Origin: Escherichia phage JS10 | Length of the DNA: 64,000 nt | Sequence record: EU863409 | Strand: one strand, 5' to 3' | In this document: positions 1 to 64,000 of the stretch, in pieces | How positions within the stretch are numbered: position 1 is the first letter of the stretch | How the letters are laid out: each line of letters starts with the position of its first letter | Position numbers and translations under genes: made by a program | The notes under the pieces: generated by a model | Seen by the model: the letters and a program-made list of their open reading frames with translations, nothing else | What the model was told of the DNA's origin: nothing | Databases searched by the model: none

Positions 1-14
1 AATATTTCCTTAGA

Positions 15-2225
15 TTAAGCCGCTTCCACGGCTTTCATGAATTTAACGATTTGAGCTACAGAAGCCTCGGTAATGGATGTTCCACGACGATACATGTAGT
101 CCGAAACTAAATGGTAATCAGATTCAAACTGTACAGTCATTTTATCATTGTTACTTGAAGCATTATTGGTTAACGTATTGAACGTAGTGTTACAGATTTT
201 CTTGATAACAGAAAGTTTGTCATCAGTTATATACCCATGGAAATTCATATAACGGAATATATCATAGAAATTGCTCAGACGAGTATATGCTTCAGACACC
301 GGCTTATCACTGAAATATTTAGTCATAAAACCAAGCTCAGGGAACTTAGCAATGATTTCAAGATAATACCTTGCACGGGTATTACTACCAATATAATCAT
401 CAATATCTACAGCATCTAATGCTTCAGCATAAGCTTCTAACGTGGTTTCCATCAAGCATTCACATTGGCCTAACTTTTTAATCTTTTTGGCAATCTGAGG
501 GCGAATGATATGGAATTCGGTAGCACCAATCAAATTAGCCATACGGCACATGGTAGTGGTGTTGATGTCAAAGATACCATAAGCTTCATCCATTCCCATG
601 ATATCAGAACGACTACCAAACAATACGTACCCTGTAATTTCTTCTGCTTCTGCAGCAGTTAAGTATAAGGTCTCTTGTTGCCAACGTCCATCTTTAATGA
701 ACCAACGATAAGCACTTGGTGTTTTAGGACGAGGTTCTGATGAACGGACAGTAACCGGAATCCATGGCTTAACAATTTTATTCAGTTCAGAGACTTTATA
801 AAAATGAATAGTATCACCTTTAAAAAGTTCTTTAACCTTTTCAAGTTGTTGCATTTGCAGCATTGAATTTGGGTCGACAAAAATAAGGTCAGTTCCGTAT
901 TTAGGAATATTGTTCTCTTTAACAATTTTCTTAGCCGAAGCACTGTTGTCCATTGCCAGAGCCCAAAGTCCTCGAACTAGTGGCACACGACCCTTTTCAT
1001 CATCATAAACAATATGGATTTCTTTATTATTAATGCCTAATAGGCTACTAAGTCCTGCCACCGAAGAAGTATTACCACTCGGCTTAATTCGTTTCAAACG
1101 TGGGTCTGAAACGATTTCGTAAACAACACCCAAATTAATAAGGTCGTTTTGAAGTGTATAACGTTGGTACAATTTCTCGTATGTCAATTTTTCTGTAGTA
1201 AACAGGCTAGTCCCACCTTTTTTGGTAAGATAGTCACGAGCACTGTAACCAAGGTTAGAAAGGTCGCGATAAACATGGCGTGGATTATCAGATTCAACCC
1301 ATTCTTGTGTATCGTTTTTAAAGACCACTGCATCCAGTGCTTCGATACGGGTTGCAATATTTTCCATCGTACGTTTATCAAGAGACAACACTTCACGAGA
1401 CGGAGCAATATCCAGCGAGCCCATAGGGAACTTAATATAAACTACATCATGGCGAGTACGCATCCATGTGCCTTTATTATAAGCAGAATCCAATGGATAA
1501 ACAATACCACCATAAACTGCATAAAGTCCTGAACGTTCGAAGCTGCCATAATTTGTAGTGGTTACAGGATAGTAGTCTTCAAATTCAGGGAAATAATCAA
1601 CTTCAACACCGTCAACATCGCCAAGTCCAATGAACGGACGCATGATATATCGAACTTCAGTTTCAAACTTACGGAAATCTTCTTCATCGACAGGAACCGT
1701 GATTTCGATACCTGTTTTATCACCTGGCTGCATAGGTTCTACGAAAGTAGGTTTAATCTGCGGCCCATCACCATCCATATAAGCTACATAACCGCGAACT
1801 TCGCCATTGTGCCATGAGGTAATATTAAACGTTTCGGTATAACTGAACGGAGATTTTGAACCAAGGCCAAAGCCACCGATGAAATCGTTAGAAGCGGTTT
1901 TGGATGATGCGAAATAAGAGTTATACAAACCGGTTTCGTTTTCATCGCCACGAATCTGGAAATCACTCATACCCGGACCGAAGTCACGGCACACAAAGCG
2001 AGGGTCGAGCTTACCAGGAACCTGTACTTTCCAACGTTCTTTATTACCATTCAGAATATGAGCATCAATCATGTTGGTAATTAGTTCACGAACTACGGCA
2101 CGTACCTTATTACTATAAAGGTCTGATGAAAGAATTTTAAAGACCTTAGGCGAGGCCTGGATGGTAAATCCTGTGGACTTAGAGCCGTTGCCAATGATTT
2201 GTTCTTTTTCGGTTTCAATAATCAT
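15..2225 (-). CDS. rIIA: rIIA protein
   Basis: 736-aa ORF; N-terminus MIIETEKEQIIGNGSKS and downstream blocks match T4 rIIA as I recall it; first gene of the T4-collinear block. Confidence 0.85.
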   Translation of the reverse strand: MIIETEKEQIIGNGSKSTGFTIQASPKVFKILSSDLYSNKVRAVVRELITNMIDAHILNGNKERWKVQVPGKLDPRFVCRDFGPGMSDFQIRGDENETGLYNSYFASSKTASNDFIGGFGLGSKSPFSYTETFNITSWHNGEVRGYVAYMDGDGPQIKPTFVEPMQPGDKTGIEITVPVDEEDFRKFETEVRYIMRPFIGLGDVDGVEVDYFPEFEDYYPVTTTNYGSFERSGLYAVYGGIVYPLDSAYNKGTWMRTRHDVVYIKFPMGSLDIAPSREVLSLDKRTMENIATRIEALDAVVFKNDTQEWVESDNPRHVYRDLSNLGYSARDYLTKKGGTSLFTTEKLTYEKLYQRYTLQNDLINLGVVYEIVSDPRLKRIKPSGNTSSVAGLSSLLGINNKEIHIVYDDEKGRVPLVRGLWALAMDNSASAKKIVKENNIPKYGTDLIFVDPNSMLQMQQLEKVKELFKGDTIHFYKVSELNKIVKPWIPVTVRSSEPRPKTPSAYRWFIKDGRWQQETLYLTAAEAEEITGYVLFGSRSDIMGMDEAYGIFDINTTTMCRMANLIGATEFHIIRPQIAKKIKKLGQCECLMETTLEAYAEALDAVDIDDYIGSNTRARYYLEIIAKFPELGFMTKYFSDKPVSEAYTRLSNFYDIFRYMNFHGYITDDKLSVIKKICNTTFNTLTNNASSNNDKMTVQFESDYHLVSDYMYRRGTSITEASVAQIVKFMKAVEAA

Positions 2226-2232
2226 ATTTTTC

Positions 2233-2436
2233 TCAATTCAGGTTACGTTTAAAAATATCTGCTACTTCAAGGAGCTCTTCCTTAGTAGCGATGTCGTTGA
2301 GTATTTTATATCTGATTTCTTTAAAGCGTTCTTTAAAATCTTCAGCTGCATTGATATCAAAAAATCTCTGGATTAGTCGGAATTCTTTGTGGACAGCTTT
2401 ATCAAACAAATCAATGTTGACTTTAAAGTTTGTCAT
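2233..2436 (-). CDS. hypothetical small protein (rIIA.1 position)
   Basis: 67-aa ORF tightly packed between rIIA and the upstream ORF. Confidence 0.4.
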   Translation of the reverse strand: MTNFKVNIDLFDKAVHKEFRLIQRFFDINAAEDFKERFKEIRYKILNDIATKEELLEVADIFKRNLN

Positions 2437-2746
2437 TTTTAACTACCTCATGTTGAACATATTCTCTGGTAGAACCCAGTTCAGCCAGAATTCTTCTCAT
2501 AGAACCCATCGTACTTTTGTGCTCTCTGTGACGATACAATATCTCTAGAACCTTTTCCTGGACAACAGGAGAGAGCGCCTGGTTATCTTTAATCTTTAAG
2601 GCAATAGATTTTACAGCCTTAAGATATTCTAGTCCCTTGCCGCTTGTAATCACTACTCCTTCGTCTTTACAATTACGAATTGCAGTCTCCATAAAAGACA
2701 AAGCCAAGTTATCAGTGTTCACTATACTATTATCTTGCATAATCAT
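2423..2746 (-). CDS. hypothetical protein
   Basis: 107-aa ORF; early-promoter-like element lies just upstream at 2765-2794. Confidence 0.45.
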   Translation of the reverse strand: MIMQDNSIVNTDNLALSFMETAIRNCKDEGVVITSGKGLEYLKAVKSIALKIKDNQALSPVVQEKVLEILYRHREHKSTMGSMRRILAELGSTREYVQHEVVKNDKL

Positions 2747-2764
2747 ATTCTCACCTCTTAGAGA

Positions 2765-2794
2765 ATCGTATCACACTTTTAATCTGTTGTAAAC
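2765..2794 (-). promoter_or_regulatory. early-promoter-like element
   Basis: minus strand reads GTTTAC, 18-nt spacer, TACGAT. Confidence 0.45.
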
Positions 2795-2796
2795 CC

Positions 2797-2820
2797 CGAA
2801 AAGGGCCTTGCGGCCCTTAA
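2797..2820 (-). terminator. intrinsic terminator-like hairpin
   Basis: GC stem agggcc/ggccct with 4-nt loop, U-run on minus-strand RNA; directly downstream of the 53-aa ORF. Confidence 0.5.
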
Positions 2821-2982
2821 TTAGTTGCTTGAATCGACTCTATAAACTTGACCACGGGTTTGGTAAACTTCGCCGTCCCATGTTTCAACTGTGATAGTAA
2901 CGTACTCGGCAAAAAGAGGACGTGTATCTGTCCAGAGATAACCATATTCACCTGTGACGAGCGTAACCCAGTACTTTCTCAT
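2821..2982 (-). CDS. small hypothetical protein (53 aa)
   Basis: ATG at 2980-2982 preceded by AAGGAG 5-6 nt upstream; stop at 2821-2823; below track cutoff. Confidence 0.45.
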   Translation of the reverse strand: MRKYWVTLVTGEYGYLWTDTRPLFAEYVTITVETWDGEVYQTRGQVYRVDSSN

Positions 2983-3024
2983 AAAGTCTCCTTTTATACG
3001 GTACTCATGTACCGTACGTATTTA

Positions 3025-4842
3025 TTATGACATCCAAGCCTTGCGCAGCTGTGGGTCGTTTCCAAGGAGCATTTCGAACTGGTCTTTCCAATCTTCAGGT
3101 AATTGAACTACATCGAATTTAGGGTCTTGAATCATTCGACGGTATTCAGCCTTCTCAAGAGAACCGAGACCTTTAATATAACGAATAGAATGTTTTGGTA
3201 GAGAGTCCTTAGCTTTGGTATAACTAGGTACATCATAGAACCATTCCTGTTCTTTACCAACCTGAGCAATGATTACAGGAGTCTTACAGAAACGAATTCG
3301 TCCCTGTTCAAACAATTCCGGCCACTGACTAAAGAAAGCTAATAACGAAGGATAAATCGAACCAGTACCATCCACATCGGCGTCAGTCATGATAGCGATA
3401 TTGCGATAGTTGGTTTTATCTGCAGGTTCACCAATAACCAGTCCAGTGATTGCACAGATATCAAACAATTCTTTGTTCTTCATGATATCGGCAGCAGTCA
3501 TACCCCAGGTATTCATAACCTTTCCGCGTAACGGATAACCACCTTGGAGGTCTTTATTACGAACTTCAATGAAAGGACCCATTGCAGAATCACCTTCCGT
3601 AAGGAATAAAGTCGTATCAGCATCTTTGCCATACATATTGGCTTTAATATGCTTATGGACCTTGGCTTTCAAAGCTTTCTTAGCAGCTTTTGTTTCGGCT
3701 GCTTTTTCAGCAGCGAGTTTACGTGCTAAAGCTGCTTCGACAATAGGCATAATCAACCCATCGACCTTAAGAATAGCCGTTGCAATTTTCTTAGCATCAA
3801 TTTGGATATGGTTACGAATCTCACCAAACGGAGAGGTCAATCGCTCTTTAGTCTGTGAATCAAAACGCATATTGCTCATATCACGAATGAACATGACCAT
3901 CGTAAGGCATTCTTTAACACGAGCCTTAGTTACTTCGATTCCTTTATATTTCTTTTTAATACCAGGCAGAAGGTGCTCACAGATATCGTCAAACACACAT
4001 TCAACGTGATGGCCGCCATTCTTAGTATGGATATTGTTTACATACGTCAGTTGACGGAACCCGTCCGGAGAAGGAGTAAATGCCATCGAAACATTATCAG
4101 TTTCTTGGATTACAAAGTCTTCACCAAATTGCTTAGCATACTTTTTAAAGTTGCCATCTACTTTTTTACCATTAAAAGTAAATTGGATATCCGGATAAAT
4201 TACGGCCAGTGTTTGAAGACGGTCTAATGTAATATCCAGATAAATTTGGGACAGACTATTTTCTTCGAAATGGTTAAAGTCTGGGGTGAATATAACCGAA
4301 GTACCCTTACCTTTAGATTTCTTAGTAGACCAACCTTTGTTTTCCATTCCATTGGAACAGTTAACAGTAATCTCATTCTCACCATCAGAGGTGATGCCTG
4401 TGAACAAAACAGAGAAGATATTAGTTAAACTACTACCAACACCGTTCATGCCGCCTGTCTTACGCTCAGCGTCATCTCCAAAGTTACCACCGGCTTTTGG
4501 AATAGTCCATGCAGCTACAGGACCCGGAATTTGTTCACCGTTTTGGTCAGTAACCATTGCTTGAGGAATACCACGGCCATTATCAGAAACTGAAACCTGA
4601 TTATTCTTAATTTGAACATCGATTTTATTTGCGAATTTAAAATTGGTACGAATAGCTTCATCGACAGAGTTATCAATGATTTCGTCAATTAATTTAACCA
4701 GTCCAGGAACATAGTTCACCTGGGTAAAATTACCAAACAGGAATCGACCGTGAGCTTCATTAGCACTTGAGCCAATATACATCCCACTACGTTTTTTGAT
4801 ATGTTCAATGTCGGACAGTACTTTAATTTCATTCTTAATCAT
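3025..4842 (-). CDS. 39: DNA topoisomerase II large (ATPase) subunit, fused 39/60 type
   Basis: 605 aa; GyrB-like ATPase N-terminus; T4 synteny upstream of rIIA. Confidence 0.85.
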   Translation of the reverse strand: MIKNEIKVLSDIEHIKKRSGMYIGSSANEAHGRFLFGNFTQVNYVPGLVKLIDEIIDNSVDEAIRTNFKFANKIDVQIKNNQVSVSDNGRGIPQAMVTDQNGEQIPGPVAAWTIPKAGGNFGDDAERKTGGMNGVGSSLTNIFSVLFTGITSDGENEITVNCSNGMENKGWSTKKSKGKGTSVIFTPDFNHFEENSLSQIYLDITLDRLQTLAVIYPDIQFTFNGKKVDGNFKKYAKQFGEDFVIQETDNVSMAFTPSPDGFRQLTYVNNIHTKNGGHHVECVFDDICEHLLPGIKKKYKGIEVTKARVKECLTMVMFIRDMSNMRFDSQTKERLTSPFGEIRNHIQIDAKKIATAILKVDGLIMPIVEAALARKLAAEKAAETKAAKKALKAKVHKHIKANMYGKDADTTLFLTEGDSAMGPFIEVRNKDLQGGYPLRGKVMNTWGMTAADIMKNKELFDICAITGLVIGEPADKTNYRNIAIMTDADVDGTGSIYPSLLAFFSQWPELFEQGRIRFCKTPVIIAQVGKEQEWFYDVPSYTKAKDSLPKHSIRYIKGLGSLEKAEYRRMIQDPKFDVVQLPEDWKDQFEMLLGNDPQLRKAWMS

Positions 4843-4891
4843 GTTATTTCCTCATGTAGTAGGAGAATATTATCCCATTTCACTTAAAGCA

Positions 4892-4912
4892 TAAAAGGGC
4901 CGAAGCCCTTAA
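4892..4912 (-). terminator. UUCG-loop hairpin
   Basis: agggc-cgaa-gccct with flanking A/T runs. Confidence 0.45.
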
Positions 4913-5169
4913 TCAAATCGAATGGTCGACTTTTTAAAGAATAACCCAGAACAAACTGTTCCTTCAACCCTTTTACCTGTCGGCCCTACAGCAATAAAAC
5001 CTGTACGCTGGAAATCATCTTCAGAACAACCAAATAGGTTGTATCCTGTGATTTGGATTTGTTCGTAGCCATTTGCATCCAATACACGGGTGGCATTATC
5101 AGCATCAGTACAACCAGCCAACGAAACTGCTAGTACAAGAGCCGCAATAGAACGATTAACATATTTCAT
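4909..5169 (-). CDS. putative lipoprotein
   Basis: 86 aa; signal peptide with lipobox LAGC. Confidence 0.55.
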   Translation of the reverse strand: MKYVNRSIAALVLAVSLAGCTDADNATRVLDANGYEQIQITGYNLFGCSEDDFQRTGFIAVGPTGKRVEGTVCSGLFFKKSTIRFD

Positions 5170-5175
5170 AATTTC

Positions 5176-5352
5176 TCACTTAGTTAGCAGGTCATAGAAC
5201 CCGCCGTTAACATGTTTAGGAGCTGAAACTAACCGAACAGCCAGCCGATGGCAATCAGGGCAAACATCATTATCTCTTTCAGAGATTTTCTTGATTTTTT
5301 CGTATTCTTTTGCACAGTCTTCGGATTGGCATTTGTAATCATAAAGTGGCAT
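5176..5352 (-). CDS. FmdB-like zinc-ribbon protein (58 aa)
   Basis: MPLYDYKCQSEDCAKEYE...CPDC; AAGGA RBS; below track cutoff. Confidence 0.5.
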   Translation of the reverse strand: MPLYDYKCQSEDCAKEYEKIKKISERDNDVCPDCHRLAVRLVSAPKHVNGGFYDLLTK

Positions 5353-5353
5353 A

Positions 5354-5725
5354 TTATTCCTTAAAGTGGGCTTTCAACATCTGGTAAACTGTCCAGGCTT
5401 CAGAATTATTAGAGATAGTGATTTTAGTCAAAGGGAAATCACTCGGTTCCGATGGGCCCACGTCTTCGCATTCATCTTCAGTATCGTCATCTTTTTCTTC
5501 TTCAAAGAAACGACGCTCATCTTTCTTTATGAATAGGCTCGTAAATTCACCAGTTGATAATTCCATTTTATACACATCACCATCTTCAATTCTGACTGGT
5601 CTAAATCCCTCGCCATTGATTATAGTATTGGCTATATTATCATTATCTGTACATAACAAACGGAATTTGCTTTCAGCATCATTATCTTTAAAATAATACC
5701 ACTTATCAGTTTCAAATTTGGTCAT
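5354..5725 (-). CDS. hypothetical acidic protein
   Basis: track ORF 5354..5818 trimmed to internal ATG at 5723-5725 (MTKFETDKWYYFK), which avoids a long overlap with the upstream ORF. Confidence 0.45.
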   Translation of the reverse strand: MTKFETDKWYYFKDNDAESKFRLLCTDNDNIANTIINGEGFRPVRIEDGDVYKMELSTGEFTSLFIKKDERRFFEEEKDDDTEDECEDVGPSEPSDFPLTKITISNNSEAWTVYQMLKAHFKE

Positions 5726-5936
5726 TATAAGTTTCCTTCCAGAAGTCGGTGCCTTCAGCAGTGATTTCACGGAACACTGCATAGATAGGGTTTTTATCAC
5801 CTTGATTTTCGTATACATAAACCGACGATAAATGAGAAAACGTATCAGAATGTTCCTTTTGAACCACGATTAAATCAGGGTTGAACAGAACATCTTCAAA
5901 TTCTTCACGAGTCGAGTTCACAGTAACTTTAGCCAT
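5712..5936 (-). CDS. hypothetical protein
   Basis: 74-aa ORF; promoter-like element at 5955-5996 upstream. Confidence 0.45.
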   Translation of the reverse strand: MAKVTVNSTREEFEDVLFNPDLIVVQKEHSDTFSHLSSVYVYENQGDKNPIYAVFREITAEGTDFWKETYNDQI

Positions 5937-5954
5937 TTTATTTTCCTCTCATTT

Positions 5955-5996
5955 GTTGATAGGGTAATAGTATCACTACCCTACCGTATTGTATAC
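5955..5996 (-). promoter_or_regulatory. early-promoter cassette (variant -35)
   Basis: gttgatagggtaatagta...gtatac; minus strand gives GTATAC-N17-TACTAT. Confidence 0.45.
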
Positions 5997-6009
5997 TGTT
6001 TTTTAAACT

Positions 6010-6573
6010 TTATGCACGGTGAATGTTAGCATATTCAACAATAAAGCTTTCAGGAACAACCTTAAAGGTTCCAAGGAACACGATGTTATAGAGCTTAACG
6101 CCACCTTCAACCCACTGGTCTGTGATGTAACCAGACATGCTACTGGTTTCGTAAGTACCAAAAGGTTCGTCAACATATTTGAACGGTTTAGGAGTATTAA
6201 AACACACTCCTCGACCTAATTTCCATTTGAAATCAACGCCGACATGAGATTGGTCAATAGTTTCAACGTCTTGAGCTACTACGCCACGGATATCATTGCT
6301 TTCACATACATACCCATCATGGGATTCAACTTCTTCAACCACTGGGGTATGAACAAGTTCAGGAACTATTGGACGCGCTTTCCATCCCTTGGGAACCAAA
6401 GTGACATAACGTTCTTTAACGTAACCTACAAAAGAAGAAACGAAACCACTGGAACGAAATGCCTGGACTTTAACAAGGCCACGAGAGAAATTGAATCCAA
6501 TAATAATACATTTTTTACCAGCAACTTTAGATTTAGAATCTTCGGAAACCGTTACGATATCACCAATTTTCAT
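6010..6573 (-). CDS. hypothetical protein, paralog A
   Basis: 187 aa; C-terminal about 40 aa resembles the next ORF (DQWVEGGVKLYNIV...VVP). Confidence 0.55.
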   Translation of the reverse strand: MKIGDIVTVSEDSKSKVAGKKCIIIGFNFSRGLVKVQAFRSSGFVSSFVGYVKERYVTLVPKGWKARPIVPELVHTPVVEEVESHDGYVCESNDIRGVVAQDVETIDQSHVGVDFKWKLGRGVCFNTPKPFKYVDEPFGTYETSSMSGYITDQWVEGGVKLYNIVFLGTFKVVPESFIVEYANIHRA

Positions 6574-6650
6574 AATATTACCTTTTGTTTAGGAATTAGG
6601 TTTATTCTCCATAAGAGCCATTATAACATGGCTCTCGATAAAGTAAACTA

Positions 6651-7199
6651 TTAATTCAATACGTTAACCACTGCACTACGAGGTACTACGCTAAAATCAC
6701 CAGCATGTACAACGTTCAGCAGTTCAACACCATCTTCAATCCACTGGTCTGTTACCCAACCACAGATAGGATTATCAAAAGGACGACGGATAGCCACAGC
6801 AGCACACAACAGGTCGGTAGGGTCTTGTTCTTCAACTTCTTGGAACAGGATGAACTCATCTTCATAAACCAGGTTTTTCTCTATTTTGTTATTATCTAAC
6901 CGGCGACCGTGGATGACGTAAGATTTGTCAAACCAGTCACTTTTGGCGAATTCTTCAACAATAAATTCGCCTTCGCCAAAAACATCAGTCAGAGTTTTAT
7001 AACCAGAAATCAAGGCCTTAATTTTAATTTCAGGTTCAACCAGTTTGTAGGTTTTGCCGATTTCGATAGTCTGAGTAGTCATAGTGGTTTCCTTAATTTC
7101 CAGTGGTTTAACAGGGCATACATAAGTGCTTAAAACATCAAAATCAATCAGTTTAGCTGCCGGATTCGGGGTGTATTTAGGGTTGTAATTAAATTTCAT
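6651..7199 (-). CDS. hypothetical protein, paralog B
   Basis: 182 aa; C-terminus DQWIEDGVELLNVV...VVP shared with 6010..6573. Confidence 0.55.
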   Translation of the reverse strand: MKFNYNPKYTPNPAAKLIDFDVLSTYVCPVKPLEIKETTMTTQTIEIGKTYKLVEPEIKIKALISGYKTLTDVFGEGEFIVEEFAKSDWFDKSYVIHGRRLDNNKIEKNLVYEDEFILFQEVEEQDPTDLLCAAVAIRRPFDNPICGWVTDQWIEDGVELLNVVHAGDFSVVPRSAVVNVLN

Positions 7200-7705
7200 A
7201 TTGTTCTCAATTCAATAAAATCTACGAGTTCGGCATAGGATTTGCGGAACATTACTTGGCGCCCACCGATGACAACCTCATCTTCAGGTATTTCGTAAAC
7301 AGCAAGATAGAATCCTTTAGAAGATAATTCTTCGCGCTCTTCACGAGTGAACCAGCGCATCATATCATACTCACTGGCAAAAGCAAAATGGTAGAGGTTA
7401 ACAAACCAGCCTGGAATATAATCATCACAGCCTTCATAATCAGGCTGGTTCCACTTAGTTCTAATGGTTTTATTAGAATTTTCCACCAACAACTTGTCTT
7501 GACCTGGTAGCGGAATATTTTTATTATTGGTATGGTGGTGTCTAAAATTAGGTTTGTCGAAACCTACTTCTAATAACCAACCTTCGCTCCATTCATCAAA
7601 CGAGCCTCTATATGGTGTTAATTGGCGGCACTGTTGGTGAGTGATTGCTATGACATCGCTGTTATCTAAGATACTGAACGATGACTCAACTCGATAAATT
7701 TTCAT
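7196..7705 (-). CDS. hypothetical protein
   Basis: 169-aa ORF; promoter cassette upstream. Confidence 0.5.
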   Translation of the reverse strand: MKIYRVESSFSILDNSDVIAITHQQCRQLTPYRGSFDEWSEGWLLEVGFDKPNFRHHHTNNKNIPLPGQDKLLVENSNKTIRTKWNQPDYEGCDDYIPGWFVNLYHFAFASEYDMMRWFTREEREELSSKGFYLAVYEIPEDEVVIGGRQVMFRKSYAELVDFIELRTI

Positions 7706-7719
7706 TTTGTTCTCCTCAT

Positions 7720-7761
7720 GTTGATAGGGTAGATAATATCATGTCATGAGGAGAAGTAAAC
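7720..7761 (-). promoter_or_regulatory. early-promoter cassette
   Basis: minus strand GTTTAC-N17-TATTAT, then conserved leader with GAGGAG RBS. Confidence 0.55.
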
Positions 7762-7765
7762 ACTT

Positions 7766-8440
7766 TTATCGATTTTTTATACTTAATGGGTCTGGGTTCT
7801 CAGGAACATCTTCCAGGTTTAAAGCATATCGTTGAGCATATTTCAGCATCAAGATATCCTTAGCACAGTCATGGATAGAGTCATGAGCAACAAAGCCATT
7901 CAAGGTTCCGTTAGGCAGAGGGCACATGCTCAATCCACGCGTCAGTGAATAGGCTTCAATGGCCGTACGGATATCGCGTTGGTTCCAGAATTTAACCGGT
8001 TCCAACTTAGTGGTATCGATTTCGTTCTCAGGAACACCTTCAGAACGATAAGCATCACGAATAAGGTCCACTAAGATTGGAAAGTCAAAGGACATTCCGC
8101 GGCACCACATCTGCGATTTCCATTGGTCCACTTCGTTTTTACGGCAGTATTCCAGGAAATTACCAATGCCGATAGAAGTACTCACATCAATTTCGGACGG
8201 AGCCAGGTTTTTACGTGCTTCAGGTCCTTGTTCTTTCCACCACTGCAATGTGCTTTTAGAGAACAGACGTTTATCGCGTTGAGAAGCCAAATCGAATTTA
8301 ATACGAAGGCCGCGTTGAGTAAGCTCTTCAAACGATTCTACTACTTCTGGATTGGGGTCATAAGCAATTACGGCGAGGTCAATAACCGCTGCATTTTGGG
8401 TAGTGGCAAAGGTTTCGAAGTCAATAATTATATCTTTCAT
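7766..8440 (-). CDS. dexA: exonuclease A (DnaQ-like 3'-5' exonuclease)
   Basis: 224 aa; N-terminal IIIDFET exonuclease motif; T4 synteny next to dda. Confidence 0.75.
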   Translation of the reverse strand: MKDIIIDFETFATTQNAAVIDLAVIAYDPNPEVVESFEELTQRGLRIKFDLASQRDKRLFSKSTLQWWKEQGPEARKNLAPSEIDVSTSIGIGNFLEYCRKNEVDQWKSQMWCRGMSFDFPILVDLIRDAYRSEGVPENEIDTTKLEPVKFWNQRDIRTAIEAYSLTRGLSMCPLPNGTLNGFVAHDSIHDCAKDILMLKYAQRYALNLEDVPENPDPLSIKNR

Positions 8441-8727
8441 TTAACGTACCTCATAAGGTCTCGGATTTGGCCGACCGTATAGTCTTCAATATAAACCGAA
8501 GAGATATTGTCGTCCATCAGTTTTTGCACTGCAATAAAATCACTTTCAATCTCTTTAAGTGAATGCAAGACCTTATGAGCCTTGCCACGGATATTTGTAT
8601 CGTCTGGGTTGACCTTAATAATATATTCCGTCTCGAATTTCAACTTATAAAACTGGTCTTTAGTTACTTTAATCATATTTTCCTCAAACATAATAGGCAT
8701 CAGTACGAGCACGGGTAATACTAACAT
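8437..8727 (-). CDS. hypothetical protein
   Basis: 96-aa ORF between dexA and dda. Confidence 0.45.
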   Translation of the reverse strand: MLVLPVLVLMPIMFEENMIKVTKDQFYKLKFETEYIIKVNPDDTNIRGKAHKVLHSLKEIESDFIAVQKLMDDNISSVYIEDYTVGQIRDLMRYVK

Positions 8728-10015
8728 AAGCCAGCTGTGAAGCTAAATTGGCATCTGCCATGTGCATGCACGGAGTATAGATGAAACTGTTTTGGACAGT
8801 AAGGCCTTGTGATTTATGAACAGTGCTCACCGGAAGAGCTCGAACCTTAGTGAACATTCGCTTAGCTTTCCAGAAATCAGCCCACTTAGGTTTCTTACCA
8901 GTTCCACGCATAGCCTTGTACTCAGTAGCCACCTTAGCCAAGAAATAATGGAACTTCTCAACTGAAGCCTCATCAATAACTTTCAAGTGTTCTACATAGT
9001 ACTCGTCATCCTCATCAACAGATTCAACCTGGAGGTCCCAGTAATTAATCATCTGGCGAGTGCCTACATCCTTGGCAGACAAGAACAATGAGGTGTGGTT
9101 CACATCTAAAATACGAACCATTTGTCCGTTATTAAAAATGGTTTCAGAGAATTTCTTACCGTCGTATTCAAGTTCCTTAATAAAAGGCTCTTGCATCACG
9201 AGGATTTCGCCTTTGATATAAGGCGCATCGGTTTCATAAAGCTTTTTACGAATAATGCTATTCAGTTTTTCAACTGATTTATTTGTATAAGCAAACATCC
9301 TATTCTCAAACAAGGCATCTGCATCTTTTACGATGGAAAAATAATTCATCATAAAATCTTTTAAAGCCGTTTGAGATTTAAAACCATGGACACCGTGACC
9401 TTCGAATATACAATCTCGGAACCATCCACCATTACGGATTTCAGTAGCAACCTCAATGATAGGAGCATTACTACGCATTACTTCAGTAAGGTGTAGCTGT
9501 TTAATTTTAGGATGAGTAAAGAATGGAGACAACTGAGGACTTCCATCACTTCCTGGTTCTACAGGTTGTAACTGTGCTCGGTCGCCAATCCCTAGTACAG
9601 TGCACCACGGCGGAACCGAAGCTTCGATAATCTTAAACAACTTACCGTCAATCATTGAGCCTTCGTCGACCACAAGAACATTACATTTGCTCAAATCAGG
9701 AGCTTCACGCTGTTCAAAAATATCCTGGTCTTCGTATGTAGTCGGGTTAATCTTTAAGATTCGGTGGATTGTCGATGCTTCTTGGCCTGCGAGTTTCGAC
9801 AATACCTTCTTGGCCGCGTGTGTAGGTGCGGTCAAAATAACTCCGAGTTCGCCATTCTTGACTAAGTGGTCAAGGATAAATTTAGTAAGGGTCGTTTTAC
9901 CTGTACCGGCAGGACCATTCAATGTAATCCATTCGCCCTTACGTCGTTTAATAGCTTCAATGATTTCTTTAAAGGCCGTCCGTTGCCCAATATTCAAGTC
10001 TTCAAATGTAATCAT
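8684..10015 (-). CDS. dda: Dda DNA helicase (SF1B)
   Basis: 443 aa; Walker A GPAGTGKTT; N-terminus similar to T4 Dda. Confidence 0.85.
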   Translation of the reverse strand: MITFEDLNIGQRTAFKEIIEAIKRRKGEWITLNGPAGTGKTTLTKFILDHLVKNGELGVILTAPTHAAKKVLSKLAGQEASTIHRILKINPTTYEDQDIFEQREAPDLSKCNVLVVDEGSMIDGKLFKIIEASVPPWCTVLGIGDRAQLQPVEPGSDGSPQLSPFFTHPKIKQLHLTEVMRSNAPIIEVATEIRNGGWFRDCIFEGHGVHGFKSQTALKDFMMNYFSIVKDADALFENRMFAYTNKSVEKLNSIIRKKLYETDAPYIKGEILVMQEPFIKELEYDGKKFSETIFNNGQMVRILDVNHTSLFLSAKDVGTRQMINYWDLQVESVDEDDEYYVEHLKVIDEASVEKFHYFLAKVATEYKAMRGTGKKPKWADFWKAKRMFTKVRALPVSTVHKSQGLTVQNSFIYTPCMHMADANLASQLAYVSITRARTDAYYV

Positions 10016-10311
10016 GCCAATTTTACTCGCTTAACATATAAAGTGTCTAAAATCAATTTTAATTCTCGAGCCCGTTCTTTGGTAGGAAAAACTGTTTTAG
10101 TTTCCCACTTATCAAACCACCATTTTCTTGGCGTGCACACTGTTTCAAGGCGTCCAAGCCGAAGATATCTTTTTGTTGAGATTTCATAAGCCTCTAAAGC
10201 AGTGTCGGCTCCAATCTTTGTCGAATACAAAGTCACTTCACCGGCATCTTCTAACGGAATTTCATACCCGTCTTTGTCCTTGTGAACCAATACGTATGCA
10301 TAGTACATCAC
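10012..10311 (-). CDS. hypothetical protein (dda.1 position)
   Basis: 99-aa ORF. Confidence 0.45.
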   Translation of the reverse strand: MMYYAYVLVHKDKDGYEIPLEDAGEVTLYSTKIGADTALEAYEISTKRYLRLGRLETVCTPRKWWFDKWETKTVFPTKERARELKLILDTLYVKRVKLA

Positions 10312-10312
10312 G

Positions 10313-11062
10313 TTAACCTCTAATCAGTGAAAAAATTGAAGCATTCAGCGGAAGACCTTTTTTCAACTTCAATTTGTCAATAAAAGAAAGGTGTTCTAAA
10401 CGCTCCAGACCTTGAATAATTTTATCATACATATCGTAACGCGTTTCTGCTTCAGACAATTTAAACTTAACACGCCAATCAGGTCCACCAATTAAAGATT
10501 TAAGACCTTTTTCCATAGTACCGATTGAAGCATTAGAACCGTGGATACGGGCCTTAACTGCGATAACAGAAGGAGTCTTATCAGTAGCTCCCGATTTAAT
10601 AAGGTCTTTAAGACGTTTTTCACGTTTTTTAAGACCTCTTTGGGTATCTTTTATATTTTTAACGATTTTACGGATTTTATAATAGTTGTCAGGAGTAACT
10701 TTAAAACTATTAGGCATTTTAGAACTACCTGAAATACGAACTGCTAAACGAGTCTGAGCACGTTTCAGTTCATCAAGGGACAAATCGGCACGTAAGCTGT
10801 TATACTTAACTTTAACTGGGATTACATTACCCTCAATATAGCCGATATCGTTGTTAAAACGTTCAAATGAAATCTTATCATTAACTGAATTTTCATCAAA
10901 GTACTCGCCTGAATAAGCGCACACTTTTTGTTCGAGAAGTCTACGAACATACTTACTAGACAGATTGAAGTCCTTACCACGTTTATAAGCAGAAGCTTTG
11001 GTGTGTTTGCGGCGGTTGTAAACCTTTAACTCAAATTCATCGTTAGTTTTAATAGTAGGCAT
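10313..11062 (-). CDS. Srd-like protein (by position and size)
   Basis: 249 aa, basic; sits in the T4 srd slot between dda and modA; no motif confirmation. Confidence 0.4.
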   Translation of the reverse strand: MPTIKTNDEFELKVYNRRKHTKASAYKRGKDFNLSSKYVRRLLEQKVCAYSGEYFDENSVNDKISFERFNNDIGYIEGNVIPVKVKYNSLRADLSLDELKRAQTRLAVRISGSSKMPNSFKVTPDNYYKIRKIVKNIKDTQRGLKKREKRLKDLIKSGATDKTPSVIAVKARIHGSNASIGTMEKGLKSLIGGPDWRVKFKLSEAETRYDMYDKIIQGLERLEHLSFIDKLKLKKGLPLNASIFSLIRG

Positions 11063-11089
11063 GATATTTTCTCATCTTACGGACGATTA

Positions 11090-11130
11090 GTTGATAGGTC
11101 TATAGTATCATGTTGCTTGATAAAGTAAAC
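11090..11130 (-). promoter_or_regulatory. early-promoter cassette
   Basis: gttgataggtctatagtatca...gtaaac; minus strand GTTTAC-N17-TACTAT. Confidence 0.6.
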
Positions 11131-11199
11131 ACTTTTTTGCTTTAAATTTTCAACGGTATAATGAATCAAGGACTTTGCCTTTCAATTAAACCGGGCGGT

Positions 11200-11814
11200 T
11201 CAGTAAGAAAGAACGGAAAGATTCCAAATGGTGTAATTATTCCATTTAGGATTTCTCTCAATAGAGTCTACGCGTAGCGTAGTTCCCGCAGGGAACATCA
11301 TCTCATCTTCATCATTAATTAATTGTAAGTTTGCTACACGTGTAGATTCAGGAAATGCGCCTGGGAACTCTTCAGGGGGCGCAGCACATAACATTTTAAA
11401 GATTTCTTCCTGATAATTGTACACAAATGGTGCATCATTAATACAAAAGATATTAAATGTGCCGTAGAAGTTATAAGATGCGAAATTCCTTGCTACGTTG
11501 AAGTCTTTAGAGAAGCTCATCACACGGTCGAATTCAATTACCGCACCCACACACATTGTGGACTCTAGATACTTCAGGGTCTTTTTAGATATACCGCGAT
11601 AGAGCTTATCAGGCACTACAGAAGTCAGGTTCTTACGAATAATTTTGTTCAGAGTTTCCTGGATAGAATCAGGTTTATTTTCCATACACTGCCAGAGCGT
11701 GCTCTGTTCTAAATCAGAATACACCTCATCAATTTCTATCTGGGTATTCTCACGGAAATCATCGCATTTGGCATTGTTGATAAATTCTGCTAATTTATGG
11801 CTTGGATATAACAT
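11200..11814 (-). CDS. modA: ADP-ribosyltransferase ModA-like
   Basis: 204 aa; LYRG motif; paralogous to next ORF; T4 order srd-modA-modB. Confidence 0.65.
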   Translation of the reverse strand: MLYPSHKLAEFINNAKCDDFRENTQIEIDEVYSDLEQSTLWQCMENKPDSIQETLNKIIRKNLTSVVPDKLYRGISKKTLKYLESTMCVGAVIEFDRVMSFSKDFNVARNFASYNFYGTFNIFCINDAPFVYNYQEEIFKMLCAAPPEEFPGAFPESTRVANLQLINDEDEMMFPAGTTLRVDSIERNPKWNNYTIWNLSVLSY

Positions 11815-11827
11815 ATTATTCTCCTCA

Positions 11828-11869
11828 GTTGATAGAAAGATAGTACCACAAGCTTCCTTGCCTGTAAAC
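11828..11869 (-). promoter_or_regulatory. early-promoter cassette
   Basis: gttgatagaaagatagta...gtaaac, overlapping the modB stop. Confidence 0.5.
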
Positions 11870-12438
11870 TAAAAATCCAACATTTTTAAATGAATTATTT
11901 TGTACTCGATTTCGTATGGGTCTCTTTTGATAGTTTCGATTTCCACAATCTCAAACCGTGATAGACTAGAGACCATGAACTCACATTCAGTTTCAACCAT
12001 ATCATAGAGGTCAATACGGGTTTCATCTATTTCAAGTTCGTCCACATTCCCTGCAAGAACAAGGTCGATAGCATGATTGTAGTAGTCAAAAATGAAGGGT
12101 GCATTCCTGAGACTTAAGATGGTTTTGGTTCCATATTCCCATGCCCCTGCGAACTGACGAGCCTGAGAGTATTGTGTACTAAAAGAAGTAACCCGACCAG
12201 GAGACCAGTGGCACCCTACTGAAAGGAGCTCTAATTGCTCAAGTTCTCTGGTGGTAATCCCACGATAAAGCTCTACCGGAACCACTGAAGTGACATGCTT
12301 ACGAACCAGTTTGTCTAGGTCGTAATGGAAGTTAGGGTCTTTTTTGGCATCCAGACATTTCTCTAACAACGCTTGTTCAGATTTTGAAAATTTGGAATTG
12401 ATTCGGTCTTGATAAAGACATTTTTGTTCGATGTTCAT
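11869..12438 (-). CDS. modB: ADP-ribosyltransferase ModB-like
   Basis: 189 aa; ELYRG motif; paralog of the modA ORF. Confidence 0.65.
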   Translation of the reverse strand: MNIEQKCLYQDRINSKFSKSEQALLEKCLDAKKDPNFHYDLDKLVRKHVTSVVPVELYRGITTRELEQLELLSVGCHWSPGRVTSFSTQYSQARQFAGAWEYGTKTILSLRNAPFIFDYYNHAIDLVLAGNVDELEIDETRIDLYDMVETECEFMVSSLSRFEIVEIETIKRDPYEIEYKIIHLKMLDF

Positions 12439-12440
12439 AT

Positions 12441-12462
12441 GACCTCCGGTGATTTAGAGGTC
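12441..12462 (-). promoter_or_regulatory. RBS-sequestering hairpin in modB leader
   Basis: inverted repeat gacctc/gaggtc (6 bp) with 10-nt loop; the GGAGG RBS lies in the 3' arm. Confidence 0.45.
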
Positions 12463-12491
12463 ATTATAACATGAAGGGAAGGGTTGTAAAA
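12463..12491 (-). promoter_or_regulatory. early-type promoter of modB
   Basis: minus strand TTTTAC-N17-TATAAT, directly abutting the hairpin. Confidence 0.5.
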
Positions 12492-12493
12492 CT

Positions 12494-12682
12494 TTATTTT
12501 ACCCAAGGAGCCCAGGGTGGAGGGTCTTGATAGTAAGAAGCAAGGTCACTAAGAACATCTTTAGGCAACTTAAAACCGTGCTTCTGTATAATCATATCAA
12601 GTTCATTGACAAGGTCAATAGGCGGCTCCTGAGTTGTTTCAGGCTCAGGGTCCGGAATGACGAACATATCAAATAAGTCCAT
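12494..12682 (-). CDS. hypothetical protein
   Basis: 62-aa acidic, Pro-rich ORF. Confidence 0.4.
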   Translation of the reverse strand: MDLFDMFVIPDPEPETTQEPPIDLVNELDMIIQKHGFKLPKDVLSDLASYYQDPPPWAPWVK

Positions 12683-13173
12683 TAGTAACCACCGATAGGA
12701 CCATAACCATACATACGAGCTCGTAACTTAGCATCACGAATAGCTTCTTCGGTCAGGGTAAAGCGCAAACCGATATCAAAGTGTTTCCAAATCTGACATT
12801 CTACTTCCGTCAGGTCTTCGACCGTAGAAATCAGATAAGTACGACCTTTAAGACGTTCATTAGCCATTTTATCTCTATCTTTATAGAAAATATCCGTTGT
12901 TCCTTCGGCATACGGGTCTGCCGGATAACGATAGCCTTTGATATGCAAGGCTTGAGCCACACTAAAAGGACACCCATCAGCAACATCAACGTTTTGATTA
13001 TGGCGTACTTTCATCATAACATTTTCAGGAAGCTTGATATCTTTTAAGCGCGTTTCTAACTGGGTGATAGAATTCATACCATTGTCAACAAGGATAAGAC
13101 TTGCTGTAGCATCATAAGGACTCGTTTGACCTGATGAATCACGCACATGGAATTCGAGTTCATAGACTTTCAT
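12682..13173 (-). CDS. hypothetical protein (T4 mrh position)
   Basis: 163-aa ORF; assigned by synteny only. Confidence 0.4.
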
Positions 13174-13323
13174 TATGTTTTCCTCTTTTTAGTTTACCTA
13201 CTAAAGGACCATCCGGAATTTTATTTTCCTGGATGTATTTCTCGTTTTCTTCCATCATTTTACTACCAATTTTAAGAAGCAAATCCATTGCCTCTTTAGT
13301 ACGTGCTTCAGCTTCTTCAATAG

Positions 13324-13524
13324 TCATGATTTATCCCCATAGATATCACGCATAATCCTAAGGGCCTCGCGTTCTAATTTCTTTTCGCGTTCGTCACGGA
13401 TGCCTTTAAGAATCCATTCCTCGGATTCACGCTTCATTTCTGCATTAGCTTGGTCTAACCAACCGTCATCAAGATAATCACCTGGGCGGTCCAGCCAATC
13501 TTTAAGCCATGATAAAGGTTTCAT
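13324..13524 (-). CDS. hypothetical protein
   Basis: 66-aa ORF. Confidence 0.35.
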
Positions 13525-13841
13525 TAATCACACGAGCTTGACGAAGAGTCACAGCTTCCCGAGTCAGAATAAGACGAATCGCCGGTCCAAGAACTAACGG
13601 CAGCCGCTACTACAATAGGAGTGGTATCAATATGGCTTGTTCGACTAGCTTCTAGATGTTCTTTAAACTTTTTAGAATTCAAAGGAAGGGCCTTGGCATC
13701 CACATTACCCGCCTTTTCAGGTTGACGGGTAACTTCTTCCATCATACCATCGCCTACATAAACATATTCCTTCGGGCCTGAGATAGGAACTACACCTTCA
13801 CCAGGAGTGGTCTTGAAAAAATTTTTAAGCCAACGAATCAT
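13524..13841 (-). CDS. hypothetical protein
   Basis: 105-aa ORF with Ser/Cys-rich C-terminus. Confidence 0.4.
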   Translation of the reverse strand: MIRWLKNFFKTTPGEGVVPISGPKEYVYVGDGMMEEVTRQPEKAGNVDAKALPLNSKKFKEHLEASRTSHIDTTPIVVAAAVSSWTGDSSYSDSGSCDSSSSSCD

Positions 13842-14047
13842 AGGAAACCTCGTTTAAATTCAACCTTATCAATATCATCAGTCTCGTGACGGATTTCGGC
13901 GTTAAATTCGATAGAACCGTCTTCATGCATCATAAATGAATGGACAATAACTTCGGTATACCAAGGAGTATAGAAGTACTTTTTCAATACGTGATTAGCG
14001 ATAATTTCATCCAAAGTTTTATTTGGTTTAATCCAACGATTTAACAT
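13838..14047 (-). CDS. hypothetical protein
   Basis: 69-aa ORF. Confidence 0.4.
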   Translation of the reverse strand: MLNRWIKPNKTLDEIIANHVLKKYFYTPWYTEVIVHSFMMHEDGSIEFNAEIRHETDDIDKVEFKRGFL

Positions 14048-14114
14048 AGTGTTCTCCTCTATAAGATACGTCTATCTTAACATGGTCTACTCGTAAAGTA
14101 AACTACTAAAACGA

Positions 14115-14143
14115 AAAAAGGAACCCGAAGGTTCCTTATAATT
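14115..14143 (-). terminator. UUCG-loop intrinsic terminator after soc
   Basis: aaaaaaggaacccgaaggttcctt: 7-bp stem, cgaa loop, U-run on minus RNA. Confidence 0.6.
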
Positions 14144-14149
14144 AATCTA

Positions 14150-14383
14150 TCATGCCGCTGGAGTTACTTTAAACAAGTCTTCGTTTGCCGTAATCCATGC
14201 CTCCCGGTCATCCTTCTCAAAAACGGTAGAATATGCTGCATCTTTAGAAGGGAAAGTCTGGTAATGAGAGCCCGCAATTTTGTGGACATCTGAATACAGA
14301 GTAAAATCAATGGAAATTTCTTTGCCTTCTACAGTACCACCGGTGACGTCACGGGTAGCTGTTTTGATATTAACATAAGCCAT
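14150..14383 (-). CDS. soc: small outer capsid protein Soc
   Basis: 77 aa; MAYVNIKT...GKEISIDFTLYSDVHKIAGSHYQTFPSKDAAYSTVFEKDD matches T4 Soc closely. Confidence 0.85.
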   Translation of the reverse strand: MAYVNIKTATRDVTGGTVEGKEISIDFTLYSDVHKIAGSHYQTFPSKDAAYSTVFEKDDREAWITANEDLFKVTPAA

Positions 14384-14413
14384 GCAATTCTCCTTTATGA
14401 TTAATTACAAATG

Positions 14414-14421
14414 TATTTATA
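14414..14421 (-). promoter_or_regulatory. late promoter TATAAATA for soc
   Basis: plus-strand tatttata; about 30 nt upstream of the soc ATG, with AAGGAG RBS in between. Confidence 0.6.
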
Positions 14422-14423
14422 CC

Positions 14424-14447
14424 AAAAAAGGAACCCGAAGGTTCCTG
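14424..14447 (-). terminator. UUCG-loop intrinsic terminator after soc paralog
   Basis: same aaaaaaggaacccgaaggttcct hairpin as at 14115. Confidence 0.6.
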
Positions 14448-14451
14448 GTAA

Positions 14452-14682
14452 TTAAAACATATCGTCGACAAACATTTTACTATTTAAAGCAATCCATTCC
14501 TCCCTTTGGTCTTCTTCAAAGACCGGAGTATAAATTGGTTTTTCAGTAATAGAAATTGTATAGTTTGCACCAGCAACACGGTTAACATTGGAATAAAGAT
14601 TAAAATTAACCGAAGCTTTTCTGTTACCAATAGTCATATCGCCGTCAACATGAACGAAGGTCTTGATGTTTACATAAGCCAT
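14452..14682 (-). CDS. Soc paralog (divergent second copy)
   Basis: starts MAYVNIKT at ATG 14680-14682 (track gives 14694); 76 aa, alignable along its whole length with the soc ORF. Confidence 0.7.
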   Translation of the reverse strand: MAYVNIKTFVHVDGDMTIGNRKASVNFNLYSNVNRVAGANYTISITEKPIYTPVFEEDQREEWIALNSKMFVDDMF

Positions 14683-14724
14683 GCAATTCTCCATTTTATT
14701 AATTACATGACTTATTTATTAGTA

Positions 14725-15246
14725 TTAATAACCTCGGTCTTGACGAGCAAAGTTCTCGGCATTTTTAAGATAATACAGTTTAAAGATTTCTTCAGCAGTC
14801 AGTCCAAGACCCTGGAACATATTCAGAACAAAGTGCAGAATATCAATCATTTCGAATTTAATTTCGAGCTGGTCTTCAGGAGACAAATCATTAATCAGGG
14901 TTTCGCGACGTTCAGCATGTTGAGCTTTCCAAGGCTTCCATACTGCAGATGCATCTTTTTCACCATTGCTCATACCACCAAGAGAAGTCAGAAGTTCACG
15001 GAATTCGTCATCAATATAATCTTTCTGGTTGCGAAGCCAATCGACAACTTCACCCGCAGTGGCCAAATCATCAGGATGACGATTATATTCAGGCTTATCT
15101 TTAGCTAAACGAACCTGTAATGATTTCTGCATATCAAGCATAACCTGCAGAGGGTCTTTATCTTCGTGAATCAGAGCATTAAAATAAGCTTCTTCAGCTT
15201 TATCGGCACCGGCAATCAGTTGAGAACATTCATTAAAATGAGCCAT
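14725..15246 (-). CDS. 56: dCTP pyrophosphatase (dCTPase)
   Basis: MAHFNECSQL... matches T4 gp56 start; MazG-like; track start 15264 trimmed to ATG at 15244-15246. Confidence 0.85.
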   Translation of the reverse strand: MAHFNECSQLIAGADKAEEAYFNALIHEDKDPLQVMLDMQKSLQVRLAKDKPEYNRHPDDLATAGEVVDWLRNQKDYIDDEFRELLTSLGGMSNGEKDASAVWKPWKAQHAERRETLINDLSPEDQLEIKFEMIDILHFVLNMFQGLGLTAEEIFKLYYLKNAENFARQDRGY

Positions 15247-15340
15247 TATATTTTTCCTTATCAATTCATTTGTTAGTAAGTGAGATAATTATAAACTGCT
15301 AGATTAAAGCGAATAAATATTAATTTAACAGGAGGATAAC

Positions 15341-15541
15341 ATGGGTAGTATCTTTTATCAAATTTGGAAATTGGCTGAAAAGAAAGACAAGAAAATGATG
15401 TTAGGTTTTCTTGCGCTGGACGTATTCCTTTGGAATCTTCTGGTAGTCCCTGTAGCCGCTAGCCAAGGGATAATTTTACCAGCGGTTACAATGGAGCACG
15501 TAATGAGCATTATAGGATTCTTTACCGGAATCCCTGCTTAA
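15341..15541 (+). CDS. small hydrophobic protein (66 aa), plus strand
   Basis: AGGAGG 5 nt upstream of ATG; two predicted hydrophobic segments; lies in the 56-61 intergenic space. Confidence 0.4.
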   Translation: MGSIFYQIWKLAEKKDKKMMLGFLALDVFLWNLLVVPVAASQGIILPAVTMEHVMSIIGFFTGIPA

Positions 15542-16566
15542 ATCTTGGAATATTTCGAAAGTCTCATTTTTGCCATTAAACCCTGGGCTATATTAGCTTT
15601 CATATATGCCAATACATCATTTATATCAGCTTTATCTTTCATAACCATATCATTTATATCTTTAGAAGGCCATGGAGCCTTGTCCCAGAATAGAACCCTT
15701 TCGCCGGCATCAACTAATCGTTGCATACGCTTAATTGTGTCAGGATGACGGGGTTCATTGTCCATTACCCAAGCACGAGTTTCTTTACATGGAACCATAG
15801 CCAAGTCCAACGACCCACCAGTAATTGCTATTGCATTAGGTACGAATAATGAATCAATAGGACCTTCCATTACCCACACCAATTGACGTTCGTCAACTGT
15901 ATCCATTCCATATATTTTTGTAGCTTGGTCGTGAGCTTTTATTGTAATATATTTTTGTGGAGCATCTTTACGTAAGGCTCGGCCCTGAAAACTTTCAATT
16001 TGTTTATTCTTATTGAAAATCGGAATAACCAAACGTGGTTCAGGCATTTCTTTGGAATAGGTCCCTGGATTAACAGAATTCACCAATGCAGGCCATTCTT
16101 TAGTAAACCATAACCGATTCCATTTATTTTCAGGAATGCACCGCAGAGTTACATACTTAATAATAGGATGGTCTTTCGGCATTCTATCTAATCGTTCACA
16201 GAAATTAAGCTTTTCAATGACAGGCATCTTAGCTTTAATTTTTTCAGATATCTCCACCTTAGGTGCAGCTTGTCTCCCGAACGATTGCTCTTTATGTTTC
16301 TCAAGAATATATTCGCGATATAAATCAGGCTCATATTCGTATAGGTACTTCTTAATTCCTGCTGAATAATCGCAGTTAAAACAGTGTAGCATTACAGAGC
16401 CGTCATTGGCCGGATAGGCCCAGAATCGAGCTTTGTTCTCATCCTTTTGGGAGTCGCCACATACACGACAACGACAGTTTAATTTAAAATCACTACCAGT
16501 TACTTGTCTGAATTTAGGTTGGTAATTCAAGGCACGTACAGCAAATTCTCTATCGACATATGACAT
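15538..16566 (-). CDS. 61: DNA primase
   Basis: 342 aa (same length as T4 gp61); N-terminal Cys4 zinc ribbon CRCRVCGDS...CFNC. Confidence 0.85.
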   Translation of the reverse strand: MSYVDREFAVRALNYQPKFRQVTGSDFKLNCRCRVCGDSQKDENKARFWAYPANDGSVMLHCFNCDYSAGIKKYLYEYEPDLYREYILEKHKEQSFGRQAAPKVEISEKIKAKMPVIEKLNFCERLDRMPKDHPIIKYVTLRCIPENKWNRLWFTKEWPALVNSVNPGTYSKEMPEPRLVIPIFNKNKQIESFQGRALRKDAPQKYITIKAHDQATKIYGMDTVDERQLVWVMEGPIDSLFVPNAIAITGGSLDLAMVPCKETRAWVMDNEPRHPDTIKRMQRLVDAGERVLFWDKAPWPSKDINDMVMKDKADINDVLAYMKANIAQGLMAKMRLSKYSKI

Positions 16567-16782
16567 TATTTTTCCTTGGGCTCTAAATTAATAGAGCCAT
16601 TATATCATTCGTTTTCGGATTTTTCTTTACGCTTTTTAGATGGGATTTGTTCAGGCCCTTTGTTGACGACTGCGCCTGAGGTAGTTCCGGAGGCAATATT
16701 AGATGGATTTCCACCAGCATCGCCTGCGACCATATCTTCGTTCATAACTTCTTTAAAAGATTTCATAGGCTCCTGGCCTTAT

Positions 16783-16974
16783 TTATATTACGAAAATAGC
16801 TTTATCACCATTTGCATCAGTGACTTCATATGTATCTTCGTGGTAAAGTGGGATAATCCAAGTTACGCCATCACCGGCAATAATATGGATAGCTTCTTGG
16901 TCTTTTGATACGATTTCATATTCTTCGAACAGTTCGAATACAGAAATCTTAGAGCCCGTACACATTGCAGTCAT
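16783..16974 (-). CDS. hypothetical protein
   Basis: 63-aa ORF. Confidence 0.4.
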   Translation of the reverse strand: MTAMCTGSKISVFELFEEYEIVSKDQEAIHIIAGDGVTWIIPLYHEDTYEVTDANGDKAIFVI

Positions 16975-16975
16975 A

Positions 16976-17416
16976 TTAACCTCGGTTCATAAAGGCATTA
17001 AAAATCTGGTCGTCAATTGAATAAACCGGAGCTTCCAGAATTTTCAACAGACTGTTTTTGATATACTTGCTAGGGATATCCATATTAACAGCATCATTCA
17101 ATTCGTTGTCCGGGAGGATGTCTTTAAATTCGAATCCATCAAACTCAACCTTGTCAGGAATACCTTCAGCGAAAAAATAAACCAATTGATGCATTGCATT
17201 ACACGAAAATAATTTAGACCTTACCGCAATAAGTTCTTGCCAATGGTTTAATTCTCTGTTAAGAAGTTTATGGGCCATTGTAATTCTATCATCACTATCA
17301 ACAAGAAAATAGCCCAGGTACTGGTGGTCGTCGCTCCAAAACATCCTGTATGCTTGTGCATTTGGATTTTTGCAACGGAGCTTTTTGATAACCAAATTTC
17401 TGTTAATCTTATTCAC
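16976..17416 (-). CDS. hypothetical protein
   Basis: 146-aa ORF. Confidence 0.5.
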   Translation of the reverse strand: MNKINRNLVIKKLRCKNPNAQAYRMFWSDDHQYLGYFLVDSDDRITMAHKLLNRELNHWQELIAVRSKLFSCNAMHQLVYFFAEGIPDKVEFDGFEFKDILPDNELNDAVNMDIPSKYIKNSLLKILEAPVYSIDDQIFNAFMNRG

Positions 17417-17702
17417 CTGTCACCTCTTTAACAATATTTTTGTTATCGAAATTAGCATCACAGTACAGAACATAGTTATACTGCATAACACCGCTGGAAG
17501 CCAATTGGTCGGATACTTCTTTAACCATATCAGGACGGTCCCGTTTAGTGATATTCATGATATCAGCGTAAATCTGATGTTCAACTGATTCTTGGTCTGC
17601 AGTCATAGACCATTCACAAAGGTCTTTATCCAATCCAGCCGTAACTGGAGCTGTACCACATGATGCTACTGTAAGGATTGCTGCGATTAATAACTTTTTC
17701 AT
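17409..17702 (-). CDS. secreted/periplasmic protein, Spackle-like by size and position
   Basis: 97 aa with N-terminal signal peptide MKKLLIAAILTVASCG; T4 sp is about 97 aa in the 61-41 interval. Confidence 0.45.
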   Translation of the reverse strand: MKKLLIAAILTVASCGTAPVTAGLDKDLCEWSMTADQESVEHQIYADIMNITKRDRPDMVKEVSDQLASSGVMQYNYVLYCDANFDNKNIVKEVTGE

Positions 17703-17718
17703 TTTTAACTCCTCATTA

Positions 17719-17760
17719 GTTGATAGGTCTATAGTACCACTACCATAGACCGATGTAAAC
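17719..17760 (-). promoter_or_regulatory. early-promoter cassette
   Basis: gttgataggtctatagtacca...gtaaac. Confidence 0.6.
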
Positions 17761-17761
17761 T

Positions 17762-18001
17762 TTATTTTAACGAATCTTCCAAATAAATTTTACGGAATTT
17801 ACGTTTTGTCTGACGAATCTGACGCTTAGTAGGCTTCACAGGAAATTCGAAGAACTCTACGTATTCTTGTTCATAATCGTTGTGGCCGACTGAAAGAACT
17901 AGTTCCCAGCTGCTTACGGTGCGTTGGATAAACATATTATGCTTACCAAAAGATTTATTCCAAAAAGAGCTAGGGGTTGGCTTCATTAATACAATATTCA
18001 T
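17762..18001 (-). CDS. hypothetical protein
   Basis: 79-aa ORF. Confidence 0.45.
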   Translation of the reverse strand: MNIVLMKPTPSSFWNKSFGKHNMFIQRTVSSWELVLSVGHNDYEQEYVEFFEFPVKPTKRQIRQTKRKFRKIYLEDSLK

Positions 18002-18142
18002 TTATTCCTCGTCTTCATGTTTATGAGCAATTTCTTCGTATTCGCTATCGCAGTCTAAACAAGTTGCGTTGTCCCAAGCATCAAATACTGCCTGGTCTTC
18101 ACATACCGAACAACCACATACTACACATTCAACCTCTTCCAT
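18002..18142 (-). CDS. small Cys-rich (zinc-ribbon-like) protein, about 41-46 aa
   Basis: CxxC...CxxC (CSVCEDQ...CLDCDSEYEE); exact start uncertain by a few nt; stop at 18002-18004. Confidence 0.3.
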   Translation of the reverse strand: MEEVECVVCGCSVCEDQAVFDAWDNATCLDCDSEYEEIAHKHEDEE

Positions 18143-18346
18143 TTAGATTTCCTCAATGCGGGCATCATATTCAAAAACTTTATTATCATTAACAAAGGCT
18201 TTCACCAGTGCATTATTCACTTCTGCATACTGCACTGTAACCCATTCAATCATTTTTTGGTCACTAACATCCAGCGCAGTTTCTTTGGTAAACATATTAC
18301 CATTTTCAAACCAACCAATAAACACTACGTTCTCTAATTTATACAT
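18143..18346 (-). CDS. hypothetical protein
   Basis: 67-aa ORF; start overlaps stop of upstream gene (TAAATG junction). Confidence 0.45.
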   Translation of the reverse strand: MYKLENVVFIGWFENGNMFTKETALDVSDQKMIEWVTVQYAEVNNALVKAFVNDNKVFEYDARIEEI

Positions 18347-18664
18347 TTAGATTTCCTCACAGAAGGCCCATTCAGCGTGATAAACCGTAGCGCCTTTGGT
18401 ATCATTTAAACAAACCACATCTACCGGAGCAATTACACGATAAAGACGAGGTTCTCCTCCCACCGAACGAGCAGCTCGTCCAGCATAAATCTTAGCCAAA
18501 CCGATATCTTCAGTAAAGAACACACGATTTAGGTTTTTCTTACGACCAGTTTCAGACAGAACTCCTGTTTCCTCAGGAGGACAAAGCATATTACCAATAT
18601 TAGCAACACTACAACTTCCATGGTAATACACTTTATATTCCGCTTTACAGTCGATGGTTTTCAT
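18347..18664 (-). CDS. hypothetical protein
   Basis: ATG at 18662-18664 (MKTIDCK); track start 18676 is a TTG inside the promoter leader. Confidence 0.5.
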   Translation of the reverse strand: MKTIDCKAEYKVYYHGSCSVANIGNMLCPPEETGVLSETGRKKNLNRVFFTEDIGLAKIYAGRAARSVGGEPRLYRVIAPVDVVCLNDTKGATVYHAEWAFCEEI

Positions 18665-18676
18665 TTTGTTCTCCAA

Positions 18677-18717
18677 GTTGATAGGTCTATAGTATCATGC
18701 CTACAGGAGAAGTAAAC
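18677..18717 (-). promoter_or_regulatory. early-promoter cassette
   Basis: minus strand GTTTAC-N17-TACTAT-AGACCTATCAACTTGGAGAAC-ATG. Confidence 0.6.
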
Positions 18718-18727
18718 CCTTAAAACA

Positions 18728-18748
18728 AAAAAGGAGCCGAAGCTCCTT
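18728..18748 (-). terminator. UUCG-loop hairpin after gene 41
   Basis: aaaaaaggagccgaagctcc. Confidence 0.55.
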
Positions 18749-20186
18749 AAAATTTGATAGATGCTGCTAAATCGTCTAAATCGCTTCTATTAACACGCGA
18801 CTGGCGATTGACCTCTGCTTGGCGGTTCATTTCACCTGTAGCCTCACGAACGGTGTTCACTGGGCCTGGGTTAGAATCGTCTTCAACTTCATACCAACGT
18901 TGGTTTCCTTTCTTAACACCAATCTTAAATTTGTTGTAGTAGCTCTTATCGCCATAACGAGATTTAAGCTGCTTGACCATCTGCATACCCATCTGAGCAA
19001 ACTCTTCTGTCTCGACCACGCCTAACATGAAGTCTGCAGTATGTGCAATACCAAAGGATTCAGCAATATCAGCCATATCGATTTCGGCTGCAACGTTCGC
19101 ACCACGAGTAGTCTGGGCTGCAGTCCACAACAATAATTTCTTCTCTACTGCAAGTCCGCGTAGTTCTTCGGCAACCATCTTAATCAATCCATAACTGTTT
19201 TCAGAGAAAACTTTCGTACGGGATGAAGCACAGATAGCCAAGTAGTCGACGATAACGACCTGTGGAACAAAGTTTTGTTTGAGCTTGTATTCGTTTAATA
19301 ATGCACGGAATGTATCGGCATTAGCACCACCGGTAGGATACTGTTTAATCTTTAAACGACCCAAAGTAGCAGTTGAACGCCACTTATCCATCTTAGCTTT
19401 ATATTCAGGCCATGAGACGTGACCATCATCAATATCATCCAGTGATACATCCAGAAGGTTGGCATCGATACGCTTAGCACATACTTCCTCTGCCATCTCC
19501 ATGGAGATATAAAGAACATCGTAACCGGATTGAAGGTAATCAGCAGCCAATGAACACAGACCCAGAGACTTACCTACGTTTGTTCCTGCCAACAATACGT
19601 TTTCAGTACCAAACTCAGCGCCACCCTTAGTAATCTTATTCAGAATATTAAGACGGAATGGAACCTTACGTGCTTTATCGGAATAACTTTTGAATCGTTC
19701 TTCATAGTCATCCATCCAGTCATGGCCTAATTCAGAATCGAAACAAATCGATAATGCATCACGCATGATATCTGGAATAGCACCAATACCTGGGAGTTTT
19801 CTATTTTGTTGCTCAACCGGAAGGTCGGCATTAGTTTGAATTTCAATAATTTTTGAAGTGGCATTATACATCGCTGCCTTCTGAACATATTTCTCTGTCT
19901 CTTTAACCAACCATTCTTGGTCTTCAGGGCCAGCGTTCAGTGAACTTAAAAGCTCTTTAGCTCCTTGATGTTCAACTTCTGAAAGGGTGCTGTTATCTAA
20001 TGCAATACTCAAAGCATTTTTAGAAGGCACCGCATTATATTCATTGACATGTTTTTTGATTTCTTTGAAAAGGGTCTTTGCTGGACCCTGGTCAAAATAA
20101 GAATCATTCATATAAGGCCAGACCTTAGTAAAATAATCACTATTGCCTAGCAGTTGAGCCAAAATAGTTTCTACCACTTCCACCAC
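18747..20186 (-). CDS. 41: replicative DNA helicase (DnaB-like)
   Basis: 479 aa; Walker A GTNVGKS; T4 synteny with 61 and uvsX. Confidence 0.85.
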   Translation of the reverse strand: MVEVVETILAQLLGNSDYFTKVWPYMNDSYFDQGPAKTLFKEIKKHVNEYNAVPSKNALSIALDNSTLSEVEHQGAKELLSSLNAGPEDQEWLVKETEKYVQKAAMYNATSKIIEIQTNADLPVEQQNRKLPGIGAIPDIMRDALSICFDSELGHDWMDDYEERFKSYSDKARKVPFRLNILNKITKGGAEFGTENVLLAGTNVGKSLGLCSLAADYLQSGYDVLYISMEMAEEVCAKRIDANLLDVSLDDIDDGHVSWPEYKAKMDKWRSTATLGRLKIKQYPTGGANADTFRALLNEYKLKQNFVPQVVIVDYLAICASSRTKVFSENSYGLIKMVAEELRGLAVEKKLLLWTAAQTTRGANVAAEIDMADIAESFGIAHTADFMLGVVETEEFAQMGMQMVKQLKSRYGDKSYYNKFKIGVKKGNQRWYEVEDDSNPGPVNTVREATGEMNRQAEVNRQSRVNRSDLDDLAASIKF

Positions 20187-20500
20187 CTCTTAGATTTAAT
20201 TTTATCCAGTTCTTCTTGTATTTGCATTGTAACACATTTTTCTACATGAAGCGCTAGCTCTTCTTTTCGGTCTTCGGAAGGCGTTCCGAAATCAACCGAC
20301 ACTTTTCCATCTTTCTCAATAACAATATTCATCACATAAACGATGTGAGCAGTGCCATCGGGTAATGTAAGCATAATTTCCTGCTTAACAGAACCCATTG
20401 ACTTACGGATTATATCTAACGATTTCTCATAATAACGAGGGTCACTAGGACCCTCTTCAGTATCTTTAACAAAATTATCTAAATCAGATAAATCAGTCAT
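20171..20500 (-). CDS. 40: gp40-like protein (by position)
   Basis: 109-aa ORF between uvsX and 41. Confidence 0.5.
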   Translation of the reverse strand: MTDLSDLDNFVKDTEEGPSDPRYYEKSLDIIRKSMGSVKQEIMLTLPDGTAHIVYVMNIVIEKDGKVSVDFGTPSEDRKEELALHVEKCVTMQIQEELDKIKSKRWWKW

Positions 20501-21665
20501 CTAAATCCATCTCTTCTAAATCGTTTTCGATATCAGCTGCGCTTTGAGTGTCGCCACTCAATTTAACTGCAACGTTCTTAGAGACACGAGAGTTAATAAG
20601 GTCGTTCACCGCATCATCGACTTCTTTAATAGAATTAATTGCACCGAGCTTATACTTATTCTCGATTGCTTCACGGAATGGAGCATGTTTAAACAGCGGT
20701 CCCCAGAACTCGACACAATCGGTAGCTTTAGCACGCCATGATTTTTCTTCTTGAACCATTTCACCCGTGGTTTCGTCAAGGAATGCACGATTATACCAAC
20801 CAGCTTTAGGTTTCACGACAAAGCCAATATCAGTAGCCATTTCGAGCAGACCACTAAATGGGTCGATACCACCTTCAAAGTTCACAGTAATTGGGAACGT
20901 TGATTTCTCTTTAACAGTACGAGATTTTTCGGCCTTCAGGGTGAAGTCATAACCAGTGAGCTCGGTACCATCTTTAACCTGACGTTTAGAGATAAAGAAT
21001 ACGGTAGAAGCAGAGTACAGAATACCAGTACCACCACCCATAATCTCTTTAGGATACATTCCACCAATTTCCATAGCCGTATGGTTAATTGCTACACAAG
21101 GAATATCCTTGATAGTCAGATAAGGTGTTACGATACGGAACAGAGATTTCAGAGACTTAGCACGAGTCATATCACCTACAACTTTCTCGTTCAACGCATC
21201 TTCGGTTTCTTTCTTAGAAGCAGTGTTACCGATGGAGTCGATAAAGATAATAACCTTTTCGCCACGAGTAATTTCTTCTAATTGGTTGGTCATGTCAACC
21301 TTCAGTTGTTCGACTGACTGGATTGGTGTATGAACCACACGTTCCAGGTCAACACCCATTGAACGGAAATAAGATTCTGAAGCACCGAACTCAGAGTCAT
21401 AGAACAAGCAAATTGCGTCTGGATATTTCTTCATATATGCCGCAACCATAGTTAATCCAAACAACGTTTTAAAGTGTTTAGACGGTGCAGCAAAGATTGT
21501 CAAACCTGATTGTAAGCCTGCATTCAACGCACCGCCCAATGCAATATTAAGCATAGGAATACGAGTAGGAACTTCGTCACGACCATTAAACAATTTAGAT
21601 TTGGTCAGGTCGGCAGTCATTTTAGAAGTAGAAGCTTTAATCAAACGGGATTTTAAATCAGACAT
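20493..21665 (-). CDS. uvsX: UvsX recombinase (RecA-like)
   Basis: 390 aa; RecA-fold ATPase; T4 UvsX is about 391 aa. Confidence 0.85.
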   Translation of the reverse strand: MSDLKSRLIKASTSKMTADLTKSKLFNGRDEVPTRIPMLNIALGGALNAGLQSGLTIFAAPSKHFKTLFGLTMVAAYMKKYPDAICLFYDSEFGASESYFRSMGVDLERVVHTPIQSVEQLKVDMTNQLEEITRGEKVIIFIDSIGNTASKKETEDALNEKVVGDMTRAKSLKSLFRIVTPYLTIKDIPCVAINHTAMEIGGMYPKEIMGGGTGILYSASTVFFISKRQVKDGTELTGYDFTLKAEKSRTVKEKSTFPITVNFEGGIDPFSGLLEMATDIGFVVKPKAGWYNRAFLDETTGEMVQEEKSWRAKATDCVEFWGPLFKHAPFREAIENKYKLGAINSIKEVDDAVNDLINSRVSKNVAVKLSGDTQSAADIENDLEEMDLDD

Positions 21666-21699
21666 TATATTTTTCCATAGGCATCATTATATTTTTCTC

Positions 21700-21745
21700 A
21701 CGTTTTAAGATAGGGTAATTATATCACTTCACAGTTACAGCATTA
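21700..21745 (-). promoter_or_regulatory. possible middle (MotA-type) promoter of uvsX
   Basis: minus strand AATGCTGTAA box 12 nt upstream of a perfect TATAAT. Confidence 0.3.
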
Positions 21746-21867
21746 CTTAATTCCTCGGTTGATAGCCTTATCGACTATCTTCCGAACTTCTCGTTTCTCG
21801 AGCCACCCTAATAATAGCAAGGCTCCGAAAGAGAATAATAACAAACCTATAAAAAGCAATAGAGGAC

Positions 21868-22761
21868 CTAGCATACTACGTCCTCATAACGTGGCATTTC
21901 GTATTCAGAATGAATATTGGCACCGAAATAAATGAATTCAGCCAGACCAGGATGGAATACTAAACCTGGGTTCTCATGATAAATGATATGTGGTCTTGAT
22001 TTCAGAATTTGATAATATTCAACCTTACTCGGTTTGAATTTAATAATCTCTACATCAGGACGATAGTCTTCGCGCTTAAATGAATCATTCGGGTCGGTGA
22101 TATAAAGACGAGCACCTTCAGCGGCAGCTTGGTCTACAACTCTTTCGAATTGATAGCACTTATCCGAAATACGGAATGGATGGAAAATACCATCAATTTT
22201 AATAGGCGCTAGACCTTCAGAGTAACGCTCAATTACTGCAGGATTAATTACCTTTTGGTCTACAAAAATCTTATCAGAGGATGCACCTCGTGACACCAGG
22301 ACGTCTTTCTGGCATTGATTCAGGACTGTAGTATAAAGTGAACGTTCAACCGAAGCCACATCAATATCAATGAACTCGTCGATATAATAACGAGGAACTT
22401 CAGGGTCCATTGTGATATTAAAGTTGAATTGTACAGTGTGAGCACCATCATAACCGGTGATATCGGTTACCAGTCCTGAGCAATCGTAGTATTCGATTAG
22501 TGAATCGACTACAAACTCATTTTCAGACCAGAAATGTTTACGGGTTTCATAAGCATTTTCTTTATACCAAAGTGGTACGAAATTCAGTTCTGGGAATAAT
22601 TCAATGCATTCTTTGATATCGCTCGAATTTCTAGGATAAGCCAGATAATCACCTGGACGAGCACGATTTAAATGGAGTTGAAAATTACCGTCCTTAAGGA
22701 CGGCATATTCACCTGTTTCGTAACTACGCATACTGAAAATAGGAACGATAAACAAACTCAT
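21868..22761 (-). CDS. hypothetical protein at the T4 beta-glucosyltransferase locus; candidate DNA-sugar transferase
   Basis: 297 aa; sits between uvsX and gene 42 where T4 has bgt, but does not resemble T4 bgt. Confidence 0.5.
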   Translation of the reverse strand: MSLFIVPIFSMRSYETGEYAVLKDGNFQLHLNRARPGDYLAYPRNSSDIKECIELFPELNFVPLWYKENAYETRKHFWSENEFVVDSLIEYYDCSGLVTDITGYDGAHTVQFNFNITMDPEVPRYYIDEFIDIDVASVERSLYTTVLNQCQKDVLVSRGASSDKIFVDQKVINPAVIERYSEGLAPIKIDGIFHPFRISDKCYQFERVVDQAAAEGARLYITDPNDSFKREDYRPDVEIIKFKPSKVEYYQILKSRPHIIYHENPGLVFHPGLAEFIYFGANIHSEYEMPRYEDVVC

Positions 22762-23456
22762 TTCAGGAAACCTCGGACGTAGTCAAAATCACGTTCAAAC
22801 ACGTGTGCACTTACCATGGTGTGAGAATATGTACCTAAACCGACACCACACTGTTCAGCAATAAATGCCATCAGTTTACCCTGCAGATAGAAATCCAGCT
22901 GCATAACAACAGCACAGTTTTGTGAACGCATATGGGTGTGTGCATACAAACGTCCGTCACGAATATAATACGTTACCGAATCGGTGCACGGATATTCTAA
23001 GGATTCGTCAGAATCAAGGAGGGCTTGGTCTTGTTCTTGGAGAATCTGGAACACAACTCTTCGCGAGTTAGCCTTTTCTTTAAGCTCTTTAAGTAGGGCT
23101 GGGAGTTGGGCCACAATTCGAGGTCCATAGAAAGTGTTGAAGTTTGCAGGCAATACGTCACTTTTCGGCTTATCAATGAACTTAGCAACATTAGGATATT
23201 CCTTAAATGCTTCGGCGGCGTCAGTACCACCAGAAATCATAAATTTCCAAAAGGATTCGGCATATTCATAACTAATACGATTGATACGTGGGTCGGTGAA
23301 TTTATAGGTGCTTGCATCCAGTACTTCTACAGAAGCAGAACCAATTTCATAACAACGTCCGATACGAGAATCAACTGCAAACTGTGGAGCTTCCAGGATT
23401 TCTTCGTTCATTTGTTTAAATGCATTTTCAAAACTAACAGCGGTAATGTGTTTCAT
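22758..23456 (-). CDS. 42: dCMP hydroxymethylase (thymidylate-synthase fold)
   Basis: 232 aa; NSRRVVFQ...THMRSQNCAVVMQLDFY...HVFERDF align with T4 gp42 blocks. Confidence 0.8.
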   Translation of the reverse strand: MKHITAVSFENAFKQMNEEILEAPQFAVDSRIGRCYEIGSASVEVLDASTYKFTDPRINRISYEYAESFWKFMISGGTDAAEAFKEYPNVAKFIDKPKSDVLPANFNTFYGPRIVAQLPALLKELKEKANSRRVVFQILQEQDQALLDSDESLEYPCTDSVTYYIRDGRLYAHTHMRSQNCAVVMQLDFYLQGKLMAFIAEQCGVGLGTYSHTMVSAHVFERDFDYVRGFLK

Positions 23457-23989
23457 TTATTCACCTTATTTTCAATATATTCGTTCAGACGTTTTAATTC
23501 TACCATATCAACATTAAGCAAATTATTATGGCCGTCATGATTTAAGATTTTAAACACGTTTTCAAAACATGTTTCGTATTGCCGGATAGTTAGGTTGAAC
23601 TCATCTTTGGTTAATTTAATAAGGTCGTCTTCGAAGTCTTCGTCTAATGGATTACGAGTTAAAATAACCTCGATAACGTTAAATTCGGATTTAAACCCTT
23701 TCCAATCTTCCAGTTCTACATAAGGGTCCATTTCACCACGAAGGAATCCTGAGTAAACAATATTACTTGGATAACCACGGTCAAGGATATAAACGAAATT
23801 AGGGTCTAAAAACTTATACAGAGTTTCAACTAAAGCCTTATCGTTATCGGTTCCTAATGAAATACACTTGCCATTAATCTTTTTAGGAAAATCAATAAGG
23901 CGGTATTTCTTATTGGATAACAGATTTTTAATTAAAGTGGACTTCCCGGAATTATCCGGGCCGTCTATAACAATGATTTTTGGATTCAT
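23453..23989 (-). CDS. P-loop kinase, thymidylate-kinase-like
   Basis: 178 aa; Walker A IVIDGPDNSGKST typical of Tmk/dNK-type kinases. Confidence 0.55.
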   Translation of the reverse strand: MNPKIIVIDGPDNSGKSTLIKNLLSNKKYRLIDFPKKINGKCISLGTDNDKALVETLYKFLDPNFVYILDRGYPSNIVYSGFLRGEMDPYVELEDWKGFKSEFNVIEVILTRNPLDEDFEDDLIKLTKDEFNLTIRQYETCFENVFKILNHDGHNNLLNVDMVELKRLNEYIENKVNK

Positions 23990-24384
23990 GGATGATAGGC
24001 CTTATAACTATCAAGAGTTCCTTCACGAACCATTTCTTTAAAGTGGTCAGGACGGATTGCTCGGTCATCGATGATAAAAGTATAACTCGGCTTGTGTGTA
24101 AGCAAATTGTGATATTTCAATCCAATTTTTTCAAGGTTCTTAACCAATGCAGGAACTACTTCAACCAAGATTCGACCTGGGCCACATGAAGTCATGCCAC
24201 GGGCGGTGAACAATGTAATCTCGTACCCTTCATCATAAAGCTTATTAATCATGGACACCATTTCGGTGTCCGGTTTAAAGTTCTCATAATCACGGTCATG
24301 GTTCCAAATCGTGATTGTGTTATCGATATCAAAACATAAGTGTGGCTTATTTTCTACTCGATGCGACATTAAATTTTCTTCCAT
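23986..24384 (-). CDS. HAD-superfamily phosphatase
   Basis: 132 aa; motif I CFDIDNTIT (DxDxT). Confidence 0.6.
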   Translation of the reverse strand: MEENLMSHRVENKPHLCFDIDNTITIWNHDRDYENFKPDTEMVSMINKLYDEGYEITLFTARGMTSCGPGRILVEVVPALVKNLEKIGLKYHNLLTHKPSYTFIIDDRAIRPDHFKEMVREGTLDSYKAYHP

Positions 24385-26042
24385 TGTTTGTGGAGTTCAG
24401 TAGAACCTGTAGGTTTATATTTTACACCAGTTTCCTGGTCAAGCAAAACCCACTTATCAGGACAACGAGTAATAATTTGGGCCGTAATAGGGTCACGAAC
24501 TTCATCGACAAATTCACCTGTAATAAGCTTACGCTTACGAGGATGCCGCTTCAGCAGCACACTCAGTTGGTACAAACCGTTATAATAAGCACCCAGAGCT
24601 TTCAGAGGGTTATTCTTAAAGTAACCTGCCAGAGCCATCCAAATAACAGCAATCCAGAGCTTGTGCTTAAATGTGCACATAGGGATATCGTCTAAAGGCA
24701 TAACCTTTTCGATATCAACGAATACACGAGTTCCGTTACGAGTTAATCCACCCCATAGAGGGTCTGAGTTAAATTTGTCATAGCCATCGATAGAATAAAG
24801 CACCTTAGCTTCATCATAAATCGCAGGGCCTTTAGAACTATTACCGAAATAACCGCGTGGGTCGATGATTTTAATATCACCTTCGTCCGACAGCATAATA
24901 TTACTGTAGTGCGGGTCACCATGAATAAGTTGGTACGGTTCTTTATGTTCAGACAGAATTTCTAGTGCATGGCGGAGAAGTTTTTCAGGGTCGCCTACTT
25001 TGAAATCGTTAACATGGGTAATGCCTTGTGGAGCAAAGCCTTCAATCAATCCGGCAATAGAAGCATTACGAATAAGGACCTTGTCCAATACTTCTTTCTT
25101 AACATCAGAATACCATTGCTCATCGGACGGGTTATCGATAGTTCCACCGAATGAACGTAATGCACTAATGACCTTATAAACCATGAGGACTTTAGTTTCT
25201 TTGGACATAAACCGGTAGGCATCTGCCATGGTCCGACCAAAGATACGTTCCATTTTAATGAATTCGCCTGGAGAAAAGTCTACAATGCTAGGAACGAATT
25301 CAGAATCAATAGAATTATACCAATTGATTTCTTTAGATTGAATTTCTTTACCTAAATCGTTAGTTGGTACTTTAATAGCCAGATTCTCGGTGAATTCTAA
25401 TTTATTAAATTCACGGTTAATTTCAGATTCTTCATGGGCCTTAGCCAGTTTCAATTTGTCACCGACATCAACTACAAAGTCCAGTTTACGTTCAGTCAAA
25501 TAGACCATTGAATCCAGGTTATCAGCAAGGTCTTCACCGTAATTAGAACGGTCGAAACCTGTCCAATTAGCCACCTGATACAAACCAACTACACCGCCAC
25601 CGGTACCAATTTCACGTAAGTACGGTTCTTCAAATGTAAAACGACAATCGGTTCCATAAGTATAGCAGTAGTCGTTACCCCACTCAACTTTATGACCTTC
25701 AGGAATGATGTCACACCAGTTAAACAAGACATTATGACCAATGATATCTTCGGCAATGCAATCGATAGCATGAGCTGAACCATTAGCAACATCAACGTTA
25801 CGAATAGTGAATTTAGGCTTATCACCAGTAATCATGTTAATGGATTTAATATAGCCTTTAACGAGGTCGTTAAATTTGCTGTGAATAACCAGAATAATTT
25901 CATCTGATTGGTTACTATACAAATCATACAAATGCTTTAATACTGTATGTTGTTTGTAGTTAACCAATACCTTCGGGATTTCGTTAGTAATTGGGTACAA
26001 ACGTGAGCCAAGACCTGCGCCTAAAATAACAACCTTTTTCAT
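24369..26042 (-). CDS. bifunctional sugar-1-phosphate nucleotidyltransferase / APH-fold sugar kinase
   Basis: N-terminus VVILGAGLGSRL (NTP-transferase G-x-G-x-R); C-terminus HGDPHYSNIML...IIDPRGYFG (APH/choline-kinase catalytic loop); start trimmed to ATG 26040-26042 with GAGGAA RBS. Confidence 0.65.
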   Translation of the reverse strand: MKKVVILGAGLGSRLYPITNEIPKVLVNYKQHTVLKHLYDLYSNQSDEIILVIHSKFNDLVKGYIKSINMITGDKPKFTIRNVDVANGSAHAIDCIAEDIIGHNVLFNWCDIIPEGHKVEWGNDYCYTYGTDCRFTFEEPYLREIGTGGGVVGLYQVANWTGFDRSNYGEDLADNLDSMVYLTERKLDFVVDVGDKLKLAKAHEESEINREFNKLEFTENLAIKVPTNDLGKEIQSKEINWYNSIDSEFVPSIVDFSPGEFIKMERIFGRTMADAYRFMSKETKVLMVYKVISALRSFGGTIDNPSDEQWYSDVKKEVLDKVLIRNASIAGLIEGFAPQGITHVNDFKVGDPEKLLRHALEILSEHKEPYQLIHGDPHYSNIMLSDEGDIKIIDPRGYFGNSSKGPAIYDEAKVLYSIDGYDKFNSDPLWGGLTRNGTRVFVDIEKVMPLDDIPMCTFKHKLWIAVIWMALAGYFKNNPLKALGAYYNGLYQLSVLLKRHPRKRKLITGEFVDEVRDPITAQIITRCPDKWVLLDQETGVKYKPTGSTELHKQWKKI

Positions 26043-26102
26043 TATCTGTTCCTCAAGTGAATGTAGGTACATTATACACTATTTTTAATAAATTTCTATT
26101 GC

Positions 26103-26603
26103 TTAAATCTTATCTTTACCGTATTCCATGCACTGTTCTACTGCAGCAGGCACTTTGGACTTAAGCTTGTTGATTTGTTTCTTATAATCACGAGCCTTAT
26201 CGAAGCTCTCGGTTTCAAGCATTTCGTAATAACGGGCCTCGTGGACGGAAATCTGTAGATTGATATGGTTTACACACATAGAATACAGTTTCTGCTTTTT
26301 GTACAAATCATCTTGGCGCTTCATTTCTGCCTGGTGTTTGGCTAGTACCGCTTCACGCTTAGACTCTTGTTCACGTTGGAATTCGATTTCCCTTTGAGCA
26401 TATTTTGCACAGTTATTACCGCATTGATTATTAGCTCGGGTATACACAAGTCCAGAACCAGCACGGAATTTCATTTCGCCGTCGAATTGTTTCTGTTCAG
26501 CTGCGATACGAGCTTTACCAACTTCATCAGCAGAAACTGCATCACCGTATTGGACTGCGCAACCTGATAGGAGCATACTCATTGCGATAATTAACTTTTT
26601 CAT
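26103..26603 (-). CDS. putative lipoprotein
   Basis: 166 aa; signal peptide with lipobox LSGC. Confidence 0.55.
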   Translation of the reverse strand: MKKLIIAMSMLLSGCAVQYGDAVSADEVGKARIAAEQKQFDGEMKFRAGSGLVYTRANNQCGNNCAKYAQREIEFQREQESKREAVLAKHQAEMKRQDDLYKKQKLYSMCVNHINLQISVHEARYYEMLETESFDKARDYKKQINKLKSKVPAAVEQCMEYGKDKI

Positions 26604-26610
26604 AATATCC

Positions 26611-26748
26611 TCAATTAAAACAGTTATACTTAATTTGTGCTATAAGAATAATCCATCCCATGATTAATGTTGGAATCATTGGAGGAATTGCCACTGCCCA
26701 ATAAACAGTAAAGGCGGCCATTATAAGAAATAAAATAATTATCTTCAT
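26611..26748 (-). CDS. small membrane protein (45 aa)
   Basis: MKIIILFLIMAAFTVYWAVAIPP...; ATGA start/stop overlap with next gene; below track cutoff. Confidence 0.4.
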   Translation of the reverse strand: MKIIILFLIMAAFTVYWAVAIPPMIPTLIMGWIILIAQIKYNCFN

Positions 26749-26981
26749 TGTTTAACGATAATGATTTGTGCGTTTGATTTACGTTCAGCGACGATAGCCC
26801 AGATTAAAGCCACTACCCAACCAATCATCGTCCACCCTAACAGGAGATTAAGGAAGAAGATTCCGACATTGCTACGAGTGCCTCGCAGAAGAGCCAGAAT
26901 CCATGGTAAAAAGTAACCAATGAACATAATAACCAGAGAACCGAATCCTAAAACACCAGCACTAACGATTAAAGCTTCCAT
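26745..26981 (-). CDS. membrane protein, Imm-like by position
   Basis: 78 aa, two hydrophobic helices; T4 imm lies between 42 and 43. Confidence 0.45.
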   Translation of the reverse strand: MEALIVSAGVLGFGSLVIMFIGYFLPWILALLRGTRSNVGIFFLNLLLGWTMIGWVVALIWAIVAERKSNAQIIIVKQ

Positions 26982-26998
26982 TATAATTTCCTCATGTA

Positions 26999-27041
26999 GT
27001 TGATAGGAAGAATAATACCACGTTCCATGTGGTATGTAAAC
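26999..27041 (-). promoter_or_regulatory. early-promoter cassette
   Basis: gttgataggaagaataata...gtaaac. Confidence 0.5.
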
Positions 27042-27043
27042 AC

Positions 27044-29755
27044 TTAAAAGTCGAACATGTCAAATAATGTTGCTTTTTTCTCGTAGTCGATTTTAGCAGA
27101 CTCAGTAAAACCAGTCAGTGGTTTGATAAAGGTCTTTTGGAACAGTACGTTGTAGTCCATCCAACGGAGGACTTGGTCACGAATCTGAATCGGAAGTTCA
27201 ATACCTGACGGCCATGCCATACAAGCTTCACCGAACGGGTTGCCTTCTTTAAGTGGCAGTACATATACCTTTTCACCATCAACGATACGAGGCATAGTCA
27301 AATCACCAGCAGAAGCACGCATGTAAGCTAAGCAACCTTTGATGTGGTACGGGCATTTAGAACCAGGGAAACCGCCTTCATTATATTTCTCAATGTTGTT
27401 AGCACTGGATACTGCAGCAATGCTTACATAGTCTAGTTCGTTAAATTCCTTATTAAACTGTTTGAAATATTCTTGCAAAGAAGCCTCGCCTTCTTGAAGC
27501 ATACGACGGATACATTCTTTCAGTGCTTTCTGAACCGCTTTAGGCGTACTTGATTTCTGGGTTTCGAGACCCATGATTTTCAAGTGTGGTTCGGCATAAC
27601 GAGTACCTTCCATGTCCCAAACGTTCAGTGCGTAACGTTTCTTGCCTGTCCAGAATCCACCAAGACCTTTAGAACCAAGTGGAGGACCAGCGATAGCTTC
27701 TCGGTCCATGAACATCAAGTGCTGTTTATTGTTCATGTATTCACACATCTCACGGAAGCCTGCATCAATAGCTGGTTCCATACGTTCACGTGCAAATTTA
27801 TCTAAGAAGTCAACCCAGTGGTTAGTATCACGGAATTTGTCTTCGCCTACTTTATTGATGATTGCATCAGCCTTAACATAAATGGAGTCGGTATCACCAT
27901 AGAGCACGAACTTCTGGTTTTCAGTCTTGCACACGCCATTCAGATATTCGTTAACCTTACGTTCAATCCATTGGAGGGCCATTTGACCAAACAATGTGAT
28001 TGCAGTTGCGTTCCTGAGGTCATAGTAACGGAACCATACGTTACCAAGTGCACCATAAAGGGAGTTGATAAGCAACTTACGGTTAATCTGAGCAGTCATA
28101 CCTGCGACTTCAGTGCGTTCGGCTTTGAACAACATTTCTTTTAAAGAAGATGCTGACAATTTTTTAATCTGAGCTTTGATTTCGTCAGAGAAGTCGAAAC
28201 GATAATCGATATCCAGTGGACTATCAACAGACAGATTAGGATTTTCTAATGCTTCTTTAATTAACTCACCATTACGTTGAGCTGCAAGCATATAACCTTT
28301 ATGTTCTTTACGCTGTAAGAACACCTTCGTGATTTCTGTAGGAATCACACCATCACGGTCTTTATAGTACATCATGCCGTTAGGAGAGCAACTGTAGGTG
28401 TCGCTAGGACGCGGAGCAGTTCCGGCAATATATTCATGTATCGGTGCGTTGGCGAATGTCCCTGCGATGGTCTCTGGGCTTATATTCACTTGACGAATGA
28501 TACTCGGGTACAGAGATGTAAGGTCGAAACTCATTACATATTTGTACGCGTTAGGAATAGGTTCCTTAACGAAAGCACCCGGATAAGGTTGAACCGCATG
28601 CGATTTGGCCTGAGGAATAACTTTACCCTGTTCTTTAAGGCTATTAAAGATAATAGCGTCCCAAGTCTTAATTGGACTGAACACCGACTGAATCTGCATC
28701 TTGGCATAGTAACCCATGTCCAGACTAAGAAGAATGAACTGGCGTTTCATATCAATCTGCACAACACGATATACGTCGATAATGTTATAGGAAATATATC
28801 GTTGGTGGTTCGTCTCACGTAACTTGGAGATAGGACCATCATATTTCAACTTACCTACTTTCAATTCATATTCAGAAACATAATCCAGAGAATAAGAAGG
28901 CTGGTTGGTAAAGCTGAATTTTTTATAAAGGTCGATATAATCCAGAACAGAAATGCCGAACAGTGTAATAATTTCACGAACACCGTACATATTCTCGATA
29001 ACTTTAACACGAGTCTTACGATGTGGGCTTAATCGCTTAGCAGTGTTCTCACCAAACAGATTTTTCAGACGGTTATAAACGTATGGCACGTCAAATGATT
29101 CAACGTTCCATCCAGTCAAAATCACAGGAGTTTTCTGTTGCCAGAAATTCAGATACTCAAGCATCATTTCTTCTTCAGAATTAAACGGAAGATAAACGAT
29201 TTTGTCAATGATTTCTTGTGGAACTTCGTCACCACCTTCGTCTTGGAGTTTCTCAGCGATTTTAATCGACCACTCTTCGACCGTACCATAAGGTGAAACT
29301 AAAAGGTCAAATACATAGAATTTATCATCAATCGAGTCGTAGTGAGTAATGGCATCGATAGGATGTTTAGCCTGGGCAGGTTCAGGGAATCCATCAGGAG
29401 ATGTTACCTCGATGTCGAAGTTAGCAATACGAATCTTGGAAGAATCATACTTGATTTCTTTACGATAGGTATCAGACAAATAGGCTAATTTATAGTCGTC
29501 CATACCAAGGGCTTCGAGACCCATATCGTCCATGCGCTTCATCCACTGAGAAGCATCGCGCATTGAATCGAATTCTTTCTTAACACAGCCCTTACCGTAG
29601 ATGTCAATATATTTTACGGCTTGCTCTGGGTTGGCATGCATAAACATTGTAGGCTTGTAAGGAACTTCACGACTACGTTCTTTACCATTTTTATCGATGT
29701 AACGTTCGAGAATATTATCACCGATTTGTTCGACTGTCAAATAGAATTCTTGCAT
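27044..29755 (-). CDS. 43: DNA polymerase (family B)
   Basis: starts MQEFYLTVEQIGDN as T4 gp43; YGDTDS motif; track start 29815 trimmed to ATG 29753-29755. Confidence 0.9.
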   Translation of the reverse strand: MQEFYLTVEQIGDNILERYIDKNGKERSREVPYKPTMFMHANPEQAVKYIDIYGKGCVKKEFDSMRDASQWMKRMDDMGLEALGMDDYKLAYLSDTYRKEIKYDSSKIRIANFDIEVTSPDGFPEPAQAKHPIDAITHYDSIDDKFYVFDLLVSPYGTVEEWSIKIAEKLQDEGGDEVPQEIIDKIVYLPFNSEEEMMLEYLNFWQQKTPVILTGWNVESFDVPYVYNRLKNLFGENTAKRLSPHRKTRVKVIENMYGVREIITLFGISVLDYIDLYKKFSFTNQPSYSLDYVSEYELKVGKLKYDGPISKLRETNHQRYISYNIIDVYRVVQIDMKRQFILLSLDMGYYAKMQIQSVFSPIKTWDAIIFNSLKEQGKVIPQAKSHAVQPYPGAFVKEPIPNAYKYVMSFDLTSLYPSIIRQVNISPETIAGTFANAPIHEYIAGTAPRPSDTYSCSPNGMMYYKDRDGVIPTEITKVFLQRKEHKGYMLAAQRNGELIKEALENPNLSVDSPLDIDYRFDFSDEIKAQIKKLSASSLKEMLFKAERTEVAGMTAQINRKLLINSLYGALGNVWFRYYDLRNATAITLFGQMALQWIERKVNEYLNGVCKTENQKFVLYGDTDSIYVKADAIINKVGEDKFRDTNHWVDFLDKFARERMEPAIDAGFREMCEYMNNKQHLMFMDREAIAGPPLGSKGLGGFWTGKKRYALNVWDMEGTRYAEPHLKIMGLETQKSSTPKAVQKALKECIRRMLQEGEASLQEYFKQFNKEFNELDYVSIAAVSSANNIEKYNEGGFPGSKCPYHIKGCLAYMRASAGDLTMPRIVDGEKVYVLPLKEGNPFGEACMAWPSGIELPIQIRDQVLRWMDYNVLFQKTFIKPLTGFTESAKIDYEKKATLFDMFDF

Positions 29756-29812
29756 TTCATTTCCTTTATAGACGAGTGATTGTCTTTTGTTTGTTGATGA
29801 ATAATTATACTC

Positions 29813-29836
29813 CAAAAAGGGACCGAAGTCCCTTTG
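29813..29836 (-). terminator. UUCG-loop hairpin upstream of gene 43 leader
   Basis: aaaaagggaccgaagtccctttgc. Confidence 0.5.
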
Positions 29837-29837
29837 C

Positions 29838-30053
29838 TTAAATTTCTATTGTCAAGCGTTTAATAGTCGGATTGCCATCTTCGCCTTTAGTTCTAATCAT
29901 AGCCTGGAAGACTTGCTGACCTGGATGTAGTAACTTATGGAGGTCCTTTTGAAATTCTATTTGGAGCTCTTCGGAAAGGTCAAAAACAGTTTGAGTTGGT
30001 GAAAGCCCGTACACCTCTTTAAGACGTTCACACGTTTCAATTTCAAGAATCAT
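29838..30053 (-). CDS. small hypothetical protein (about 71 aa)
   Basis: internal ATG (MILEIETCE) just after the regA stop; the longer track form overlaps regA. Confidence 0.3.
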   Translation of the reverse strand: MILEIETCERLKEVYGLSPTQTVFDLSEELQIEFQKDLHKLLHPGQQVFQAMIRTKGEDGNPTIKRLTIEI

Positions 30054-30054
30054 A

Positions 30055-30417
30055 TTAATTACCAATGGTATACTTAGACAATAGTTCCCAGTCATTTTTC
30101 TGTTTAAAGGAAATGACACGGAAATTATTAGTAATTTCGAACAATTCAGAATCGTCTACAATATCAATAAGTCCCCAATCCTTAAGAAGCTGGGCGATAG
30201 AATCACGGCGTTGGTAGTCTTCACCATCGATATCTACCTGGCGACCGTCCATACGCAACATCTCTTTAAAGTGGACAATATAATATCGTCCTTGCTTTTG
30301 CAAAATGTGACAGGATTGATATAGTTTCTTTTCTTTATTATTAGCGATACCCATACGAGTTAGGGTCTCTTTCACTTTCAAGAAGTCTTCAGGTTGTTTC
30401 AGAGTAATTTCAATCAT
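30055..30417 (-). CDS. regA: translational repressor RegA
   Basis: 120 aa; MIEITLKQPEDFLKVKETLTRMGIANNK... near-identical to T4 RegA over the N-terminal half. Confidence 0.9.
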   Translation of the reverse strand: MIEITLKQPEDFLKVKETLTRMGIANNKEKKLYQSCHILQKQGRYYIVHFKEMLRMDGRQVDIDGEDYQRRDSIAQLLKDWGLIDIVDDSELFEITNNFRVISFKQKNDWELLSKYTIGN

Positions 30418-30423
30418 TTTAAT

Positions 30424-30996
30424 TTACCATTCCAATGCTTTCTTTTTCAAGTCTTTTTGTTCTTTCACATTTTTAGTTACGGATTTCAGGAACTCGTCCG
30501 TAACCAACCCTTTCATCTTCTTAAGCATTGCCGGAAGATGGCCTTTAATTTTATAAGTCTCGAGATAACGATAAGCGTCATCATTATTAATTGAATGGTA
30601 TTTCATCAATAAACGAGTAATAAAAACTACACTAACTTCATCATCATGGGCCTTAGCCCATTTACCAAATCTCTTACCCTTAGGAACAGCATGTAAAAGA
30701 TAATTGAAGTGACTTTGGTCGTCAAGTTTAAGACAGTTAACCATCGCGGCTTGCATAATGCAATCTACGTGTTGGCTCAAACTATTATCTAGCCAAAATT
30801 GATTATAGTTTTCTGATTGAGCCAAGTTACGTTGTTTTTTACCGTATGTGATATCGTTCATAATGGCAAACAATTCGTTTTCAGCCTTTTCTTTAAATGA
30901 ATCGGCCAAGGCTTGAATAGCAGCGTCGTTACGTTGTTTCCAAGCAACTTCATGTTCATTCAGTTCAACGTCATCATCAAAAAGACTTATAGCCAT
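30424..30996 (-). CDS. 62: clamp-loader small subunit
   Basis: 190 aa; T4 synteny between regA and 44. Confidence 0.8.
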   Translation of the reverse strand: MAISLFDDDVELNEHEVAWKQRNDAAIQALADSFKEKAENELFAIMNDITYGKKQRNLAQSENYNQFWLDNSLSQHVDCIMQAAMVNCLKLDDQSHFNYLLHAVPKGKRFGKWAKAHDDEVSVVFITRLLMKYHSINNDDAYRYLETYKIKGHLPAMLKKMKGLVTDEFLKSVTKNVKEQKDLKKKALEW

Positions 30997-31946
30997 TGGA
31001 GCTCCAGAGCAAGTTGGATAAACAGATAAGTCAGGTGAATTTCTGGGTTAGCAGCAATACCATGGTATTGGTTATTTTCACCGACGATTTCATACATTCT
31101 AACAATGCTCGGCCCAGGCAATTTACCATAGAGTTCGTTAGCCAATGCCATAATAAAGTTGGCATAATCATTGACATGACGTGGAGCTAATGCACGGAGT
31201 TCTTTAAAGTTTTTATCTTTCAGTGCAGCCACTACTTCATCAATAGGCGAATTGGTATTCATTACAATACTCAAAATGCCTGCATCGATTTTACCACTTG
31301 AGGAATAACGGTCCAGTTGGTTAACTGTTTTACGGAAGTCAGGGAAGTTTTGTTTAACTAAAGCAGCAATAACTTTAAGGTCTTCGACTTCGATATTTTC
31401 GTTTTTACAAATTGCTACGGCACGATGAATCATTTCTTTCATCATGGCTGTTTGGTCAGCTGGAGTGGCTTCACCAAATTTAATTACACGACAACGGGAT
31501 TGAAGTGGACCGATGATACCATCAATATTGTTTGCTGTAATAATTACAGAACAGTTTGAGGAATAGGCCTCTAAGAATGAACGAAGGTGGCGTTGAGCTT
31601 CAGCAACACCAGCACGGTCGAATTCGTCAATAACAATTACCTTACGTTTACCTTCGATAGATTTAGAAGATGCAAAACGAGTAAGTTCGTTACGAACGAA
31701 ATCAATACGGCAGTCAGAACCGTTAACAAACAACATTTCTGAATTTGTATCAGCACACAATGCTTTAGCTACGGTAGTTTTACCTGTGCCTGGTGAAGCA
31801 GAGACTAGGATAATGTTAGGGATTAGGCCCTTATTAACAATGGCTTGGAGAGTTTCTTTATCATGAGCAGGCAGAATACATTCAGATAAAGTACCTGGAC
31901 GATATTTCTGTTCGAACATGAATTCATTATTATTTACTGTAAGCAT
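30987..31946 (-). CDS. 44: clamp-loader ATPase (AAA+)
   Basis: 319 aa; Walker A SPGTGKTT. Confidence 0.85.
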   Translation of the reverse strand: MLTVNNNEFMFEQKYRPGTLSECILPAHDKETLQAIVNKGLIPNIILVSASPGTGKTTVAKALCADTNSEMLFVNGSDCRIDFVRNELTRFASSKSIEGKRKVIVIDEFDRAGVAEAQRHLRSFLEAYSSNCSVIITANNIDGIIGPLQSRCRVIKFGEATPADQTAMMKEMIHRAVAICKNENIEVEDLKVIAALVKQNFPDFRKTVNQLDRYSSSGKIDAGILSIVMNTNSPIDEVVAALKDKNFKELRALAPRHVNDYANFIMALANELYGKLPGPSIVRMYEIVGENNQYHGIAANPEIHLTYLFIQLALELQWL

Positions 31947-32007
31947 ATTAATTTCCTCAGGTTTGTTTTTACATTATACTCCAAGGGAGGAATTTCCTCC
32001 CTATGCT

Positions 32008-32706
32008 TTAGAACGAGTGGCTTGAGCCTGCTTCCATAGCTAATACGTAAGAAGCTTGTGTACCTTCAAACTTAGCTGCAAATCGAGCATCCTGACCTTC
32101 ACCGCGTGCCCATAACAACACATGATAATCGGCAGGCATCATTTTCATATTGGTTTTGTTAATGATGAACTTAAAGTCAGGACCATCATGGTCAGCCACG
32201 ACCAGAGAATACAGTGGACGAGTTAATTCTTTATCGTCGACTTGTTTATAACCGTTGATAACAATTTTACCATCGTCTACAGTGATTGCAAATGTATCAA
32301 TACTCAGACCAGAGGACACACGCATCAACTGTTGATAATCTTCGGCTTTCAGGTCGAAAATAACTTCGGCCACAGGGAACGGAATAGCTTTACTTGGGAA
32401 TGCGATTGTGCTTGGGTCGGCAATAGGCCACTTAATTGTTGAACGTTGGTCTTTAATAATTAATGTTGTTTGGTCTTCACTTACCGAAACTTCAGCACTT
32501 TCCGATACCAAAGACAGAATACTTAAGAAGCCATTCAAATCATAGATTGCTGCTTCGATATCGAAGGTATCACTTACAGTAGCTTCACCATAACTTGCAC
32601 CGGTAACAGATCGGGTCAGAATGGTGTTACCTGGTTTAAGCATAATGCCTGGGTTAATACCGGAGAAGTTTTTAAGAATGTTCAGGGTTTCTTTAGAGAA
32701 TTTCAT
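32008..32706 (-). CDS. 45: sliding clamp
   Basis: 232 aa; alignable with T4 gp45 along its length. Confidence 0.9.
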   Translation of the reverse strand: MKFSKETLNILKNFSGINPGIMLKPGNTILTRSVTGASYGEATVSDTFDIEAAIYDLNGFLSILSLVSESAEVSVSEDQTTLIIKDQRSTIKWPIADPSTIAFPSKAIPFPVAEVIFDLKAEDYQQLMRVSSGLSIDTFAITVDDGKIVINGYKQVDDKELTRPLYSLVVADHDGPDFKFIINKTNMKMMPADYHVLLWARGEGQDARFAAKFEGTQASYVLAMEAGSSHSF

Positions 32707-32731
32707 AATGTTTCCTTATCAAGTCAAATTA

Positions 32732-33166
32732 TTAAGCAATTACGATCATTTGTTTACGGATTGATTCAGGCAGAGATTCAATATACTCTGGAATCTTGGA
32801 AGCAATAATAGAACCGGCTTCAAGCAACTGCTCATCAGGGTCGACGCAATAATCATCTTCTAAACGTTCAGAACCGTCGCGGTCGATAACAAGTTTAGCA
32901 CCTGCAGCCAAAGAATCTTTAAAGTGTTTACGCATGATTTCAATCCACTTATCAGATACATCATTATCGATGATACTGTACAGCATAAACTTGGTTTCTT
33001 GTGGAAGAGACTGCAATCGGCGTGCAGAGTCGGTATCAATATTCAGTACCCATGATTTACGGATACGGTTCTGATTATGTGGGTTGGAATCAGTACGGAT
33101 GGTTTTAACTTGGATATCTTTAACGGTAACGCCATTAGAAGTAGCAAACATAATATTTTCTCTCAT
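32732..33166 (-). CDS. RpbA-like protein (by position)
   Basis: 144-aa ORF between 45 and 46. Confidence 0.45.
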   Translation of the reverse strand: MRENIMFATSNGVTVKDIQVKTIRTDSNPHNQNRIRKSWVLNIDTDSARRLQSLPQETKFMLYSIIDNDVSDKWIEIMRKHFKDSLAAGAKLVIDRDGSERLEDDYCVDPDEQLLEAGSIIASKIPEYIESLPESIRKQMIVIA

Positions 33167-33207
33167 TTAGTTGGTAAATGTATTATAAATCAATATTTTA
33201 AAGCAAT

Positions 33208-33399
33208 TTAATCAAAGTACTCATAGACAAACCATGCTGGATTTCTATTTGACATGATTGTAACATATTCTGACTTAAAAGCATTTTGGAGATAATCTTC
33301 AGTAACAAGATGTTCGTCTCCAGAGAAGTTGTTAACTAAAACATATCTCTTTATTTCTGGAACGGCCAACAAATGCTGGCCTGTTATAAAATCACTCAT
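33208..33399 (-). CDS. hypothetical protein
   Basis: 63-aa ORF. Confidence 0.45.
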   Translation of the reverse strand: MSDFITGQHLLAVPEIKRYVLVNNFSGDEHLVTEDYLQNAFKSEYVTIMSNRNPAWFVYEYFD

Positions 33400-35078
33400 T
33401 CTAACACCGTGAATCGCCCAACTTTCTTCATTTGAAGATGTTGGCCATAAGCTTGTGGGTCATGGTCTCGGTGAGAGATAATGAACACGTTCGTATCCTC
33501 AAGGCTATTCAAGATGGTTGCAATGCTCTTAACGCCTTCAGAATCCGTGGCACTATCAAAAACTTCATCAAGAATTAACGTGCTGATATTAACACCTGAT
33601 ACCTTAGAAGCAATATCACGCCATGTAAAAAGAAGTGCGATATCAATACGTGCTTTCTCACCCTGTGAAAATGAAGCATAACTAAAGTCTTCACGTCCAC
33701 GTGATTTAATCGTCTCATTGAATTCTTCGTCTAGGGTAAAGACGTAGTCCGCTTCCATAATCTTCAAATAAGAATTAATCTGCTTATTAAAGATAGGAAT
33801 GTATTTCTTAATAATGGAACCTTTAATACCAGTATCCTTCAACATTTCTGTCAGAATTCCACGATGATATTTTTCCATTACCAAGGACGATTTGGTAGAG
33901 ACGATTTTATCAAGCTCTGCTTGAAGCGCAGCAATCTCTTCGGCATTACTTACGAACTCAGCTGCTGCCTGGTCAATTAATACCTTAACCTTTTTGGCTT
34001 TCTCTACGGCAGTAATGGCTTGCTGCTTATGAGTAGCTATCTGAGATTTAATAGCCAACGCTTTATTGCGTTGTTCGGTTACTTGGTCTTTAATGAGCTT
34101 GAGCTCTTGGTATTGCTCATTAATCTTATCCAAAGATTTTTGAAGCTCAAAGTTTTTATCCTTAATTTTAGTAAGGATATTACCATGCTCTTCTAACCCT
34201 TGCATACACGTAGGGCAGTGACCACCAGTTTCGTATAACTTAACCACCTTTGTAAAGGTTGCCATATCATTTTTGATTGCAAATCCTTTATTACTCAGGT
34301 CACTCATGGAGTCGCTAGGGTCATCATCTACGATAACATTGAGTAATTCATCAGTCAGGGATTCTATGCTCGCCTTCGCAGTCCTGGCTTCTTTAACGAG
34401 CTCATCATACATTAATTGTAGGCGGGCGGCGTTCTCGCCGGATAATTTACGTTGACGTTCTTCGTTGTCATTATAAATTTTAATTTGTTGGGTAATAGAA
34501 TCTTGCTTAACGTCTATTACTTGGATTTGGCTATTAGTCTCACGAATTAAAGATTTGTTCAACTTATCCATATCCGCTAATACAGAAACCTCTAAGAGGT
34601 CTTCGACGAGTTTTCTTCTTGCAGGAGTGGATAGGCCCATAAAAGGGGTATATCCAGCTGTGCCGAGTACGACAATTTGTTTGAAGCTTGCATAGGACAT
34701 TCCGATAAGCTGTTCAAATTCCGCTTGGAAGTCTTTACTGCTGGCAGATTCATCAAGACGTTCACCGTCACAAGAGATTTCAAAAACGTTGGGTTTTTGC
34801 CCGCGTTTGATATAGTATTCTTTGCCATCATATTCCATCCACAGTTCGACCAAAAGGTCTTTCTTGTTACTTGAGTTAATCAACTGCCCTTTCTTAACAT
34901 CACGAAAAGGCTTACCGAACAGAGCAAATGTTACAGCTTCAAGGAATGTTGATTTCCCTGCACCATTTTTACCAGTGACTAAGGTCTTTTGGACCTTATC
35001 AAGTTGGATTGTAATAGGCTGCTGCCCTACCGACATAATATTTTTATACGTTACTTTTTTTAACTTAAAAGTCTTCAT
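33396..35078 (-). CDS. 46: recombination nuclease ATPase subunit (Rad50/SbcC-like)
   Basis: 560 aa from ATG 35076-35078 (MKTFKLKKV); Walker A GKNGAGKST; closely matches T4 gp46. Confidence 0.9.
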   Translation of the reverse strand: MKTFKLKKVTYKNIMSVGQQPITIQLDKVQKTLVTGKNGAGKSTFLEAVTFALFGKPFRDVKKGQLINSSNKKDLLVELWMEYDGKEYYIKRGQKPNVFEISCDGERLDESASSKDFQAEFEQLIGMSYASFKQIVVLGTAGYTPFMGLSTPARRKLVEDLLEVSVLADMDKLNKSLIRETNSQIQVIDVKQDSITQQIKIYNDNEERQRKLSGENAARLQLMYDELVKEARTAKASIESLTDELLNVIVDDDPSDSMSDLSNKGFAIKNDMATFTKVVKLYETGGHCPTCMQGLEEHGNILTKIKDKNFELQKSLDKINEQYQELKLIKDQVTEQRNKALAIKSQIATHKQQAITAVEKAKKVKVLIDQAAAEFVSNAEEIAALQAELDKIVSTKSSLVMEKYHRGILTEMLKDTGIKGSIIKKYIPIFNKQINSYLKIMEADYVFTLDEEFNETIKSRGREDFSYASFSQGEKARIDIALLFTWRDIASKVSGVNISTLILDEVFDSATDSEGVKSIATILNSLEDTNVFIISHRDHDPQAYGQHLQMKKVGRFTVLE

Positions 35079-35328
35079 CGTTATAAGCATCCTTGATGCA
35101 TGATTCAGCCATATGAATTAATGTTTCTGGAGTATCATCTACCATTACATTAAAGCTAAATTCCACAGCCCAATCGGTAGCAACATAAACTTTAATAAGC
35201 TCGCCGGTATCACGAGTGCTCACGGCTTCAAACCAGAACTTAATTGTACTAGGTTGTCCATCATCATCAATAACTATACAGTCGTGTTCCAGTTCAAGTC
35301 CCGATTTTTTGAATTCATCTAAAGTCAT
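35065..35328 (-). CDS. hypothetical protein (46.1 position)
   Basis: 87-aa ORF. Confidence 0.5.
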   Translation of the reverse strand: MTLDEFKKSGLELEHDCIVIDDDGQPSTIKFWFEAVSTRDTGELIKVYVATDWAVEFSFNVMVDDTPETLIHMAESCIKDAYNDEDF

Positions 35329-36347
35329 CGTGTAACCTCATTATAAAGTTGTGCGGCCATAGTCTTAAGGGCTTTAACGTCTTCTTCAGTGTGGCCATCA
35401 GGAAGGGCGTCGATATAATCATACATCATATCCAAGAGGGATTTAACTTCATCTTCCTCTTCAGAATCATCGATATCAACACTATTATCTACCTTAGACA
35501 CAATACGTAAAGAGTGAACAACCTTTTCAAGCTCTGATTCGAACTTAGTAAGACCGTCATCAATTTTATCGACTATAACACGAACTGCGATATTTGTAAA
35601 ATCTTTGTAATCGATAGTCGCGTTAGGATAATGAATCTTACGGTGCCAACAGGTTTCATTAATGATGAAATCCATTTTATGAGTTTCGGTATCGAAAATC
35701 CAGAAACCACGAGGGTCGTTCTCATCGCCTGCAGTAAGGGTCCATGGAGTACCAATGTACTTGACGTTTGCTGCATCAGAAATAGTATGGAAGTGGCCTG
35801 ACCAAACTTGCTTATACTTTTTAAGGAAATCAGGTTCTAAACCGTGAGATTTCATTCCTTTATAGAAATAGAAACCATTTAATTCCCAATGACCAATACA
35901 GAAATCTGCTGTGGTATTTTTGATATGGTCCATGATATCGGTCGTGTTTTCTTCACACATCCATGGAATCAAATCAATTTCGGTGCCATCAAAGTTAACC
36001 GTAGTAGGTTTTTCAATAACCTTGATATGGTCATATTTACCGAGAACTTCAGAAGCAGCATTAGGAGTCAAGGTATTTTTGTAGTGCATATCATGATTAC
36101 CAACAATGGTATACATGGTAATGCCATTAGCTTTAAGCAAATCAGAGATTTCGCGAGCGAATTCCATACACTTATGGGTAATTGCTTTACGAACGTCAAA
36201 GATATCACCGTATTGAATCCATACGGTAATACCATTTGCTTTAGAATAATCAATAGCGTCTTGGATACCTTGACGTTGGATATTTTGTACCCACACATCA
36301 TCGGCCTTCACTCCAAGGTGCCAGTCACCTGTGTTTAATATTTTCAT
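35325..36347 (-). CDS. 47: recombination nuclease subunit (Mre11/SbcD-like)
   Basis: starts MKILNTGDWHLG as T4 gp47; track start 36374 trimmed to ATG 36345-36347. Confidence 0.9.
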   Translation of the reverse strand: MKILNTGDWHLGVKADDVWVQNIQRQGIQDAIDYSKANGITVWIQYGDIFDVRKAITHKCMEFAREISDLLKANGITMYTIVGNHDMHYKNTLTPNAASEVLGKYDHIKVIEKPTTVNFDGTEIDLIPWMCEENTTDIMDHIKNTTADFCIGHWELNGFYFYKGMKSHGLEPDFLKKYKQVWSGHFHTISDAANVKYIGTPWTLTAGDENDPRGFWIFDTETHKMDFIINETCWHRKIHYPNATIDYKDFTNIAVRVIVDKIDDGLTKFESELEKVVHSLRIVSKVDNSVDIDDSEEEDEVKSLLDMMYDYIDALPDGHTEEDVKALKTMAAQLYNEVTR

Positions 36348-36487
36348 AAGCCGAGCACCGTTATCGCAATGCAAAATAAAATTATTGAGATGAACCCATC
36401 AGGAGTAGAAAAGAATCCTATCCAACAGGCTCGTGTGAATGTGTAGAATGCCATGAATAACACGACATATCCTAAAAGTAATTCCAT
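36344..36487 (-). CDS. small membrane protein (47 aa)
   Basis: MELLLGYVVLFMAFYTF...; GAGGAG RBS; ATGA overlap with gene 47 start. Confidence 0.4.
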   Translation of the reverse strand: MELLLGYVVLFMAFYTFTRACWIGFFSTPDGFISIILFCIAITVLGL

Positions 36488-36530
36488 ATGTTCTCCTCAG
36501 TTGGTTCATTTTATCATCCGAATATAAAGC

Positions 36531-36550
36531 AAAAAAGGAGCCTAAGCTCC
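36531..36550 (-). terminator. intrinsic terminator-like hairpin
   Basis: aaaaaaggagcctaagctcc. Confidence 0.45.
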
Positions 36551-36804
36551 TTTACCAATTAATACCCCGTACAGAGGTTCATGAGAAGACCTGAACTTGA
36601 TAGGCTTATAGGTAATAGTACCTTCATTTTCCGCTTTAATACGAGCAGCTTCAAATTTAAGTATCATCTCATTTTTGTCAGATTTAATCTTATCAAAATC
36701 CATCGAATTCGTCATTCATATAACCTCTTAAACTTTTTCGTATTCGTCATTCATAAGCTTAAAAATCCGGATGTTCATCTTTCATTAGCCACCTGTCCAC
36801 GTTA

Positions 36805-37089
36805 TCATCGTTGCCACCATTTCTTAAGTTGGTGTGAATCCACCCAAACCTTGGCTACAGGCTCAATCCGAAAAATTTCATCGGAATATTGACCCACCAT
36901 TTTGTATTCGGTTTCAGTCTGCTTAATACAAATATTACCGTATGAGCGAAGTCTGAAGGCGGCTCCAATAAGAAGCCGTTTAAAGGGTTTATTTACTAGC
37001 GCCATTGATAATTTCCCAAATCTGTTTACGCGTAGTTTCCCACATAACTCTAACGATTTCGTCAGTAGTTGGTTGACGGTAAATACCAC
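36805..37089 (-). CDS. hypothetical protein
   Basis: 94-aa ORF; real start probably internal because of overlap with next ORF. Confidence 0.35.
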   Translation of the reverse strand: MVFTVNQLLTKSLELCGKLRVNRFGKLSMALVNKPFKRLLIGAAFRLRSYGNICIKQTETEYKMVGQYSDEIFRIEPVAKVWVDSHQLKKWWQR

Positions 37090-37300
37090 GTAATTTAATT
37101 ATAGCATATTTGTAAGCTTCGAAATTGTTTTCGAGAACAGCGCCCTGAGCATGTGTATTAAGACGCTTAATTTCACGGGCATTCTTTTTAAGAATTTTGG
37201 CAGCTTGGGAAGCGGCTTCTTTAGCATTATTCTCTTCTAAACGCTTCTGGGCTTCTTCAATTTGCTCTTCGGTCAATTGAGAAATGTCGGTGCTTTGCAT
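36989..37300 (-). CDS. hypothetical protein
   Basis: 103-aa ORF. Confidence 0.45.
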   Translation of the reverse strand: MQSTDISQLTEEQIEEAQKRLEENNAKEAASQAAKILKKNAREIKRLNTHAQGAVLENNFEAYKYAIIKLRGIYRQPTTDEIVRVMWETTRKQIWEIINGASK

Positions 37301-37301
37301 A

Positions 37302-37550
37302 TTAATCCTTGTAATTCAGTTTTATATAAAAATCTTCGTCGGTAACGTGATAGTTATAAGTTAATGTTCCTTTTTCAGCTTTAATTTCTACCGAATCAGG
37401 GTGTTTTGGGTCTATTACAATAGGAAGCTTGGCAATATCCTTAAGATACATTTTAAGAACATAAGGAATTGCCGAATACTCTCCATCTACTTCTTCTAAA
37501 AGGCCTACCAGGTTAATCTTGAGTTCCATATAAAAAATCCAGCTCACCAA
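37302..37550 (-). CDS. hypothetical protein
   Basis: 82-aa ORF. Confidence 0.45.
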
Positions 37551-38070
37551 CTTTAGATTCGGCGCTCTTATCAGACCCTGGCGCTTTAACTAAAGAGGTT
37601 TCATACTGAGTCATTTTGTCGTAAATATCCTGGATAAAAGTTTCATCTGCGATACCTACCATGTCGTCGTCATTGGCGTCATAAACGTTATGGACGAAGT
37701 AGCTGTATTTCTTTGCCATTTCTTTACGTTCTTTCTTGATACGCTGAACAAAGGCATTAAAACAAGCCATAGTGATATATGCATGTGGGTTGTCGTATTT
37801 TGTTTCGTCGAAGTTATGAAGACCTTTAATAGAGGCTTCGATTCCATCAGCAATCATTTCTTGCTTCCAAGATTGGGTATATCCGGAGAAGTTGAAACGC
37901 TTAGAAAGGCCTTCAGCAATGAGCATAATAGCCAAGCCGATAACGTCGTTCTGACGAACTATTTTATTAGGGTCGGTATTTTCTCGGAGTTCCGTTTTCC
38001 ACTGGGTAATGGCTTTCAGAAGCTCCTTATTATTTACATAGTTATTTTTAGTCAGTTTAATTTCGGTCAT
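37513..38070 (-). CDS. 55: late-transcription sigma factor
   Basis: 185 aa; long blocks near-identical to T4 gp55 ([52 protein letters not shown]). Confidence 0.9.
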
Positions 38071-38136
38071 TGTTACCTCAGATAACTCAAATCATAGGTC
38101 TATTATATCATAGTATTTGGAGACCCGTTTAAAGCA

Positions 38137-38400
38137 TCAACGGAGTAAGCAATAAGCCTGAAATACTGTTTCAAGGATTTGTATGAACTCGGGATAAGAA
38201 ATTGTATCAGTACATCCATGTTCGGACATATATCCGCAAAATTCTTTAAAAAGTTCCGGATAATCCCGATGGTTGTATTTGGAAATATGAGACTTCCATA
38301 CTAAAGAAGTCTCACCACAAACAAACTCAACATCCATACAGTTATCTATTAAGAAAAATCCGAGACCTTCATAAGCGAGGGTGGTGGATATGGGTTTCAT
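38137..38400 (-). CDS. hypothetical protein
   Basis: 87-aa ORF. Confidence 0.45.
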   Translation of the reverse strand: MKPISTTLAYEGLGFFLIDNCMDVEFVCGETSLVWKSHISKYNHRDYPELFKEFCGYMSEHGCTDTISYPEFIQILETVFQAYCLLR

Positions 38401-38663
38401 TGTAGGAATCGAGCTCCTTCTAATGCATCATCAAGATTATCAAACTCATCGACGTAATCAATACCGCCAACTTCATCTTTAGCGTATAGCCAGTACCGTT
38501 TAAATTCATATTCGATAATAAAGTGGTCACCTTCAATCTGGAGAGCCCCATCACCATTAAATTGGACTGCATAACCTGTAAAGCGGACATCATTCAGGAG
38601 TTCTTCTTTCATAGCAATCATTTCCAAGTTTTTATCGTAATTAGAGAGTTTTATTTTAATCAT
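38397..38663 (-). CDS. hypothetical protein
   Basis: 88-aa ORF. Confidence 0.45.
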   Translation of the reverse strand: MIKIKLSNYDKNLEMIAMKEELLNDVRFTGYAVQFNGDGALQIEGDHFIIEYEFKRYWLYAKDEVGGIDYVDEFDNLDDALEGARFLQ

Positions 38664-39031
38664 TTCGCAGCCTTAACAATTTTCAGGTCAACGAATTTTT
38701 TCTTACGCTGGTTCTTCATACGACGGATGGTTTTGTCTGTGATTTCACCCGGATGCCAAGCTTTAGATTCAACACCGAAGGCAGCAACATCAAACTCATC
38801 AAGAATATATTGAACCAGGATTTCACGAATACCATTCTTACCGATTTTTTGGTCTTTAGAATGCATAATTGGTAACAGTTCAGCAACCCATTGGTCAAGA
38901 ACCTGAGGAGTTACAAAGCCAGTTTTCATCAGTTCATTAACTTTATCGAAAGCGAAAGAGTTCAGTACGTTTTTAATAGCTTGTGACATAATAATTTCCT
39001 CAGTTTTAAAATTTATAATCCGTAGGACCAT
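38660..39031 (-). CDS. hypothetical protein
   Basis: 123-aa ORF; may start at internal MSQAIKNV. Confidence 0.45.
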   Translation of the reverse strand: MVLRIINFKTEEIIMSQAIKNVLNSFAFDKVNELMKTGFVTPQVLDQWVAELLPIMHSKDQKIGKNGIREILVQYILDEFDVAAFGVESKAWHPGEITDKTIRRMKNQRKKKFVDLKIVKAAK

Positions 39032-39058
39032 TATACTCTGGTCCCAAGAGTTTGTAAA

Positions 39059-39259
39059 CTATTTTTGTGCTAATGCACCTTTCCAACCTTCATACATCAT
39101 TGCGGCTGATATTAATATTGCTCCTGCGCATTTTGAATATTTGTTATTCCAAAACCAGTTTAGAAAAACTTCGTCATCAATACCTTGAGCTATCATATTT
39201 TCAAAGAATTGACGACGGGCTTCAGCAATTCGTTGTGATAATTTAGATTCAGGATTCAT
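39059..39259 (-). CDS. hypothetical protein
   Basis: 66-aa ORF. Confidence 0.4.
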   Translation of the reverse strand: MNPESKLSQRIAEARRQFFENMIAQGIDDEVFLNWFWNNKYSKCAGAILISAAMMYEGWKGALAQK

Positions 39260-39398
39260 TTAAATTTTCCAGTTGCCGTTTTCATCAATAAATTTAATCC
39301 AGTCATTTACTGACCACTTAGTCGTATCGCCTTTTGGAGCAACATTTAAGGTGTATAATCCTTGTTTAAAAAGCATACGTTTGATATTCATATTTTCC

Positions 39399-39692
39399 TC
39401 AGCTGTAACGATAGCACTCGTTTGATTTACGTTTTGCAACTCGATGAGAAGTATTGTAATCAGGTTCATCGTCGTTGTAAACATCTTTTTTCAGCTTTCT
39501 CACTTCTTTACGAAGTTGGCGATTCATTTCATTCTTAACTTCAGAATCAACGCCACGCATACGTTTCCACTTGTCAGAACGGAAGATATTTTCATTCAAA
39601 GTTTCTTCCGATACGCCATCAGGTGCTTTACGTCTAGCAATGCAATTAAAATCTCTAGATGGCAATTCTTTACGACGGATAGTTTTACCCAT
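39399..39692 (-). CDS. hypothetical basic protein
   Basis: 97-aa ORF, Lys/Arg-rich. Confidence 0.45.
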   Translation of the reverse strand: MGKTIRRKELPSRDFNCIARRKAPDGVSEETLNENIFRSDKWKRMRGVDSEVKNEMNRQLRKEVRKLKKDVYNDDEPDYNTSHRVAKRKSNECYRYS

Positions 39693-39694
39693 AG

Positions 39695-39949
39695 TTACCT
39701 CAACAGTTTGTATCCAATAAGGTTTTTAATGTACTGGATGTCTTTGATATCCAAATCCAACTTAAGGTCTTTCAGACGGTCGGCCAGGGTCAAAAAGGTT
39801 ACATGCTTCCAATTCTTCACTGGGCAGCAATAAGTTTTCGGGCCGTTGGCGATTTCAATATTCTTATCAGTGACGGTAAGAAAAATTAGGCGCTCATCAT
39901 CCAGATTAAGGGTGATGACATTTTTCATTGAATGCAATTTCAGGCTCAT
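39695..39949 (-). CDS. hypothetical protein
   Basis: 84-aa ORF. Confidence 0.45.
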   Translation of the reverse strand: MSLKLHSMKNVITLNLDDERLIFLTVTDKNIEIANGPKTYCCPVKNWKHVTFLTLADRLKDLKLDLDIKDIQYIKNLIGYKLLR

Positions 39950-40138
39950 AATTTAATTTCCTTAGCTATCGAACAAAATACACCACGGTCACAAATCATT
40001 TTAATATTAAGGTCAATTATGGTATACCACACATCCAGGCTAGATATTTCAGTTACTAGAACAGCTTTGCCGTTGATTGAATAATACTGGTTGACTTTAA
40101 TTTCTTTATCTTGGATAGTCATAATGTTCTCCTCGTGT

Positions 40139-40180
40139 GTTGATAGGATAGACTATAACACGTGAGGAGAGGAAGTAAAC
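40139..40180 (-). promoter_or_regulatory. early-promoter cassette
   Basis: gttgataggatagactata...gtaaac. Confidence 0.5.
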
Positions 40181-40181
40181 A

Positions 40182-40499
40182 CTAATCTTCAATTAAATCT
40201 CGGTCATAGCCAAGCTCAATCAAAAGGGATTTGAAGGCAGGAATATTTTCTATTTTCTTATTATCAACAAAGATTACAGGATAGCGTATAGCTAAGCTCT
40301 TGAAGCCAGCACGTTTGGCCAATGATACTATAAGAGGCTTATCATATACTGCGCCTGACGGTGTCTGGTTAATCACAGGATAGAAAGTATATTGGATAGA
40401 AAGGGAATTTAGGAGCGATAGAACTGCAATGCACCCTGGACAGCGCATGACCGTCTCAGGGATACCGTAAATCTCAATTTTAGTTAACTTTTGGTCCAC
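40182..40499 (-). CDS. glutaredoxin/NrdH-like redoxin
   Basis: CPGC active-site motif after KIEIYGIPET; probable GTG start at 40497-40499 with AAGGAG 9 nt upstream; the longer track ORF overlaps its neighbour. Confidence 0.45.
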   Translation of the reverse strand: MDQKLTKIEIYGIPETVMRCPGCIAVLSLLNSLSIQYTFYPVINQTPSGAVYDKPLIVSLAKRAGFKSLAIRYPVIFVDNKKIENIPAFKSLLIELGYDRDLIED

Positions 40500-40776
40500 A
40501 GGAAATAACTCCTTGGTAGTCCCAAGTTTTGATAACTTCGTCTTCATTAGTTCCATATGGGATGTAAATCTGGATAAGGAACCCAGTATCATCAAAAGAG
40601 AAGTAGACGGTAGGTTTAATACCATGAATCTCTGACAGAGCATAGATATCTTTAAGGTCTTCTTCCTTATCTTTAAAGAATTCTGGGTTCAGGTCACAGT
40701 CATGGAAGTACCATTCTTGGCCAAACTTGTCCCAAGCAGCCCAATCAGTAGCTACATACTCTTCAAAACGTTTCAT
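40480..40776 (-). CDS. hypothetical protein
   Basis: 98-aa ORF. Confidence 0.45.
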   Translation of the reverse strand: MKRFEEYVATDWAAWDKFGQEWYFHDCDLNPEFFKDKEEDLKDIYALSEIHGIKPTVYFSFDDTGFLIQIYIPYGTNEDEVIKTWDYQGVISCGPKVN

Positions 40777-41000
40777 TCTTTCACCTTCATCATTTTAGAA
40801 ATAACACTATGAACAGACTGGATTCGTTTTTCGAACTCAGAATCTTCAAGACCCTTTTCAGTACTCAGCGCACCAATCATCACAAACAGCAATCCAAATG
40901 GGATAACCAGGATTAAAAGGCACACAATAAACAGGACAAATGTAATATTGGCCAGGATATCAGAAACAGCATTACGAAATTTATTCATACGATAGTCCAT
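40773..41000 (-). CDS. small membrane protein
   Basis: 75 aa with a central hydrophobic helix. Confidence 0.45.
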   Translation of the reverse strand: MDYRMNKFRNAVSDILANITFVLFIVCLLILVIPFGLLFVMIGALSTEKGLEDSEFEKRIQSVHSVISKMMKVKE

Positions 41001-41094
41001 GTATTAGTTACAACAAATAACCATTGAGCAGGATACTCAACACCCATGCGCCGGATAATATCATTCATAGATTCGGTTAAGGCATAAAAATTAA

Positions 41095-41568
41095 TCATTT
41101 AAGCGATTTCCTCAGTTGTTTTTTAAATGAATCGACCATTTGTTTCTTTGTGTCAGATTCATTATAAGTCATTCCATGTGAAAGCATTTCAGCAATCATT
41201 TCTTCCTTACCTAATCTACTGAACTCTTTGGTTTTATCAGGAACGAAATTAGGATGGATATTGTTTTCAGTATAATCAGATTTCAGATAGACCAGCAAAT
41301 TCTCTAACCATTCGAGGTAGTCAACATTTTGACCTTTAAGACCAGAACGGTTGAACTTATGCTTCATTTGTCCTTCTGCAGCATTGCACAGGTTACATAG
41401 TAAACCACGAACCTTACCAGCTTTTGGCCCGCTCAATTCATGGTCGTGGTCAAGGTGGTTACTTTGAACATCAGGGTTTAATTCACGTTTACAAATCAAA
41501 CACTTACCACATTGTGCATCATAAAGTTTTTGTTTTTCTTCTTTGTATAATTTGCCGGTCAACAACAT
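41095..41568 (-). CDS. 49: endonuclease VII (Holliday-junction resolvase)
   Basis: 157 aa; MLLTGKLYKEEKQK...NHLDHDHEL...GLLCNLCNAAEG near-identical to T4 gp49. Confidence 0.9.
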   Translation of the reverse strand: MLLTGKLYKEEKQKLYDAQCGKCLICKRELNPDVQSNHLDHDHELSGPKAGKVRGLLCNLCNAAEGQMKHKFNRSGLKGQNVDYLEWLENLLVYLKSDYTENNIHPNFVPDKTKEFSRLGKEEMIAEMLSHGMTYNESDTKKQMVDSFKKQLRKSLK

Positions 41569-41603
41569 AATAAACCCTTACCATTATTAGATAAGGGTAT
41601 TTA

Positions 41604-41789
41604 TTATTTTTCAAATGTGCTATAGAACGAACGGTGCAACCGTTTAAATTGACGAATCATCTTTTTGGTAGGACGAGTATACAATCCCACACAGGTGGCC
41701 ATAAACTGGTCAGTAGGGCTTCCTTTGATAAGAAGTTTCCAGACCTTGTCACCGTTTAACTTTTCGGTATAGACTAATGCAGTTTTCAT
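41604..41789 (-). CDS. hypothetical protein
   Basis: 61-aa ORF. Confidence 0.4.
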   Translation of the reverse strand: MKTALVYTEKLNGDKVWKLLIKGSPTDQFMATCVGLYTRPTKKMIRQFKRLHRSFYSTFEK

Positions 41790-42088
41790 GCGACCTCAAA
41801 TTCATTATCATCGTTAGTCCAAAAACACCAGAATGAAGCTTTAGTATCTTCAAACATTTCTTTAGTGTATTCGTATACCTTACCATTGAATTCGATAGCA
41901 GTTACGCCAATGATTCCAGGATTGCCCCATGGAGAAATCTCCACCTTCAAGATTTTAACTTCAGCACCTTCACAGAGCTCGCCTGACTCAAAACCGCGAT
42001 TGCCGTTTAATTCAGGCCAGTCAACATAATGGTCGACATCTTCTTCAGTAATACGAACAGTTTTACCTTCAAATTCAAATAAATTCAT
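41786..42088 (-). CDS. hypothetical protein
   Basis: 100-aa ORF. Confidence 0.45.
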   Translation of the reverse strand: MNLFEFEGKTVRITEEDVDHYVDWPELNGNRGFESGELCEGAEVKILKVEISPWGNPGIIGVTAIEFNGKVYEYTKEMFEDTKASFWCFWTNDDNEFEVA

Positions 42089-42377
42089 CAGAAGGCCTCA
42101 TCAGAAAAGCGGAGTTGAGCTTCAAGCCAATGAATATAATCCGCTGCGGCAAAAATTAAAGCAGATTCTTCATCGGGTAACTTACGAGAATCCGACAATT
42201 CATAAAGCGAATGTTCAATCAGACGGCCTTTATGACGGCCAACTTCAATTTTGGTACTCATATCCAAACTCCATATCGATTAAATCATTGTTTGAAGGTT
42301 CATTATACTCTATTTCGGAATCGTTGTAAACCGGTTCCTCTGGCTCGGTAGTTTCCCACCGAGCGACATACCACGGC

Positions 42378-42686
42378 TTAACGGTCACACCACCAACTAC
42401 TTACTTCAAAATCAGGCTCGCCGTCTTCCCAATACCAAGGGCCGATTGGATGCCAATCACCATGCTCATCTTCTTCAAATTCTTCGGATTCGAGCCCAAC
42501 GTATTGCCATTGGACTTCATAAGCAATGTCACCGATTACAACGGTGTTCTCGCCATATGGGTGAGCTACAACAAAGTCTATACCTTCTGCTTTAGCCAGC
42601 CAAACCATATATTCGTATAGTTTATATTCTAGGTCATCTTCGGTGCCATCACCTAGAAAAATGGTCTGTTCATTTAATTCAATCAT
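42378..42686 (-). CDS. hypothetical acidic protein
   Basis: 102-aa ORF. Confidence 0.45.
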   Translation of the reverse strand: MIELNEQTIFLGDGTEDDLEYKLYEYMVWLAKAEGIDFVVAHPYGENTVVIGDIAYEVQWQYVGLESEEFEEDEHGDWHPIGPWYWEDGEPDFEVSSWWCDR

Positions 42687-42946
42687 TTAAAATATGCTCG
42701 CAGTTGGTCAAAGCCGCCAATAGAAGTTCCATCAGGAGCAAATACCTGAGGCATAGTCAAACCTACTTGAGATTCACGACCAAGAGCAGCCAGGAGTTCA
42801 GCAATCTTCTCATCATCAAATACGCCTTTTTCCGGCATAACGTTAATGAATTCGTAAGGTTGTTTCTTAACATCAAGTAGACGTTTGGCATTATCACAGA
42901 AAACACAACGGTGAATATTTGAATCGTAACCATAAACTTTAAACAT
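42683..42946 (-). CDS. nrdC: thioredoxin (glutaredoxin-like)
   Basis: 87 aa; MFKVYGYDSNIH-CV-CDNAKRLL... near-identical to T4 NrdC. Confidence 0.9.
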   Translation of the reverse strand: MFKVYGYDSNIHRCVFCDNAKRLLDVKKQPYEFINVMPEKGVFDDEKIAELLAALGRESQVGLTMPQVFAPDGTSIGGFDQLRAYFK

Positions 42947-42947
42947 T

Positions 42948-43190
42948 TTAAATTCCTAATACTTGTTTGAATGCTTCAGAACGGTCAAGTTCTGTTCCAT
43001 ATTTTTCTAGGTGTTCGTATTTTAAATCATACACATCAGATAGTATATTATTATACGAACGAGTTAAAGCAGATTTCAATACTGAATAACTGTCCGGGAA
43101 TTTACCATGCTCTTTATAATAAGCCAGAGTAAGTTCGCGGACTGCCTTATCGGCAGCCTCTACATATTCTTTACGCTTTGCCATTTTCAT
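42948..43190 (-). CDS. hypothetical protein
   Basis: track ORF 42948..43367 trimmed to an internal Met to limit overlap with the zinc-ribbon ORF. Confidence 0.35.
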
Positions 43191-43392
43191 CTCGCTCAAA
43201 TCGGTGTTTACAATGGCGGCATTTATACTGAAGCGGATTATGACGCCATTGAACCAACTGGACCTGTTCAGTTCCACATTCAGGACAATTTGGAACATTC
43301 TTAGAAGCTTTTTCACGACGTTCGACAATTTTAATAATTTGATTCCAATCAGGAATAGTTTGGTCAATATCGTCAGCTAATTGGTATTTCAT
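43171..43392 (-). CDS. zinc-ribbon protein
   Basis: 73 aa; CPECG...CRHC. Confidence 0.45.
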
Positions 43393-44399
43393 TTCAACAG
43401 CTCCAGAGCCTGTTCAAGACGGTCTAAACGATTGGTAGACTCTTCCCAAAGTTTCTTGGCAGCAGTATATTGTCCGGTCAGTTTTTTGTTGATAGCAAGG
43501 GCATCTTTATACGCTTTTTCTAAGGCAACGATTTCCGGTAACTTGGATTTAGTAATTGGTGTATGGGCCATGATAGGGCTGTTCAAGTCGTTAATCAAGT
43601 CTTCTAATGTAGCAGGCTCTTTATCAGTGTTCACAATTTCCTCACATTTTTCTTGGTAAATTTCAGCATCAGTTTTTGGAACAGGGCATTTGATTTCGCG
43701 AACTGTTACTAAAACTTCATATCCTTTCCATCCTAAGTGGTGTTTAACTTCTTGGGTCTCATATTTCTCTACTGTATCCATCAAAGCTAAGGCTTGTTCG
43801 ATAGTATTCAAGGTATCGTAAGCAATATCTTGATACTTTACAACTTCCGCATCATCTTTGGGTTTCCTATTTGGTGACCAGATAACAGAAATAAGCACCT
43901 TTCCTTTATAGCCGTTTGTTTTAATCATGCAATTTGCCATAGGATGAATGGTGCGGCTATCACCGGCAACTACTGTTTTAGTGGCGGCTTTGAGGATTAA
44001 TGCAGAGTTAGCCTTGAATTCAGCGGCCCAACGTTGTGGAAATAAACTACTAGGGTCCATACCTTTAATTTTGACATAACCTTTTATGGTATCACCAAAC
44101 CATTTGTAGCTAACAACATGGCTAGAACCTGGGTGTTTCTCTTTGCCAAACTCTGAAAGGATATCCTTATTAACCAACCGCGAAAGCAGTCGAGAACCTT
44201 TAAATGTATCTACGATATCAGGAATAAACAAGCGGCCCGCGATCTTTTCGATTTCAGCTTTGAAACAGCGCGATAATGCATCATCAATTTGGTCTACCCA
44301 TTTATTGATATTAGAAACTATTACCACATATGGGGTTAATGGAGGGGTATTGGCAGTGATATACGTAGTAAAGGCATTGATGTATTCAGTACGAGTCAT
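43389..44399 (-). CDS. hypothetical protein
   Basis: about 336 aa from ATG 44397-44399 (MTRTEY), downstream of the promoter at 44416-44457. Confidence 0.5.
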   Translation of the reverse strand: MTRTEYINAFTTYITANTPPLTPYVVIVSNINKWVDQIDDALSRCFKAEIEKIAGRLFIPDIVDTFKGSRLLSRLVNKDILSEFGKEKHPGSSHVVSYKWFGDTIKGYVKIKGMDPSSLFPQRWAAEFKANSALILKAATKTVVAGDSRTIHPMANCMIKTNGYKGKVLISVIWSPNRKPKDDAEVVKYQDIAYDTLNTIEQALALMDTVEKYETQEVKHHLGWKGYEVLVTVREIKCPVPKTDAEIYQEKCEEIVNTDKEPATLEDLINDLNSPIMAHTPITKSKLPEIVALEKAYKDALAINKKLTGQYTAAKKLWEESTNRLDRLEQALELLK

Positions 44400-44415
44400 G
44401 ATATTCTCCTCAGTA

Positions 44416-44457
44416 GTTGATAAAAGGATTATACTCCATCCATCCTTGGATGTAAAC
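44416..44457 (-). promoter_or_regulatory. early-promoter cassette
   Basis: minus strand GTTTAC-N17-TATAAT (perfect -10), GAGGAG RBS in leader. Confidence 0.6.
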
Positions 44458-44458
44458 A

Positions 44459-45364
44459 TTATTTTAGAGCTAATAGTGCCGCACTGAGCTTGTCACGCTG
44501 GTTTTCCATATTCTTGATGCGGGTCAATACGTCTTGAATACTCTTTTTCTCATCTTCAATCTGACCATTTAAACGGTGGATTGATTCCTGAATGCTATCT
44601 GCATAATAGGTCTCAATAGGTTTCATCGTAGGGTTAGTAACAACCAAAGAATTATCAGGTTTAATTTTCCAATGATACGGTTCGGAATTGAATGGACTAG
44701 GCACAGCAGTGGTTTTGAATTTGTCATAGGCTGCATACTGGCCTACGCTGTCACATGATACTGTAGAGGTAGCGATAGATATACGACGTTCCATTTGTGG
44801 GTCCTTTTGTTGAGATTGATAAGGGGTATAAGACAAAAGATATTCACGAGTTAGTTTAACATTAAAATACACTGCATCGGCTCGCCCAGAACAATCAGCA
44901 TATTCATCGGTTGTAACCTTATATGATTCTACAGCCTTAATACGAGTCATTGCTTCTCTGAATAAGGTTTCGAATGCTTCACGAAGGGCCTTATTACCTT
45001 TTGAGGTAGGACGGAAACGAACTTGAATACCGTCAGCCAGAATATTAATGACTAGGTTACGAGCCGTAAAATTAATATTCTTGATATTAACAGGAACCGT
45101 AGAAATACGTCCTGCAGTGGCCAAGAGGTCTTTGATATTAGCTCGCAATGTTGCACCAAACAGGTGGGCTGGGCAACGGCAATAATCGTTCAAAGAACCA
45201 ATATAAGTTCCTTTACGACCTACACCATAAGTATAATTACCATTACAAATATGACCAAAGTCGGCCAGCCGATCGATAGCGATACGACGAGTCGTGTCAT
45301 GGTCGTATATAGAGTATTCTTTACGTGTTTTAATGTTCATATTAAAGTCCAAATAATTTTTCAT
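44459..45364 (-). CDS. hypothetical protein
   Basis: 301-aa ORF. Confidence 0.5.
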   Translation of the reverse strand: MKNYLDFNMNIKTRKEYSIYDHDTTRRIAIDRLADFGHICNGNYTYGVGRKGTYIGSLNDYCRCPAHLFGATLRANIKDLLATAGRISTVPVNIKNINFTARNLVINILADGIQVRFRPTSKGNKALREAFETLFREAMTRIKAVESYKVTTDEYADCSGRADAVYFNVKLTREYLLSYTPYQSQQKDPQMERRISIATSTVSCDSVGQYAAYDKFKTTAVPSPFNSEPYHWKIKPDNSLVVTNPTMKPIETYYADSIQESIHRLNGQIEDEKKSIQDVLTRIKNMENQRDKLSAALLALK

Positions 45365-45557
45365 AAAATTTAGCGAAAGGCCATGCGATACACATTATAA
45401 TGCCCACTATCCAGAATATAGGCCATACTAGTGTAATGAATACTGCATCATAGCTTGATTCAATTTCGATTGGATTCCAATCACCCGATTTATGAATGAT
45501 AAAGGTCGTCATAAATCCTAGCACAAAGTAAAGGAGAATAAAACCTAAGATTTCCAT
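45342..45557 (-). CDS. small membrane protein
   Basis: 71 aa, two hydrophobic helices. Confidence 0.45.
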   Translation of the reverse strand: MEILGFILLYFVLGFMTTFIIHKSGDWNPIEIESSYDAVFITLVWPIFWIVGIIMCIAWPFAKFYEKLFGL

Positions 45558-45641
45558 ATTAACCTATAATGTTTGAGAAAATTAGCCACAGAATACCTGT
45601 GGCTATGATTACATAACCAAGAACAGCGAGCCATTCCATAA

Positions 45642-46484
45642 TTAATCCTTAAGAAGATTTAGGATATCGATATATTTCTGGCGTTCAGCCTTAGCTTTGG
45701 CATTCAGGCCAGAGAGTCGGAAAATCTCATCATCTTGTTGTTGGATTGTAACATTCAAGCAAGTAAGCAAATTGCTAAAATACTCGATTTGGGCTTGATG
45801 TTTCTCATTGCTGCGCACTGGCACAGGTTCTGGTTTAGGAGCTTCTGAATGCTCTTCAGCCAGGTCTTTAATTTTATAAAGTTTAATACGTTGGCCTACT
45901 CCAGTTTCAGCATCACCAAAACTAAGAACACCGTGTTGTTCTAATTCAGACAGGGCCAAGCGCAGATGGAACTTCCAGTTGTCATATTGACAACCACTAA
46001 AAGTTGAAATGGTATACTCATTTTCATTTCCAGGGTGGTTAACAATATTAAAGATAATCCAATCACCTGAACCGTTAGTCTTAAATGTCATTTGTTTATC
46101 AAGACCTTTTGCAAGGCGAGCACCAAGAGCCAGTAGACGTCGTTGGTTGGCATGAAGGTCTTGAACAACTTCGCCAAATGACATCGCCGGGATTAAACGA
46201 CCGTAGAGGTCGTAGCCTTTGTTATAATTTTTAAGAATAATTTTGGCATTAGCACGAGACAACATACCTGTTTTACGAAGAGTTTTCATGACCCGGTCTT
46301 CTAAGGTAAACAACCCTTTGGTCTTGTCAAAGATTTTAGTGAAGTCATCTTTAACAGTACAAACATTGAACTTGTCCCACATCATATATAGGACCTTTTC
46401 AACCACTTCTTTAGAACTCGGAATACGACCAAATTTAACAACTTTTTTAACTTCAGAACGAATTTGATTAATTGCTTGTGACAT
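45642..46484 (-). CDS. hypothetical protein
   Basis: 280-aa ORF. Confidence 0.5.
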   Translation of the reverse strand: MSQAINQIRSEVKKVVKFGRIPSSKEVVEKVLYMMWDKFNVCTVKDDFTKIFDKTKGLFTLEDRVMKTLRKTGMLSRANAKIILKNYNKGYDLYGRLIPAMSFGEVVQDLHANQRRLLALGARLAKGLDKQMTFKTNGSGDWIIFNIVNHPGNENEYTISTFSGCQYDNWKFHLRLALSELEQHGVLSFGDAETGVGQRIKLYKIKDLAEEHSEAPKPEPVPVRSNEKHQAQIEYFSNLLTCLNVTIQQQDDEIFRLSGLNAKAKAERQKYIDILNLLKD

Positions 46485-46547
46485 AATAATTTCCTCAGTA
46501 AGTAATTAAGAACCTAGAACCATTATACCATCCTTGGTATAAAGCGT

Positions 46548-47072
46548 TTATGCGAGAACCGTCTTTAAACGCTCTTCAAATTTCTGAAGCAGAGCTTGGC
46601 GTTCAGCTCGTTGTGATTTGTACTGCTCGATACGACCTGAAGTGAGGGCGTACTGTTCGTTTACTGATTCCCGCATGAATTCAGGAATCTCTTTACAAGC
46701 TTTGATTTCGTCAAACTTATCAATAACCGCTTGTTGTTCGGCAATCAAGTTATCAAAATAAGCGATATCTGATTTAACGTTTGCCAGGTCAGATTCGGTA
46801 GGCATTAAACGTTTATTACGCTCAGCTTGATAAGCTTGGTTGGTTTCACGACTCCAGTGAAGAGTACGTTTTTTGTTGGTGTTTTTATAGAGCTCTACAA
46901 TACCAACTGAATCGATGATAGCAATCCAGTTCCAACGGTTTTTGTAAATCTCTCCTCCAGATACGGTAATCTCATTACCACAAGCAACATCATTAAAGAA
47001 CTTGCTTTGTTTTTCAGATTTGAAATTACCATTGTTAAAATTAATCAGTGAAAAAATATCTTTAGCGTTCAT
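46548..47072 (-). CDS. hypothetical protein
   Basis: 174-aa ORF. Confidence 0.5.
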   Translation of the reverse strand: MNAKDIFSLINFNNGNFKSEKQSKFFNDVACGNEITVSGGEIYKNRWNWIAIIDSVGIVELYKNTNKKRTLHWSRETNQAYQAERNKRLMPTESDLANVKSDIAYFDNLIAEQQAVIDKFDEIKACKEIPEFMRESVNEQYALTSGRIEQYKSQRAERQALLQKFEERLKTVLA

Positions 47073-47086
47073 GATAACCTCCAGTA

Positions 47087-47127
47087 GTTGATAGGTCTAT
47101 AGTATCATGTCTAATGGAGATGTAAAC
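47087..47127 (-). promoter_or_regulatory. early-promoter cassette
   Basis: gttgataggtctatagtatcatg...gtaaac. Confidence 0.6.
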
Positions 47128-47129
47128 AA

Positions 47130-47471
47130 CTAATAGAAACTTTTTTCACCGGCTTGCCCACTAAACCAGGCGGATTGTGTGTTCTCTTTCCGTTGGTGTT
47201 TAATACGAATAAGGTATTCGTTCCTGATGGCGCAGAGTTCATCTCTGAAGTCGCCTGCCAACTTAACCTGCTTACGGTCTAGATTTATTAAGGCTTGGGT
47301 CTTCGCGGCCAAGCGCAACCTCTTGAAGTCTCCTCCTTCACAACCGGTTTTATAAACCTTCTCAGCGAATTTGTGTTTAGATTCATTATCATAGTCTTCA
47401 ATAGACTGTTTCATGGCATTAGAGTATTTCAACTCTGCTTTTACAAGGTCATAACTAAATTGTTCGAACAT
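47130..47471 (-). CDS. hypothetical protein
   Basis: 113-aa ORF. Confidence 0.5.
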   Translation of the reverse strand: MFEQFSYDLVKAELKYSNAMKQSIEDYDNESKHKFAEKVYKTGCEGGDFKRLRLAAKTQALINLDRKQVKLAGDFRDELCAIRNEYLIRIKHQRKENTQSAWFSGQAGEKSFY

Positions 47472-47481
47472 AATTTCACCT

Positions 47482-48462
47482 TTATTTCAGAAGGGTAACT
47501 TCGGCGATTTCGCTCCAGTCATTTTTATCGGTGGCAATGAAGTCCGCCAGATAAAGAGCTGTACGTAATGATACGTTACGAAGACGAGATACATTGGCCT
47601 TCATCCATGCTAGAGCTTGATAAGTCTCGGCATCAGTCAGACCTCGGTTTTGCATCATATCGGTGGACAGGATAACGTCTTCAACACGAACCATAATCTC
47701 TTCGTTCGAGTGAACTCCGAGGTCTAAGTAAACTGAACGAGATACTAAAGCCTGGAGGTGTGGAGCAAGTTTAGTGCCACGTTCTAATTCACGGTCAATA
47801 TCAACGTTGGTGATGAATACGATGGTGCCTTCATATTCGAATTCTTTATCGATATTTTTATCATCGAGATAAGAACTTGAAGTGCTCCAGCACACCTTAC
47901 GTTTCTCACCGGTATCCAATGCGGCTTTCAGAAGGTTCAGGATATCCATGTCAGAGAATACATCAACATCATCAATAAGAAGAACACTATTAGGGCCGCG
48001 GTTATTCCAAAGTTGCTCGTAAAGACCGATTCCACTAATCTTTCCGTTGATTGATTTATATTCGATAGTTTCATTTTCGTGGGCATTTTGTAATGCTTTA
48101 TCCAAAGAGTATGTTTTACCAATACCTGCGGCACCAGAGATGATAAGGGAACGAATTTTACCATCAATGATTCCGTTAGTCATCATGTTCATTACTTTAA
48201 AACGTTTGTTGATGCGATGTTTCATTTCTTCAGCAGATTCAGTAACCATTGCAGGAGCTTCAGCACCTTCCATTTCAACGTCACATTTGAACACCCATAC
48301 ACCACGTTCAACACCATCAATCTGTACAAATACCTTGCCATCACCGAGGTGAGCTTCAGATTCATGAATTTTATTAGGGAACCAGGTTTTACCTGAACTC
48401 ATGAACGTACCAGAGATTTCATTACCGCGATAGATACCTTTGTTGATTTTGATAGTTAACAT
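47482..48462 (-). CDS. AAA-type ATPase
   Basis: Walker A GAAGIGKT and Walker B VLLIDDVD; ATG at 48460-48462 with AAGGAG RBS (track start is an upstream GTG). Confidence 0.6.
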   Translation of the reverse strand: MLTIKINKGIYRGNEISGTFMSSGKTWFPNKIHESEAHLGDGKVFVQIDGVERGVWVFKCDVEMEGAEAPAMVTESAEEMKHRINKRFKVMNMMTNGIIDGKIRSLIISGAAGIGKTYSLDKALQNAHENETIEYKSINGKISGIGLYEQLWNNRGPNSVLLIDDVDVFSDMDILNLLKAALDTGEKRKVCWSTSSSYLDDKNIDKEFEYEGTIVFITNVDIDRELERGTKLAPHLQALVSRSVYLDLGVHSNEEIMVRVEDVILSTDMMQNRGLTDAETYQALAWMKANVSRLRNVSLRTALYLADFIATDKNDWSEIAEVTLLK

Positions 48463-48485
48463 TTTATTCTCCTTCACTCAGTAGA

Positions 48486-48526
48486 TTTGATAGGTCTATA
48501 ATAACATGTTTAAAGCAGATGTACAC
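48486..48526 (-). promoter_or_regulatory. early-promoter cassette, copy 1 of a duplicated pair
   Basis: gataggtctataataacatgtttaaagcagatgtacac; same 38-nt string recurs at 48797-48838. Confidence 0.5.
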
Positions 48527-48528
48527 AC

Positions 48529-48759
48529 TTATTTTGCAATAATTTCACAGAAGCCATCTTTATAGCGGGCCCATGTTTCACCATTTACTGTATAAAGAGC
48601 AGCTTTACGACCATTAGGCATAACAACTTGTTTACCTTTGTTTTTAGTTACAGCTTCAATAATTTCGTATTCTTCAGCACGATCAGCTTTAAAGGTATCT
48701 TCCAGAGCGATCAAGTTAGTAGTGTAAGAACCGTATTTGTAATTTTTGATAGCGTACAT
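48529..48759 (-). CDS. hypothetical protein
   Basis: 76-aa ORF flanked by two identical promoter cassettes. Confidence 0.5.
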   Translation of the reverse strand: MYAIKNYKYGSYTTNLIALEDTFKADRAEEYEIIEAVTKNKGKQVVMPNGRKAALYTVNGETWARYKDGFCEIIAK

Positions 48760-48796
48760 TTTTATATCTCCGTTTGGTTTAAGTTTTCAGCTCTTT

Positions 48797-48838
48797 AGCT
48801 GATAGGTCTATAATAACATGTTTAAAGCAGATGTACAC
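48797..48838 (-). promoter_or_regulatory. early-promoter cassette, copy 2
   Basis: identical core to 48486-48526. Confidence 0.5.
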
Positions 48839-48858
48839 TACTTTTTTGCACTAAACCC

Positions 48859-48882
48859 AAAAAAGGCCCGAAGGCCTTTTAT
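48859..48882 (-). terminator. UUCG-loop terminator
   Basis: aaaaaaggcccgaaggcctttt. Confidence 0.55.
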
Positions 48883-49892
48883 CATTTATAATACGAGTTA
48901 TGGTTTTCTAGGTAAACCTGCTCAACGAACTTGTCCCAGAACTTCATGTCCACCTTCGCAGGCATACCATTCTTAGCTGCCCAGATGGCATTGGTTTCGA
49001 CTTCATCAACTATAGCTTCGAGCTCAGCCTGTACATCTTTAAAAGCATGTAGCCCTTGTTTGATTTCAAGGATAAATGGTGCTGTTCGTAAAGGATATTG
49101 AAGGTCGCCGGTCATATAGATTTCCTTCAACTGATATCCAGCACGATAAGCATGGCTCAGAGCTTTCCAATCAATGCCTTCATTAGCTTCGGCCTTACGA
49201 GCACGTTCACCATATTCAGCATCAAGTTTATTCAGAGATTGCTTAAGCTCGATTAATGACAAAGTAGTTTGGTACTTACGTCCGAGGACAGTATAGAACG
49301 TTTGAGGACCTGTTTTCTCATGGTTATGAAATACCCATTCACAGAACTCGTTTTCAGGAAGTCGATGTTTGATATCTTCTACCTTAGTGCGACGTTGCTT
49401 AGTAGAACCATCTTCTTGATAATCAACCCACTGTTCAGGAATCTGGTTAACGATAGCCAGTACACCACGCAGAGCAGCCAGACGAGAACCCTTAACACCA
49501 TATTTAGAAGCTTGCTTACGGACGTACCCTAAATAGGCTTTCATGTTAGTTGTATAGAAACGCGAACGGTTATCTTGGATAAATTTCCATACATCAGGTA
49601 AATCAGATTTAACCACCATTTCGGGTGGAGTGTGGAGCATATCCAGAGCAACGGTTTCGCCATCAGCAGCCAGTTTAAAGAAATATTTCAGGCTGTAAAG
49701 CTCATGGTCAACATCATCTTTAGTGTTTTTGGAAGCAGTGTTATTCGTGTTCAGGTTGGTATGGTTCATTGCCGTACCTAACAGAATATCACGCGGATGT
49801 GGAACAAAGATTTCTTTAAAATCGACATCAGATTCCGGAGTACTTGTTCCATAAAGATGGCTACCGAAGTAGCCTTTCATAACTGTTCTCAT
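48882..49892 (-). CDS. nucleotidyltransferase-fold protein (Pol-beta-like)
   Basis: GYFGSHLYGTSTPESDVDFKEIF (hG[GS]...D-x-D); start placed at ATG 49890-49892 forming ATGA overlap with upstream gene. Confidence 0.5.
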   Translation of the reverse strand: MRTVMKGYFGSHLYGTSTPESDVDFKEIFVPHPRDILLGTAMNHTNLNTNNTASKNTKDDVDHELYSLKYFFKLAADGETVALDMLHTPPEMVVKSDLPDVWKFIQDNRSRFYTTNMKAYLGYVRKQASKYGVKGSRLAALRGVLAIVNQIPEQWVDYQEDGSTKQRRTKVEDIKHRLPENEFCEWVFHNHEKTGPQTFYTVLGRKYQTTLSLIELKQSLNKLDAEYGERARKAEANEGIDWKALSHAYRAGYQLKEIYMTGDLQYPLRTAPFILEIKQGLHAFKDVQAELEAIVDEVETNAIWAAKNGMPAKVDMKFWDKFVEQVYLENHNSYYK

Positions 49893-50341
49893 TCTTTGTT
49901 CTCGAAGTGAATTACAGGACACATCTTAGATTTACGAGCTTTAATGTATTGGACGACGATATTTTCTTTAGTTTCTCGGCCTTCACGCTCAGCTTGAATA
50001 CGTTGCCATTCCTTTTCTTCTCTACGTGCATCATACCACGCGTGTAAATTCATCGCACCTAATGCCAAACCAATGGATAGAGCAATAATAAGAGCTATTG
50101 CAATCAACCCTAAAACAAACCCTAGACTCAACAGAACAGGAGTACTTAATACAAAGAAATGCTCTAATACACCAGCTCCTGCAACAGTTAATCCAAAAAG
50201 CGTACTACCTGCAACAACAGCACAAGCAAAACAAGCCCAAACCATTTTCCAGAAATAAGCACACAAAGAGTGTGGTCGAGAATGACGGTCATAAAAACGG
50301 TCGTGTAATTTAACGTGCCAAGAGTTTGAATTGATAATCAT
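49889..50341 (-). CDS. membrane protein
   Basis: 150 aa with several hydrophobic helices. Confidence 0.5.
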   Translation of the reverse strand: MIINSNSWHVKLHDRFYDRHSRPHSLCAYFWKMVWACFACAVVAGSTLFGLTVAGAGVLEHFFVLSTPVLLSLGFVLGLIAIALIIALSIGLALGAMNLHAWYDARREEKEWQRIQAEREGRETKENIVVQYIKARKSKMCPVIHFENKE

Positions 50342-50351
50342 AATATTTTCC

Positions 50352-50912
50352 TTAAGGGTTCATAGTTGGGATAACAGAGTTCAGATAAGAGACTAAAACT
50401 TTTAGCTCGTCTTTAGTAAATACCACTTCATTTTCACCGTCGTGTCTTTGGGTCAAGGATAGCAAATCACGACCCTGGTGTTGATACACGGATAATTCGG
50501 TATCATAATCCAGTTCTTCTTCATCACCTTCAAATGTTTCACTAGAACGAATCACCGCATCTTGACCTGGAACTTTCCATTCAACTTCAGGCTTGCATTC
50601 TTCCTGGAACAGTTTAAAAATACATTTAAAGAAATTACTAGAATTCCTAATGCTTAGACATTCAGTATCAGTTTCGATATTAAATCCGTCTTCATTTTTA
50701 TAAATTTGGGCCCATACATCGTCGTTAATATCAAACGATGCTCTATGGCGTCCATCAAGATACCCATCTTTATCCAAAACCTTTAAATCATAAAGTGGTT
50801 TAATATCTTGGATAGTTAGTACGATTTTATCGTCTTCTTGTGAAAGCACAATTGCATTATCAACTACTTCAGCGGTCAGTTCACCAAACAATTCAGTTGT
50901 TTCAATAATCAT
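50352..50912 (-). CDS. hypothetical acidic protein
   Basis: 186-aa ORF. Confidence 0.5.
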   Translation of the reverse strand: MIIETTELFGELTAEVVDNAIVLSQEDDKIVLTIQDIKPLYDLKVLDKDGYLDGRHRASFDINDDVWAQIYKNEDGFNIETDTECLSIRNSSNFFKCIFKLFQEECKPEVEWKVPGQDAVIRSSETFEGDEEELDYDTELSVYQHQGRDLLSLTQRHDGENEVVFTKDELKVLVSYLNSVIPTMNP

Positions 50913-50922
50913 TTTCTGTTCC

Positions 50923-51195
50923 TCAACGGTTATGTTTTAAAATACTATAAAGTTCTTCGACTTGGCTTGCATTCAGACAAATCATATCATTTTCTTGTTG
51001 GAGCGTGATTCCGCCTTTTTCTTCCCAATCTTTAACAAAGATGTCATCGTCAGACTCTTCAACATCTGCCAAAAGGACAATAATACCGTCTTCAGAATTA
51101 CCACTTGGGTCGTATAACATTACAGTTTCCTCGCTAGCCATGAAAAGAATAAACCTATTAAAACTGGACCAATAAGCATTGTAAGCCAAGCCCAA
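50923..51195 (-). CDS. hypothetical protein
   Basis: 90-aa ORF. Confidence 0.45.
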   Translation of the reverse strand: MGLAYNAYWSSFNRFILFMASEETVMLYDPSGNSEDGIIVLLADVEESDDDIFVKDWEEKGGITLQQENDMICLNASQVEELYSILKHNR

Positions 51196-51211
51196 GGTTC
51201 AAGATAGTAAA

Positions 51212-51469
51212 TCATCTCATGCTCCTGTGCCAACAGTTACGTGGCTCACGTTTAAAAATTTCATCATGCATTGACTGACAACCTATACAATATATCACAC
51301 CTTTGATAGCTTGACGTCGTGCTTCAGGAATCTCTTCATCACAATCAAAACAATATTTAGCCGATTCACGTTCAACTGCTACTTGCTTACGGGCGTGTAC
51401 TATAGCGGCCTGAACGACCGCTTCCATTTCGAGCTGTTCAGCTCCGTCCTTAGCAAATCCAACAGCCAT
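51212..51469 (-). CDS. DksA/TraR-family C4 zinc-finger protein
   Basis: CFDCDEEIPEARR...CIGCQ (C-x2-C-x16-C-x2-C with the IPxxRR signature). Confidence 0.55.
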   Translation of the reverse strand: MAVGFAKDGAEQLEMEAVVQAAIVHARKQVAVERESAKYCFDCDEEIPEARRQAIKGVIYCIGCQSMHDEIFKREPRNCWHRSMR

Positions 51470-51651
51470 TATGCTTTCAACTCATTAAGATACTCAACCA
51501 ATGCTGCTTTAGAGTTAGTCAAATCTCTTTTACACTGCTCTATTCCAGAATATGAATAACCTTCGCAATATTCAACAGCTAGGTCATTGGAGGCGTTTTC
51601 AATATGCTGGGCGAGTTTAATAATTTTCTCAATCTGTTCGGTAGTTAACAT
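51469..51651 (-). CDS. hypothetical protein
   Basis: 60-aa ORF. Confidence 0.4.
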   Translation of the reverse strand: MLTTEQIEKIIKLAQHIENASNDLAVEYCEGYSYSGIEQCKRDLTNSKAALVEYLNELKA

Positions 51652-51655
51652 AATA

Positions 51656-51892
51656 TCACCAGTATTTGTTGATAGTAGAAATTAATTCTTGGGCCTGGGT
51701 AGTCTTCAGTTTACATCCACAACCCTTTAATGTGTCTTTAAGGAGCCATGGTTCCTTGAGCTCGTCCTTTTCTAGACGAATTCTGTATCCTCGATAATCG
51801 GCAAAGATACTTCGGTCGTCGAATATCTTAATCTCAAGGATACGACCGTTGATTTCATATTCTAATGAAACCGTAGTACTTGTAAGTTTCAT
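51656..51892 (-). CDS. hypothetical protein
   Basis: 78-aa ORF downstream of a promoter cassette. Confidence 0.45.
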   Translation of the reverse strand: MKLTSTTVSLEYEINGRILEIKIFDDRSIFADYRGYRIRLEKDELKEPWLLKDTLKGCGCKLKTTQAQELISTINKYW

Positions 51893-51908
51893 ACTGTTCT
51901 CCTCATTA

Positions 51909-51949
51909 GTTGATAGGTCTATAGTATCACGTTCCTAGAGGATGTAAAC
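51909..51949 (-). promoter_or_regulatory. early-promoter cassette
   Basis: gttgataggtctatagtatcacg...gtaaac. Confidence 0.6.
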
Positions 51950-51960
51950 ACTAAAACGAA

Positions 51961-51986
51961 AAAAGGTCCCACCGAAGTGGGACCTT
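51961..51986 (-). terminator. hairpin terminator
   Basis: aaaaaggtcccaccgaagtgggaccttt. Confidence 0.5.
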
Positions 51987-51989
51987 TGA

Positions 51990-52376
51990 TTATTCTAACG
52001 TTAACAAATACTTAGTCTGGTAAAAGACACCAGTGATGTCGTCCAAAGTCGATTGGATGGCCTTAGGAAGATTTTTGTAGATTTTATCAGACGCTTTAAT
52101 AAGTTCATCAAGAAAATCTATGGGGTCTTTAGGCAGTTCTGAAGCAGATGGTAGTGATGCTTTATATTCTTTGCCACTAAATCCTAAATACTGTTCACTG
52201 AACTGGTCTAGTGGTCCTTGAACTTCTGTATAATAGAAGTCATATGCTTTGTGTCTTGCATAGCTTTTGGTTTCCAAATGGGCTGACTTAAAATAGGCTA
52301 AAGAAACCAACAGCCAACCAATATAAGAATCTACTTCAGTCCCTCGACTAAGTACGAAATCATTGAATTTCATCAT
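51990..52376 (-). CDS. hypothetical protein
   Basis: 128-aa ORF. Confidence 0.5.
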   Translation of the reverse strand: MMKFNDFVLSRGTEVDSYIGWLLVSLAYFKSAHLETKSYARHKAYDFYYTEVQGPLDQFSEQYLGFSGKEYKASLPSASELPKDPIDFLDELIKASDKIYKNLPKAIQSTLDDITGVFYQTKYLLTLE

Positions 52377-52653
52377 CTACCTTCATTAGTTTAGCGTATC
52401 GTTCTCCGATAGCCCGACCTTCAATCGAGCAAGACTCTATTGTATTGCAATTTGAAATTTTCCAAGAAGCAGTTACATAAGCCCAGTAGTCTTCGGAGGC
52501 CTTTACACTAGGTTTACTCATTTGCGCATAAACTGGCATCGCACTACTAGCAAAGGCGTCCATCAATTTAGGGTCGGATTTGTTTGCTAGTGAAGATGTT
52601 GGGCTTAAACATCCAATCATAAGGATACAAGCCACTGTACGGAAAATACCCAT
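52360..52653 (-). CDS. rI: lysis-inhibition regulator rI (periplasmic antiholin)
   Basis: 97 aa with signal-anchor N-terminus; resembles T4 rI in size and C-terminal Cys-containing region; correct position upstream of tk. Confidence 0.6.
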   Translation of the reverse strand: MGIFRTVACILMIGCLSPTSSLANKSDPKLMDAFASSAMPVYAQMSKPSVKASEDYWAYVTASWKISNCNTIESCSIEGRAIGERYAKLMKVDDEIQ

Positions 52654-52746
52654 ACAAAAGTCCTTTGTTATTTTATACGAATTTGCCTTTCGGCCTTAAC
52701 CGATAGCGATTACCAAAAGCTAAAGCTCTACGGTTAGTATTACTAT

Positions 52747-53025
52747 TTATAGCTTTTTAAGCTTACGACAATACGAATAGAACACGTCGTTAAAATTATA
52801 TTCAACCCAATTCCTCTGTATAGGCGAGGTAATGGAAAGCATATAATGCGCTTTAATTAAATCCATCCCATTTTTATTAGGGCATTCTTTATTATTAGCA
52901 TTATACGTCGCTGCTACAACTTCTATCTCTCTTTTGTAAGCCGCATCATCCATGATGGGCGAAAGAACAATATAAGAGATGGCCACAGCGAACGCTAGAA
53001 TTAAAATCTTTGAATTTAGGTCCAT
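52747..53025 (-). CDS. small membrane/secreted protein
   Basis: 92 aa with hydrophobic N-terminus. Confidence 0.45.
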   Translation of the reverse strand: MDLNSKILILAFAVAISYIVLSPIMDDAAYKREIEVVAATYNANNKECPNKNGMDLIKAHYMLSITSPIQRNWVEYNFNDVFYSYCRKLKKL

Positions 53026-53032
53026 AGTACCC

Positions 53033-53605
53033 TCAACTCGTTATTTCTATCCAGTGCTTCCTGCACAATGACACGTAAGAATCGTTGCCACCTATAGAAA
53101 CTTGGGCTCCGTCCTTAATTGCGACACCATCTTGGACCCTAGCAGTCATAGTAGCTTTACGGCCGCAATGGCACACACCTTTGTACTCAACGAGTTTATC
53201 TGCCGTAGCGAGTAATTCAGCAGAACCAGGAAACAGTTTACCCTGAAAATCAGTTCTTAGCCCGTAACACATAACTGGAACATTATAATTGTCTACTATC
53301 TTTGCCAGTTGTTTTATCTGTGCAGGTTCTAAGAACTGTGCTTCATCCACAAACACACAGTGGATATCTTTTTGAGATTCAGCCCAACGATAGAACTCGT
53401 ATAGGTCCATATCCGGAGTCACTGCATTAGCCTCTTGACTAATCCCTATACGAGACGAAATGGTATGGCTTGATTCTCTATTGTCTATCGCAGGCTTTAA
53501 AAGGAGCACGCCCATACCACGTTCTTTGTAGTTATGAGCTGCCGTTAGCAATGAAGCGGTCTTACCTGAGTTCATTGCCGCATAATGAAAATAAAGTTGA
53601 GCCAT
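53033..53605 (-). CDS. tk: thymidine kinase
   Basis: 190 aa; Walker A NSGKT, C-terminal zinc-binding Cys pairs (CHCGRKA...CRKH). Confidence 0.85.
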   Translation of the reverse strand: MAQLYFHYAAMNSGKTASLLTAAHNYKERGMGVLLLKPAIDNRESSHTISSRIGISQEANAVTPDMDLYEFYRWAESQKDIHCVFVDEAQFLEPAQIKQLAKIVDNYNVPVMCYGLRTDFQGKLFPGSAELLATADKLVEYKGVCHCGRKATMTARVQDGVAIKDGAQVSIGGNDSYVSLCRKHWIEITS

Positions 53606-53614
53606 ATTACCTTC

Positions 53615-53800
53615 TTAAAGCGTATTCACATAAGCTATTAATTCGTTTTCTTTCTCATCAAACCGATCAGCAAATTCTTCTTGCTGTTCGGGAGATAGCG
53701 GGCCATATTCATCGTAAAAAGCGTTTGCTTCTGTATGCTCATCCAAAAGCTCATGGATAAGCTCAAACAATCTACTTTTCTGACTAATACTTAAACTCAT
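53615..53800 (-). CDS. hypothetical acidic protein
   Basis: 61-aa ORF. Confidence 0.4.
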   Translation of the reverse strand: MSLSISQKSRLFELIHELLDEHTEANAFYDEYGPLSPEQQEEFADRFDEKENELIAYVNTL

Positions 53801-54024
53801 TTAGGTTCACCATATCGCACAAATTTAGGATGTTCGCAATAACCGGAATGAAAACCTTCACCCTTATGATTAGAACATCCTTTATTAGAACAGTACCACC
53901 AGTAATCAAATTCACATTCCATTTCATCGTTGCATAAAGCTGCGATTACCGGCCATTCACATTTTTCGCATTTAGCAGTTTTAAGAATTCGGGCTTGGCT
54001 CATAACCATTGCACCTTTAAGCAA
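53797..54024 (-). CDS. Cys-rich small protein
   Basis: 75 aa with multiple CxxC pairs. Confidence 0.45.
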   Translation of the reverse strand: MLKGAMVMSQARILKTAKCEKCEWPVIAALCNDEMECEFDYWWYCSNKGCSNHKGEGFHSGYCEHPKFVRYGEPK

Positions 54025-54212
54025 TATTCTTCTACATGCTGTTTACGTTTATTTTTATCTATAAAAGTATATTCAACGTATTCACCAATATACCATTTAT
54101 CGGTGTTATGCTGACTTTTTATAGGGCATTTAGTTACTCGGGTTTCGGTCCAGCGCCGAATAATTTCCGCTTTGTTTTTAGGGTCAAACGGATGCGGATA
54201 ATGGGCTTTCAT
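54000..54212 (-). CDS. hypothetical protein
   Basis: 70-aa ORF. Confidence 0.4.
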   Translation of the reverse strand: MKAHYPHPFDPKNKAEIIRRWTETRVTKCPIKSQHNTDKWYIGEYVEYTFIDKNKRKQHVEEYCLKVQWL

Positions 54213-54651
54213 AATCTACCACCACTAAATTAACATCAGGAGTAAACAAATTAATCAATTGATAAACCTTGTCCCAATCACCACCAGCAATACCACAACC
54301 AATGCGAGGAATATAAATTCTTGGTTTAAACAAAAGACCTTTTGCTTGTTGATTTAATTCTATCATACAGTTTACTAAAGCACCATAATCAAGATTAGGG
54401 CCTGGTTCGTATTGGGTGTATAAATTATAGCAAATTTGTCCATTATTACCTGTGGCTTGGGTATATGTTCCAAGTTTTGCTATATCACCTAAATAAGTGG
54501 TTTTATCGATAGCAAGAATAGGTGGATAAGCCTTAGCCAATTGTCCAGCTACACCTGAACCCATTGTGTGAAAGCAGTTACACCCGTGTGCAACATTATT
54601 GCCTTGAAGAAACAGGGCGACGATATCGCCCTTAATATAATCAATAATCAT
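54184..54651 (-). CDS. macro-domain-like protein
   Basis: 155 aa; VAHGCNCFHTMGSGVAGQLA resembles the macro-domain N-x-x-N...G-x-G-V-A-G ADP-ribose pocket. Confidence 0.5.
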   Translation of the reverse strand: MIIDYIKGDIVALFLQGNNVAHGCNCFHTMGSGVAGQLAKAYPPILAIDKTTYLGDIAKLGTYTQATGNNGQICYNLYTQYEPGPNLDYGALVNCMIELNQQAKGLLFKPRIYIPRIGCGIAGGDWDKVYQLINLFTPDVNLVVVDYESPLSASV

Positions 54652-55004
54652 TTAGAGTTTAGCCCTCGGTTGTAAGAGTCAACGAGTCTGTCTACCATAG
54701 ACGCGCACATTTCTTTGTACTTTTTATCAGATGGAACACATTCAGTAACGTTTAGACGTTGCTCGTATCTTTTAGAAAGAGTTTTCTCTTTCATTCGGCG
54801 ATGCTCGACGTCGTTCTGTCCATCTTTAAAAGCAGCTGTTATTTTTGAACTGAATTCAATAACACATTCAGTATTACTCGGATGACAATAATCTTTTGCT
54901 GTACGGGTGGCATACTCGACAATTGAATTATTTGTATCATCAACCTGTGATGCTAATACTCCCGGAGCAATCAACATAAGCGCTATAGTCATCTGTTTAA
55001 TCAT
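54648..55004 (-). CDS. secreted/periplasmic protein
   Basis: 118 aa with signal peptide. Confidence 0.5.
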   Translation of the reverse strand: MIKQMTIALMLIAPGVLASQVDDTNNSIVEYATRTAKDYCHPSNTECVIEFSSKITAAFKDGQNDVEHRRMKEKTLSKRYEQRLNVTECVPSDKKYKEMCASMVDRLVDSYNRGLNSK

Positions 55005-55544
55005 TTAATATACCGCCTCAAACATCTTTTTAGATTTTAGGTAATTGGCCTTTTCTAGAACTTCGGAAGCATATTTACTGCCTGCTTTGACATTCCAGCC
55101 CGCATTATAAGAAGCAATCGCTTTTCTCAGGTCACCTTTGTGAACATCAATCCAATAAGACAGTTCAATGTAGGCCCAAGAGGCACTGTTCTGTCGTTTT
55201 TGGACCATACGGATTATTTCTTTGTCTGTCATCTTCCAACCTACCTGTTTAACACGACTTCTTAACGTAGGCAAGTAATTTTGGAACATGCCATAAGCAT
55301 GGTGCTTATCTTTATTTAAACCCTGATTAATTCCGGCGGATGATTCTTGCCATAGTAATCCGGCCATGATATATCCTAATCCTTTTTGATTAGGGTTTTC
55401 TTTGAACTTTCCCGACTTTTGGTATTGTTCACCGAAAGCATACGCATAATGTAAATTATCGAGTTGTTCATTACTGAAAGTAGGCTCTACGCTATAGGCA
55501 GACATACTAACTGTCAATAGTAAAGTGGCTAATACTTTTTTCAT
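55005..55544 (-). CDS. secreted lytic-transglycosylase-like protein
   Basis: 179 aa; signal peptide; LLWQESSAG and AYGMFQ resemble the SLT-domain E-S and GLMQ motifs. Confidence 0.5.
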   Translation of the reverse strand: MKKVLATLLLTVSMSAYSVEPTFSNEQLDNLHYAYAFGEQYQKSGKFKENPNQKGLGYIMAGLLWQESSAGINQGLNKDKHHAYGMFQNYLPTLRSRVKQVGWKMTDKEIIRMVQKRQNSASWAYIELSYWIDVHKGDLRKAIASYNAGWNVKAGSKYASEVLEKANYLKSKKMFEAVY

Positions 55545-55556
55545 GAGACCTCATTA

Positions 55557-56015
55557 TTAAAGATAGATTACTTTCGTGCTGGTTTTACCTTCTAAACGTT
55601 TAGAGTTAACAAATGCCATACGACATTTTAATGAATACCCTTTATCAGGATGTTTACGATCTACGGTCATACCCAACCATAAGGTTTTATCGGTAATCTC
55701 GAGACGCAGTGGACGATACACTTTACCTGGGACAATTTCAGATTCTACGTCAGGAAGAGGCTCCTGGATTAAAAATTCATGGATTTCTTTAACATGATTG
55801 TGGAGCTTCTTGAACAAAGAGAAAACATATTTTTCGTCAATTTCACGTTGGATAGCACGGTCCAACAAGTGATTAGAGTACTTAATAAAGAAAGCTGGGA
55901 CACCGCTCTTAATGGCGGCTTTTTTGATGGACGCGTTAAGTTCACGAAATTCGGTTTCGAACTGACGACGTAATTTGTTGCGGCGGATGAATACTTCTGA
56001 ATTAATTTCTGACAT
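55557..56015 (-). CDS. regB: RegB endoribonuclease
   Basis: 152 aa; EVFIRRNKLRR-FE-EFR... and HLLDRAIQREID... blocks match T4 RegB. Confidence 0.85.
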   Translation of the reverse strand: MSEINSEVFIRRNKLRRQFETEFRELNASIKKAAIKSGVPAFFIKYSNHLLDRAIQREIDEKYVFSLFKKLHNHVKEIHEFLIQEPLPDVESEIVPGKVYRPLRLEITDKTLWLGMTVDRKHPDKGYSLKCRMAFVNSKRLEGKTSTKVIYL

Positions 56016-56031
56016 TTTGTAATCTCCTGTA

Positions 56032-56072
56032 GTTGATAGGTCTATAGTACCACGTCTACAGGAGATGTAAAC
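56032..56072 (-). promoter_or_regulatory. early-promoter cassette
   Basis: gttgataggtctatagtacca...gtaaac. Confidence 0.6.
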
Positions 56073-56077
56073 TGCTT

Positions 56078-56356
56078 TTAGTATTTTTCTTCAGGTTGGA
56101 AAACGGAACGACAGGCCCACATGGATGCTTCTTTCAAGCGTTCGATTGCCGTACGAATCTGGGCGAGACGTTCATGAGTGAGGTCGAATTCTTCATCACT
56201 CATTTTATCAACACCCGAGCATGTAAAGGCTTCAACATATTCTTCTTCTAGTGCTTTAAAGATTAAGCCTAATCGAACTTCAGCATCTTTAATGGCATTC
56301 ACTTTACTGATTTTATCGTCGGTATGTGGCTTGTAACCTTTGATATCTTCAATCAT
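56078..56356 (-). CDS. hypothetical protein
   Basis: 92-aa ORF. Confidence 0.45.
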   Translation of the reverse strand: MIEDIKGYKPHTDDKISKVNAIKDAEVRLGLIFKALEEEYVEAFTCSGVDKMSDEEFDLTHERLAQIRTAIERLKEASMWACRSVFQPEEKY

Positions 56357-56571
56357 TTCACTTCCTCATCAGATGCAATATCATATTCTACAAAACGAAG
56401 GCCGTCATATCCACCACTAACAGAGATATACGTAGTCGGGTAAACAGTTTCTTTACCATTCCATTGGCCACCGTCCCAACATTCCATAAAGCCTTGTTCG
56501 CCCTGTTCGTGGAACCAGTCAACAAACATCTTCAGAGCTTCATCAGAGCCTTCAATTGTCAATTTAGACAT
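56353..56571 (-). CDS. hypothetical protein
   Basis: 72-aa ORF. Confidence 0.45.
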   Translation of the reverse strand: MSKLTIEGSDEALKMFVDWFHEQGEQGFMECWDGGQWNGKETVYPTTYISVSGGYDGLRFVEYDIASDEEVK

Positions 56572-56860
56572 ATTTTTTCCAGTCAGAAATCATATGAATC
56601 TCTTGGTCATACGTCAAGAGACTACGAGTTATAATACCCTTACAAGGCCCTGAGATGAACTCGAGGGTGAAGTAAGGAACCTGTTTCATTAATCGGATAC
56701 TAGGAGCGTGGCATCTAAAACGAGAGCCCTTAAAGGGCCCTGACATGAATACATATTCTAATGGATAGAAATAAGCATGCTCAAAGTTTGTAGTAAGGTC
56801 CTCTCTTCGAACCTTACGTGAGAAATAACAGAACTCAAAAAGTTCTTCATCGGTCATCAT
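56564..56860 (-). CDS. hypothetical protein
   Basis: 98-aa ORF. Confidence 0.45.
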   Translation of the reverse strand: MMTDEELFEFCYFSRKVRREDLTTNFEHAYFYPLEYVFMSGPFKGSRFRCHAPSIRLMKQVPYFTLEFISGPCKGIITRSLLTYDQEIHMISDWKKYV

Positions 56861-57384
56861 TGCATTCCTATCACAAAGAACAGTGGCAGAGGTTTAGAAC
56901 CCTGGCACATAAATTTGTTAATCATTACCTGGTAAGCTTCATAGAACTTATCCATCGATGGAAGGCGCATTGGCTCTTCGATAATAATCAATAATCGAGT
57001 AACTGATAGACCACGATACTTATGGAAGTTATCTTCGTCTAAAAATGAACGCACGGTATCATATACAACAAATCCAGGACCTTCTACTTGAAGGTGTGGT
57101 TGGGCCTTAGAAACCCTTTTTATTATATTACAGATTTCTCGTGAGCGATGCGAAGAACTTGACATAACAATCACATCATTACCCTTGGAAACCCAATCAG
57201 CTGCGAACTGAGCAAGGGCACTTGTTTTACCTGTTTGACGCCCGCCGTCAAGTCGAAGAGTACCAAATTCTTGCATTCTTGAAGTGGGTTCGTACCAGGT
57301 ATATTGGTCTGAGTCTAAACGTTCAATGGCGCGTTCAGCGAAGGCGTGCATTAAGGTTAGATAAATGGGAGTTAAAAATTTCAT
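56857..57384 (-). CDS. P-loop NTPase
   Basis: 175 aa; Walker A GGRQTGKTS. Confidence 0.5.
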   Translation of the reverse strand: MKFLTPIYLTLMHAFAERAIERLDSDQYTWYEPTSRMQEFGTLRLDGGRQTGKTSALAQFAADWVSKGNDVIVMSSSSHRSREICNIIKRVSKAQPHLQVEGPGFVVYDTVRSFLDEDNFHKYRGLSVTRLLIIIEEPMRLPSMDKFYEAYQVMINKFMCQGSKPLPLFFVIGMQ

Positions 57385-57544
57385 AATGGTCTCTTAGTTG
57401 TGGGGCCGTTCCTTGGCACATAATTCATCCATGTATCCGTATGTAAACCCTTTACCGCACTTGGGCTCGACCTTATTACAGGTAGGGAAAGGTCCATCAC
57501 TCAGAGGACGCGACGTTCATGAGGAGAGGGCCGGCTTGCCTTTA

Positions 57545-57844
57545 TTAGAAAGAACCAGAACCTTTAATTGTATTCTGGCGACCTTTATTTTCTAATTCAG
57601 AGTGGTCGATTTCGTATGCTTGGGCTACACCAAAGGCCTTTTTAACTTTAGCTAAAGAGCCTTTAGATGTAACAATATTAAAAGTATTACCTTTAGTAAA
57701 ATCAACCAAATCCACTTGTACGCCCTGTTTACCGAGGCTTGCTACAATAGCATCAACATATTCTTGGTCTAAGGTGCCTTGGACACCTATTTGGAATGCT
57801 TTAGGAGCTTTGGCTTCTGTAATAAATTCTTGATAGGTTTTCAT
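57545..57844 (-). CDS. internal protein (capsid-targeted), IP family
   Basis: 99 aa; N-terminal capsid-targeting sequence MKTYQEFITEA as in T4 IPs. Confidence 0.65.
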   Translation of the reverse strand: MKTYQEFITEAKAPKAFQIGVQGTLDQEYVDAIVASLGKQGVQVDLVDFTKGNTFNIVTSKGSLAKVKKAFGVAQAYEIDHSELENKGRQNTIKGSGSF

Positions 57845-57856
57845 ATTATTCCTTAA

Positions 57857-57898
57857 GTTGATAGAAGTATTCTATCACGGATTTAATTAAGCGTAAAT
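57857..57898 (-). promoter_or_regulatory. early-promoter cassette (variant -35)
   Basis: gttgatagaagtattcta...gtaaat. Confidence 0.45.
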
Positions 57899-58303
57899 AG
57901 CCTTGCCATAGTGTTTGTACCAGGTAGGGCGTTGTGCAATTTTTTCGTCCAAACGGGCTTGTGAAATAGCGATAGAAGCTTCGTGAGGAACATAATCACC
58001 ACGGAATTCCTGAGGAATATCACTAATGTCCTGGACTGTAGTATCCTTGATATTAAAGCCACGTTTTAAACATTCGGCTATAAGCTCGATTTGACGCTTA
58101 CGTAAAAATTCAAGCTTATCATAAAAGAATGTAACGTGGCCTGTACCAAGGATAAAAGTAGGGCTGATTTTAAAATCACGAACACGTTTACCGTTAGCAA
58201 CATGCTTACGAACTGCACCGAAAACACGTGGTAATTCACGATATTCAGCCATTAAGTGTTGGTCAGCCAATTCAGATACTAAGGTAAGGTTGATACGAGT
58301 CAT
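57887..58303 (-). CDS. denV: endonuclease V (pyrimidine-dimer DNA glycosylase)
   Basis: 138 aa; essentially identical to T4 DenV ([34 protein letters not shown]...). Confidence 0.95.
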
Positions 58304-58318
58304 TTTTAATCTCCTGTA

Positions 58319-58359
58319 GTTGATAGGTCTATAGTATCATGCCTACAGGAGAAGTAAAC
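58319..58359 (-). promoter_or_regulatory. early-promoter cassette
   Basis: gttgataggtctatagtatcatg...gtaaac. Confidence 0.6.
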
Positions 58360-58758
58360 TTATTTGTAAGTTTTCATCCAATTCTTGAACAGAGCTGCAA
58401 CGTCTTTCTCTTTAACGTTCAATTTAACGTCCAGCATTTTGCCACCAGCGGCACGTGTCTGACGAATCTTAGCCGTACCGGTTTCGCCATTCCACTCAAC
58501 ATAATACTGCCCGGTGTTCATAGCGATACCATCGCCATAGTCTTCGTTCTTAGAAGTAGTGAATGCCAACTTCATGGTCTTAGAGACACGGGCCTGCATG
58601 CCTGTCTGCAGAGCGTTACGAACGCGAATAACCTGAGGAGTGGCCTGGGTCAGGTTCTCGTTCAGTTCTTCGGTGAACTCTTCTGATTCAAACATTGCCA
58701 AAAGTTCAGCGGGCGCCGGGATTACAGCTTCGGCGATAAATTCATTGTAAGTTTTCAT
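58360..58758 (-). CDS. internal protein (capsid-targeted), IP family
   Basis: 132 aa; N-terminus MKTYNEFIAEA. Confidence 0.6.
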   Translation of the reverse strand: MKTYNEFIAEAVIPAPAELLAMFESEEFTEELNENLTQATPQVIRVRNALQTGMQARVSKTMKLAFTTSKNEDYGDGIAMNTGQYYVEWNGETGTAKIRQTRAAGGKMLDVKLNVKEKDVAALFKNWMKTYK

Positions 58759-58799
58759 ATAGGTCCTTTAAAGGTAAATGTGTTTAAGTATAGGCTTTA

Positions 58800-59396
58800 T
58801 TAATTACCACGGGCTGCATTAGCAACGGCGTAAGCGTACTGAATATTAGCGTCTTTAAACGTACCTTTAGAGGTATCTAGCTCTGCCTTAAAGCCGGCTT
58901 TAGTCATAACATCGGCAAATTCTTTACGGAAAGCCATTGTATCAAGACCTTTCCATGCTGATTTATGCTTGGCAAATTCAAGACCAGCGAAGTTGACTGC
59001 TTTAGCCAATTTATTATCAATAGTCCATTTACCTGCTTTAGGCACAAATATCGGACCTTTCTGTTTAGAGAATAGTTTTAAATTCCAGCGACGAAGGTCG
59101 CCGTCGGCTTTAACAAAAGCTGCGTCCAAGTTACTAGCAACAACATCTTGAATATGGCCAAATTTAAGCCCATCAGCTTCAATATTTAGGTCGTTACGCC
59201 AGCGAAGTCCTTCCCAGGCGAAAGCTTTAAAGTCGGAAGCTTTTGTAGCTAAATACCGTTCAATAGGAGCTGTTTTAGCGTCAAAGCCGTTTCCTGGGTT
59301 GTCAACGCCGTTTCCTCGGTAGGTCCACTCATCTTTATTAATGCCTTTGACCTTTCCTGCAGTAGCTTCGGTGATAAATTCTTTATACGTTTTCAT
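58800..59396 (-). CDS. internal protein (capsid-targeted), IPIII-like
   Basis: 198 aa; N-terminus MKTYKEFITEA; basic. Confidence 0.6.
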   Translation of the reverse strand: MKTYKEFITEATAGKVKGINKDEWTYRGNGVDNPGNGFDAKTAPIERYLATKASDFKAFAWEGLRWRNDLNIEADGLKFGHIQDVVASNLDAAFVKADGDLRRWNLKLFSKQKGPIFVPKAGKWTIDNKLAKAVNFAGLEFAKHKSAWKGLDTMAFRKEFADVMTKAGFKAELDTSKGTFKDANIQYAYAVANAARGN

Positions 59397-59434
59397 ACGG
59401 GTCCTTCAAATGTAAATTTAATTAGTCTGTTCAA

Positions 59435-59475
59435 GTAACTGTAGATATACTATCACAATTCTAGGAGATGTAAAC
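59435..59475 (-). promoter_or_regulatory. early-promoter cassette (degenerate)
   Basis: gtagatatactatcac...gtaaac. Confidence 0.4.
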
Positions 59476-59480
59476 TGCTT

Positions 59481-59969
59481 TTATCTATAAGCAGCCCAAG
59501 TACCTGTTTTAAAGGTGGCGATAACACGCTTGGCACGATTCGGGGTTTGCTTGTACCAACGAGACTGCGCCAGGTTAACTGCCGCATCGTCCCAACGTTT
59601 CTGTTGGAGCATACGTAAAGAGTTAGTGAACCCTGCCACACCTGCTTCACCCATTTGGAAGACCATATTAATCAATGCGCAACGACGAACTTCGTCCAAC
59701 ACATCATAAACCGGTTTCAATTTAGGATTGCGCATTATAGCTCTACGAGCATTTTCCACTGAACGATTAAAGAGTTGTTCAGCTTCAGCCATAGTAATAC
59801 GACCATTACAAACTCGACCCATAAGCTTATCAAGTTCAGCGCGAGCAACATCTTTAGATGGGTTCTTGGTAACTAACTGGCCAATACCAATAGTCCAATA
59901 ACCTTCGGTGTCTTTATAAAGGTTTAAATCAAGACCTTCGTCTTGACGTAACATATCAAAAATATCCAT
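59481..59969 (-). CDS. e: endolysin (T4 lysozyme)
   Basis: 162 aa; long identical blocks with T4 lysozyme ([62 protein letters not shown]). Confidence 0.95.
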
Positions 59970-59974
59970 AATTA

Positions 59975-59992
59975 CCTCCTGATTATAGGAGG
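59975..59992 (-). promoter_or_regulatory. RBS-sequestering hairpin of gene e
   Basis: inverted repeat cctcct/aggagg around a 6-nt loop; the AGGAGG RBS is in the 3' arm. Confidence 0.6.
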
Positions 59993-60000
59993 TATTTATA
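59993..60000 (-). promoter_or_regulatory. late promoter TATAAATA of gene e
   Basis: plus-strand tatttata immediately upstream of the hairpin. Confidence 0.6.
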
Positions 60001-60450
60001 TCAAAAGAGTGAATCTAAAACCTTAAACATCGACGGGCCCATGACATATTCCCATTGCGGACGTTTAATCAAAGCGAAAGCGTCGAATTCCGGAATCGTA
60101 CGACCATCAGGGAACGTATGGTAAGCTGTACATTTGCAATTCTTGAACTGCTCGTGTTCGACAGGCACAGTATATAAGAACAGGTGTAGATTCTTATTGC
60201 TTGAATATTTGAACTCACCTAGGTCTTTCAGGAACGCAGGGTCATATGCTGTGAATCCAATCTCTTCTTCGGTTTCACGCATTGCCGCTTGAATAGGCTC
60301 TTCACCCGGTTCGACATGACCTTTAGGGATGTCCCATTTATGACGCATGTTCTCTGGATTACGAGAGCCTGTTACACGACCCATAACCAATTCTTTATCG
60401 GCGGTCATGAACAAAATACCAGCGGATAATTCTTTCGCTTTCTTACTCAT
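60001..60450 (-). CDS. nudE: Nudix hydrolase
   Basis: Nudix box [22 protein letters not shown]; start trimmed to internal MSKKAKEL to about 149 aa, near the T4 NudE size. Confidence 0.75.
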
Positions 60451-60679
60451 CGTCTCGTTCCCATGATTGTTTAAAGATATCTCGTATAATAATTTCAACA
60501 CACGTTTCTGTTGACGGACTTTCACTATCAGACACTTGAATCATATAATCAGAAATAGGTCGGAACATATCCAAGTCGCTTTCTAAATCTTCTTTGATTT
60601 TCTCTTCTGATGTTCCTGTGTCATAGGAATACAGATAAGAATCGCATGACTCGGATTTAATATAAATCGCAATACTCAT
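60443..60679 (-). CDS. hypothetical acidic protein
   Basis: 78-aa ORF. Confidence 0.4.
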   Translation of the reverse strand: MSIAIYIKSESCDSYLYSYDTGTSEEKIKEDLESDLDMFRPISDYMIQVSDSESPSTETCVEIIIRDIFKQSWERDDE

Positions 60680-61263
60680 TTACGGCATTCCTCAATAAAA
60701 GAATTTAATGTATTTTTCTTAGTGATATCGTCATACACCTTTTTAACTTTAGAAATACGAAAAGGTACTTCAATAACTGCAGTCCATAAAAATGATGCGA
60801 TAAGTCCTAAGATGGCCGCAGACATCGCTGAAGCGAATACACTAATGGGTAAGTCATTATCTGTTGTCAGGAAAAACCCTAGGAGTGGGAAAAATAATAT
60901 CCCCATCCAAACATAGAACCTAGAACTCACTAATTTGTCGTATTCATCACTCCATGTACGGAAGCCGTATTTTTTACTATAACAAATCAATGGGTCTGGT
61001 GTCTGTTCTTTATGGGGTTCTGGTTGCCAACCATTTACGATATAGCCCATTTTATATTCCTCAATTAAAAGTTGTTTCATTTCAGCAGTACAACCCGACC
61101 AATCTATTGTACTGGCTGAAATTCCTTCATCACCATCATCAATATTTCGCCAGGACTTTTTAATAATCATATTCTCACCACTTGGGATAATGATTCCGGC
61201 ATTTTCTGACCGACGGATGAAGTTTACATCAACACCCATGCAACCAGGTTCATAAAGGGCCAT
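60676..61263 (-). CDS. membrane protein
   Basis: 195 aa with C-terminal hydrophobic helices. Confidence 0.5.
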   Translation of the reverse strand: MALYEPGCMGVDVNFIRRSENAGIIIPSGENMIIKKSWRNIDDGDEGISASTIDWSGCTAEMKQLLIEEYKMGYIVNGWQPEPHKEQTPDPLICYSKKYGFRTWSDEYDKLVSSRFYVWMGILFFPLLGFFLTTDNDLPISVFASAMSAAILGLIASFLWTAVIEVPFRISKVKKVYDDITKKNTLNSFIEECRK

Positions 61264-61949
61264 TACCAGCCCTCCATAGGAAATTCCAGATATACTTGAG
61301 CATTAACACGGATTTCATTAGTAATCTTTTTAACACGGTCAGTATTACGAGAGACACGACCAAACCAGCGCCAACCGTTACTTACCGCACGAGAACCCGT
61401 ATGCCATGTCTGCCAATCAAACTGGAGCAATGTGCGGTCAGGAGCATCCCACTTGGTTAATTCATTGGACTCAATTTTTTCCAGAACTTCTTTATGCCAC
61501 TGGCGATAGATAAGTTCGCCTTCAGGAATCTGACTAAATTGCGCAGTTCCGGTTGCAAAATAAGTAGGACACACATCAGCGTTAACAAGACCAAGAATAT
61601 GTTCAGAATGGTATCGAGGATTATCATAATCAGGTTGGCCTGCGGTAATAAAGTGTTGACCCACCGGAATATCCGGACGTGGTACATCATCATGGTGATA
61701 ACCTGGGATAGCAGGATACCAACCAGGCATAAGCATATGAACTCGGGAATCAAATACAACCTGGTCGGTGTTCCACTCATCTGGCAGGTTCATAATGAAG
61801 CTGCGAGTAATAGGGCCACCATTATCAAAAGCGAAAGCCAATGAGCTGTTGAAGAACATAGTTTCGTTTTTGATTTTATCGTTAGAAATTTTACCGGCAA
61901 AACTACCCACTGCACGAGCTTGAGAATTAAAAGTTTTCGGGCTGTTCAT
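61263..61949 (-). CDS. hypothetical protein
   Basis: 228-aa ORF, His/Asp-rich. Confidence 0.5.
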   Translation of the reverse strand: MNSPKTFNSQARAVGSFAGKISNDKIKNETMFFNSSLAFAFDNGGPITRSFIMNLPDEWNTDQVVFDSRVHMLMPGWYPAIPGYHHDDVPRPDIPVGQHFITAGQPDYDNPRYHSEHILGLVNADVCPTYFATGTAQFSQIPEGELIYRQWHKEVLEKIESNELTKWDAPDRTLLQFDWQTWHTGSRAVSNGWRWFGRVSRNTDRVKKITNEIRVNAQVYLEFPMEGW

Positions 61950-61963
61950 AATATTTTCCTCAA

Positions 61964-62188
61964 TTACTTTTTGTTGAAAAAGTACATTTTACCTTTAGGG
62001 GATAAGGATACACGAAGTGCGTTACCGATACCAACTGAACATTTAACCAGGTCAGCAGATTTCAATTCACCAAATGCTTGACGAAGGTCACCGTCACGAG
62101 TGTTAACCATCAGACATTTAGCACCAGCTGCACGAACTTCATTTAACATGTTGATTGCTTGGTTAGAAAGTTTCATTTTATTCTCCAT
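61964..62188 (-). CDS. hypothetical protein
   Basis: ATG at 62186-62188 or 62174-62176 (MENKMKLSN), downstream of the promoter cassette; track start 62254 lies upstream of that promoter. Confidence 0.45.
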   Translation of the reverse strand: MENKMKLSNQAINMLNEVRAAGAKCLMVNTRDGDLRQAFGELKSADLVKCSVGIGNALRVSLSPKGKMYFFNKK

Positions 62189-62202
62189 TTCACTCTGTTG
62201 TT

Positions 62203-62242
62203 TTGATAGGTCTATAGTATCACACCTATAGACCTTGTATAC
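62203..62242 (-). promoter_or_regulatory. early-promoter cassette (variant -35)
   Basis: ttgataggtctatagtatcac...gtatac. Confidence 0.5.
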
Positions 62243-62254
62243 TGTTTTATGCAA

Positions 62255-63214
62255 TTATTTTTCGAAAGGACGAATTAAATGTTGGTTAGCCTTGAAACGA
62301 TTAACATAGTCTTCGCGACCCAGGGTGTTATACATATTAACCACAGCTTGGTAGTTTTCCCAGGCATACTCACGGAACCATCCAGAAGTAATGGAGGTAC
62401 AGACTTTTTCCAGAGCAACATGGAAGCTCACGGATGGAGAGATATTGAACTCATTAGGAACCTGCGAACGCTCTAGAGCAAGTACACATGCTTCTTCATA
62501 TACGCCAGCCAGTTTAATAGCTTCAGGCAAAGCTTCAAACTTCTCACGTGAGGTCATGACTTCAGAACCATCTTTCATATAAAAGGTATACGCTGGGCGT
62601 CCAGCCAATGCCACAGCTTCATGGATAGAGTCATGGTCTAATGTATAAATGGTATCATTAAAGAACGATGATTTGTTTACATCCAATTTAGGATGAGAAT
62701 AGCTCAACGTTTCTTTCTGGCGTTGCAGCATGATTTCTTGGAGCTCTTCATTCAAGGTTACACCTTTATTACGAAGATATTTGATGTGGGACATCGTCTT
62801 CAAAAAGAACGGGTTGTTCTTCAAATAACGATGGCTCATTTTGATAGCCAGACAGATATCAGGCGTGGCCCAATAGAAACCAGTAAGACGATCCTTTTTA
62901 ATATGATTTTCAGCATATTTCAGGAGACGATAACTTGAGGTGAAATCTTCGTCCTGAAGCTCACCGGTAATTTCTCGTACGTTAGTCAGAGCACGGACAA
63001 TATAAGCTTCAAAATAGGTTTCTTTACCATTGTACATACATTTAAAGGCCTGGACATCTGGATTATCCACAGGGACATGGGCGCCGAACATCCGGGCTTT
63101 AAATTGATTCCATGAGCCTTGGTCGGCAATAAAATCCCAATCAGAATTTTCAATATACTTACTTTCAATCAGACCAGCGTGGTGCAGTGCACGAGAACCA
63201 ATAACTAGCATCAT
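62255..63214 (-). CDS. hypothetical protein, possible nucleotidyltransferase fold
   Basis: 319 aa; N-terminal VIGSRALHH...SDWDFIAD resembles the G-S...D-x-D NTase signature. Confidence 0.4.
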   Translation of the reverse strand: MMLVIGSRALHHAGLIESKYIENSDWDFIADQGSWNQFKARMFGAHVPVDNPDVQAFKCMYNGKETYFEAYIVRALTNVREITGELQDEDFTSSYRLLKYAENHIKKDRLTGFYWATPDICLAIKMSHRYLKNNPFFLKTMSHIKYLRNKGVTLNEELQEIMLQRQKETLSYSHPKLDVNKSSFFNDTIYTLDHDSIHEAVALAGRPAYTFYMKDGSEVMTSREKFEALPEAIKLAGVYEEACVLALERSQVPNEFNISPSVSFHVALEKVCTSITSGWFREYAWENYQAVVNMYNTLGREDYVNRFKANQHLIRPFEK

Positions 63215-63415
63215 AATATTTTCCTCATTAATAAAGACGAGTTACTTCATATTTACCCAGTTCAGATTTTTTGCTTCAATACGCGTTGCGGCTAGATTAG
63301 CAGCCTCTAGTGAAGAAAATTGAACCACTTGGGAAGTATTCTGCCTTACGCCACCTTGTGGGTGAGTAACAAAAACAATAAGAACATTATACATAATATT
63401 TTCCTCAGAGTAAAC

Positions 63416-63664
63416 TTAAATTTCAGCAACGTAATCGTTATGCAATTCCCACATATTATCAGAATTATTCTTAACGATAGGAATTATCTCATTAGAGATT
63501 TCTTCTGCATAAGGGTCATTGATACAGTGAGCATCTTCAAAACGAACACCGTAATCAGACTTCTTATAGGCAAAGCCATAAATCTTTTTAAACTTAGCAC
63601 GACTAATTCGTACCGGCTCATCAGACTTATCAGACTTATCAGACAGCGGAGAGTAATACCACAT
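63416..63664 (-). CDS. hypothetical protein
   Basis: 82-aa ORF containing a short SDKSDKSDE repeat. Confidence 0.45.
   Translation of the reverse strand: MWYYSPLSDKSDKSDEPVRISRAKFKKIYGFAYKKSDYGVRFEDAHCINDPYAEEISNEIIPIVKNNSDNMWELHNDYVAEI
63622..63644. repeat. 9-bp tandem repeat (cagacttat x2.5)
   Basis: tcagacttatcagacttatcagac read directly. Confidence 0.7.
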
Positions 63665-63708
63665 AATGTTCTCCTCATGTTGGTGTACGGTAATAGTAAC
63701 ACGGTTTT

Positions 63709-63984
63709 CTAGAGTTGTACATCACTTCTACAATATTCTAAAAATAATTTATCGTTGTCTACTGTATCCCAACGTCGCCAAGATGGATTCCAGACCAAAG
63801 CGTTGTCACCACAATCATTGAGCTTAAAATGGTCATAGTACATGGCTATGTGTCTAGTCTCGTCACCAGAGAACCCTAGTATAGGCTCGCCGTGGGTATG
63901 ATACATATGGTGATGCATTGAGAGGTCGCATTTATAAAACATCTCACGTTTACCACGAATGAACAAGAAAGCTTGTCCATTCAT
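63709..63984 (-). CDS. hypothetical His/Cys-rich protein
   Basis: 91-aa ORF near the window edge. Confidence 0.4.
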   Translation of the reverse strand: MNGQAFLFIRGKREMFYKCDLSMHHHMYHTHGEPILGFSGDETRHIAMYYDHFKLNDCGDNALVWNPSWRRWDTVDNDKLFLEYCRSDVQL

Positions 63985-64000
63985 ATAGAATTCTTTATCC

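Follow-up and report, generated by a model that had tools for sequence, protein, structure and literature searches.

In phage T4 the principal holin is gpT, and lysis fails in t mutants. Class II holins and pinholins of other phages, such as T7 gp17.5 and S21-68 of phage 21, are proteins of about 65–70 aa with two hydrophobic helices, late expression, and a charged C-terminal tail. The Pfam family PF11351 ("GTA_holin_3TM") takes its name, according to its Pfam description, from the R. capsulatus GTA release holin of the rcc00555–rcc00556 locus. Both lysis and the release of GTA are reported to require this locus (PMC5026251); direct evidence was thin at first (PMC3423380). We compared these systems, together with the gene named dam.1 in phage T4T (HM137666), with a small gene of Escherichia phage JS10 (EU863409), using a stretch of 64,000 nucleotides that we refer to as the window. 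The window is of the JS98-like T4-type class (Dhakavirus), and its positions 14700–16600 are 97.9% identical to Escherichia phage Esco_phi_B-01 and 97.6% identical to JS98.

The gene is an ORF of 66 codons on the plus strand (15341..15541), with an ATG start and a TAA stop at 15539–15541, and its product has the sequence MGSIFYQIWKLAEKKDKKMMLGFLALDVFLWNLLVVPVAASQGIILPAVTMEHVMSIIGFFTGIPA. Its left neighbor is gene 56, encoding dCTPase/dUTPase (14725..15246, minus strand; phrog_173, E 1e-46), and its right neighbor is gene 61, encoding DNA primase (15538..16566, minus strand; phrog_47, E 4e-97). The convergent stops of the ORF and the primase gene share 4 nt, which form a TTAA palindrome. Upstream, a Shine–Dalgarno (SD) sequence, AGGAGG (15330..15335, plus strand), is separated from the ATG by a 5-nt spacer (ATAAC). 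A first-pass annotation, made from the sequence alone, had described a 66-aa plus-strand ORF with AGGAGG-N5-ATG, lying between the dCTPase and primase genes and ending 4 nt inside the primase 3′ end, and each of these elements was found exactly where it had been placed. The same annotation had spoken of an AT-rich gap of 270 bp between the two flanking genes, and this description has to be corrected: the non-coding gap is 94 bp long (15247..15340), and the remainder is the coding ORF, which has an ordinary composition (40.3% GC). The 94-bp gap itself, at 23.4% GC, ranks in the lowest 0.1% of 94-nt intervals.

The closest described counterpart is found in T4. In the reference record NC_000866, a 66-aa ORF at 17738–17938 (plus strand), within the dam–61 gap, has the same 4-nt overlap with gene 61 as the window ORF, and the sequence upstream of it, ATAAATATTAATTTAA(A/C)AGGAGG, is nearly the same as in the window. 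This ORF is unannotated in NC_000866 and is the one that bears the name dam.1 in T4T. When the window protein was compared with T4T Dam.1 and other phrog_2024 proteins (e.g., YP_010094394.1 of IME281 and YP_009205723.1 of VR5), it proved to belong to the same family, with lengths of 61–74 aa, to be encoded at the same site at the gene 61 3′ end, and to have the same layout of late promoter and SD. Nothing essential differs between the two, the window copy being of the JS98/Marfa type, which is about 20% identical to the T4 type.

Analysis of substitution patterns showed that the 66-codon ORF is a genuine gene under purifying selection. The dN/dS ratio (Nei–Gojobori) was 0.07–0.10 for the pairs window/JS98, window/VR5, and window/Marfa, and most substitutions fell on the third base of the codon (counts for the first, second, and third positions being, for example, 4/2/12 and 14/3/34), while synonymous change between genera was saturated. 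Across the nine homologues tested, the ORF's own frame was the only one without internal stops in all of them. The protein matched phrog_2024 with an E value of 2.8e-28, residues 1–64 falling on profile positions 1–64 of 65. Within the 64 kb, a greedy filter left 11 plus-strand ORFs, this one included, and it alone combined an ATG with both a promoter motif and a strong SD; the remaining 10 had TTG or GTG starts or no SD and resembled shadows of minus-strand genes, in keeping with the earlier statement that the rest of the window is coded on the minus strand. Local GC skew turned positive precisely over 15200–15500, which is the expectation for a plus-strand gene amid minus-strand genes. The possibility that the ORF is spurious was rejected on the strength of its dN/dS and conservation.

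Conservation in related phages, which the first-pass annotation had put forward as a check on the ORF, was extensive, with homologues in about 830 T4-like phage records. Homologues were recovered by tblastn from 130 of these records, at identities down to about 31%, in the genera Dhaka-, Gapriver-, Marfa-, Kanagawa-, Moon-, Mosuguk-, and Gelderlandvirus, and the T4-type protein was present in 698 further records (Tequatro-, Mosigvirus, and others). In the Gaprivervirus VR26, a T4-type and a JS98-type copy stand in tandem. The primase 3′ end adjoined the homologue at every locus examined (T4 and eleven further loci), whereas the neighbor on the far side varied, being gene 56, mobE, dam, or small hypothetical genes. 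In most genera, too, the ORF and gene 61 converge with an overlap of 4 nt. In Jiaodavirus (Klebsiella phage 17-11), the homologue occupies the same place but is inverted, reading in the direction of the primase and dCTPase genes; it lies downstream of a GC hairpin that follows the stop codon of the primase gene, no ATAAATA is found upstream of it, and it is probably expressed together with early/middle genes.

The gene itself is thus already known: hundreds of genome annotations list its product as hypothetical, and that of T4T calls it dam.1. In the JS98 RefSeq record, the homologue has no annotation, most newer records label it "hypothetical protein", and all database names of the family but one are of the "hypothetical" kind, the exception being an unreviewed UniProt entry named "Holin". 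A HMMER search against 1.84 billion representatives returned 25 clusters in total, making this a small family; the clusters were of 45–99 aa except for the weakest (E 8e-4), a 3,816-aa protein with no matched stretch, and no annotated relatives were obtained by this direct sequence search. Likewise, the literature on dam.1, on ribosome profiling and small ORFs in T4, on late antisense transcription, and on transcription start site maps yielded nothing on the gene, and we found no published expression or phenotype data for it and no experimental work on the protein.

The upstream region of the ORF was examined for transcription signals. T4 late promoters have the consensus TATAAATA at positions −13 to −6, with ATAAATA as its core, and the first T (−13) is poorly conserved among T4 relatives (PMC1524935). 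Counting both strands, ATAAATA occurs 8 times in the 64 kb, compared with 26.7 ± 4.6 expected from shuffles, and the only plus-strand occurrence (15313–15319) lies 21 nt upstream of the ORF's ATG, within a predicted gp55-type late promoter, AATAAATA (15312..15319, plus strand), that contains this core. The composite signal ATAAATA-N8-24-GGAG-N4-10-ATG was found 4 times in the window, against 0.17 expected, and the other 3 copies precede two soc paralogues and the ORF at 59481–59969, which from its sequence we take to be the T4-type lysozyme gene e. Both soc and e are classical late genes. A scan for sigma-70 promoters gave no excess of promoter-like sites.

The late-promoter core recurs before the homologue in most genera examined; the Jiaodavirus copy lacks it. 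A perfect TATAAATA is present in Q7622, Kosakonia 305, and Marfa, and the ATAAATA core in T4, VR26a, WFL6982, PEi20, and PM2; Moon and CGG4-1 carry ATTAAATA. Across genera, the element stands 12–22 nt before the SD, in upstream sequence that is otherwise unalignable. A GGAG-type SD was found in all homologous loci except VR26b, a copy that is co-transcribed with its upstream paralogue. From the sole plus-strand ATAAATA, its conservation, and the composite signal that is shared with soc and e, we infer that the ORF is a late gene, with a predicted transcription start near 15325.

The minus strand of the same gap carries a second predicted promoter. MotA boxes have the consensus (a/t)(a/t)(a/t)TGCTTtA and stand 12 ± 1 bp from the −10 element (PMC2988021), and the window element at 15288..15310 (minus strand), GCTTTA-N11-TATAAT, with its MotA-box-like GCTTTA, 11 nt, and TATAAT, fits this spacing and is predicted to be the MotA-dependent middle promoter of gene 56. 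The pattern GCTTYA-N10-13-TATAAT was found 5 times in the window, compared with 0.29 expected. The element and the leader downstream of it are homologous to TTGCTTA-N13-TATAAT upstream of gene 56 in T4, for which a coordinate count gives a start at 16813; this is the start of the T4 middle promoter P56/69 (PMC2988021, Table 1). A MotA-box/−10 arrangement upstream of gene 56 was also present in VR26, WFL6982, PM2, and CGG4-1. Since both divergent promoters and both 5′ leaders fall inside the 94 bp, the gap is predicted to be a compact back-to-back unit of a P56/69-type middle promoter and a late promoter.

In the T4 record, the replication origin oriA is annotated at 16763, within the 5′ portion of gene 56, whose transcript serves as the primer. 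The first-pass annotation had placed oriA in this neighborhood, correctly so, and the 94-bp gap of the window holds the homologue of P56/69, the promoter linked to oriA. It had further suggested that the gap might act as an origin, and this suggestion stands only in part. [quoted passage not shown] The part that did not hold is the supposed non-coding expanse, most of which is coding sequence, and a repeat search found only short two-copy matches, with no iterons or origin-like repeats. T4 oriA itself, according to the review, is more active late, partly UvsX-dependent, and the least defined of the T4 origins, and our literature search found no mapped origin activity in any Dhakavirus. We therefore consider origin function in this region rather improbable. 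Given the homology to P56/69 and the oriA annotation, any origin would belong with the promoter and the 5′ portion of gene 56 rather than with the ORF; in T4, dam lies between this promoter and the small gene, whereas the candidate promoter in the window is the ORF's immediate neighbor.

A late plus-strand transcript reading through the ORF would be antisense to gene 61, and its main role might then be at the RNA level, in the shut-off of primase/early mRNA, with the peptide being secondary. Two observations would suit such a role, namely that no intrinsic terminator was found on either strand over 14600–16700 and that the convergent overlap with gene 61 is so widely kept. However, selection acts strongly on the amino acids while synonymous change between genera is saturated, the protein motifs persist even where identity has fallen to about 20%, the strong SD has been retained, and the inverted Jiaodavirus copy has kept its protein. 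In addition, an Rfam search over 14000–17000 returned nothing relevant, and no notable structure was found. An RNA-level main role is thus very improbable in our view, and a pure antisense-RNA role was rejected because selection operates at the protein level.

We next turn to the protein that this selection has preserved. Residues 1–18 make up a basic, amphipathic N-terminus with a net charge of +3, and residues 19–41 a strong transmembrane (TM) helix, helix 1, with Kyte–Doolittle (KD) values of up to 2.1 over 19 residues. The loop at residues 42–50 reads SQGIILPAV. Residues 48–66 are moderately hydrophobic (KD 1.1–1.6) and contain E52 and H53, with helix 2 at 51–66; the C-terminus, ...GFFTGIPA, has no charged residues after E52/H53. 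An AF2 prediction from a 32-sequence alignment gave helices at 3–41 and 51–62 with a loop between them, at a mean pLDDT of 67.7. This model is too small and its confidence too low (pLDDT 68) for fold inference, and a Foldseek search with it against BFVD returned family members only. Searches of Pfam, NCBIfam, and PDB sequences with the protein or a 12-member profile gave noise only. Holins are generally small proteins with at least one TM helix, and the protein agrees with this (KD 2.1; two helices in the AF2 model).

Seven residues, W31, N32, P37, G43, P47, V49, and G63, were invariant in 12 genera-level representatives, and the window protein contains the conserved core pattern W-N-x4-P-x5-G-x3-P-x-V ... 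G; an acidic residue at position 52 was common, though not universal. In the light of general knowledge of membrane proteins, the fixed polar Asn in the middle of the TM helix and the acidic residue in helix 2 suggest helix–helix association, with itself or with a partner. Overall, the product appears to be a two-helix membrane protein, and the positive-inside N-terminus, together with homology to TM2–TM3 of a family with a basic C-terminal tail, points to an N-in/C-in topology.

Helix 1 might instead be a cleavable signal peptide, as an A-x-A/S motif hints (VAAS|QG in the window and VAIA|HG in T4), in which case about 24 aa would be set free in the periplasm. In agreement with this, most T4-like members, though not all, have a small-x-small motif ahead of the conserved Gly. 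However, typical signal peptides are shorter than a 23-residue hydrophobic stretch after an 18-residue n-region, the stretch includes the invariant W31, N32, and P37, its counterpart in PF11351 is an internal TM helix, and the supposed site reads L-V-A in WFL6982 and A-H-T in PM2. The length of the helix and the invariant residues within it make a signal peptide extremely improbable, and the two-helix membrane protein is the form considered below.

We then analyzed the relationship of the family to 3TM holins. The window protein itself had no PF11351 match in Pfam at E ≤ 1. In contrast, three distant family members (P0128, P0133, and P0137) gave colinear sub-threshold matches to PF11351 with E values of 0.03–0.07, the best reaching 14–15 bits against a gathering threshold of 24.8 bits, and two of them, P0128 and P0133, also matched phrog_3427 "holin" (E 5e-4 and 1.4e-3, respectively). 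As references for PF11351, we used Vibrio phage 1.293.O gp19, which is annotated as a holin (E 6.6e-22), and Roseobacter phage CRP-125 gp44 (E 1.9e-15), both of which are members of phrog_3427. The match was reciprocal, in that the Vibrio phage 1.293.O holin hit phrog_2024 with an E value of 0.003.

At the profile level, comparison of the small family with gp19 and gp44 gave a probability of 96.1%, and hhalign against PF11351 proteins from viral contigs (34 non-redundant members) gave 96.6% (E 4.8e-10, score 56.8, 53 columns). In the latter alignment, residues 15–66 of the ORF product correspond to holin residues 70–128, with the invariant residues (W, P, G, P, an acidic one, and G) in register. 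The reversed control scored 10.6 (0.2%), and 30 column shuffles scored at most 13.8 (0.6%). When the T4-like subset was compared with PF11351 on its own, the probability was 94%. On this profile evidence, the core of the ORF family is homologous to the TM2-loop-TM3 portion of PF11351/phrog_3427, and the small protein is best regarded as derived from the membrane core of 3TM holins, in minimal form.

The differences from the full-length family are equally clear. The window protein is half the size of PF11351 proteins and has neither their N-terminal region of ~65 aa (a first hydrophobic/amphipathic helix and a coiled segment, with the motif VNKxEAxHxS-FVAGWRP) nor their basic C-terminal tail (LRTxEKxKG); what the two have in common is the W(N)F, P, G..LP, acidic residue, and G of the TM-loop-TM core. 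Without the two terminal parts, and below the Pfam threshold, the window protein is kept out of PF11351 membership. With class II holins and pinholins (T7 gp17.5 and phage 21 S21-68), it has similar size and two helices in common, but no sequence similarity to them was detected, its charged segment is N-terminal, and it has no charged C-tail.

Genome context was also compared between the families. The distant members P0122, P0133, and P0138 are encoded on prophage-like contigs, just past the tail-tip gene and 0.5–1.4 kb from a Phage_lysozyme gene, with a SegE-like GIY-YIG gene wedged between them and the lysozyme gene. Of 9 loci sampled for PF11351 genes, at least 4 had genes for lysozyme-like, GH108, or GH19 enzymes alongside, a count that takes in two weak, sub-threshold Glyco_hydro_19 matches. 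In CRP-125, an Autographiviridae phage, gp44 lies between a tail-fibre-assembly gene and maturase A, and the T7 holin gp17.5 is in the equivalent position. Thus, distant members of the small family are found near lysozyme genes, as PF11351 genes are, whereas the T4-like copies are not endolysin-adjacent: linkage to an endolysin was seen only in distant non-T4-like members, and in the window lysozyme e (59481–59969) is 44 kb from the ORF.

Ancestry, the context of the distant members, and the composite late signal in common with e make a role in lysis the most probable single function, and our preferred reading is a late, holin-derived inner-membrane protein that acts in lysis or lysis timing, for which we put the chances at close to, or a little under, even. 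According to this model, RNA polymerase carrying the late sigma factor gp55 would start from AATAAATA (15312–15319), and the late transcript, with a leader of about 16 nt and a strong SD, would be translated efficiently. The 66-aa product would enter the inner membrane as an N-in/C-in helical hairpin, with its Lys-rich N-terminus in the cytoplasm, a short periplasmic loop (G..LP), and a second, weaker helix containing the conserved acidic residue. It would accumulate late in the membrane, where it would oligomerise or bind a membrane partner via its polar intramembrane residues, and may contribute to lysis either by permeabilising the membrane, in an accessory or pinholin-like way, or by adjusting the timing of the holin. 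What we infer here rather than observe is that expression is late, how the protein sits in the membrane, that it oligomerises, and that it acts in lysis. Since gpT is the T4 holin and lysis fails in t mutants, the ORF protein cannot be a sufficient holin and is at most an accessory one. A more specific proposal, that T4 and its relatives have a second, minimal two-helix protein of the holin superfamily, expressed late, that takes part in setting lysis time, in lysis inhibition, or in gpT-triggering depolarisation, is one that we hold to be unlikely, if worth stating.

Several features speak against a role in lysis. The window protein has no Pfam match, and the T4-like subset alone reaches the 94% noted above; the N-terminal domain and basic tail of PF11351 are missing, as is a charged C-terminus such as holins typically have; helix 2 is predicted to be only marginally hydrophobic (KD 1.1–1.6), and the AF2 confidence is modest; and the ORF is unlinked to e, 44 kb away. 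Furthermore, the co-orientation of the Jiaodavirus copy with early/middle genes suggests pre-late expression, which would be awkward for a lethal hole-former.

The same features can be accommodated by a late small membrane protein working outside lysis, for instance in superinfection exclusion or an injection block, as an anchor or chaperone for a complex, or as a modulator of host membrane proteins. The similarity to the holin core would then reflect only shared ancestry of a generic hairpin. The absence of the regulatory N- and C-terminal parts of PF11351 argues for such a function, as do the fixed position at the primase gene rather than at lysis genes, the early tolerance of the product that the Jiaodavirus arrangement suggests, and the fact that T4 already has a complete known lysis set. 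It is less easily reconciled with a late-promoter signature held in common with lysozyme e in the window and with the location of distant family members near lysozyme genes, and no similarity to exclusion or anchor families was detected in Pfam, NCBIfam, or PDB. We regard a non-lysis function of this kind, with its reading of the holin-core similarity, as doubtful on balance, while giving it substantial weight.

As for novelty, neither the conserved late promoter, nor the back-to-back arrangement with the P56/69 homologue, nor the profile-level link to 3TM holins was found in the literature. The divergent middle/late promoter unit in the 56–61 gap matters for the mapping of oriA-type origins and for engineering of the region. 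Because the gene is missing from the T4 reference annotation, it is also missing from the proteomic and genetic screens built on that annotation, and if the holin reading is true, this lack is part of the reason why the gene went unstudied. Should knockouts have no phenotype, the gene would join the other conserved ORFs for small membrane proteins. Lysis and its inhibition in T4 are textbook subjects, and their components, t, e, rI, rIII, and the spanins, are thought to be fully inventoried. Together, these analyses show that T4 contains a conserved gene under strong selection, with late-gene signals and a profile-level relationship to holins, which makes it a cheaply testable candidate for a missing player in lysis.

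The small ORF has a homologous 66-aa ORF in T4 at NC_000866 17738-17938 (+) (locus L004 3739-3939), which is unannotated in the T4 reference genome and is named dam.1 in T4T. The exact T4 protein sequence was present in a large protein collection from raw-read assemblies only, with no T4 protein accession. Compared with JS98 (locus L001, 3117-3314), the copy at window 15341-15538 differed at 18 of 198 nt (9%), within 1.9 kb of surrounding sequence that was 97.6% identical between the window and JS98, and its nearest copies were those of CUA3 and IME08-type phages. This divergence suggests local mosaicism or recombination.

In the Gaprivervirus phage VR26, two tandem paralogues of the small gene (locus L006, 1295-1492 and 1501-1701), one T4-type and one JS98-type, were found 8 nt apart, with a late promoter before the first only; the second copy is apparently truncated in some Gaprivervirus relatives (TH57 and SP18). 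In the Jiaodavirus Klebsiella phage vB_KpnM_17-11, the homologue (locus L106, 1771-1962) occupies the same slot between primase and dCTPase in the opposite orientation, i.e., co-directional with both neighbors, and a GC-rich hairpin is located after the stop codon of primase. No ATAAATA was found upstream of this flipped homologue. An ATAAATA-GC-AGGAGG string is left on the other strand, on the gene 56 side, and the ORF terminates in an 8-bp inverted repeat (GGAGGATT...AATCCTCC). The arrangement looks like an inversion of the ORF alone. Homing endonuclease genes repeatedly adjoin the family (loci L003, 2050-2706; L097, 2567-3004; L100, 2647-3084; and L102, 3007-3504). In the Dhakavirus relatives VR5 and IME08, mobE lies in the gap separating gene 56 from the small ORF. 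Prophage-like contigs have a SegE-like GIY-YIG gene between the lysozyme gene and the distant family member.

Late signals like that of the small ORF were also present elsewhere in the window. Two tandem soc-like (small outer capsid protein) ORFs on the minus strand (14150-14383 and 14452-14694), 40% identical over 70 aa, each have a late signal of their own in front (ATAAATA, GGAG and ATG). In the JS98 annotation, only one soc is given at this position. Among the non-soc genes of the window, the composite signal of the small ORF recurred only at 59481-59969 (-), a T4-type lysozyme (gene e) homologue with ATAAATA-N-AGGAGG-N-ATG at 59967-59999. In addition, a perfect TATAAATA at 16780-16787 (-), 14 nt upstream of a 53-aa gp61.1-homologous ORF (16605-16766), hints at a late promoter also for this small gene, which lies downstream of the primase region.

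Counted over both strands of the whole window, ATAAATA, the core of the late promoter, occurred only 8 times, compared to 26.7 ± 4.6 in shuffled sequences, an approximately 3-fold depletion. Of these copies, five or more lie directly upstream of ORF starts, namely those of the two soc ORFs, 61.1, lysozyme e and the small ORF. The depletion suggests that stray late promoters are selected against.

Follow-up and report, generated by a model that had tools for sequence, protein, structure and literature searches.

A Dhakavirus copy of the cytosine hydroxylation-arabinosylation cluster of T4-like phages

A cytosine hydroxylation-arabinosylation cluster is known from T4-like phages, among them the Mosigviruses (RB69 gp45-gp55, the Afh proteins of HY126 and the Aat transferases of Bas46/Bas47). 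In the published pathway (Thomas 2018; Lee 2026, citing He 2026 and Mahler 2025), arabinose-5-P is converted in turn to the 1,5-bisphosphate, the 1-phosphate and UDP-arabinofuranose, and the sugar becomes an O-glycoside on 5-hydroxycytosine. Lee et al. report kinase, phosphatase and pyrophosphorylase activities for HY126 AfhE and AfhF, with the kinase acting on arabinose-5-P, the phosphatase next and the uridylyltransferase last, while their Table 1 still words the donor pathway phosphatase-first. RB69 gp48 makes 5-hydroxy-dCMP experimentally, taking the oxygen from O2. Within the thymidylate synthase (TS) homologues, D169N is diagnostic of such flavin-dependent 5-hydroxy-dCMP synthases (Lee et al. 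2026) and forecasts this activity in nine further homologues, and N177D confers dCMP specificity. RB69 DNA carries beta-D-Araf-(1-3)-alpha-D-Araf-5-hydroxy-dC by NMR; RB69 gp3 and DLP3 gp76/77 are the transferases for further (second, third) arabinose. The RB69 counterpart of gp56, gp28, is listed as a pathway member.

We compared these systems with a 64,000-nt stretch of DNA (the window), which shares 98.6% nucleotide identity with JS98 and derives from a JS98-like Dhakavirus. The interval from uvsX to imm/DNA polymerase contains five genes, all on the minus strand, and their overlaps of 4-16 nt indicate a single operon (Table 1). Past the fusion gene lie a 166-aa ORF, a 45-aa ORF, imm (Pfam Imm_superinfect, E 5e-18) and then DNA polymerase. 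About 50 phage genomes carry the block with 90% identity or more, and 366 phage records contain homologues of the fusion protein; together with the overlaps, this shows that the five ORFs are real genes and not chance ORFs. A promoter-like site just upstream of the operon is weak evidence, as 19 such sites were observed in the region against 18.7 expected from shuffling.

Table 1 Features of the module and its accessory gene in the window.
Feature	Position	Strand	Basis
gp56 dCTPase/dUTPase, pathway accessory; predicted to supply dCMP and keep dCTP out of phage DNA	14728..15246	-	100% identical to JS98 gp56
297-aa ORF, GT-B glycosyltransferase, RB69 gp46:47 orthologue; presumed first DNA (5-hydroxycytosine) arabinosyltransferase	21868..22761	-	
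232-aa thymidylate-synthase-superfamily enzyme, predicted flavin-dependent 5-hydroxy-dCMP synthase	22758..23456	-	9IQU match, D169N, RB69 gp48 identity
178-aa Tmk-like P-loop kinase, RB69 gp45 orthologue	23453..23989	-	
132-aa HAD phosphatase, AfhF type, predicted arabinose-1,5-bisphosphate 5-phosphatase	23986..24384	-	9IQW match, DIDNT, RB69 gp51 identity
557-aa nucleotidyltransferase + APH-fold kinase fusion, AfhE type	24369..26042	-	Pfam domains, RB69 gp53 + gp52 homology, motifs
Promoter-like site (TAGAAA, 16 nt, TATAAT) just upstream of operon	26071..26098	-	10/12 matches; weak

All five genes are orthologues of RB69 genes (gp45, 46:47, 48, 51 and 52:53; 38–80% identity), and the module is the JS98-type (Dhakavirus) copy of the published cluster. 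It is already known: its first description dates from 2018, its details were resolved in 2025–2026, and Dhakaviruses are among the named carriers of the syntenic cluster. All the ORFs of the preliminary description were recovered on the minus strand with all of its motifs (GLGSRL, HGDPHYSN, DIDNT and GPDNSGKS), and its central proposal, a module that hypermodifies DNA with a sugar supplied by an NDP-sugar pathway, agrees with the presence of a kinase, a HAD phosphatase and a nucleotidyltransferase. Its list of the T4 uvsX-42-43 interval was incomplete, since the homing endonuclease segA also lies there in T4.

The 232-aa protein matches PDB entries 9IQU/9IQC/9IR2 with E 2e-125 and T4 gp42 (1B5D) with E 1.5e-4. 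It is 80% identical to RB69 gp48 and only 25% identical, over 159 residues, to T4 gp42; Pfam returns "thymidylate synthase" only. Alignment with E. coli ThyA, T4 gp42 and RB69 gp48 reveals a retained catalytic Cys146 and the substitutions L143E, N177D and D169N (RSQNCAVVMQLD), so that ThyA position 169 is Asn here and Asp in T4 gp42. We rejected a dCMP hydroxymethylase (gene 42), the earlier assignment from which hydroxymethylcytosine (hmC) had followed, because of the Asn at 169 and the two identities; we instead predict a flavin-dependent 5-hydroxy-dCMP synthase. With this identity, the sugar would sit directly on the C5 oxygen.

The fusion protein is homologous over its full length to RB69 gp53 and gp52 (41–44% identity) and contains NTP_transferase (residues 13-110) and APH (residues 356-427) domains, both above the Pfam gathering score, with the catalytic motifs GLGSRL and HGDPHYSN. 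The best PDB match of its N-terminal domain is LicC (1jyk), and MurU models also match. It falls in a separate Dhaka/Marfa/Proteus clade. Read from the first ATG, the ORF encodes 567 aa (24369-26072), and that ATG lies inside the TATAAT box. A GAGG Shine-Dalgarno sequence instead favours the ATG at 26042, in agreement with both the annotation of JS98 and the PHROG alignment; this upholds the 557 aa originally given. From its sequence the protein is classed as an AfhE-type bifunctional enzyme, with a putative sugar-1-P nucleotidyltransferase at the N-terminus and an APH-fold kinase at the C-terminus. The 132-aa protein carries a DIDNT (DxDxT) motif, matches 9IQW (E 5e-54) and 1XPJ (E 4.5e-12) in the PDB and is 62% identical to RB69 gp51. 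We predict it to be an arabinose-1,5-bisphosphate 5-phosphatase. The donor route first suggested, a phosphatase followed by an anomeric kinase on the free sugar, is at odds with the HY126 AfhE/AfhF biochemistry, in which the kinase comes first.

The 297-aa protein, previously described as an unrelated ORF in the bgt slot, indeed shows no sequence relationship to bgt. It is nevertheless a GT-B glycosyltransferase, adjoining the TS homologue; it has no Pfam match. We presume that it is the DNA arabinosyltransferase. In the accessible literature no transferase activity has been shown for its family: TH1_063, the homologue in Thanatos, has been reported to be a UDP-xylose pyrophosphorylase, and the DLP3 transferases, the gp79 counterpart among them, showed no activity on 5hoC-DNA when assayed singly (Lee et al.). 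The cluster also includes a Tmk-like nucleotide kinase, the 178-aa protein, which has a thymidylate-kinase (Tmk) fold and a GPDNSGKS P-loop and whose substrate is most likely a modified pyrimidine mononucleotide.

We think it likely that Dhakaviruses have, in this block, their own form of the arabinosyl-5-hydroxycytosine system, and propose the following steps. The gp56 dCTPase would supply dCMP, which the 232-aa enzyme would hydroxylate at C5, using flavin and O2, to 5-hydroxy-dCMP; this would be phosphorylated and built into DNA in place of dC, with the Tmk-like kinase most likely phosphorylating the modified mononucleotide. The starting sugar would be host D-arabinose-5-phosphate from KdsD and GutQ, the arabinose-5-P isomerases of E. 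coli. The C-terminal kinase domain of the fusion enzyme would phosphorylate it at C1, the HAD phosphatase would remove the 5-phosphate, and the N-terminal domain would convert arabinofuranose-1-P and UTP to UDP-arabinofuranose. Finally, the GT-B enzyme would place arabinofuranose on the 5-hydroxyl, giving an O-glycoside directly on the ring. The gene content, orthology, folds and active-site signature come from the present analysis; the scheme leans on homologues and the literature for all enzyme activities, for which sugar is attached and how many, and for a host source of arabinose-5-P.

Several genes of related phages are absent from both the window and the whole JS98 genome. T4 agt gave a best tblastn E of 0.099 and bgt no match in either, and the a-gt slot of JS98 is empty; this agrees with the preliminary description. 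The SIS-domain arabinose-5-P isomerase (RB69 gp55, DLP3 gp83) gave no tblastn match at E<=1, and neither the U32-peptidase-like RB69 gp50 nor the second transferase, RB69 gp3, has a homologue in the two sequences. The isomerase is evidently optional in the cluster, since the loci of Klebsiella phage vB_Kpn_F48 and Shewanella phage Thanatos also lack it. The gap between rIIA.1 and gene 39 holds nothing but small ORFs. No other large ORF of the window has a glycosyltransferase Pfam match, although Pfam is insensitive here, and a second transferase may be too diverged for detection, as the 297-aa enzyme itself goes unmatched. With one detectable transferase and no isomerase or U32-like gene, we predict mono-arabinosylation, a single sugar drawn from host arabinose-5-P. 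A literature search for the DNA chemistry of Dhakaviruses returned no published analysis.

Comparison with the Mosigvirus cluster shows orthologues of the GT-B transferase, D169N synthase, Tmk-like kinase, HAD protein and bifunctional enzyme in the same position (uvsX to gene 43) and on the same strand. The window lacks the Mosigvirus gp55 isomerase, gp50, gp49 and gp3, has imm inside the interval, and places the kinase between the HAD and TS genes, whereas the Mosigvirus kinase adjoins uvsX. The closest relative of the module is that of the Marfavirus F48 (70–87% protein identity), which has the same order of fusion enzyme, HAD, Tmk-like, TS-like and GT genes; F48 differs in that a U32-like gene and a small ORF separate the kinase from the TS homologue, two genes that abut with an ATGA overlap in the window. 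Thanatos (TH1_060-065) likewise has a single GT of the same family, a TS homologue, kinase, HAD protein and fusion enzyme, with the sugar O-linked directly to C5, but carries a U32-like gene and a longer HAD protein. The logic of the T4 glucosyl-hmC system (gp42, gp56, gp1, alpha-GT and beta-GT) is shared: both systems combine a TS-family enzyme that modifies dCMP with a dCTPase for the exclusion of dC and a GT-B enzyme for the addition of sugar, the window transferase sitting beside the TS homologue in the slot of T4 beta-GT. There is no sequence similarity to T4 agt or bgt, however, and hydroxylation (Asn 169) would replace hydroxymethylation (Asp 169), with a phage-made donor in place of host UDP-glucose. 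The LicA/LicC (choline) and AmgK/MurU (MurNAc) proteins work as pairs; in them, as in the fusion enzyme, an APH-fold kinase is accompanied by a small nucleotidyltransferase for sugar or alcohol phosphates. In the window the two activities are fused and a phosphatase step would lie between them, since the starting sugar would already be phosphorylated at C5.

The attached pentose is almost certainly arabinose, which was also the earlier suggestion and is the best guess from gene-for-gene homology to the RB69 cluster. That the same architecture instead puts another pentose or a deoxypentose on 5-hydroxycytosine (for example from ribose-5-P, or xylose) is unlikely. The missing isomerase could be read in this way, but E. 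coli always makes arabinose-5-P, which renders the isomerase dispensable, and the F48 and Thanatos loci also do without it. The AfhE-type enzyme is only 41–44% identical to that of RB69 and forms its own clade; the DLP3 and RB69 enzymes are similarly diverged, yet both phages have D-arabinofuranose. For Thanatos, the authors reported an O-linked deoxypentose, not arabinose (nucleoside [M+H]+ 360.10, fragments 128.045 and 244.09), whereas Lee et al. describe this phage as mono-arabinosylated. A separate question is the timing of transfer. It is quite improbable that the first sugar is added before replication, with the 297-aa enzyme acting on free 5-hydroxy-dCMP, the Tmk-like kinase phosphorylating the bulky product and the phage polymerase incorporating the glycosylated dNTP. 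Such a route would explain why the kinase, transferase and TS genes are adjacent in the window, RB69, DLP3, F48, Thanatos and even the hexose-using Rhizobium phage RL38J1, and why, in the hands of two laboratories, enzymes of this GT family showed no transfer to DNA substrates; according to Lee et al., their data do not separate the mononucleotide route from the post-replicative one.

The scheme in which a T4-type gp42 leads to hmC and arabinosyl-hmC, with the donor made from free arabinose by phosphatase, anomeric kinase and nucleotidyltransferase, is very improbable. The original RB69 report did name the base arabinosyl-hmC, Pfam knows the 232-aa protein only as a thymidylate synthase, and the phosphatase-first wording persists in Table 1 of Lee et al.; but D169N, where T4 gp42 keeps Asp, and the closeness to RB69 gp48, whose product takes its oxygen from O2, argue for hydroxylation, the RB69 base was later found to be ether-linked 5-hydroxy-dC, and in the HY126 biochemistry reported by Lee et al. 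the kinase acts first on arabinose-5-P. For the homologues, the arabinosyl-hmC reading has already been contradicted. We give still less credence to a nucleotide sugar destined for a non-DNA target, such as modification of the host envelope or capsule. The names that the genes bear in databases ("capsule biosynthesis protein", "phosphoheptose isomerase") and a sub-threshold match of the HAD protein to TIGR01689, a capsule biosynthesis phosphatase of the EcbF/BcbF family, point that way. Against it, the phage has no other cytosine-protecting transferase, the cytosine-modifying TS homologue and the Tmk-like kinase are encoded in among these genes and translationally coupled to them, and the same cluster accompanies arabinosylated DNA in RB69 and DLP3.

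The module consists of five overlapping minus-strand genes between uvsX and the DNA polymerase gene. The genes overlap by 16, 4, 4 and 4 nt at their four junctions, with ATGA at three of the four; so close an arrangement points to one unit whose translation is coupled. The operon call is drawn from the overlaps and not from signals, since a scan for promoters and terminators returned sites no more numerous than in shuffled sequence. Read from its first ATG, which lies inside a TATAAT box, the fusion ORF would be 567 residues long. The second ATG, at 26042, is preceded by a GAGG Shine-Dalgarno sequence and agrees with the start annotated in JS98 as well as with the PHROG alignment, which upholds the 557 residues assigned in the preliminary description. 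Upstream of the five genes lie imm (Pfam Imm_superinfect, E 5e-18), a 45-residue ORF and a 166-residue lipoprotein-like ORF. The ORF layout previously noted where T4 has bgt and imm was confirmed; the contents given for the T4 interval were correct save for segA, which it additionally contains. Escherichia phage JS98 (Dhakavirus) carries the 4.4-kb block at 98.6% identity, and some 50 phage genomes share it at 90% identity or more.

Features of the module, its surroundings and the Peptidase_U32 genes of related loci.
Feature	Position	Strand	Length (aa)	RB69 orthologue (identity)	Remark
rIIA.1-gene 39 gap, two small ORFs	about 2440-3025	minus	~52 and ~105		
dCTPase	14728-15246				base branch of proposed pathway
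RB69 gp51-like match	14932-15153				E 0.006
uvsX	20493-21665				flank of module
Hydrophobic ORF	21743-21874	minus	43		
GT-B protein	21868-22761	minus	297	gp47 + gp46 (66-70%)	last in transcription direction
Thymidylate synthase (TS) homologue	22758-23456	minus	232	gp48 (80%)	fourth
Tmk-like P-loop protein	23453-23989	minus	178	gp45 (38%)	third
DxDxT protein	23986-24384	minus	132	gp51 (62%)	second
Nucleotidyltransferase/APH fusion	24369-26042	minus	557	gp53 + gp52 (41-44%)	first
Lipoprotein-like ORF	26103-26603	minus	166		
Small ORF			45	gp54 (53%)	upstream of module
DNA polymerase	27044-29815				opposite flank
nrdC-region ORF	47482-48477	minus	331		
nrdC-region ORF	48882-49922	minus	346		
Peptidase_U32 gene, RB69 gp50	L002:4493-5662				RB69 locus
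Peptidase_U32 gene, F48 gp95	L012:9675-10835				Klebsiella phage vB_Kpn_F48 locus
Peptidase_U32 gene, Thanatos TH1_065	L011:13428-14564				Shewanella phage Thanatos-1 locus

The module is orthologous to the RB69 cluster gene for gene, and its description as an NDP-sugar and DNA-hypermodification module was correct. However, the hydroxymethylcytosine (hmC) base and the gene 42 hydroxymethylase proposed with it did not stand. The 232-residue protein is 80% identical to RB69 gp48 but merely 25% identical to T4 gp42, and matches the PDB entries 9IQU, 9IQC and 9IR2 at E 2e-125, compared with E 1.5e-4 for the T4 hydroxymethylase. These entries share a deposition series with 9IQZ, described as "phage HY126 glycosyltransferase". 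Alignment to E. coli ThyA shows that the catalytic Cys146 is kept, with the changes L143E and N177D, while position 169 is Asn (RSQNCAVVMQLD, versus RSCDVFLGLPFN in ThyA and RSNDVVFGFRND in T4 gp42). RB69 gp48 and DLP3 gp80 produce 5-hydroxy-dCMP, with bound flavin and oxygen taken from O2, and D169N is diagnostic, having correctly predicted activity in nine further homologues (Lee et al. 2026). From D169N and these findings on homologues, we predict that the 232-residue protein is a cytosine C5 hydroxylase rather than a hydroxymethylase.

The fusion protein contains Pfam NTP_transferase and APH domains, both above threshold, with the motifs GLGSRL and HGDPHYSN, and has no close solved homologue in the PDB. 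The 132-residue protein carries the HAD motif DIDNT and matches 9IQW (E 5e-54) and 1XPJ (E 4.5e-12). In phage HY126, the fusion enzyme AfhE converts arabinofuranose-5-P to the 1,5-bisphosphate, the HAD phosphatase AfhF takes off the 5-phosphate, and AfhE then forms UDP-arabinose (He et al. 2026, as relayed by Lee et al.). On that relayed account the kinase precedes the phosphatase, the reverse of the order first suggested for this module. The fusion enzymes of Dhakavirus, Marfavirus and Proteus phages form a clade with at most 46% identity to every other lineage. Identity to RB69 is uneven across the module, falling from the TS homologue to the Tmk-like kinase, which suggests module shuffling or quicker evolution of the sugar-activating enzyme. 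The RB69 gp51-like match inside or beside the dCTPase gene was set aside as chance.

The 297-residue ORF, previously an unexplained stranger in the bgt slot, is the orthologue of RB69 gp47 and gp46, which are one gene broken by a sequencing error, as are gp53 and gp52. Searches of Pfam, NCBIfam and PDB sequences found nothing similar to it, and a 48-sequence profile run against PDB sequences gave a chance match alone. The informative evidence came from the predicted fold: an AlphaFold model from the 48-sequence alignment was confident (pLDDT 95.2, pTM 0.90), and the protein is of the GT-B type. Transfer by this glycosyltransferase (GT) family was not found demonstrated in the accessible literature. 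Its Thanatos homologue, TH1_063, is reported to be a UDP-xylose pyrophosphorylase and left plasmid DNA unmodified; such a role is unexpected for this fold.

Searches of the window and the whole JS98 genome (tblastn, E<=1) returned no match to RB69 gp55 (SIS-domain arabinose-5-P isomerase), gp50 (Pfam Peptidase_U32), gp49 or gp3 (second transferase), nor to T4 agt or bgt, whose absence had been anticipated. In RB69, the second arabinosyltransferase gp3 sits in the rIIA.1-gene 39 gap, whereas here this slot and the a-gt slot are empty or hold small ORFs alone. An insensitive search for a second transferase among nine other large window ORFs found none. As neither gp55 nor gp3 was found, we infer that arabinose-5-P is supplied by host KdsD/GutQ and that a single sugar is added. 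Thanatos, with just one transferase of the GT family, would then be a parallel case. Marfavirus F48 has the most closely related module (70-87% identity), with the same gene order and two insertions between the genes for the kinase and the TS homologue, namely a U32-like gene and a small ORF. Bas46 and Bas47 were considered as possible Dhakaviruses that would supply direct chemistry, but they are described solely as doubly arabinosylated T-even relatives and are probably Mosigviruses.

Combining the orthology, folds and motifs found here with enzyme activities taken from the literature on homologues, we propose a pathway with three branches. For the base, dCTPase, the 232-residue hydroxylase and one or more kinases would act in turn, and 5-hydroxy-dC would be incorporated into DNA. 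For the donor, arabinose-5-P would pass through the kinase domain of the fusion protein, the 132-residue phosphatase and the nucleotidyltransferase domain of the fusion to give UDP-arabinofuranose (UDP-Araf). The putative GT-B enzyme would then move the sugar to the C5 hydroxyl.

Arabinose, as proposed earlier, is the likely sugar, given the RB69 orthologues in the module and the D-Araf of RB69 DNA, which carries beta-D-Araf-(1-3)-alpha-D-Araf ether-linked to 5-hydroxy-dC and not ara-hmC as first thought. A different sugar in the window module is unlikely, and would find its support in the published Thanatos-1 nucleoside (m/z 360.10, fragments 128.045 and 244.09; PMC12838424), reported by its authors as a deoxypentose on 5-hydroxycytosine. 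By our own arithmetic pentosyl-5-hydroxy-dC would be at 376, which the observed mass does not fit; m/z 360.10 fits 5-hydroxy-dC with a deoxypentose, or dC with a pentose. However, Lee et al., writing after the Thanatos report, call this phage mono-arabinosylated, so that arabinose is no more than probable in single-transferase lineages. Dhakaviruses are listed as carriers on synteny alone (Lee et al.), and our literature search found no nucleoside analysis of any Dhakavirus.

The stage at which arabinose would be attached also allows two readings. The GT adjoining the TS homologue has been proposed as the first transferase; when DLP3 transferases were assayed one at a time, they did not act on 5-hydroxycytosine DNA, and by the authors' account their data fit attachment of the first sugar to either the mononucleotide or DNA (Lee et al.). 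Conservation of the kinase-transferase-TS triad extends even to the hexose-attaching phage RL38J1. This leaves room for glycosylation before replication, with the Tmk-like kinase handling a glycosylated nucleotide, a reading that we consider improbable.

The Peptidase_U32 gene of the RB69-type cluster is missing from the window at the kinase/TS junction (23453-23456). No other gene of the module is as well conserved: its identity is 79-86% among RB69, F48 and Thanatos, versus 72-78% for the TS homologue. The U32 gene occurs in 222 phage records, mostly Enterobacterales. Acinetobacter is outside its ten leading genera, yet the fusion enzyme is present in 57 phages of that host. The U32 family includes O2-independent hydroxylases, namely RlhA (5-hydroxycytidine in rRNA), TrhP and UbiU/V. 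Because of this, the gene could provide an anaerobic route to 5-hydroxycytosine, backing up the O2-dependent enzyme, and the window Dhakavirus would then need O2 for its modification. The main text of Lee et al. makes no mention of such a link.

The finding is already known. RB69 and JS98 were reported to have gene 42 and gene 56 without glucosyltransferases (Petrov et al. 2010), the module was described between uvsX and the polymerase, with gp43 of Dhakavirus IME08 recognised as homologous to the fusion enzyme (Thomas et al. 2018), and a survey from 2021 listed the genes throughout the Tevenvirinae. Work from 2025-2026 established the base, pathway and structures. The JS98 annotation already marks the module genes as resembling RB69 ORFs. 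The scientific addition is small since the pathway is published; the residual value lies in better annotation and in having the system in a minimal, naturally occurring form. Labels such as "thymidylate synthase", "phosphoheptose isomerase" and "capsule biosynthesis protein" on JS98-type genes are misleading. These phages are used in phage-therapy cocktails and are better described as predicted carriers of glycosylated 5-hydroxycytosine than of hmC. The restriction, CRISPR and glycosylase defences that they escape or trigger depend on DNA chemistry. With one transferase and neither isomerase nor U32-like gene found, the stripped-down Dhakavirus version offers a convenient minimal system for working out what the first transferase acts on and what the Tmk-like kinase does.

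Several other ORFs were observed in the window. The 331-residue and 346-residue T4-type conserved ORFs of the nrdC region, with weak AAA/STAND-NTPase-like and HTH matches and a weak match to an RlaP (polymerase-beta-type nucleotidyltransferase) domain, respectively, are unrelated to the module. A GC-rich hairpin followed by a T run (GGGCCGCAAGGCCCTTTT) separates the two small ORFs of the rIIA.1-gene 39 gap; JS98 has the same two ORFs in a gap that is unannotated. The very hydrophobic 43-residue ORF (MLGPLLLFIGLLLFSFGALLLLGW...), which starts 7 nt ahead of the transferase stop codon, is unannotated in JS98, has no PHROG match and could encode a small membrane peptide or be spurious. Finally, the 166-residue ORF, which carries a lipoprotein signal (MKKLIIAMSMLLSGC), sits in the interval from the fusion gene to imm, at about the position of the isomerase gene in RB69 and of imm.1 in T4. 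It matches PHROG 1754, a family of unknown function; no Pfam match was significant, and it is dissimilar to T4 imm.1. As a neighbour of imm, it may be a superinfection-exclusion or envelope protein.

What the first reader, a model, noticed from the sequence alone, without database searches (positions are those of the whole stretch)
21868..22761. Orphan 297-aa protein in the beta-glucosyltransferase slot
Sequence does not resemble T4 bgt as I recall it, yet it is the only candidate transferase next to gene 42. It could be a novel glycosyltransferase (arabinosyltransferase?) fold.
Basis: inference. Interest (0 to 1): 0.65.

Follow-up and report, generated by a model that had tools for sequence, protein, structure and literature searches.

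The report
First-sugar transferase for 5-hydroxycytosine phage DNA
This gene is the Dhakavirus copy of a phage enzyme family that recent papers already predict attaches the first arabinose to 5-hydroxycytosine (not hydroxymethylcytosine) in T4-like phage DNA, so it is real and interesting biology but not a new discovery.

Summary
The ORF is real: 21868..22761, minus strand, 297 aa. It lies between uvsX and the gene-42 homolog, where T4 has beta-gt, and shows no sequence similarity to T4 beta-gt.

It is not an orphan. It belongs to PHROG 3891, found in about 350 phage genomes, and is the ortholog of RB69 gp46:47 (65-70% identity) and Thanatos TH1_063 (52%). Lee et al. (NAR 2026) predict RB69 gp46:47 and DLP3 gp79 to be "arabinosyltransferase 1".

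The neighbouring "gene 42" carries the D169N signature of 5-hydroxy-dCMP synthase, so the acceptor is 5-hydroxycytosine, not hmC.

The gene ends a five-gene overlapping operon: UDP-arabinose kinase/pyrophosphorylase, HAD phosphatase, P-loop kinase, 5hodCMP synthase, GT.

In 47 of 53 related loci a ThyA homolog sits directly upstream (46 with D169N).

The near-identical complete genome MN04 has no other detectable DNA GT. I therefore predict mono-arabinosyl-5hoC DNA for this phage.

Still open in the papers I could read: direct enzymology, and whether the acceptor is DNA or a nucleotide.

The parts
21868..22761 (-). Target: 297-aa GT-B-fold glycosyltransferase, predicted base-proximal (first) arabinosyltransferase acting on 5-hydroxycytosine. 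Ortholog of RB69 gp46:47, DLP3 gp79 and Thanatos TH1_063.
22758..23456 (-). ThyA-family 5-hydroxy-dCMP synthase (not a T4-type dCMP hydroxymethylase). It makes the acceptor base precursor. Its stop overlaps the target's start (ATGA).
   Evidence: PDB 9iqu/9iqc E 2e-125 versus T4 gp42 1b5e E 1.5e-4. L143E, C146, D169N and N177D. 79.7% identity to RB69 gp48, which was shown to make 5hodCMP (PMC13326640).
23453..23989 (-). P-loop, thymidylate-kinase-like nucleotide kinase (RB69 gp45 homolog). Substrate unknown. It is the tightest gene partner of the GT and is found fused to it in other phages.
   Evidence: PHROG 761 E 1.5e-39. 38% identity to RB69 gp45. Adjacent to the GT in 46 of 53 loci. GT-kinase fusion proteins.
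23986..24384 (-). HAD-family sugar phosphatase (RB69 gp51 / HY126 AfhF homolog). Predicted to convert Araf-1,5-bisphosphate to Araf-1-phosphate.
   Evidence: 61.6% identity to RB69 gp51. NCBIfam EcbF-BcbF capsule phosphatase E 1.3e-14. Role taken from PMC13326640, which cites He et al..
24369..26072 (-). Bifunctional sugar-1-phosphate nucleotidyltransferase (N-terminal) plus APH-type kinase (C-terminal). RB69 gp52:53 / HY126 AfhE homolog; predicted to make UDP-arabinofuranose.
   Evidence: Pfam NTP_transferase E 3e-8 and APH E 1e-5. 41-44% identity to RB69 gp52 and gp53. Role taken.
21743..21874 (-). 43-aa hydrophobic ORF overlapping the target's stop codon by 7 nt. Function unknown; possibly the last cistron of the operon.
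   Evidence: ORF. 95-98% conserved in Dhakavirus loci and unannotated in MN04.

Best explanation
The ORF encodes the first-step glycosyltransferase of the arabinosyl-5-hydroxycytosine DNA hypermodification pathway of a JS98-like Dhakavirus.

Proposed steps:
1. The upstream ThyA homolog hydroxylates dCMP to 5-hydroxy-dCMP. Kinases then take it to the triphosphate and it replaces dC in phage DNA.
2. The bifunctional kinase/nucleotidyltransferase and the HAD phosphatase of the same overlapping operon convert arabinose-5-phosphate to UDP-arabinofuranose. The arabinose-5-phosphate presumably comes from the host enzymes KdsD/GutQ, because this phage has no isomerase of its own.
3. The 297-aa protein, a compact two-domain GT-B enzyme, binds the UDP-sugar in its C-terminal domain and the 5-hydroxycytosine acceptor in its N-terminal domain. 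It forms the ether-linked, base-proximal arabinoside.

It is the only GT this phage type has, so the DNA should carry a single arabinose per cytosine.

What is shown here: gene, orthology, fold, neighbour identities, gene linkage and fusions, and the absence of other GTs.
What comes from the literature: the chemistry of the base, the 5hodCMP synthase activity and the UDP-Araf route.
What is inferred: catalysis by this protein, the donor, the retaining stereochemistry and DNA as the acceptor.
For: (1) Orthology. The target is collinear with RB69 ORF047c plus ORF046c and is 52% identical to Thanatos TH1_063. These are the proteins Lee et al. name arabinosyltransferase 1 or the single ara-GT.

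(3) Linkage to the acceptor-making enzyme. The window's ThyA homolog has D169N and is about 80% identical to 9IQU/9IQC. In 47 of 53 loci with a family member a ThyA homolog lies directly upstream, and 46 of these have D169N. A distant member, RL38J1_215 (hhalign 99.3%), sits beside the D169N enzyme RL38J1_216 in a phage whose first sugar is galactose.

(4) Operon. Five genes have 4-16-nt overlaps.

(5) Fusions. The GT domain is fused to the P-loop kinase domain in at least 8 clusters and to a HAD phosphatase in 7 clusters.

(6) Sugar count tracks GT count. Thanatos and LC53 are mono-glycosylated and have only this family. RB69 and Bas46 are di-arabinosylated and add one gp3-type GT. Acinetobacter phages are tri-arabinosylated and add two.

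(7) No other GT. MN04, 97% identical to the window, has no gp3-type GT and no beta-gt homolog. No GT domain was found in the other large window ORFs.
Against: No paper I could read shows glycosyl transfer by any member of this family.

Lee et al. saw no arabinosylation of 5hoC-DNA by single purified DLP3 GTs, including gp79, with UDP-Araf or UDP-Arap.

Brandt et al. saw no xylose transfer by TH1_063. They did see UDP-xylose formation from UTP plus xylose-1-phosphate.

No sequence-level link to any GT family exists. There is no Pfam or NCBIfam hit and no PDB sequence hit. hhalign probability is below 1% against both the gp3-type GT and T4 beta-GT. The canonical GT4 EX7E motif is not present as such.

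The family is acidic (median pI 5.2; the target has net charge -17), whereas T4 beta-GT has pI 9.05. This is weak evidence, because the DNA-acting gp3 type has pI 6.3.
Confidence: 0.8

Rival explanations
1. Same enzyme and same donor, but the acceptor is a free nucleotide (5-hydroxy-dCMP or its di-/triphosphate) rather than DNA. The GT would glycosylate the nucleotide, the adjacent thymidylate-kinase-like P-loop kinase would phosphorylate the bulky product, and the phage DNA polymerase would incorporate arabinosyl-5hodCTP. That would be pre-replicative glycosylation.
For: [quoted passage not shown]

The GT and the P-loop kinase are adjacent in 46 of 53 loci and are fused into one polypeptide in at least 8 independent clusters.

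The usual gene order ThyA-GT-kinase (RB69, LC53, Thanatos, RL38J1, L006, L007) matches the hypothetical reaction order.

The T4-gp1-type dNMP kinase already phosphorylates 5hodCMP in RB69, which leaves the second kinase without an assigned job.

The family is acidic.

A family-B polymerase is reported to tolerate C5-glycosylated dNTPs.
Against: Every characterised phage DNA glycosylation is post-replicative (the T4 paradigm; established knowledge).

The later arabinoses are added on DNA (DLP3 gp76 plus gp77 acting on RB69 DNA).

The GT is also found fused to a HAD phosphatase, which does not catalyse an adjacent step. So fusion does not prove consecutive reactions.

The charge argument is weak, because the DNA-acting gp3 type has pI 6.3 and UvsX has pI 5.4.

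He et al. 2026 may already have settled this; I could not read that paper.
Confidence: 0.17
2. The protein is a UDP-pentose pyrophosphorylase (a sugar-1-phosphate uridylyltransferase) that makes the activated sugar, as reported for the Thanatos ortholog TH1_063. It would not be the transferase.
For: Brandt et al. detected UDP-xylose by LC-MS/MS when purified TH1_063 was incubated with UTP and xylose-1-phosphate. TH1_063 is a full-length ortholog of the target (52% identity).

Against: The operon already encodes a canonical NTP_transferase domain (24369..26072). Its HY126 homolog AfhE is reported to have UDP-arabinose pyrophosphorylase activity.

The control shown for TH1_063 was 'no enzyme'. 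Co-purified E. coli uridylyltransferase is therefore not excluded; this last point is my inference.

A phage with mono-glycosylated DNA would then have no transferase at all.
Confidence: 0.04
3. It is a GT-B-like protein that does not transfer sugar to the base. It could be a nucleotide-sugar 2-epimerase-like enzyme that remodels the UDP-sugar, or a non-catalytic partner or scaffold for another enzyme.
For: The top Foldseek hits by E-value are non-hydrolysing UDP-GlcNAc 2-epimerases (7vza, E 6e-6). Single GTs were inactive in vitro, and DLP3 gp76 and gp77 work only together. A divergent Muldoonvirus homolog has lost the invariant motifs and sits beside canonical beta-gt genes, so inactive relatives do exist.
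Confidence: 0.04

Closest known systems
RB69 gp46:47 / Acinetobacter phage DLP3 gp79 ('alpha-arabinosyltransferase 1', Lee et al., NAR 2026, PMC13326640); PHROG 3891
   Different: The gene order in the Dhakavirus is rearranged: the kinase lies upstream of ThyA instead of downstream of the GT. This phage also lacks the arabinose-5-phosphate isomerase, the U32-like gene and the gp3-type second GT. The function of the family is predicted, not demonstrated.
Shewanella phage Thanatos TH1_063 (Brandt et al., AEM 2025, PMC12838424)
   Same: Full-length ortholog (52% identity, E 3e-99) with the same ThyA-GT-kinase arrangement. It is the sole GT-fold protein of a mono-pentosylated phage.
   Different: It was reported as a UDP-xylose pyrophosphorylase in vitro. 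That activity does not fit the fold or the operon content.
Rhizobium phage RL38J1 gp215 ('galactosyltransferase 1' in Lee et al.)
   Same: Distant member of the same family (hhalign 99.3%, E 8e-21, 257 columns) with the signature motifs kept. It has the same kinase-GT-ThyA(D169N) triad.
   Different: A different phage family (Pootjesviridae) and a different first sugar (galactose). So the family tracks the 5-hydroxycytosine acceptor rather than the sugar.
T4 beta-glucosyltransferase (gene b-gt; CAZy GT63)
   Same: Same genomic slot between uvsX and the ThyA-family gene. Same general fold class (GT-B) and the same kind of job: the first sugar on a C5-oxygen of a modified cytosine.
gp3-type arabinosyltransferase (RB69 ORF003c, HY126 GT PDB 9IQZ/9IR0, DLP3 gp76/gp77)
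   Different: Unrelated in sequence (hhalign 0.3%). 366 aa. It adds the second and third arabinose on DNA. It is restricted to Mosigvirus and Acinetobacter phages (212 records) and is absent from this phage.
Retaining GT4 glycosyltransferases (MshA 3c4q, sucrose-phosphate synthase 6kih, BshA 6n1x, PimA 2gej)
   Different: Only about 10% identity, and no Pfam Glycos_transf_1 or Glyco_trans_4 match. The target is about 60-100 residues shorter. There is no canonical EX7E motif; an invariant H270-P-G-x-x-E275 stands in that region.

Membership tests
5-hydroxycytosine base-proximal glycosyltransferase family (RB69 gp46:47 / DLP3 gp79 / TH1_063 / RL38J1_215; PHROG 3891) | Full-length sequence homology to the named members | tested here: met
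   PHROG 3891 E 3e-159. RB69 ORF047c plus ORF046c at 70% and 65% identity. TH1_063 at 52% identity, E 3e-99. RL38J1_215 against the family profile: probability 99.3%.
5-hydroxycytosine base-proximal glycosyltransferase family (RB69 gp46:47 / DLP3 gp79 / TH1_063 / RL38J1_215; PHROG 3891) | Encoded next to a ThyA homolog with the D169N 5hodCMP-synthase signature | tested here: met
   The window neighbour has L143E, C146, D169N and N177D. 46 of 53 related loci show the same arrangement.
5-hydroxycytosine base-proximal glycosyltransferase family (RB69 gp46:47 / DLP3 gp79 / TH1_063 / RL38J1_215; PHROG 3891) | Family-invariant residues present (M11-R12-S13, D24-G25-N26, R74, F193-x-P-F-R197-x-S-D200, T222-D-P-N225, K246, H270) | tested here: met
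   All are present in the window protein, which is the first row of alignment A1; 25 columns are invariant. They are lost in the hmC-associated Muldoonvirus branch.
5-hydroxycytosine base-proximal glycosyltransferase family (RB69 gp46:47 / DLP3 gp79 / TH1_063 / RL38J1_215; PHROG 3891) | Transfers the first sugar onto the 5-OH of 5-hydroxycytosine | not testable with these tools
   This needs enzymology or genetics. The published attempts I could read were negative or off-target.
GT-B fold glycosyltransferase superfamily | Two Rossmann-like beta/alpha/beta domains with an inter-domain cleft | tested here: met
GT-B fold glycosyltransferase superfamily | C-terminal-domain donor contacts: Arg/Lys after the first C-domain strand for the diphosphate, and an acidic residue on the following helix for the ribose | tested here: inconclusive
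   Invariant R197 and near-invariant K201 follow strand 192-194, and H270 and E275 precede helix 271-278. By eye these resemble gp3 'R207-Y-D-T-K' and 'E281-A-I-S-K-G', the residues Thomas et al. highlight. No statistically supported alignment exists, and I had no residue-level structural superposition.
CAZy GT4 / Pfam Glycos_transf_1 (PF00534), Glyco_trans_4 | Match to the family HMM at the curated threshold | tested here: not met
   No Pfam family at E <= 0.1 and none in NCBIfam. The profile search of PDB sequences found nothing.
CAZy GT4 / Pfam Glycos_transf_1 (PF00534), Glyco_trans_4 | GT4 enzymes are the nearest structural neighbours | tested here: met
T4 beta-glucosyltransferase family (GT63) | Sequence or close structural similarity to T4 beta-GT | tested here: not met
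T4 beta-glucosyltransferase family (GT63) | Genomic position between uvsX and the ThyA-family gene | tested here: met
   T4 order uvsX-segA-b-gt-42 compared with window order uvsX-orf43-GT-ThyA homolog.
gp3-type DNA arabinosyltransferase (RB69 ORF003c / PDB 9IQZ) | Sequence homology to RB69 gp3 / HY126 GT | tested here: not met
Sugar-1-phosphate nucleotidyltransferase (UDP-sugar pyrophosphorylase) | NTP_transferase (GT-A-like) fold or domain | tested here: not met
   No NTP_transferase hit for the target. The domain is in the neighbouring gene 24369..26072. No nucleotidyltransferase appears among the fold hits.

The most novel reading that the evidence does not exclude
The family may glycosylate the free nucleotide (5-hydroxy-dCMP, -dCDP or -dCTP) rather than DNA. 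The co-encoded, sometimes fused, thymidylate-kinase-like kinase would then push the arabinosylated nucleotide towards the triphosphate for direct incorporation by the phage polymerase. That would be the first pre-replicative glycosylation of a DNA precursor. Lee et al. explicitly leave this open. Supporting points here are the GT-kinase fusions, the negative 5hoC-DNA assays and the acidic protein. He et al. 2026, which I could not read, may already have decided the question.
Probability: 0.17. Interest if true: 0.75.

Novelty: already known. Interest (0 to 1): 0.3.

Why it matters
Arabinosyl-5-hydroxycytosine protects T4-like phage DNA from restriction enzymes, DNA glycosylases and DNA-targeting CRISPR systems. 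That matters for phage therapy and for phage engineering.

This family is the common first step wherever 5-hydroxycytosine is glycosylated, from coliphages to Rhizobium phages and jumbo-size contigs. It is therefore a good genomic marker, together with the D169N ThyA homolog, for predicting this class of hypermodified DNA.

The Dhakavirus version is the most minimal pathway seen here: five genes, one GT and no isomerase. That makes it a convenient system for the enzymology that is still missing, namely the donor, the stereochemistry and whether the acceptor is DNA or a nucleotide.

For the scan itself, the finding is a correct rediscovery of a recently published prediction, not a new system.

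Tried and rejected
- Pfam, NCBIfam and a PDB sequence-profile search on the target found nothing.
- hhalign of the family profile against the gp3-type GT and against T4 beta-GT found no signal. Residue-level mapping of donor-binding residues therefore stays at by-eye level.
- The promoter and terminator scan of 21500..27100 gave chance-level counts (18 found against 18.9 expected). I made no claim from it.
- I could not read Mahler et al. 2025 (Cell Host Microbe) or He et al. 2026 (Nat Chem Biol); neither is held. A free-text search for 'AfhE' returned only noise. The transposon preprint gave the sugar counts for LC53 and Bas46 but no data on this gene.
- I considered net charge as a discriminator between a DNA and a nucleotide acceptor. 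I rejected it as decisive because the DNA-acting gp3 type (pI 6.3) and UvsX (pI 5.4) are not basic either.
- I considered that a second GT, an arabinose-5-phosphate isomerase or a U32 gene might lie elsewhere. None was found in the window, in the whole MN04 genome or among the other large window ORFs. A very divergent GT cannot be excluded by tblastn alone.
- The 'novel fold' idea is rejected.

Full report
OBSERVATION. The ORF is there exactly as described: 21868..22761, minus strand, ATG start, 297 aa. Its start overlaps the stop of the upstream gene (ATGA), and a GAGG lies 9 nt upstream. Downstream is uvsX (20493..21665; T4_UVSX_C E 1.4e-36). Upstream is a thymidylate-synthase-family gene (22758..23456). 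T4 has uvsX-segA-b-gt-42-imm-43, so the ORF does occupy the beta-gt slot. It has no similarity to T4 beta-gt (BLASTP best E 0.65; hhalign probability 0.15%). The window is 97% identical over about 61 kb to Escherichia phage MN04, a Dhakavirus of the JS98 species.

NOT AN ORPHAN. The protein matches PHROG 3891 ('unknown function') at E 3e-159. It has full-length homologs in 351 phage records, almost all Straboviridae, of Escherichia, Acinetobacter, Klebsiella, Shigella, Serratia, Enterobacter, Proteus, Yersinia and others. There are 117 clusters in the 5.8-billion-protein set. A profile search of 1.84 billion representatives finds only 235 relatives at E <= 0.001, so this is a small family seen here only in phage-like contexts. 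The protein is collinear with RB69 ORF047c plus ORF046c (70% and 65% identity in two reading frames). This confirms the statement of Lee et al. that RB69 'gp46:47' is a single gene split by a sequencing error. It is 52% identical over its full length to Thanatos TH1_063. In several GenBank records the gene is mislabelled 'RNA polymerase binding protein'.

THE NEIGHBOURS DEFINE THE PATHWAY. The 'gene 42' is not a T4-type dCMP hydroxymethylase. It matches PDB 9IQU/9IQC/9IR2 at E 2e-125, against E 1.5e-4 for T4 gp42. It is 79.7% identical to RB69 gp48. It carries L143E, C146, D169N and N177D in E. coli ThyA numbering, whereas T4 gp42 keeps D169. Lee et al. showed that RB69 gp48 and DLP3 gp80 make 5-hydroxy-dCMP with O2 and a flavin. 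They also showed that D169N is diagnostic, and that RB69 and DLP3 DNA carries arabinose ether-linked to 5-hydroxycytosine, not hmC.

Upstream of that gene lie three more pathway genes. The first is a thymidylate-kinase-like P-loop protein (23453..23989; 38% identical to RB69 gp45). The second is a HAD phosphatase (23986..24384; 62% identical to gp51). The third is a 567-aa NTP-transferase plus APH-kinase protein (24369..26072; 41-44% identical to gp52:53). According to Lee et al., citing He et al., the last two correspond to HY126 AfhF and AfhE, which turn arabinose-5-phosphate into UDP-arabinofuranose. The five genes overlap by 16, 4, 4 and 4 nt, the layout of a translationally coupled operon.

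GENE LINKAGE. I collected 53 loci with family members, from IMG/VR and from contigs encoding distant homologs. In 47 of them a ThyA homolog lies directly upstream on the same strand, and 46 of these have the MRSxN (D169N) motif. Two loci are cut off at the GT. A P-loop kinase is adjacent in 46. The association holds in a marine T4-like contig and in two contigs of 356 and 383 kb.

It also holds in Rhizobium phage RL38J1. RL38J1_215 is a true distant member (hhalign 99.3%, E 8e-21, 257 columns), flanked by kinase 214 and the D169N enzyme 216. In that phage the base-proximal sugar is galactose. The family therefore tracks the 5-hydroxycytosine acceptor, not the sugar.

Long family members are natural fusions. 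Seven clusters have the GT followed by a C-terminal domain homologous to the window's kinase (E 4e-9 to 8e-6). One cluster has the kinase at the N-terminus. Seven clusters have a KdsC-like HAD domain at the N-terminus.

A divergent branch occurs in Muldoonvirus (hhalign 99.3%). It sits beside an hmC-type ThyA (D169, 60% identical to T4 gp42) and canonical beta-gt genes. It has lost nearly all the invariant motifs, so the motif set is specific to the 5hoC-linked branch.

ONE GT, ONE SUGAR. gp3-type GTs occur in 212 phage records. All are Mosigvirus-like (>= 95% identity) or Acinetobacter phages (two copies each), plus one Tegunavirus record. Reported sugar numbers follow 1 plus the number of gp3-type genes:
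- Thanatos and LC53: mono, with this family only.
- RB69, NP, Bas46 and Bas47: mono/di, with one gp3-type gene.
- DLP3: tri, with two gp3-type genes.

The window has no gp3, A5P-isomerase or U32 homolog, and neither does the whole MN04 genome. Ten other large unassigned window ORFs have no GT domain. I therefore predict mono-arabinosyl-5hoC DNA for this phage, made from host-supplied arabinose-5-phosphate. E. coli KdsD and GutQ make that compound; this is established knowledge, and its use here is inferred.

MECHANISM AND ITS LIMITS. The best-supported reading is that the protein takes UDP-arabinofuranose in its C-terminal domain and 5-hydroxycytosine in its N-terminal domain. Invariant R197, S199, D200, T222-D-P-N225, K246 and H270, and near-invariant E275, lie in the C-terminal domain. 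Invariant R12, S13, D24-G-N26 and R74, and near-invariant R33 and R124, lie in the N-terminal domain. The product would be the base-proximal arabinoside. A retaining mechanism fits both the GT4-like neighbours and the alpha linkage reported by Lee et al..

None of this catalysis is shown in any paper I could read. DLP3 gp79 alone did nothing on 5hoC-DNA. TH1_063 transferred nothing, but it was tested only on unhydroxylated acceptors. It produced UDP-xylose from UTP and xylose-1-phosphate, with only a no-enzyme control shown. Lee et al. say explicitly that they cannot tell whether the first sugar goes on the mononucleotide or on DNA. The GT-kinase fusions, the usual ThyA-GT-kinase order, the otherwise unassigned second kinase and the acidic charge of the family keep the nucleotide-level alternative alive. 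The HAD fusions and the T4 precedent argue for caution.

COMPARISON AND NOVELTY. It works like T4 beta-GT: the first sugar on a C5 oxygen of a modified cytosine, in the same genomic slot. It is not a member of that family, nor of the gp3/9IQZ family, nor formally of Pfam or CAZy GT4. It is a member of the RB69 gp46:47 / DLP3 gp79 / TH1_063 family. That family was 'n/a' in 2021, when several phage groups were noted to 'lack any known arabinosyl transferases'. It was predicted to be arabinosyltransferase 1 in 2025-2026, with Dhakaviruses named among the syntenic clusters. The finding is thus a correct, independent rediscovery of a published prediction.

Several points I did not see in the papers I could read:
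- the sequence-level inclusion of RL38J1_215 in this family;
- the kinase and HAD fusions;
- the degenerate Muldoonvirus branch;
- the ThyA-less loci with an adjacent U32 gene;
- the minimal five-gene Dhakavirus pathway.

Noticed in passing
window 22758-23456 (-): The 'gene 42' next to the target is a 5-hydroxy-dCMP synthase, not a dCMP hydroxymethylase. It has D169N, N177D and L143E and is about 80% identical to PDB 9IQU/9IQC. The phage's modified base is therefore 5-hydroxycytosine-derived.
   Followed up: yes
window 21743-21874 (-): A 43-aa hydrophobic ORF (MLGPLLLFIGLLLFSFGALLLLGW...) overlaps the target's stop codon by 7 nt. It is 95-98% conserved in Dhakavirus loci but unannotated in MN04. 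A weak, frameshifted remnant lies just downstream of T4 b-gt (L009 4350..4253, E 0.003).
   Followed up: partly
L005 9049-10125; L055 about 7963-9060; L059 about 5792 onward: The three most divergent family members (25-33% identity) have no ThyA homolog in the flanks. Instead a Peptidase_U32-family gene lies immediately downstream of the GT (L005: 40 bits against a cut-off of 22.4). L005 also has a MazG-like gene, a P-loop kinase and a weak GT47-like gene nearby. U32 proteins include the RNA C5-hydroxylation factors (own knowledge; cf. refs 65/66 of PMC13326640). This could therefore be an alternative route to 5-hydroxycytosine. RB69-type phages carry both ThyA-D169N and a U32 gene (gp50).
   Followed up: partly
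proteins P0208, P0223, P0231, P0240, P0242, P0250, P0198, P0221; P0131, P0145, P0150, P0159, P0174, P0176, P0211: Natural fusion proteins of the GT domain exist. Eight clusters fuse it to the thymidylate-kinase-like domain (C-terminal in 7, N-terminal in 1). Seven clusters fuse it to a KdsC-like HAD phosphatase domain at the N-terminus.
   Followed up: partly
L068 5001-5927 (Cronobacter phage vB_Cdu_VP8, Muldoonvirus): A remote homolog of the family (hhalign 99.3%) sits between an hmC-type ThyA (D169) and canonical ba-gt-like and b-gt genes. It has lost almost all the family-invariant motifs, so it may be an inactive or repurposed relic in a glucosyl-hmC phage.
   Followed up: partly
whole window; MN04 genome (L062-L065): The Dhakavirus pathway is minimal. 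It has no arabinose-5-phosphate isomerase (RB69 gp55), no U32 gene (gp50) and no gp3-type second GT anywhere in the 169.5-kb MN04 genome. This implies dependence on host arabinose-5-phosphate and a single arabinose per base.
   Followed up: yes
L001 6598-7498 (RB69 NC_004928 24597-25497); LC53, C6, SHP1, SAKp28 records: The RB69 reference record splits this gene into ORF046c and ORF047c through a frameshift. Several other GenBank records label the ortholog 'RNA polymerase binding protein', which looks like propagated mis-annotation.
   Followed up: partly
window 26103-26603 (-): A 166-aa ORF with a lipoprotein-like N-terminus (MKKLIIAMSMLLSGC...) lies between the UDP-arabinose gene and the imm-like genes (26611-26981). 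There is no family match above threshold. Not examined further.
   Followed up: no
window 27044-29815 (-): The mechanical ORF for DNA polymerase gp43 starts at a TTG and gives 923 aa. MN04 annotates 2712 nt (903 aa), so the true start is probably the internal ATG (MQEFYLT...).
   Followed up: no
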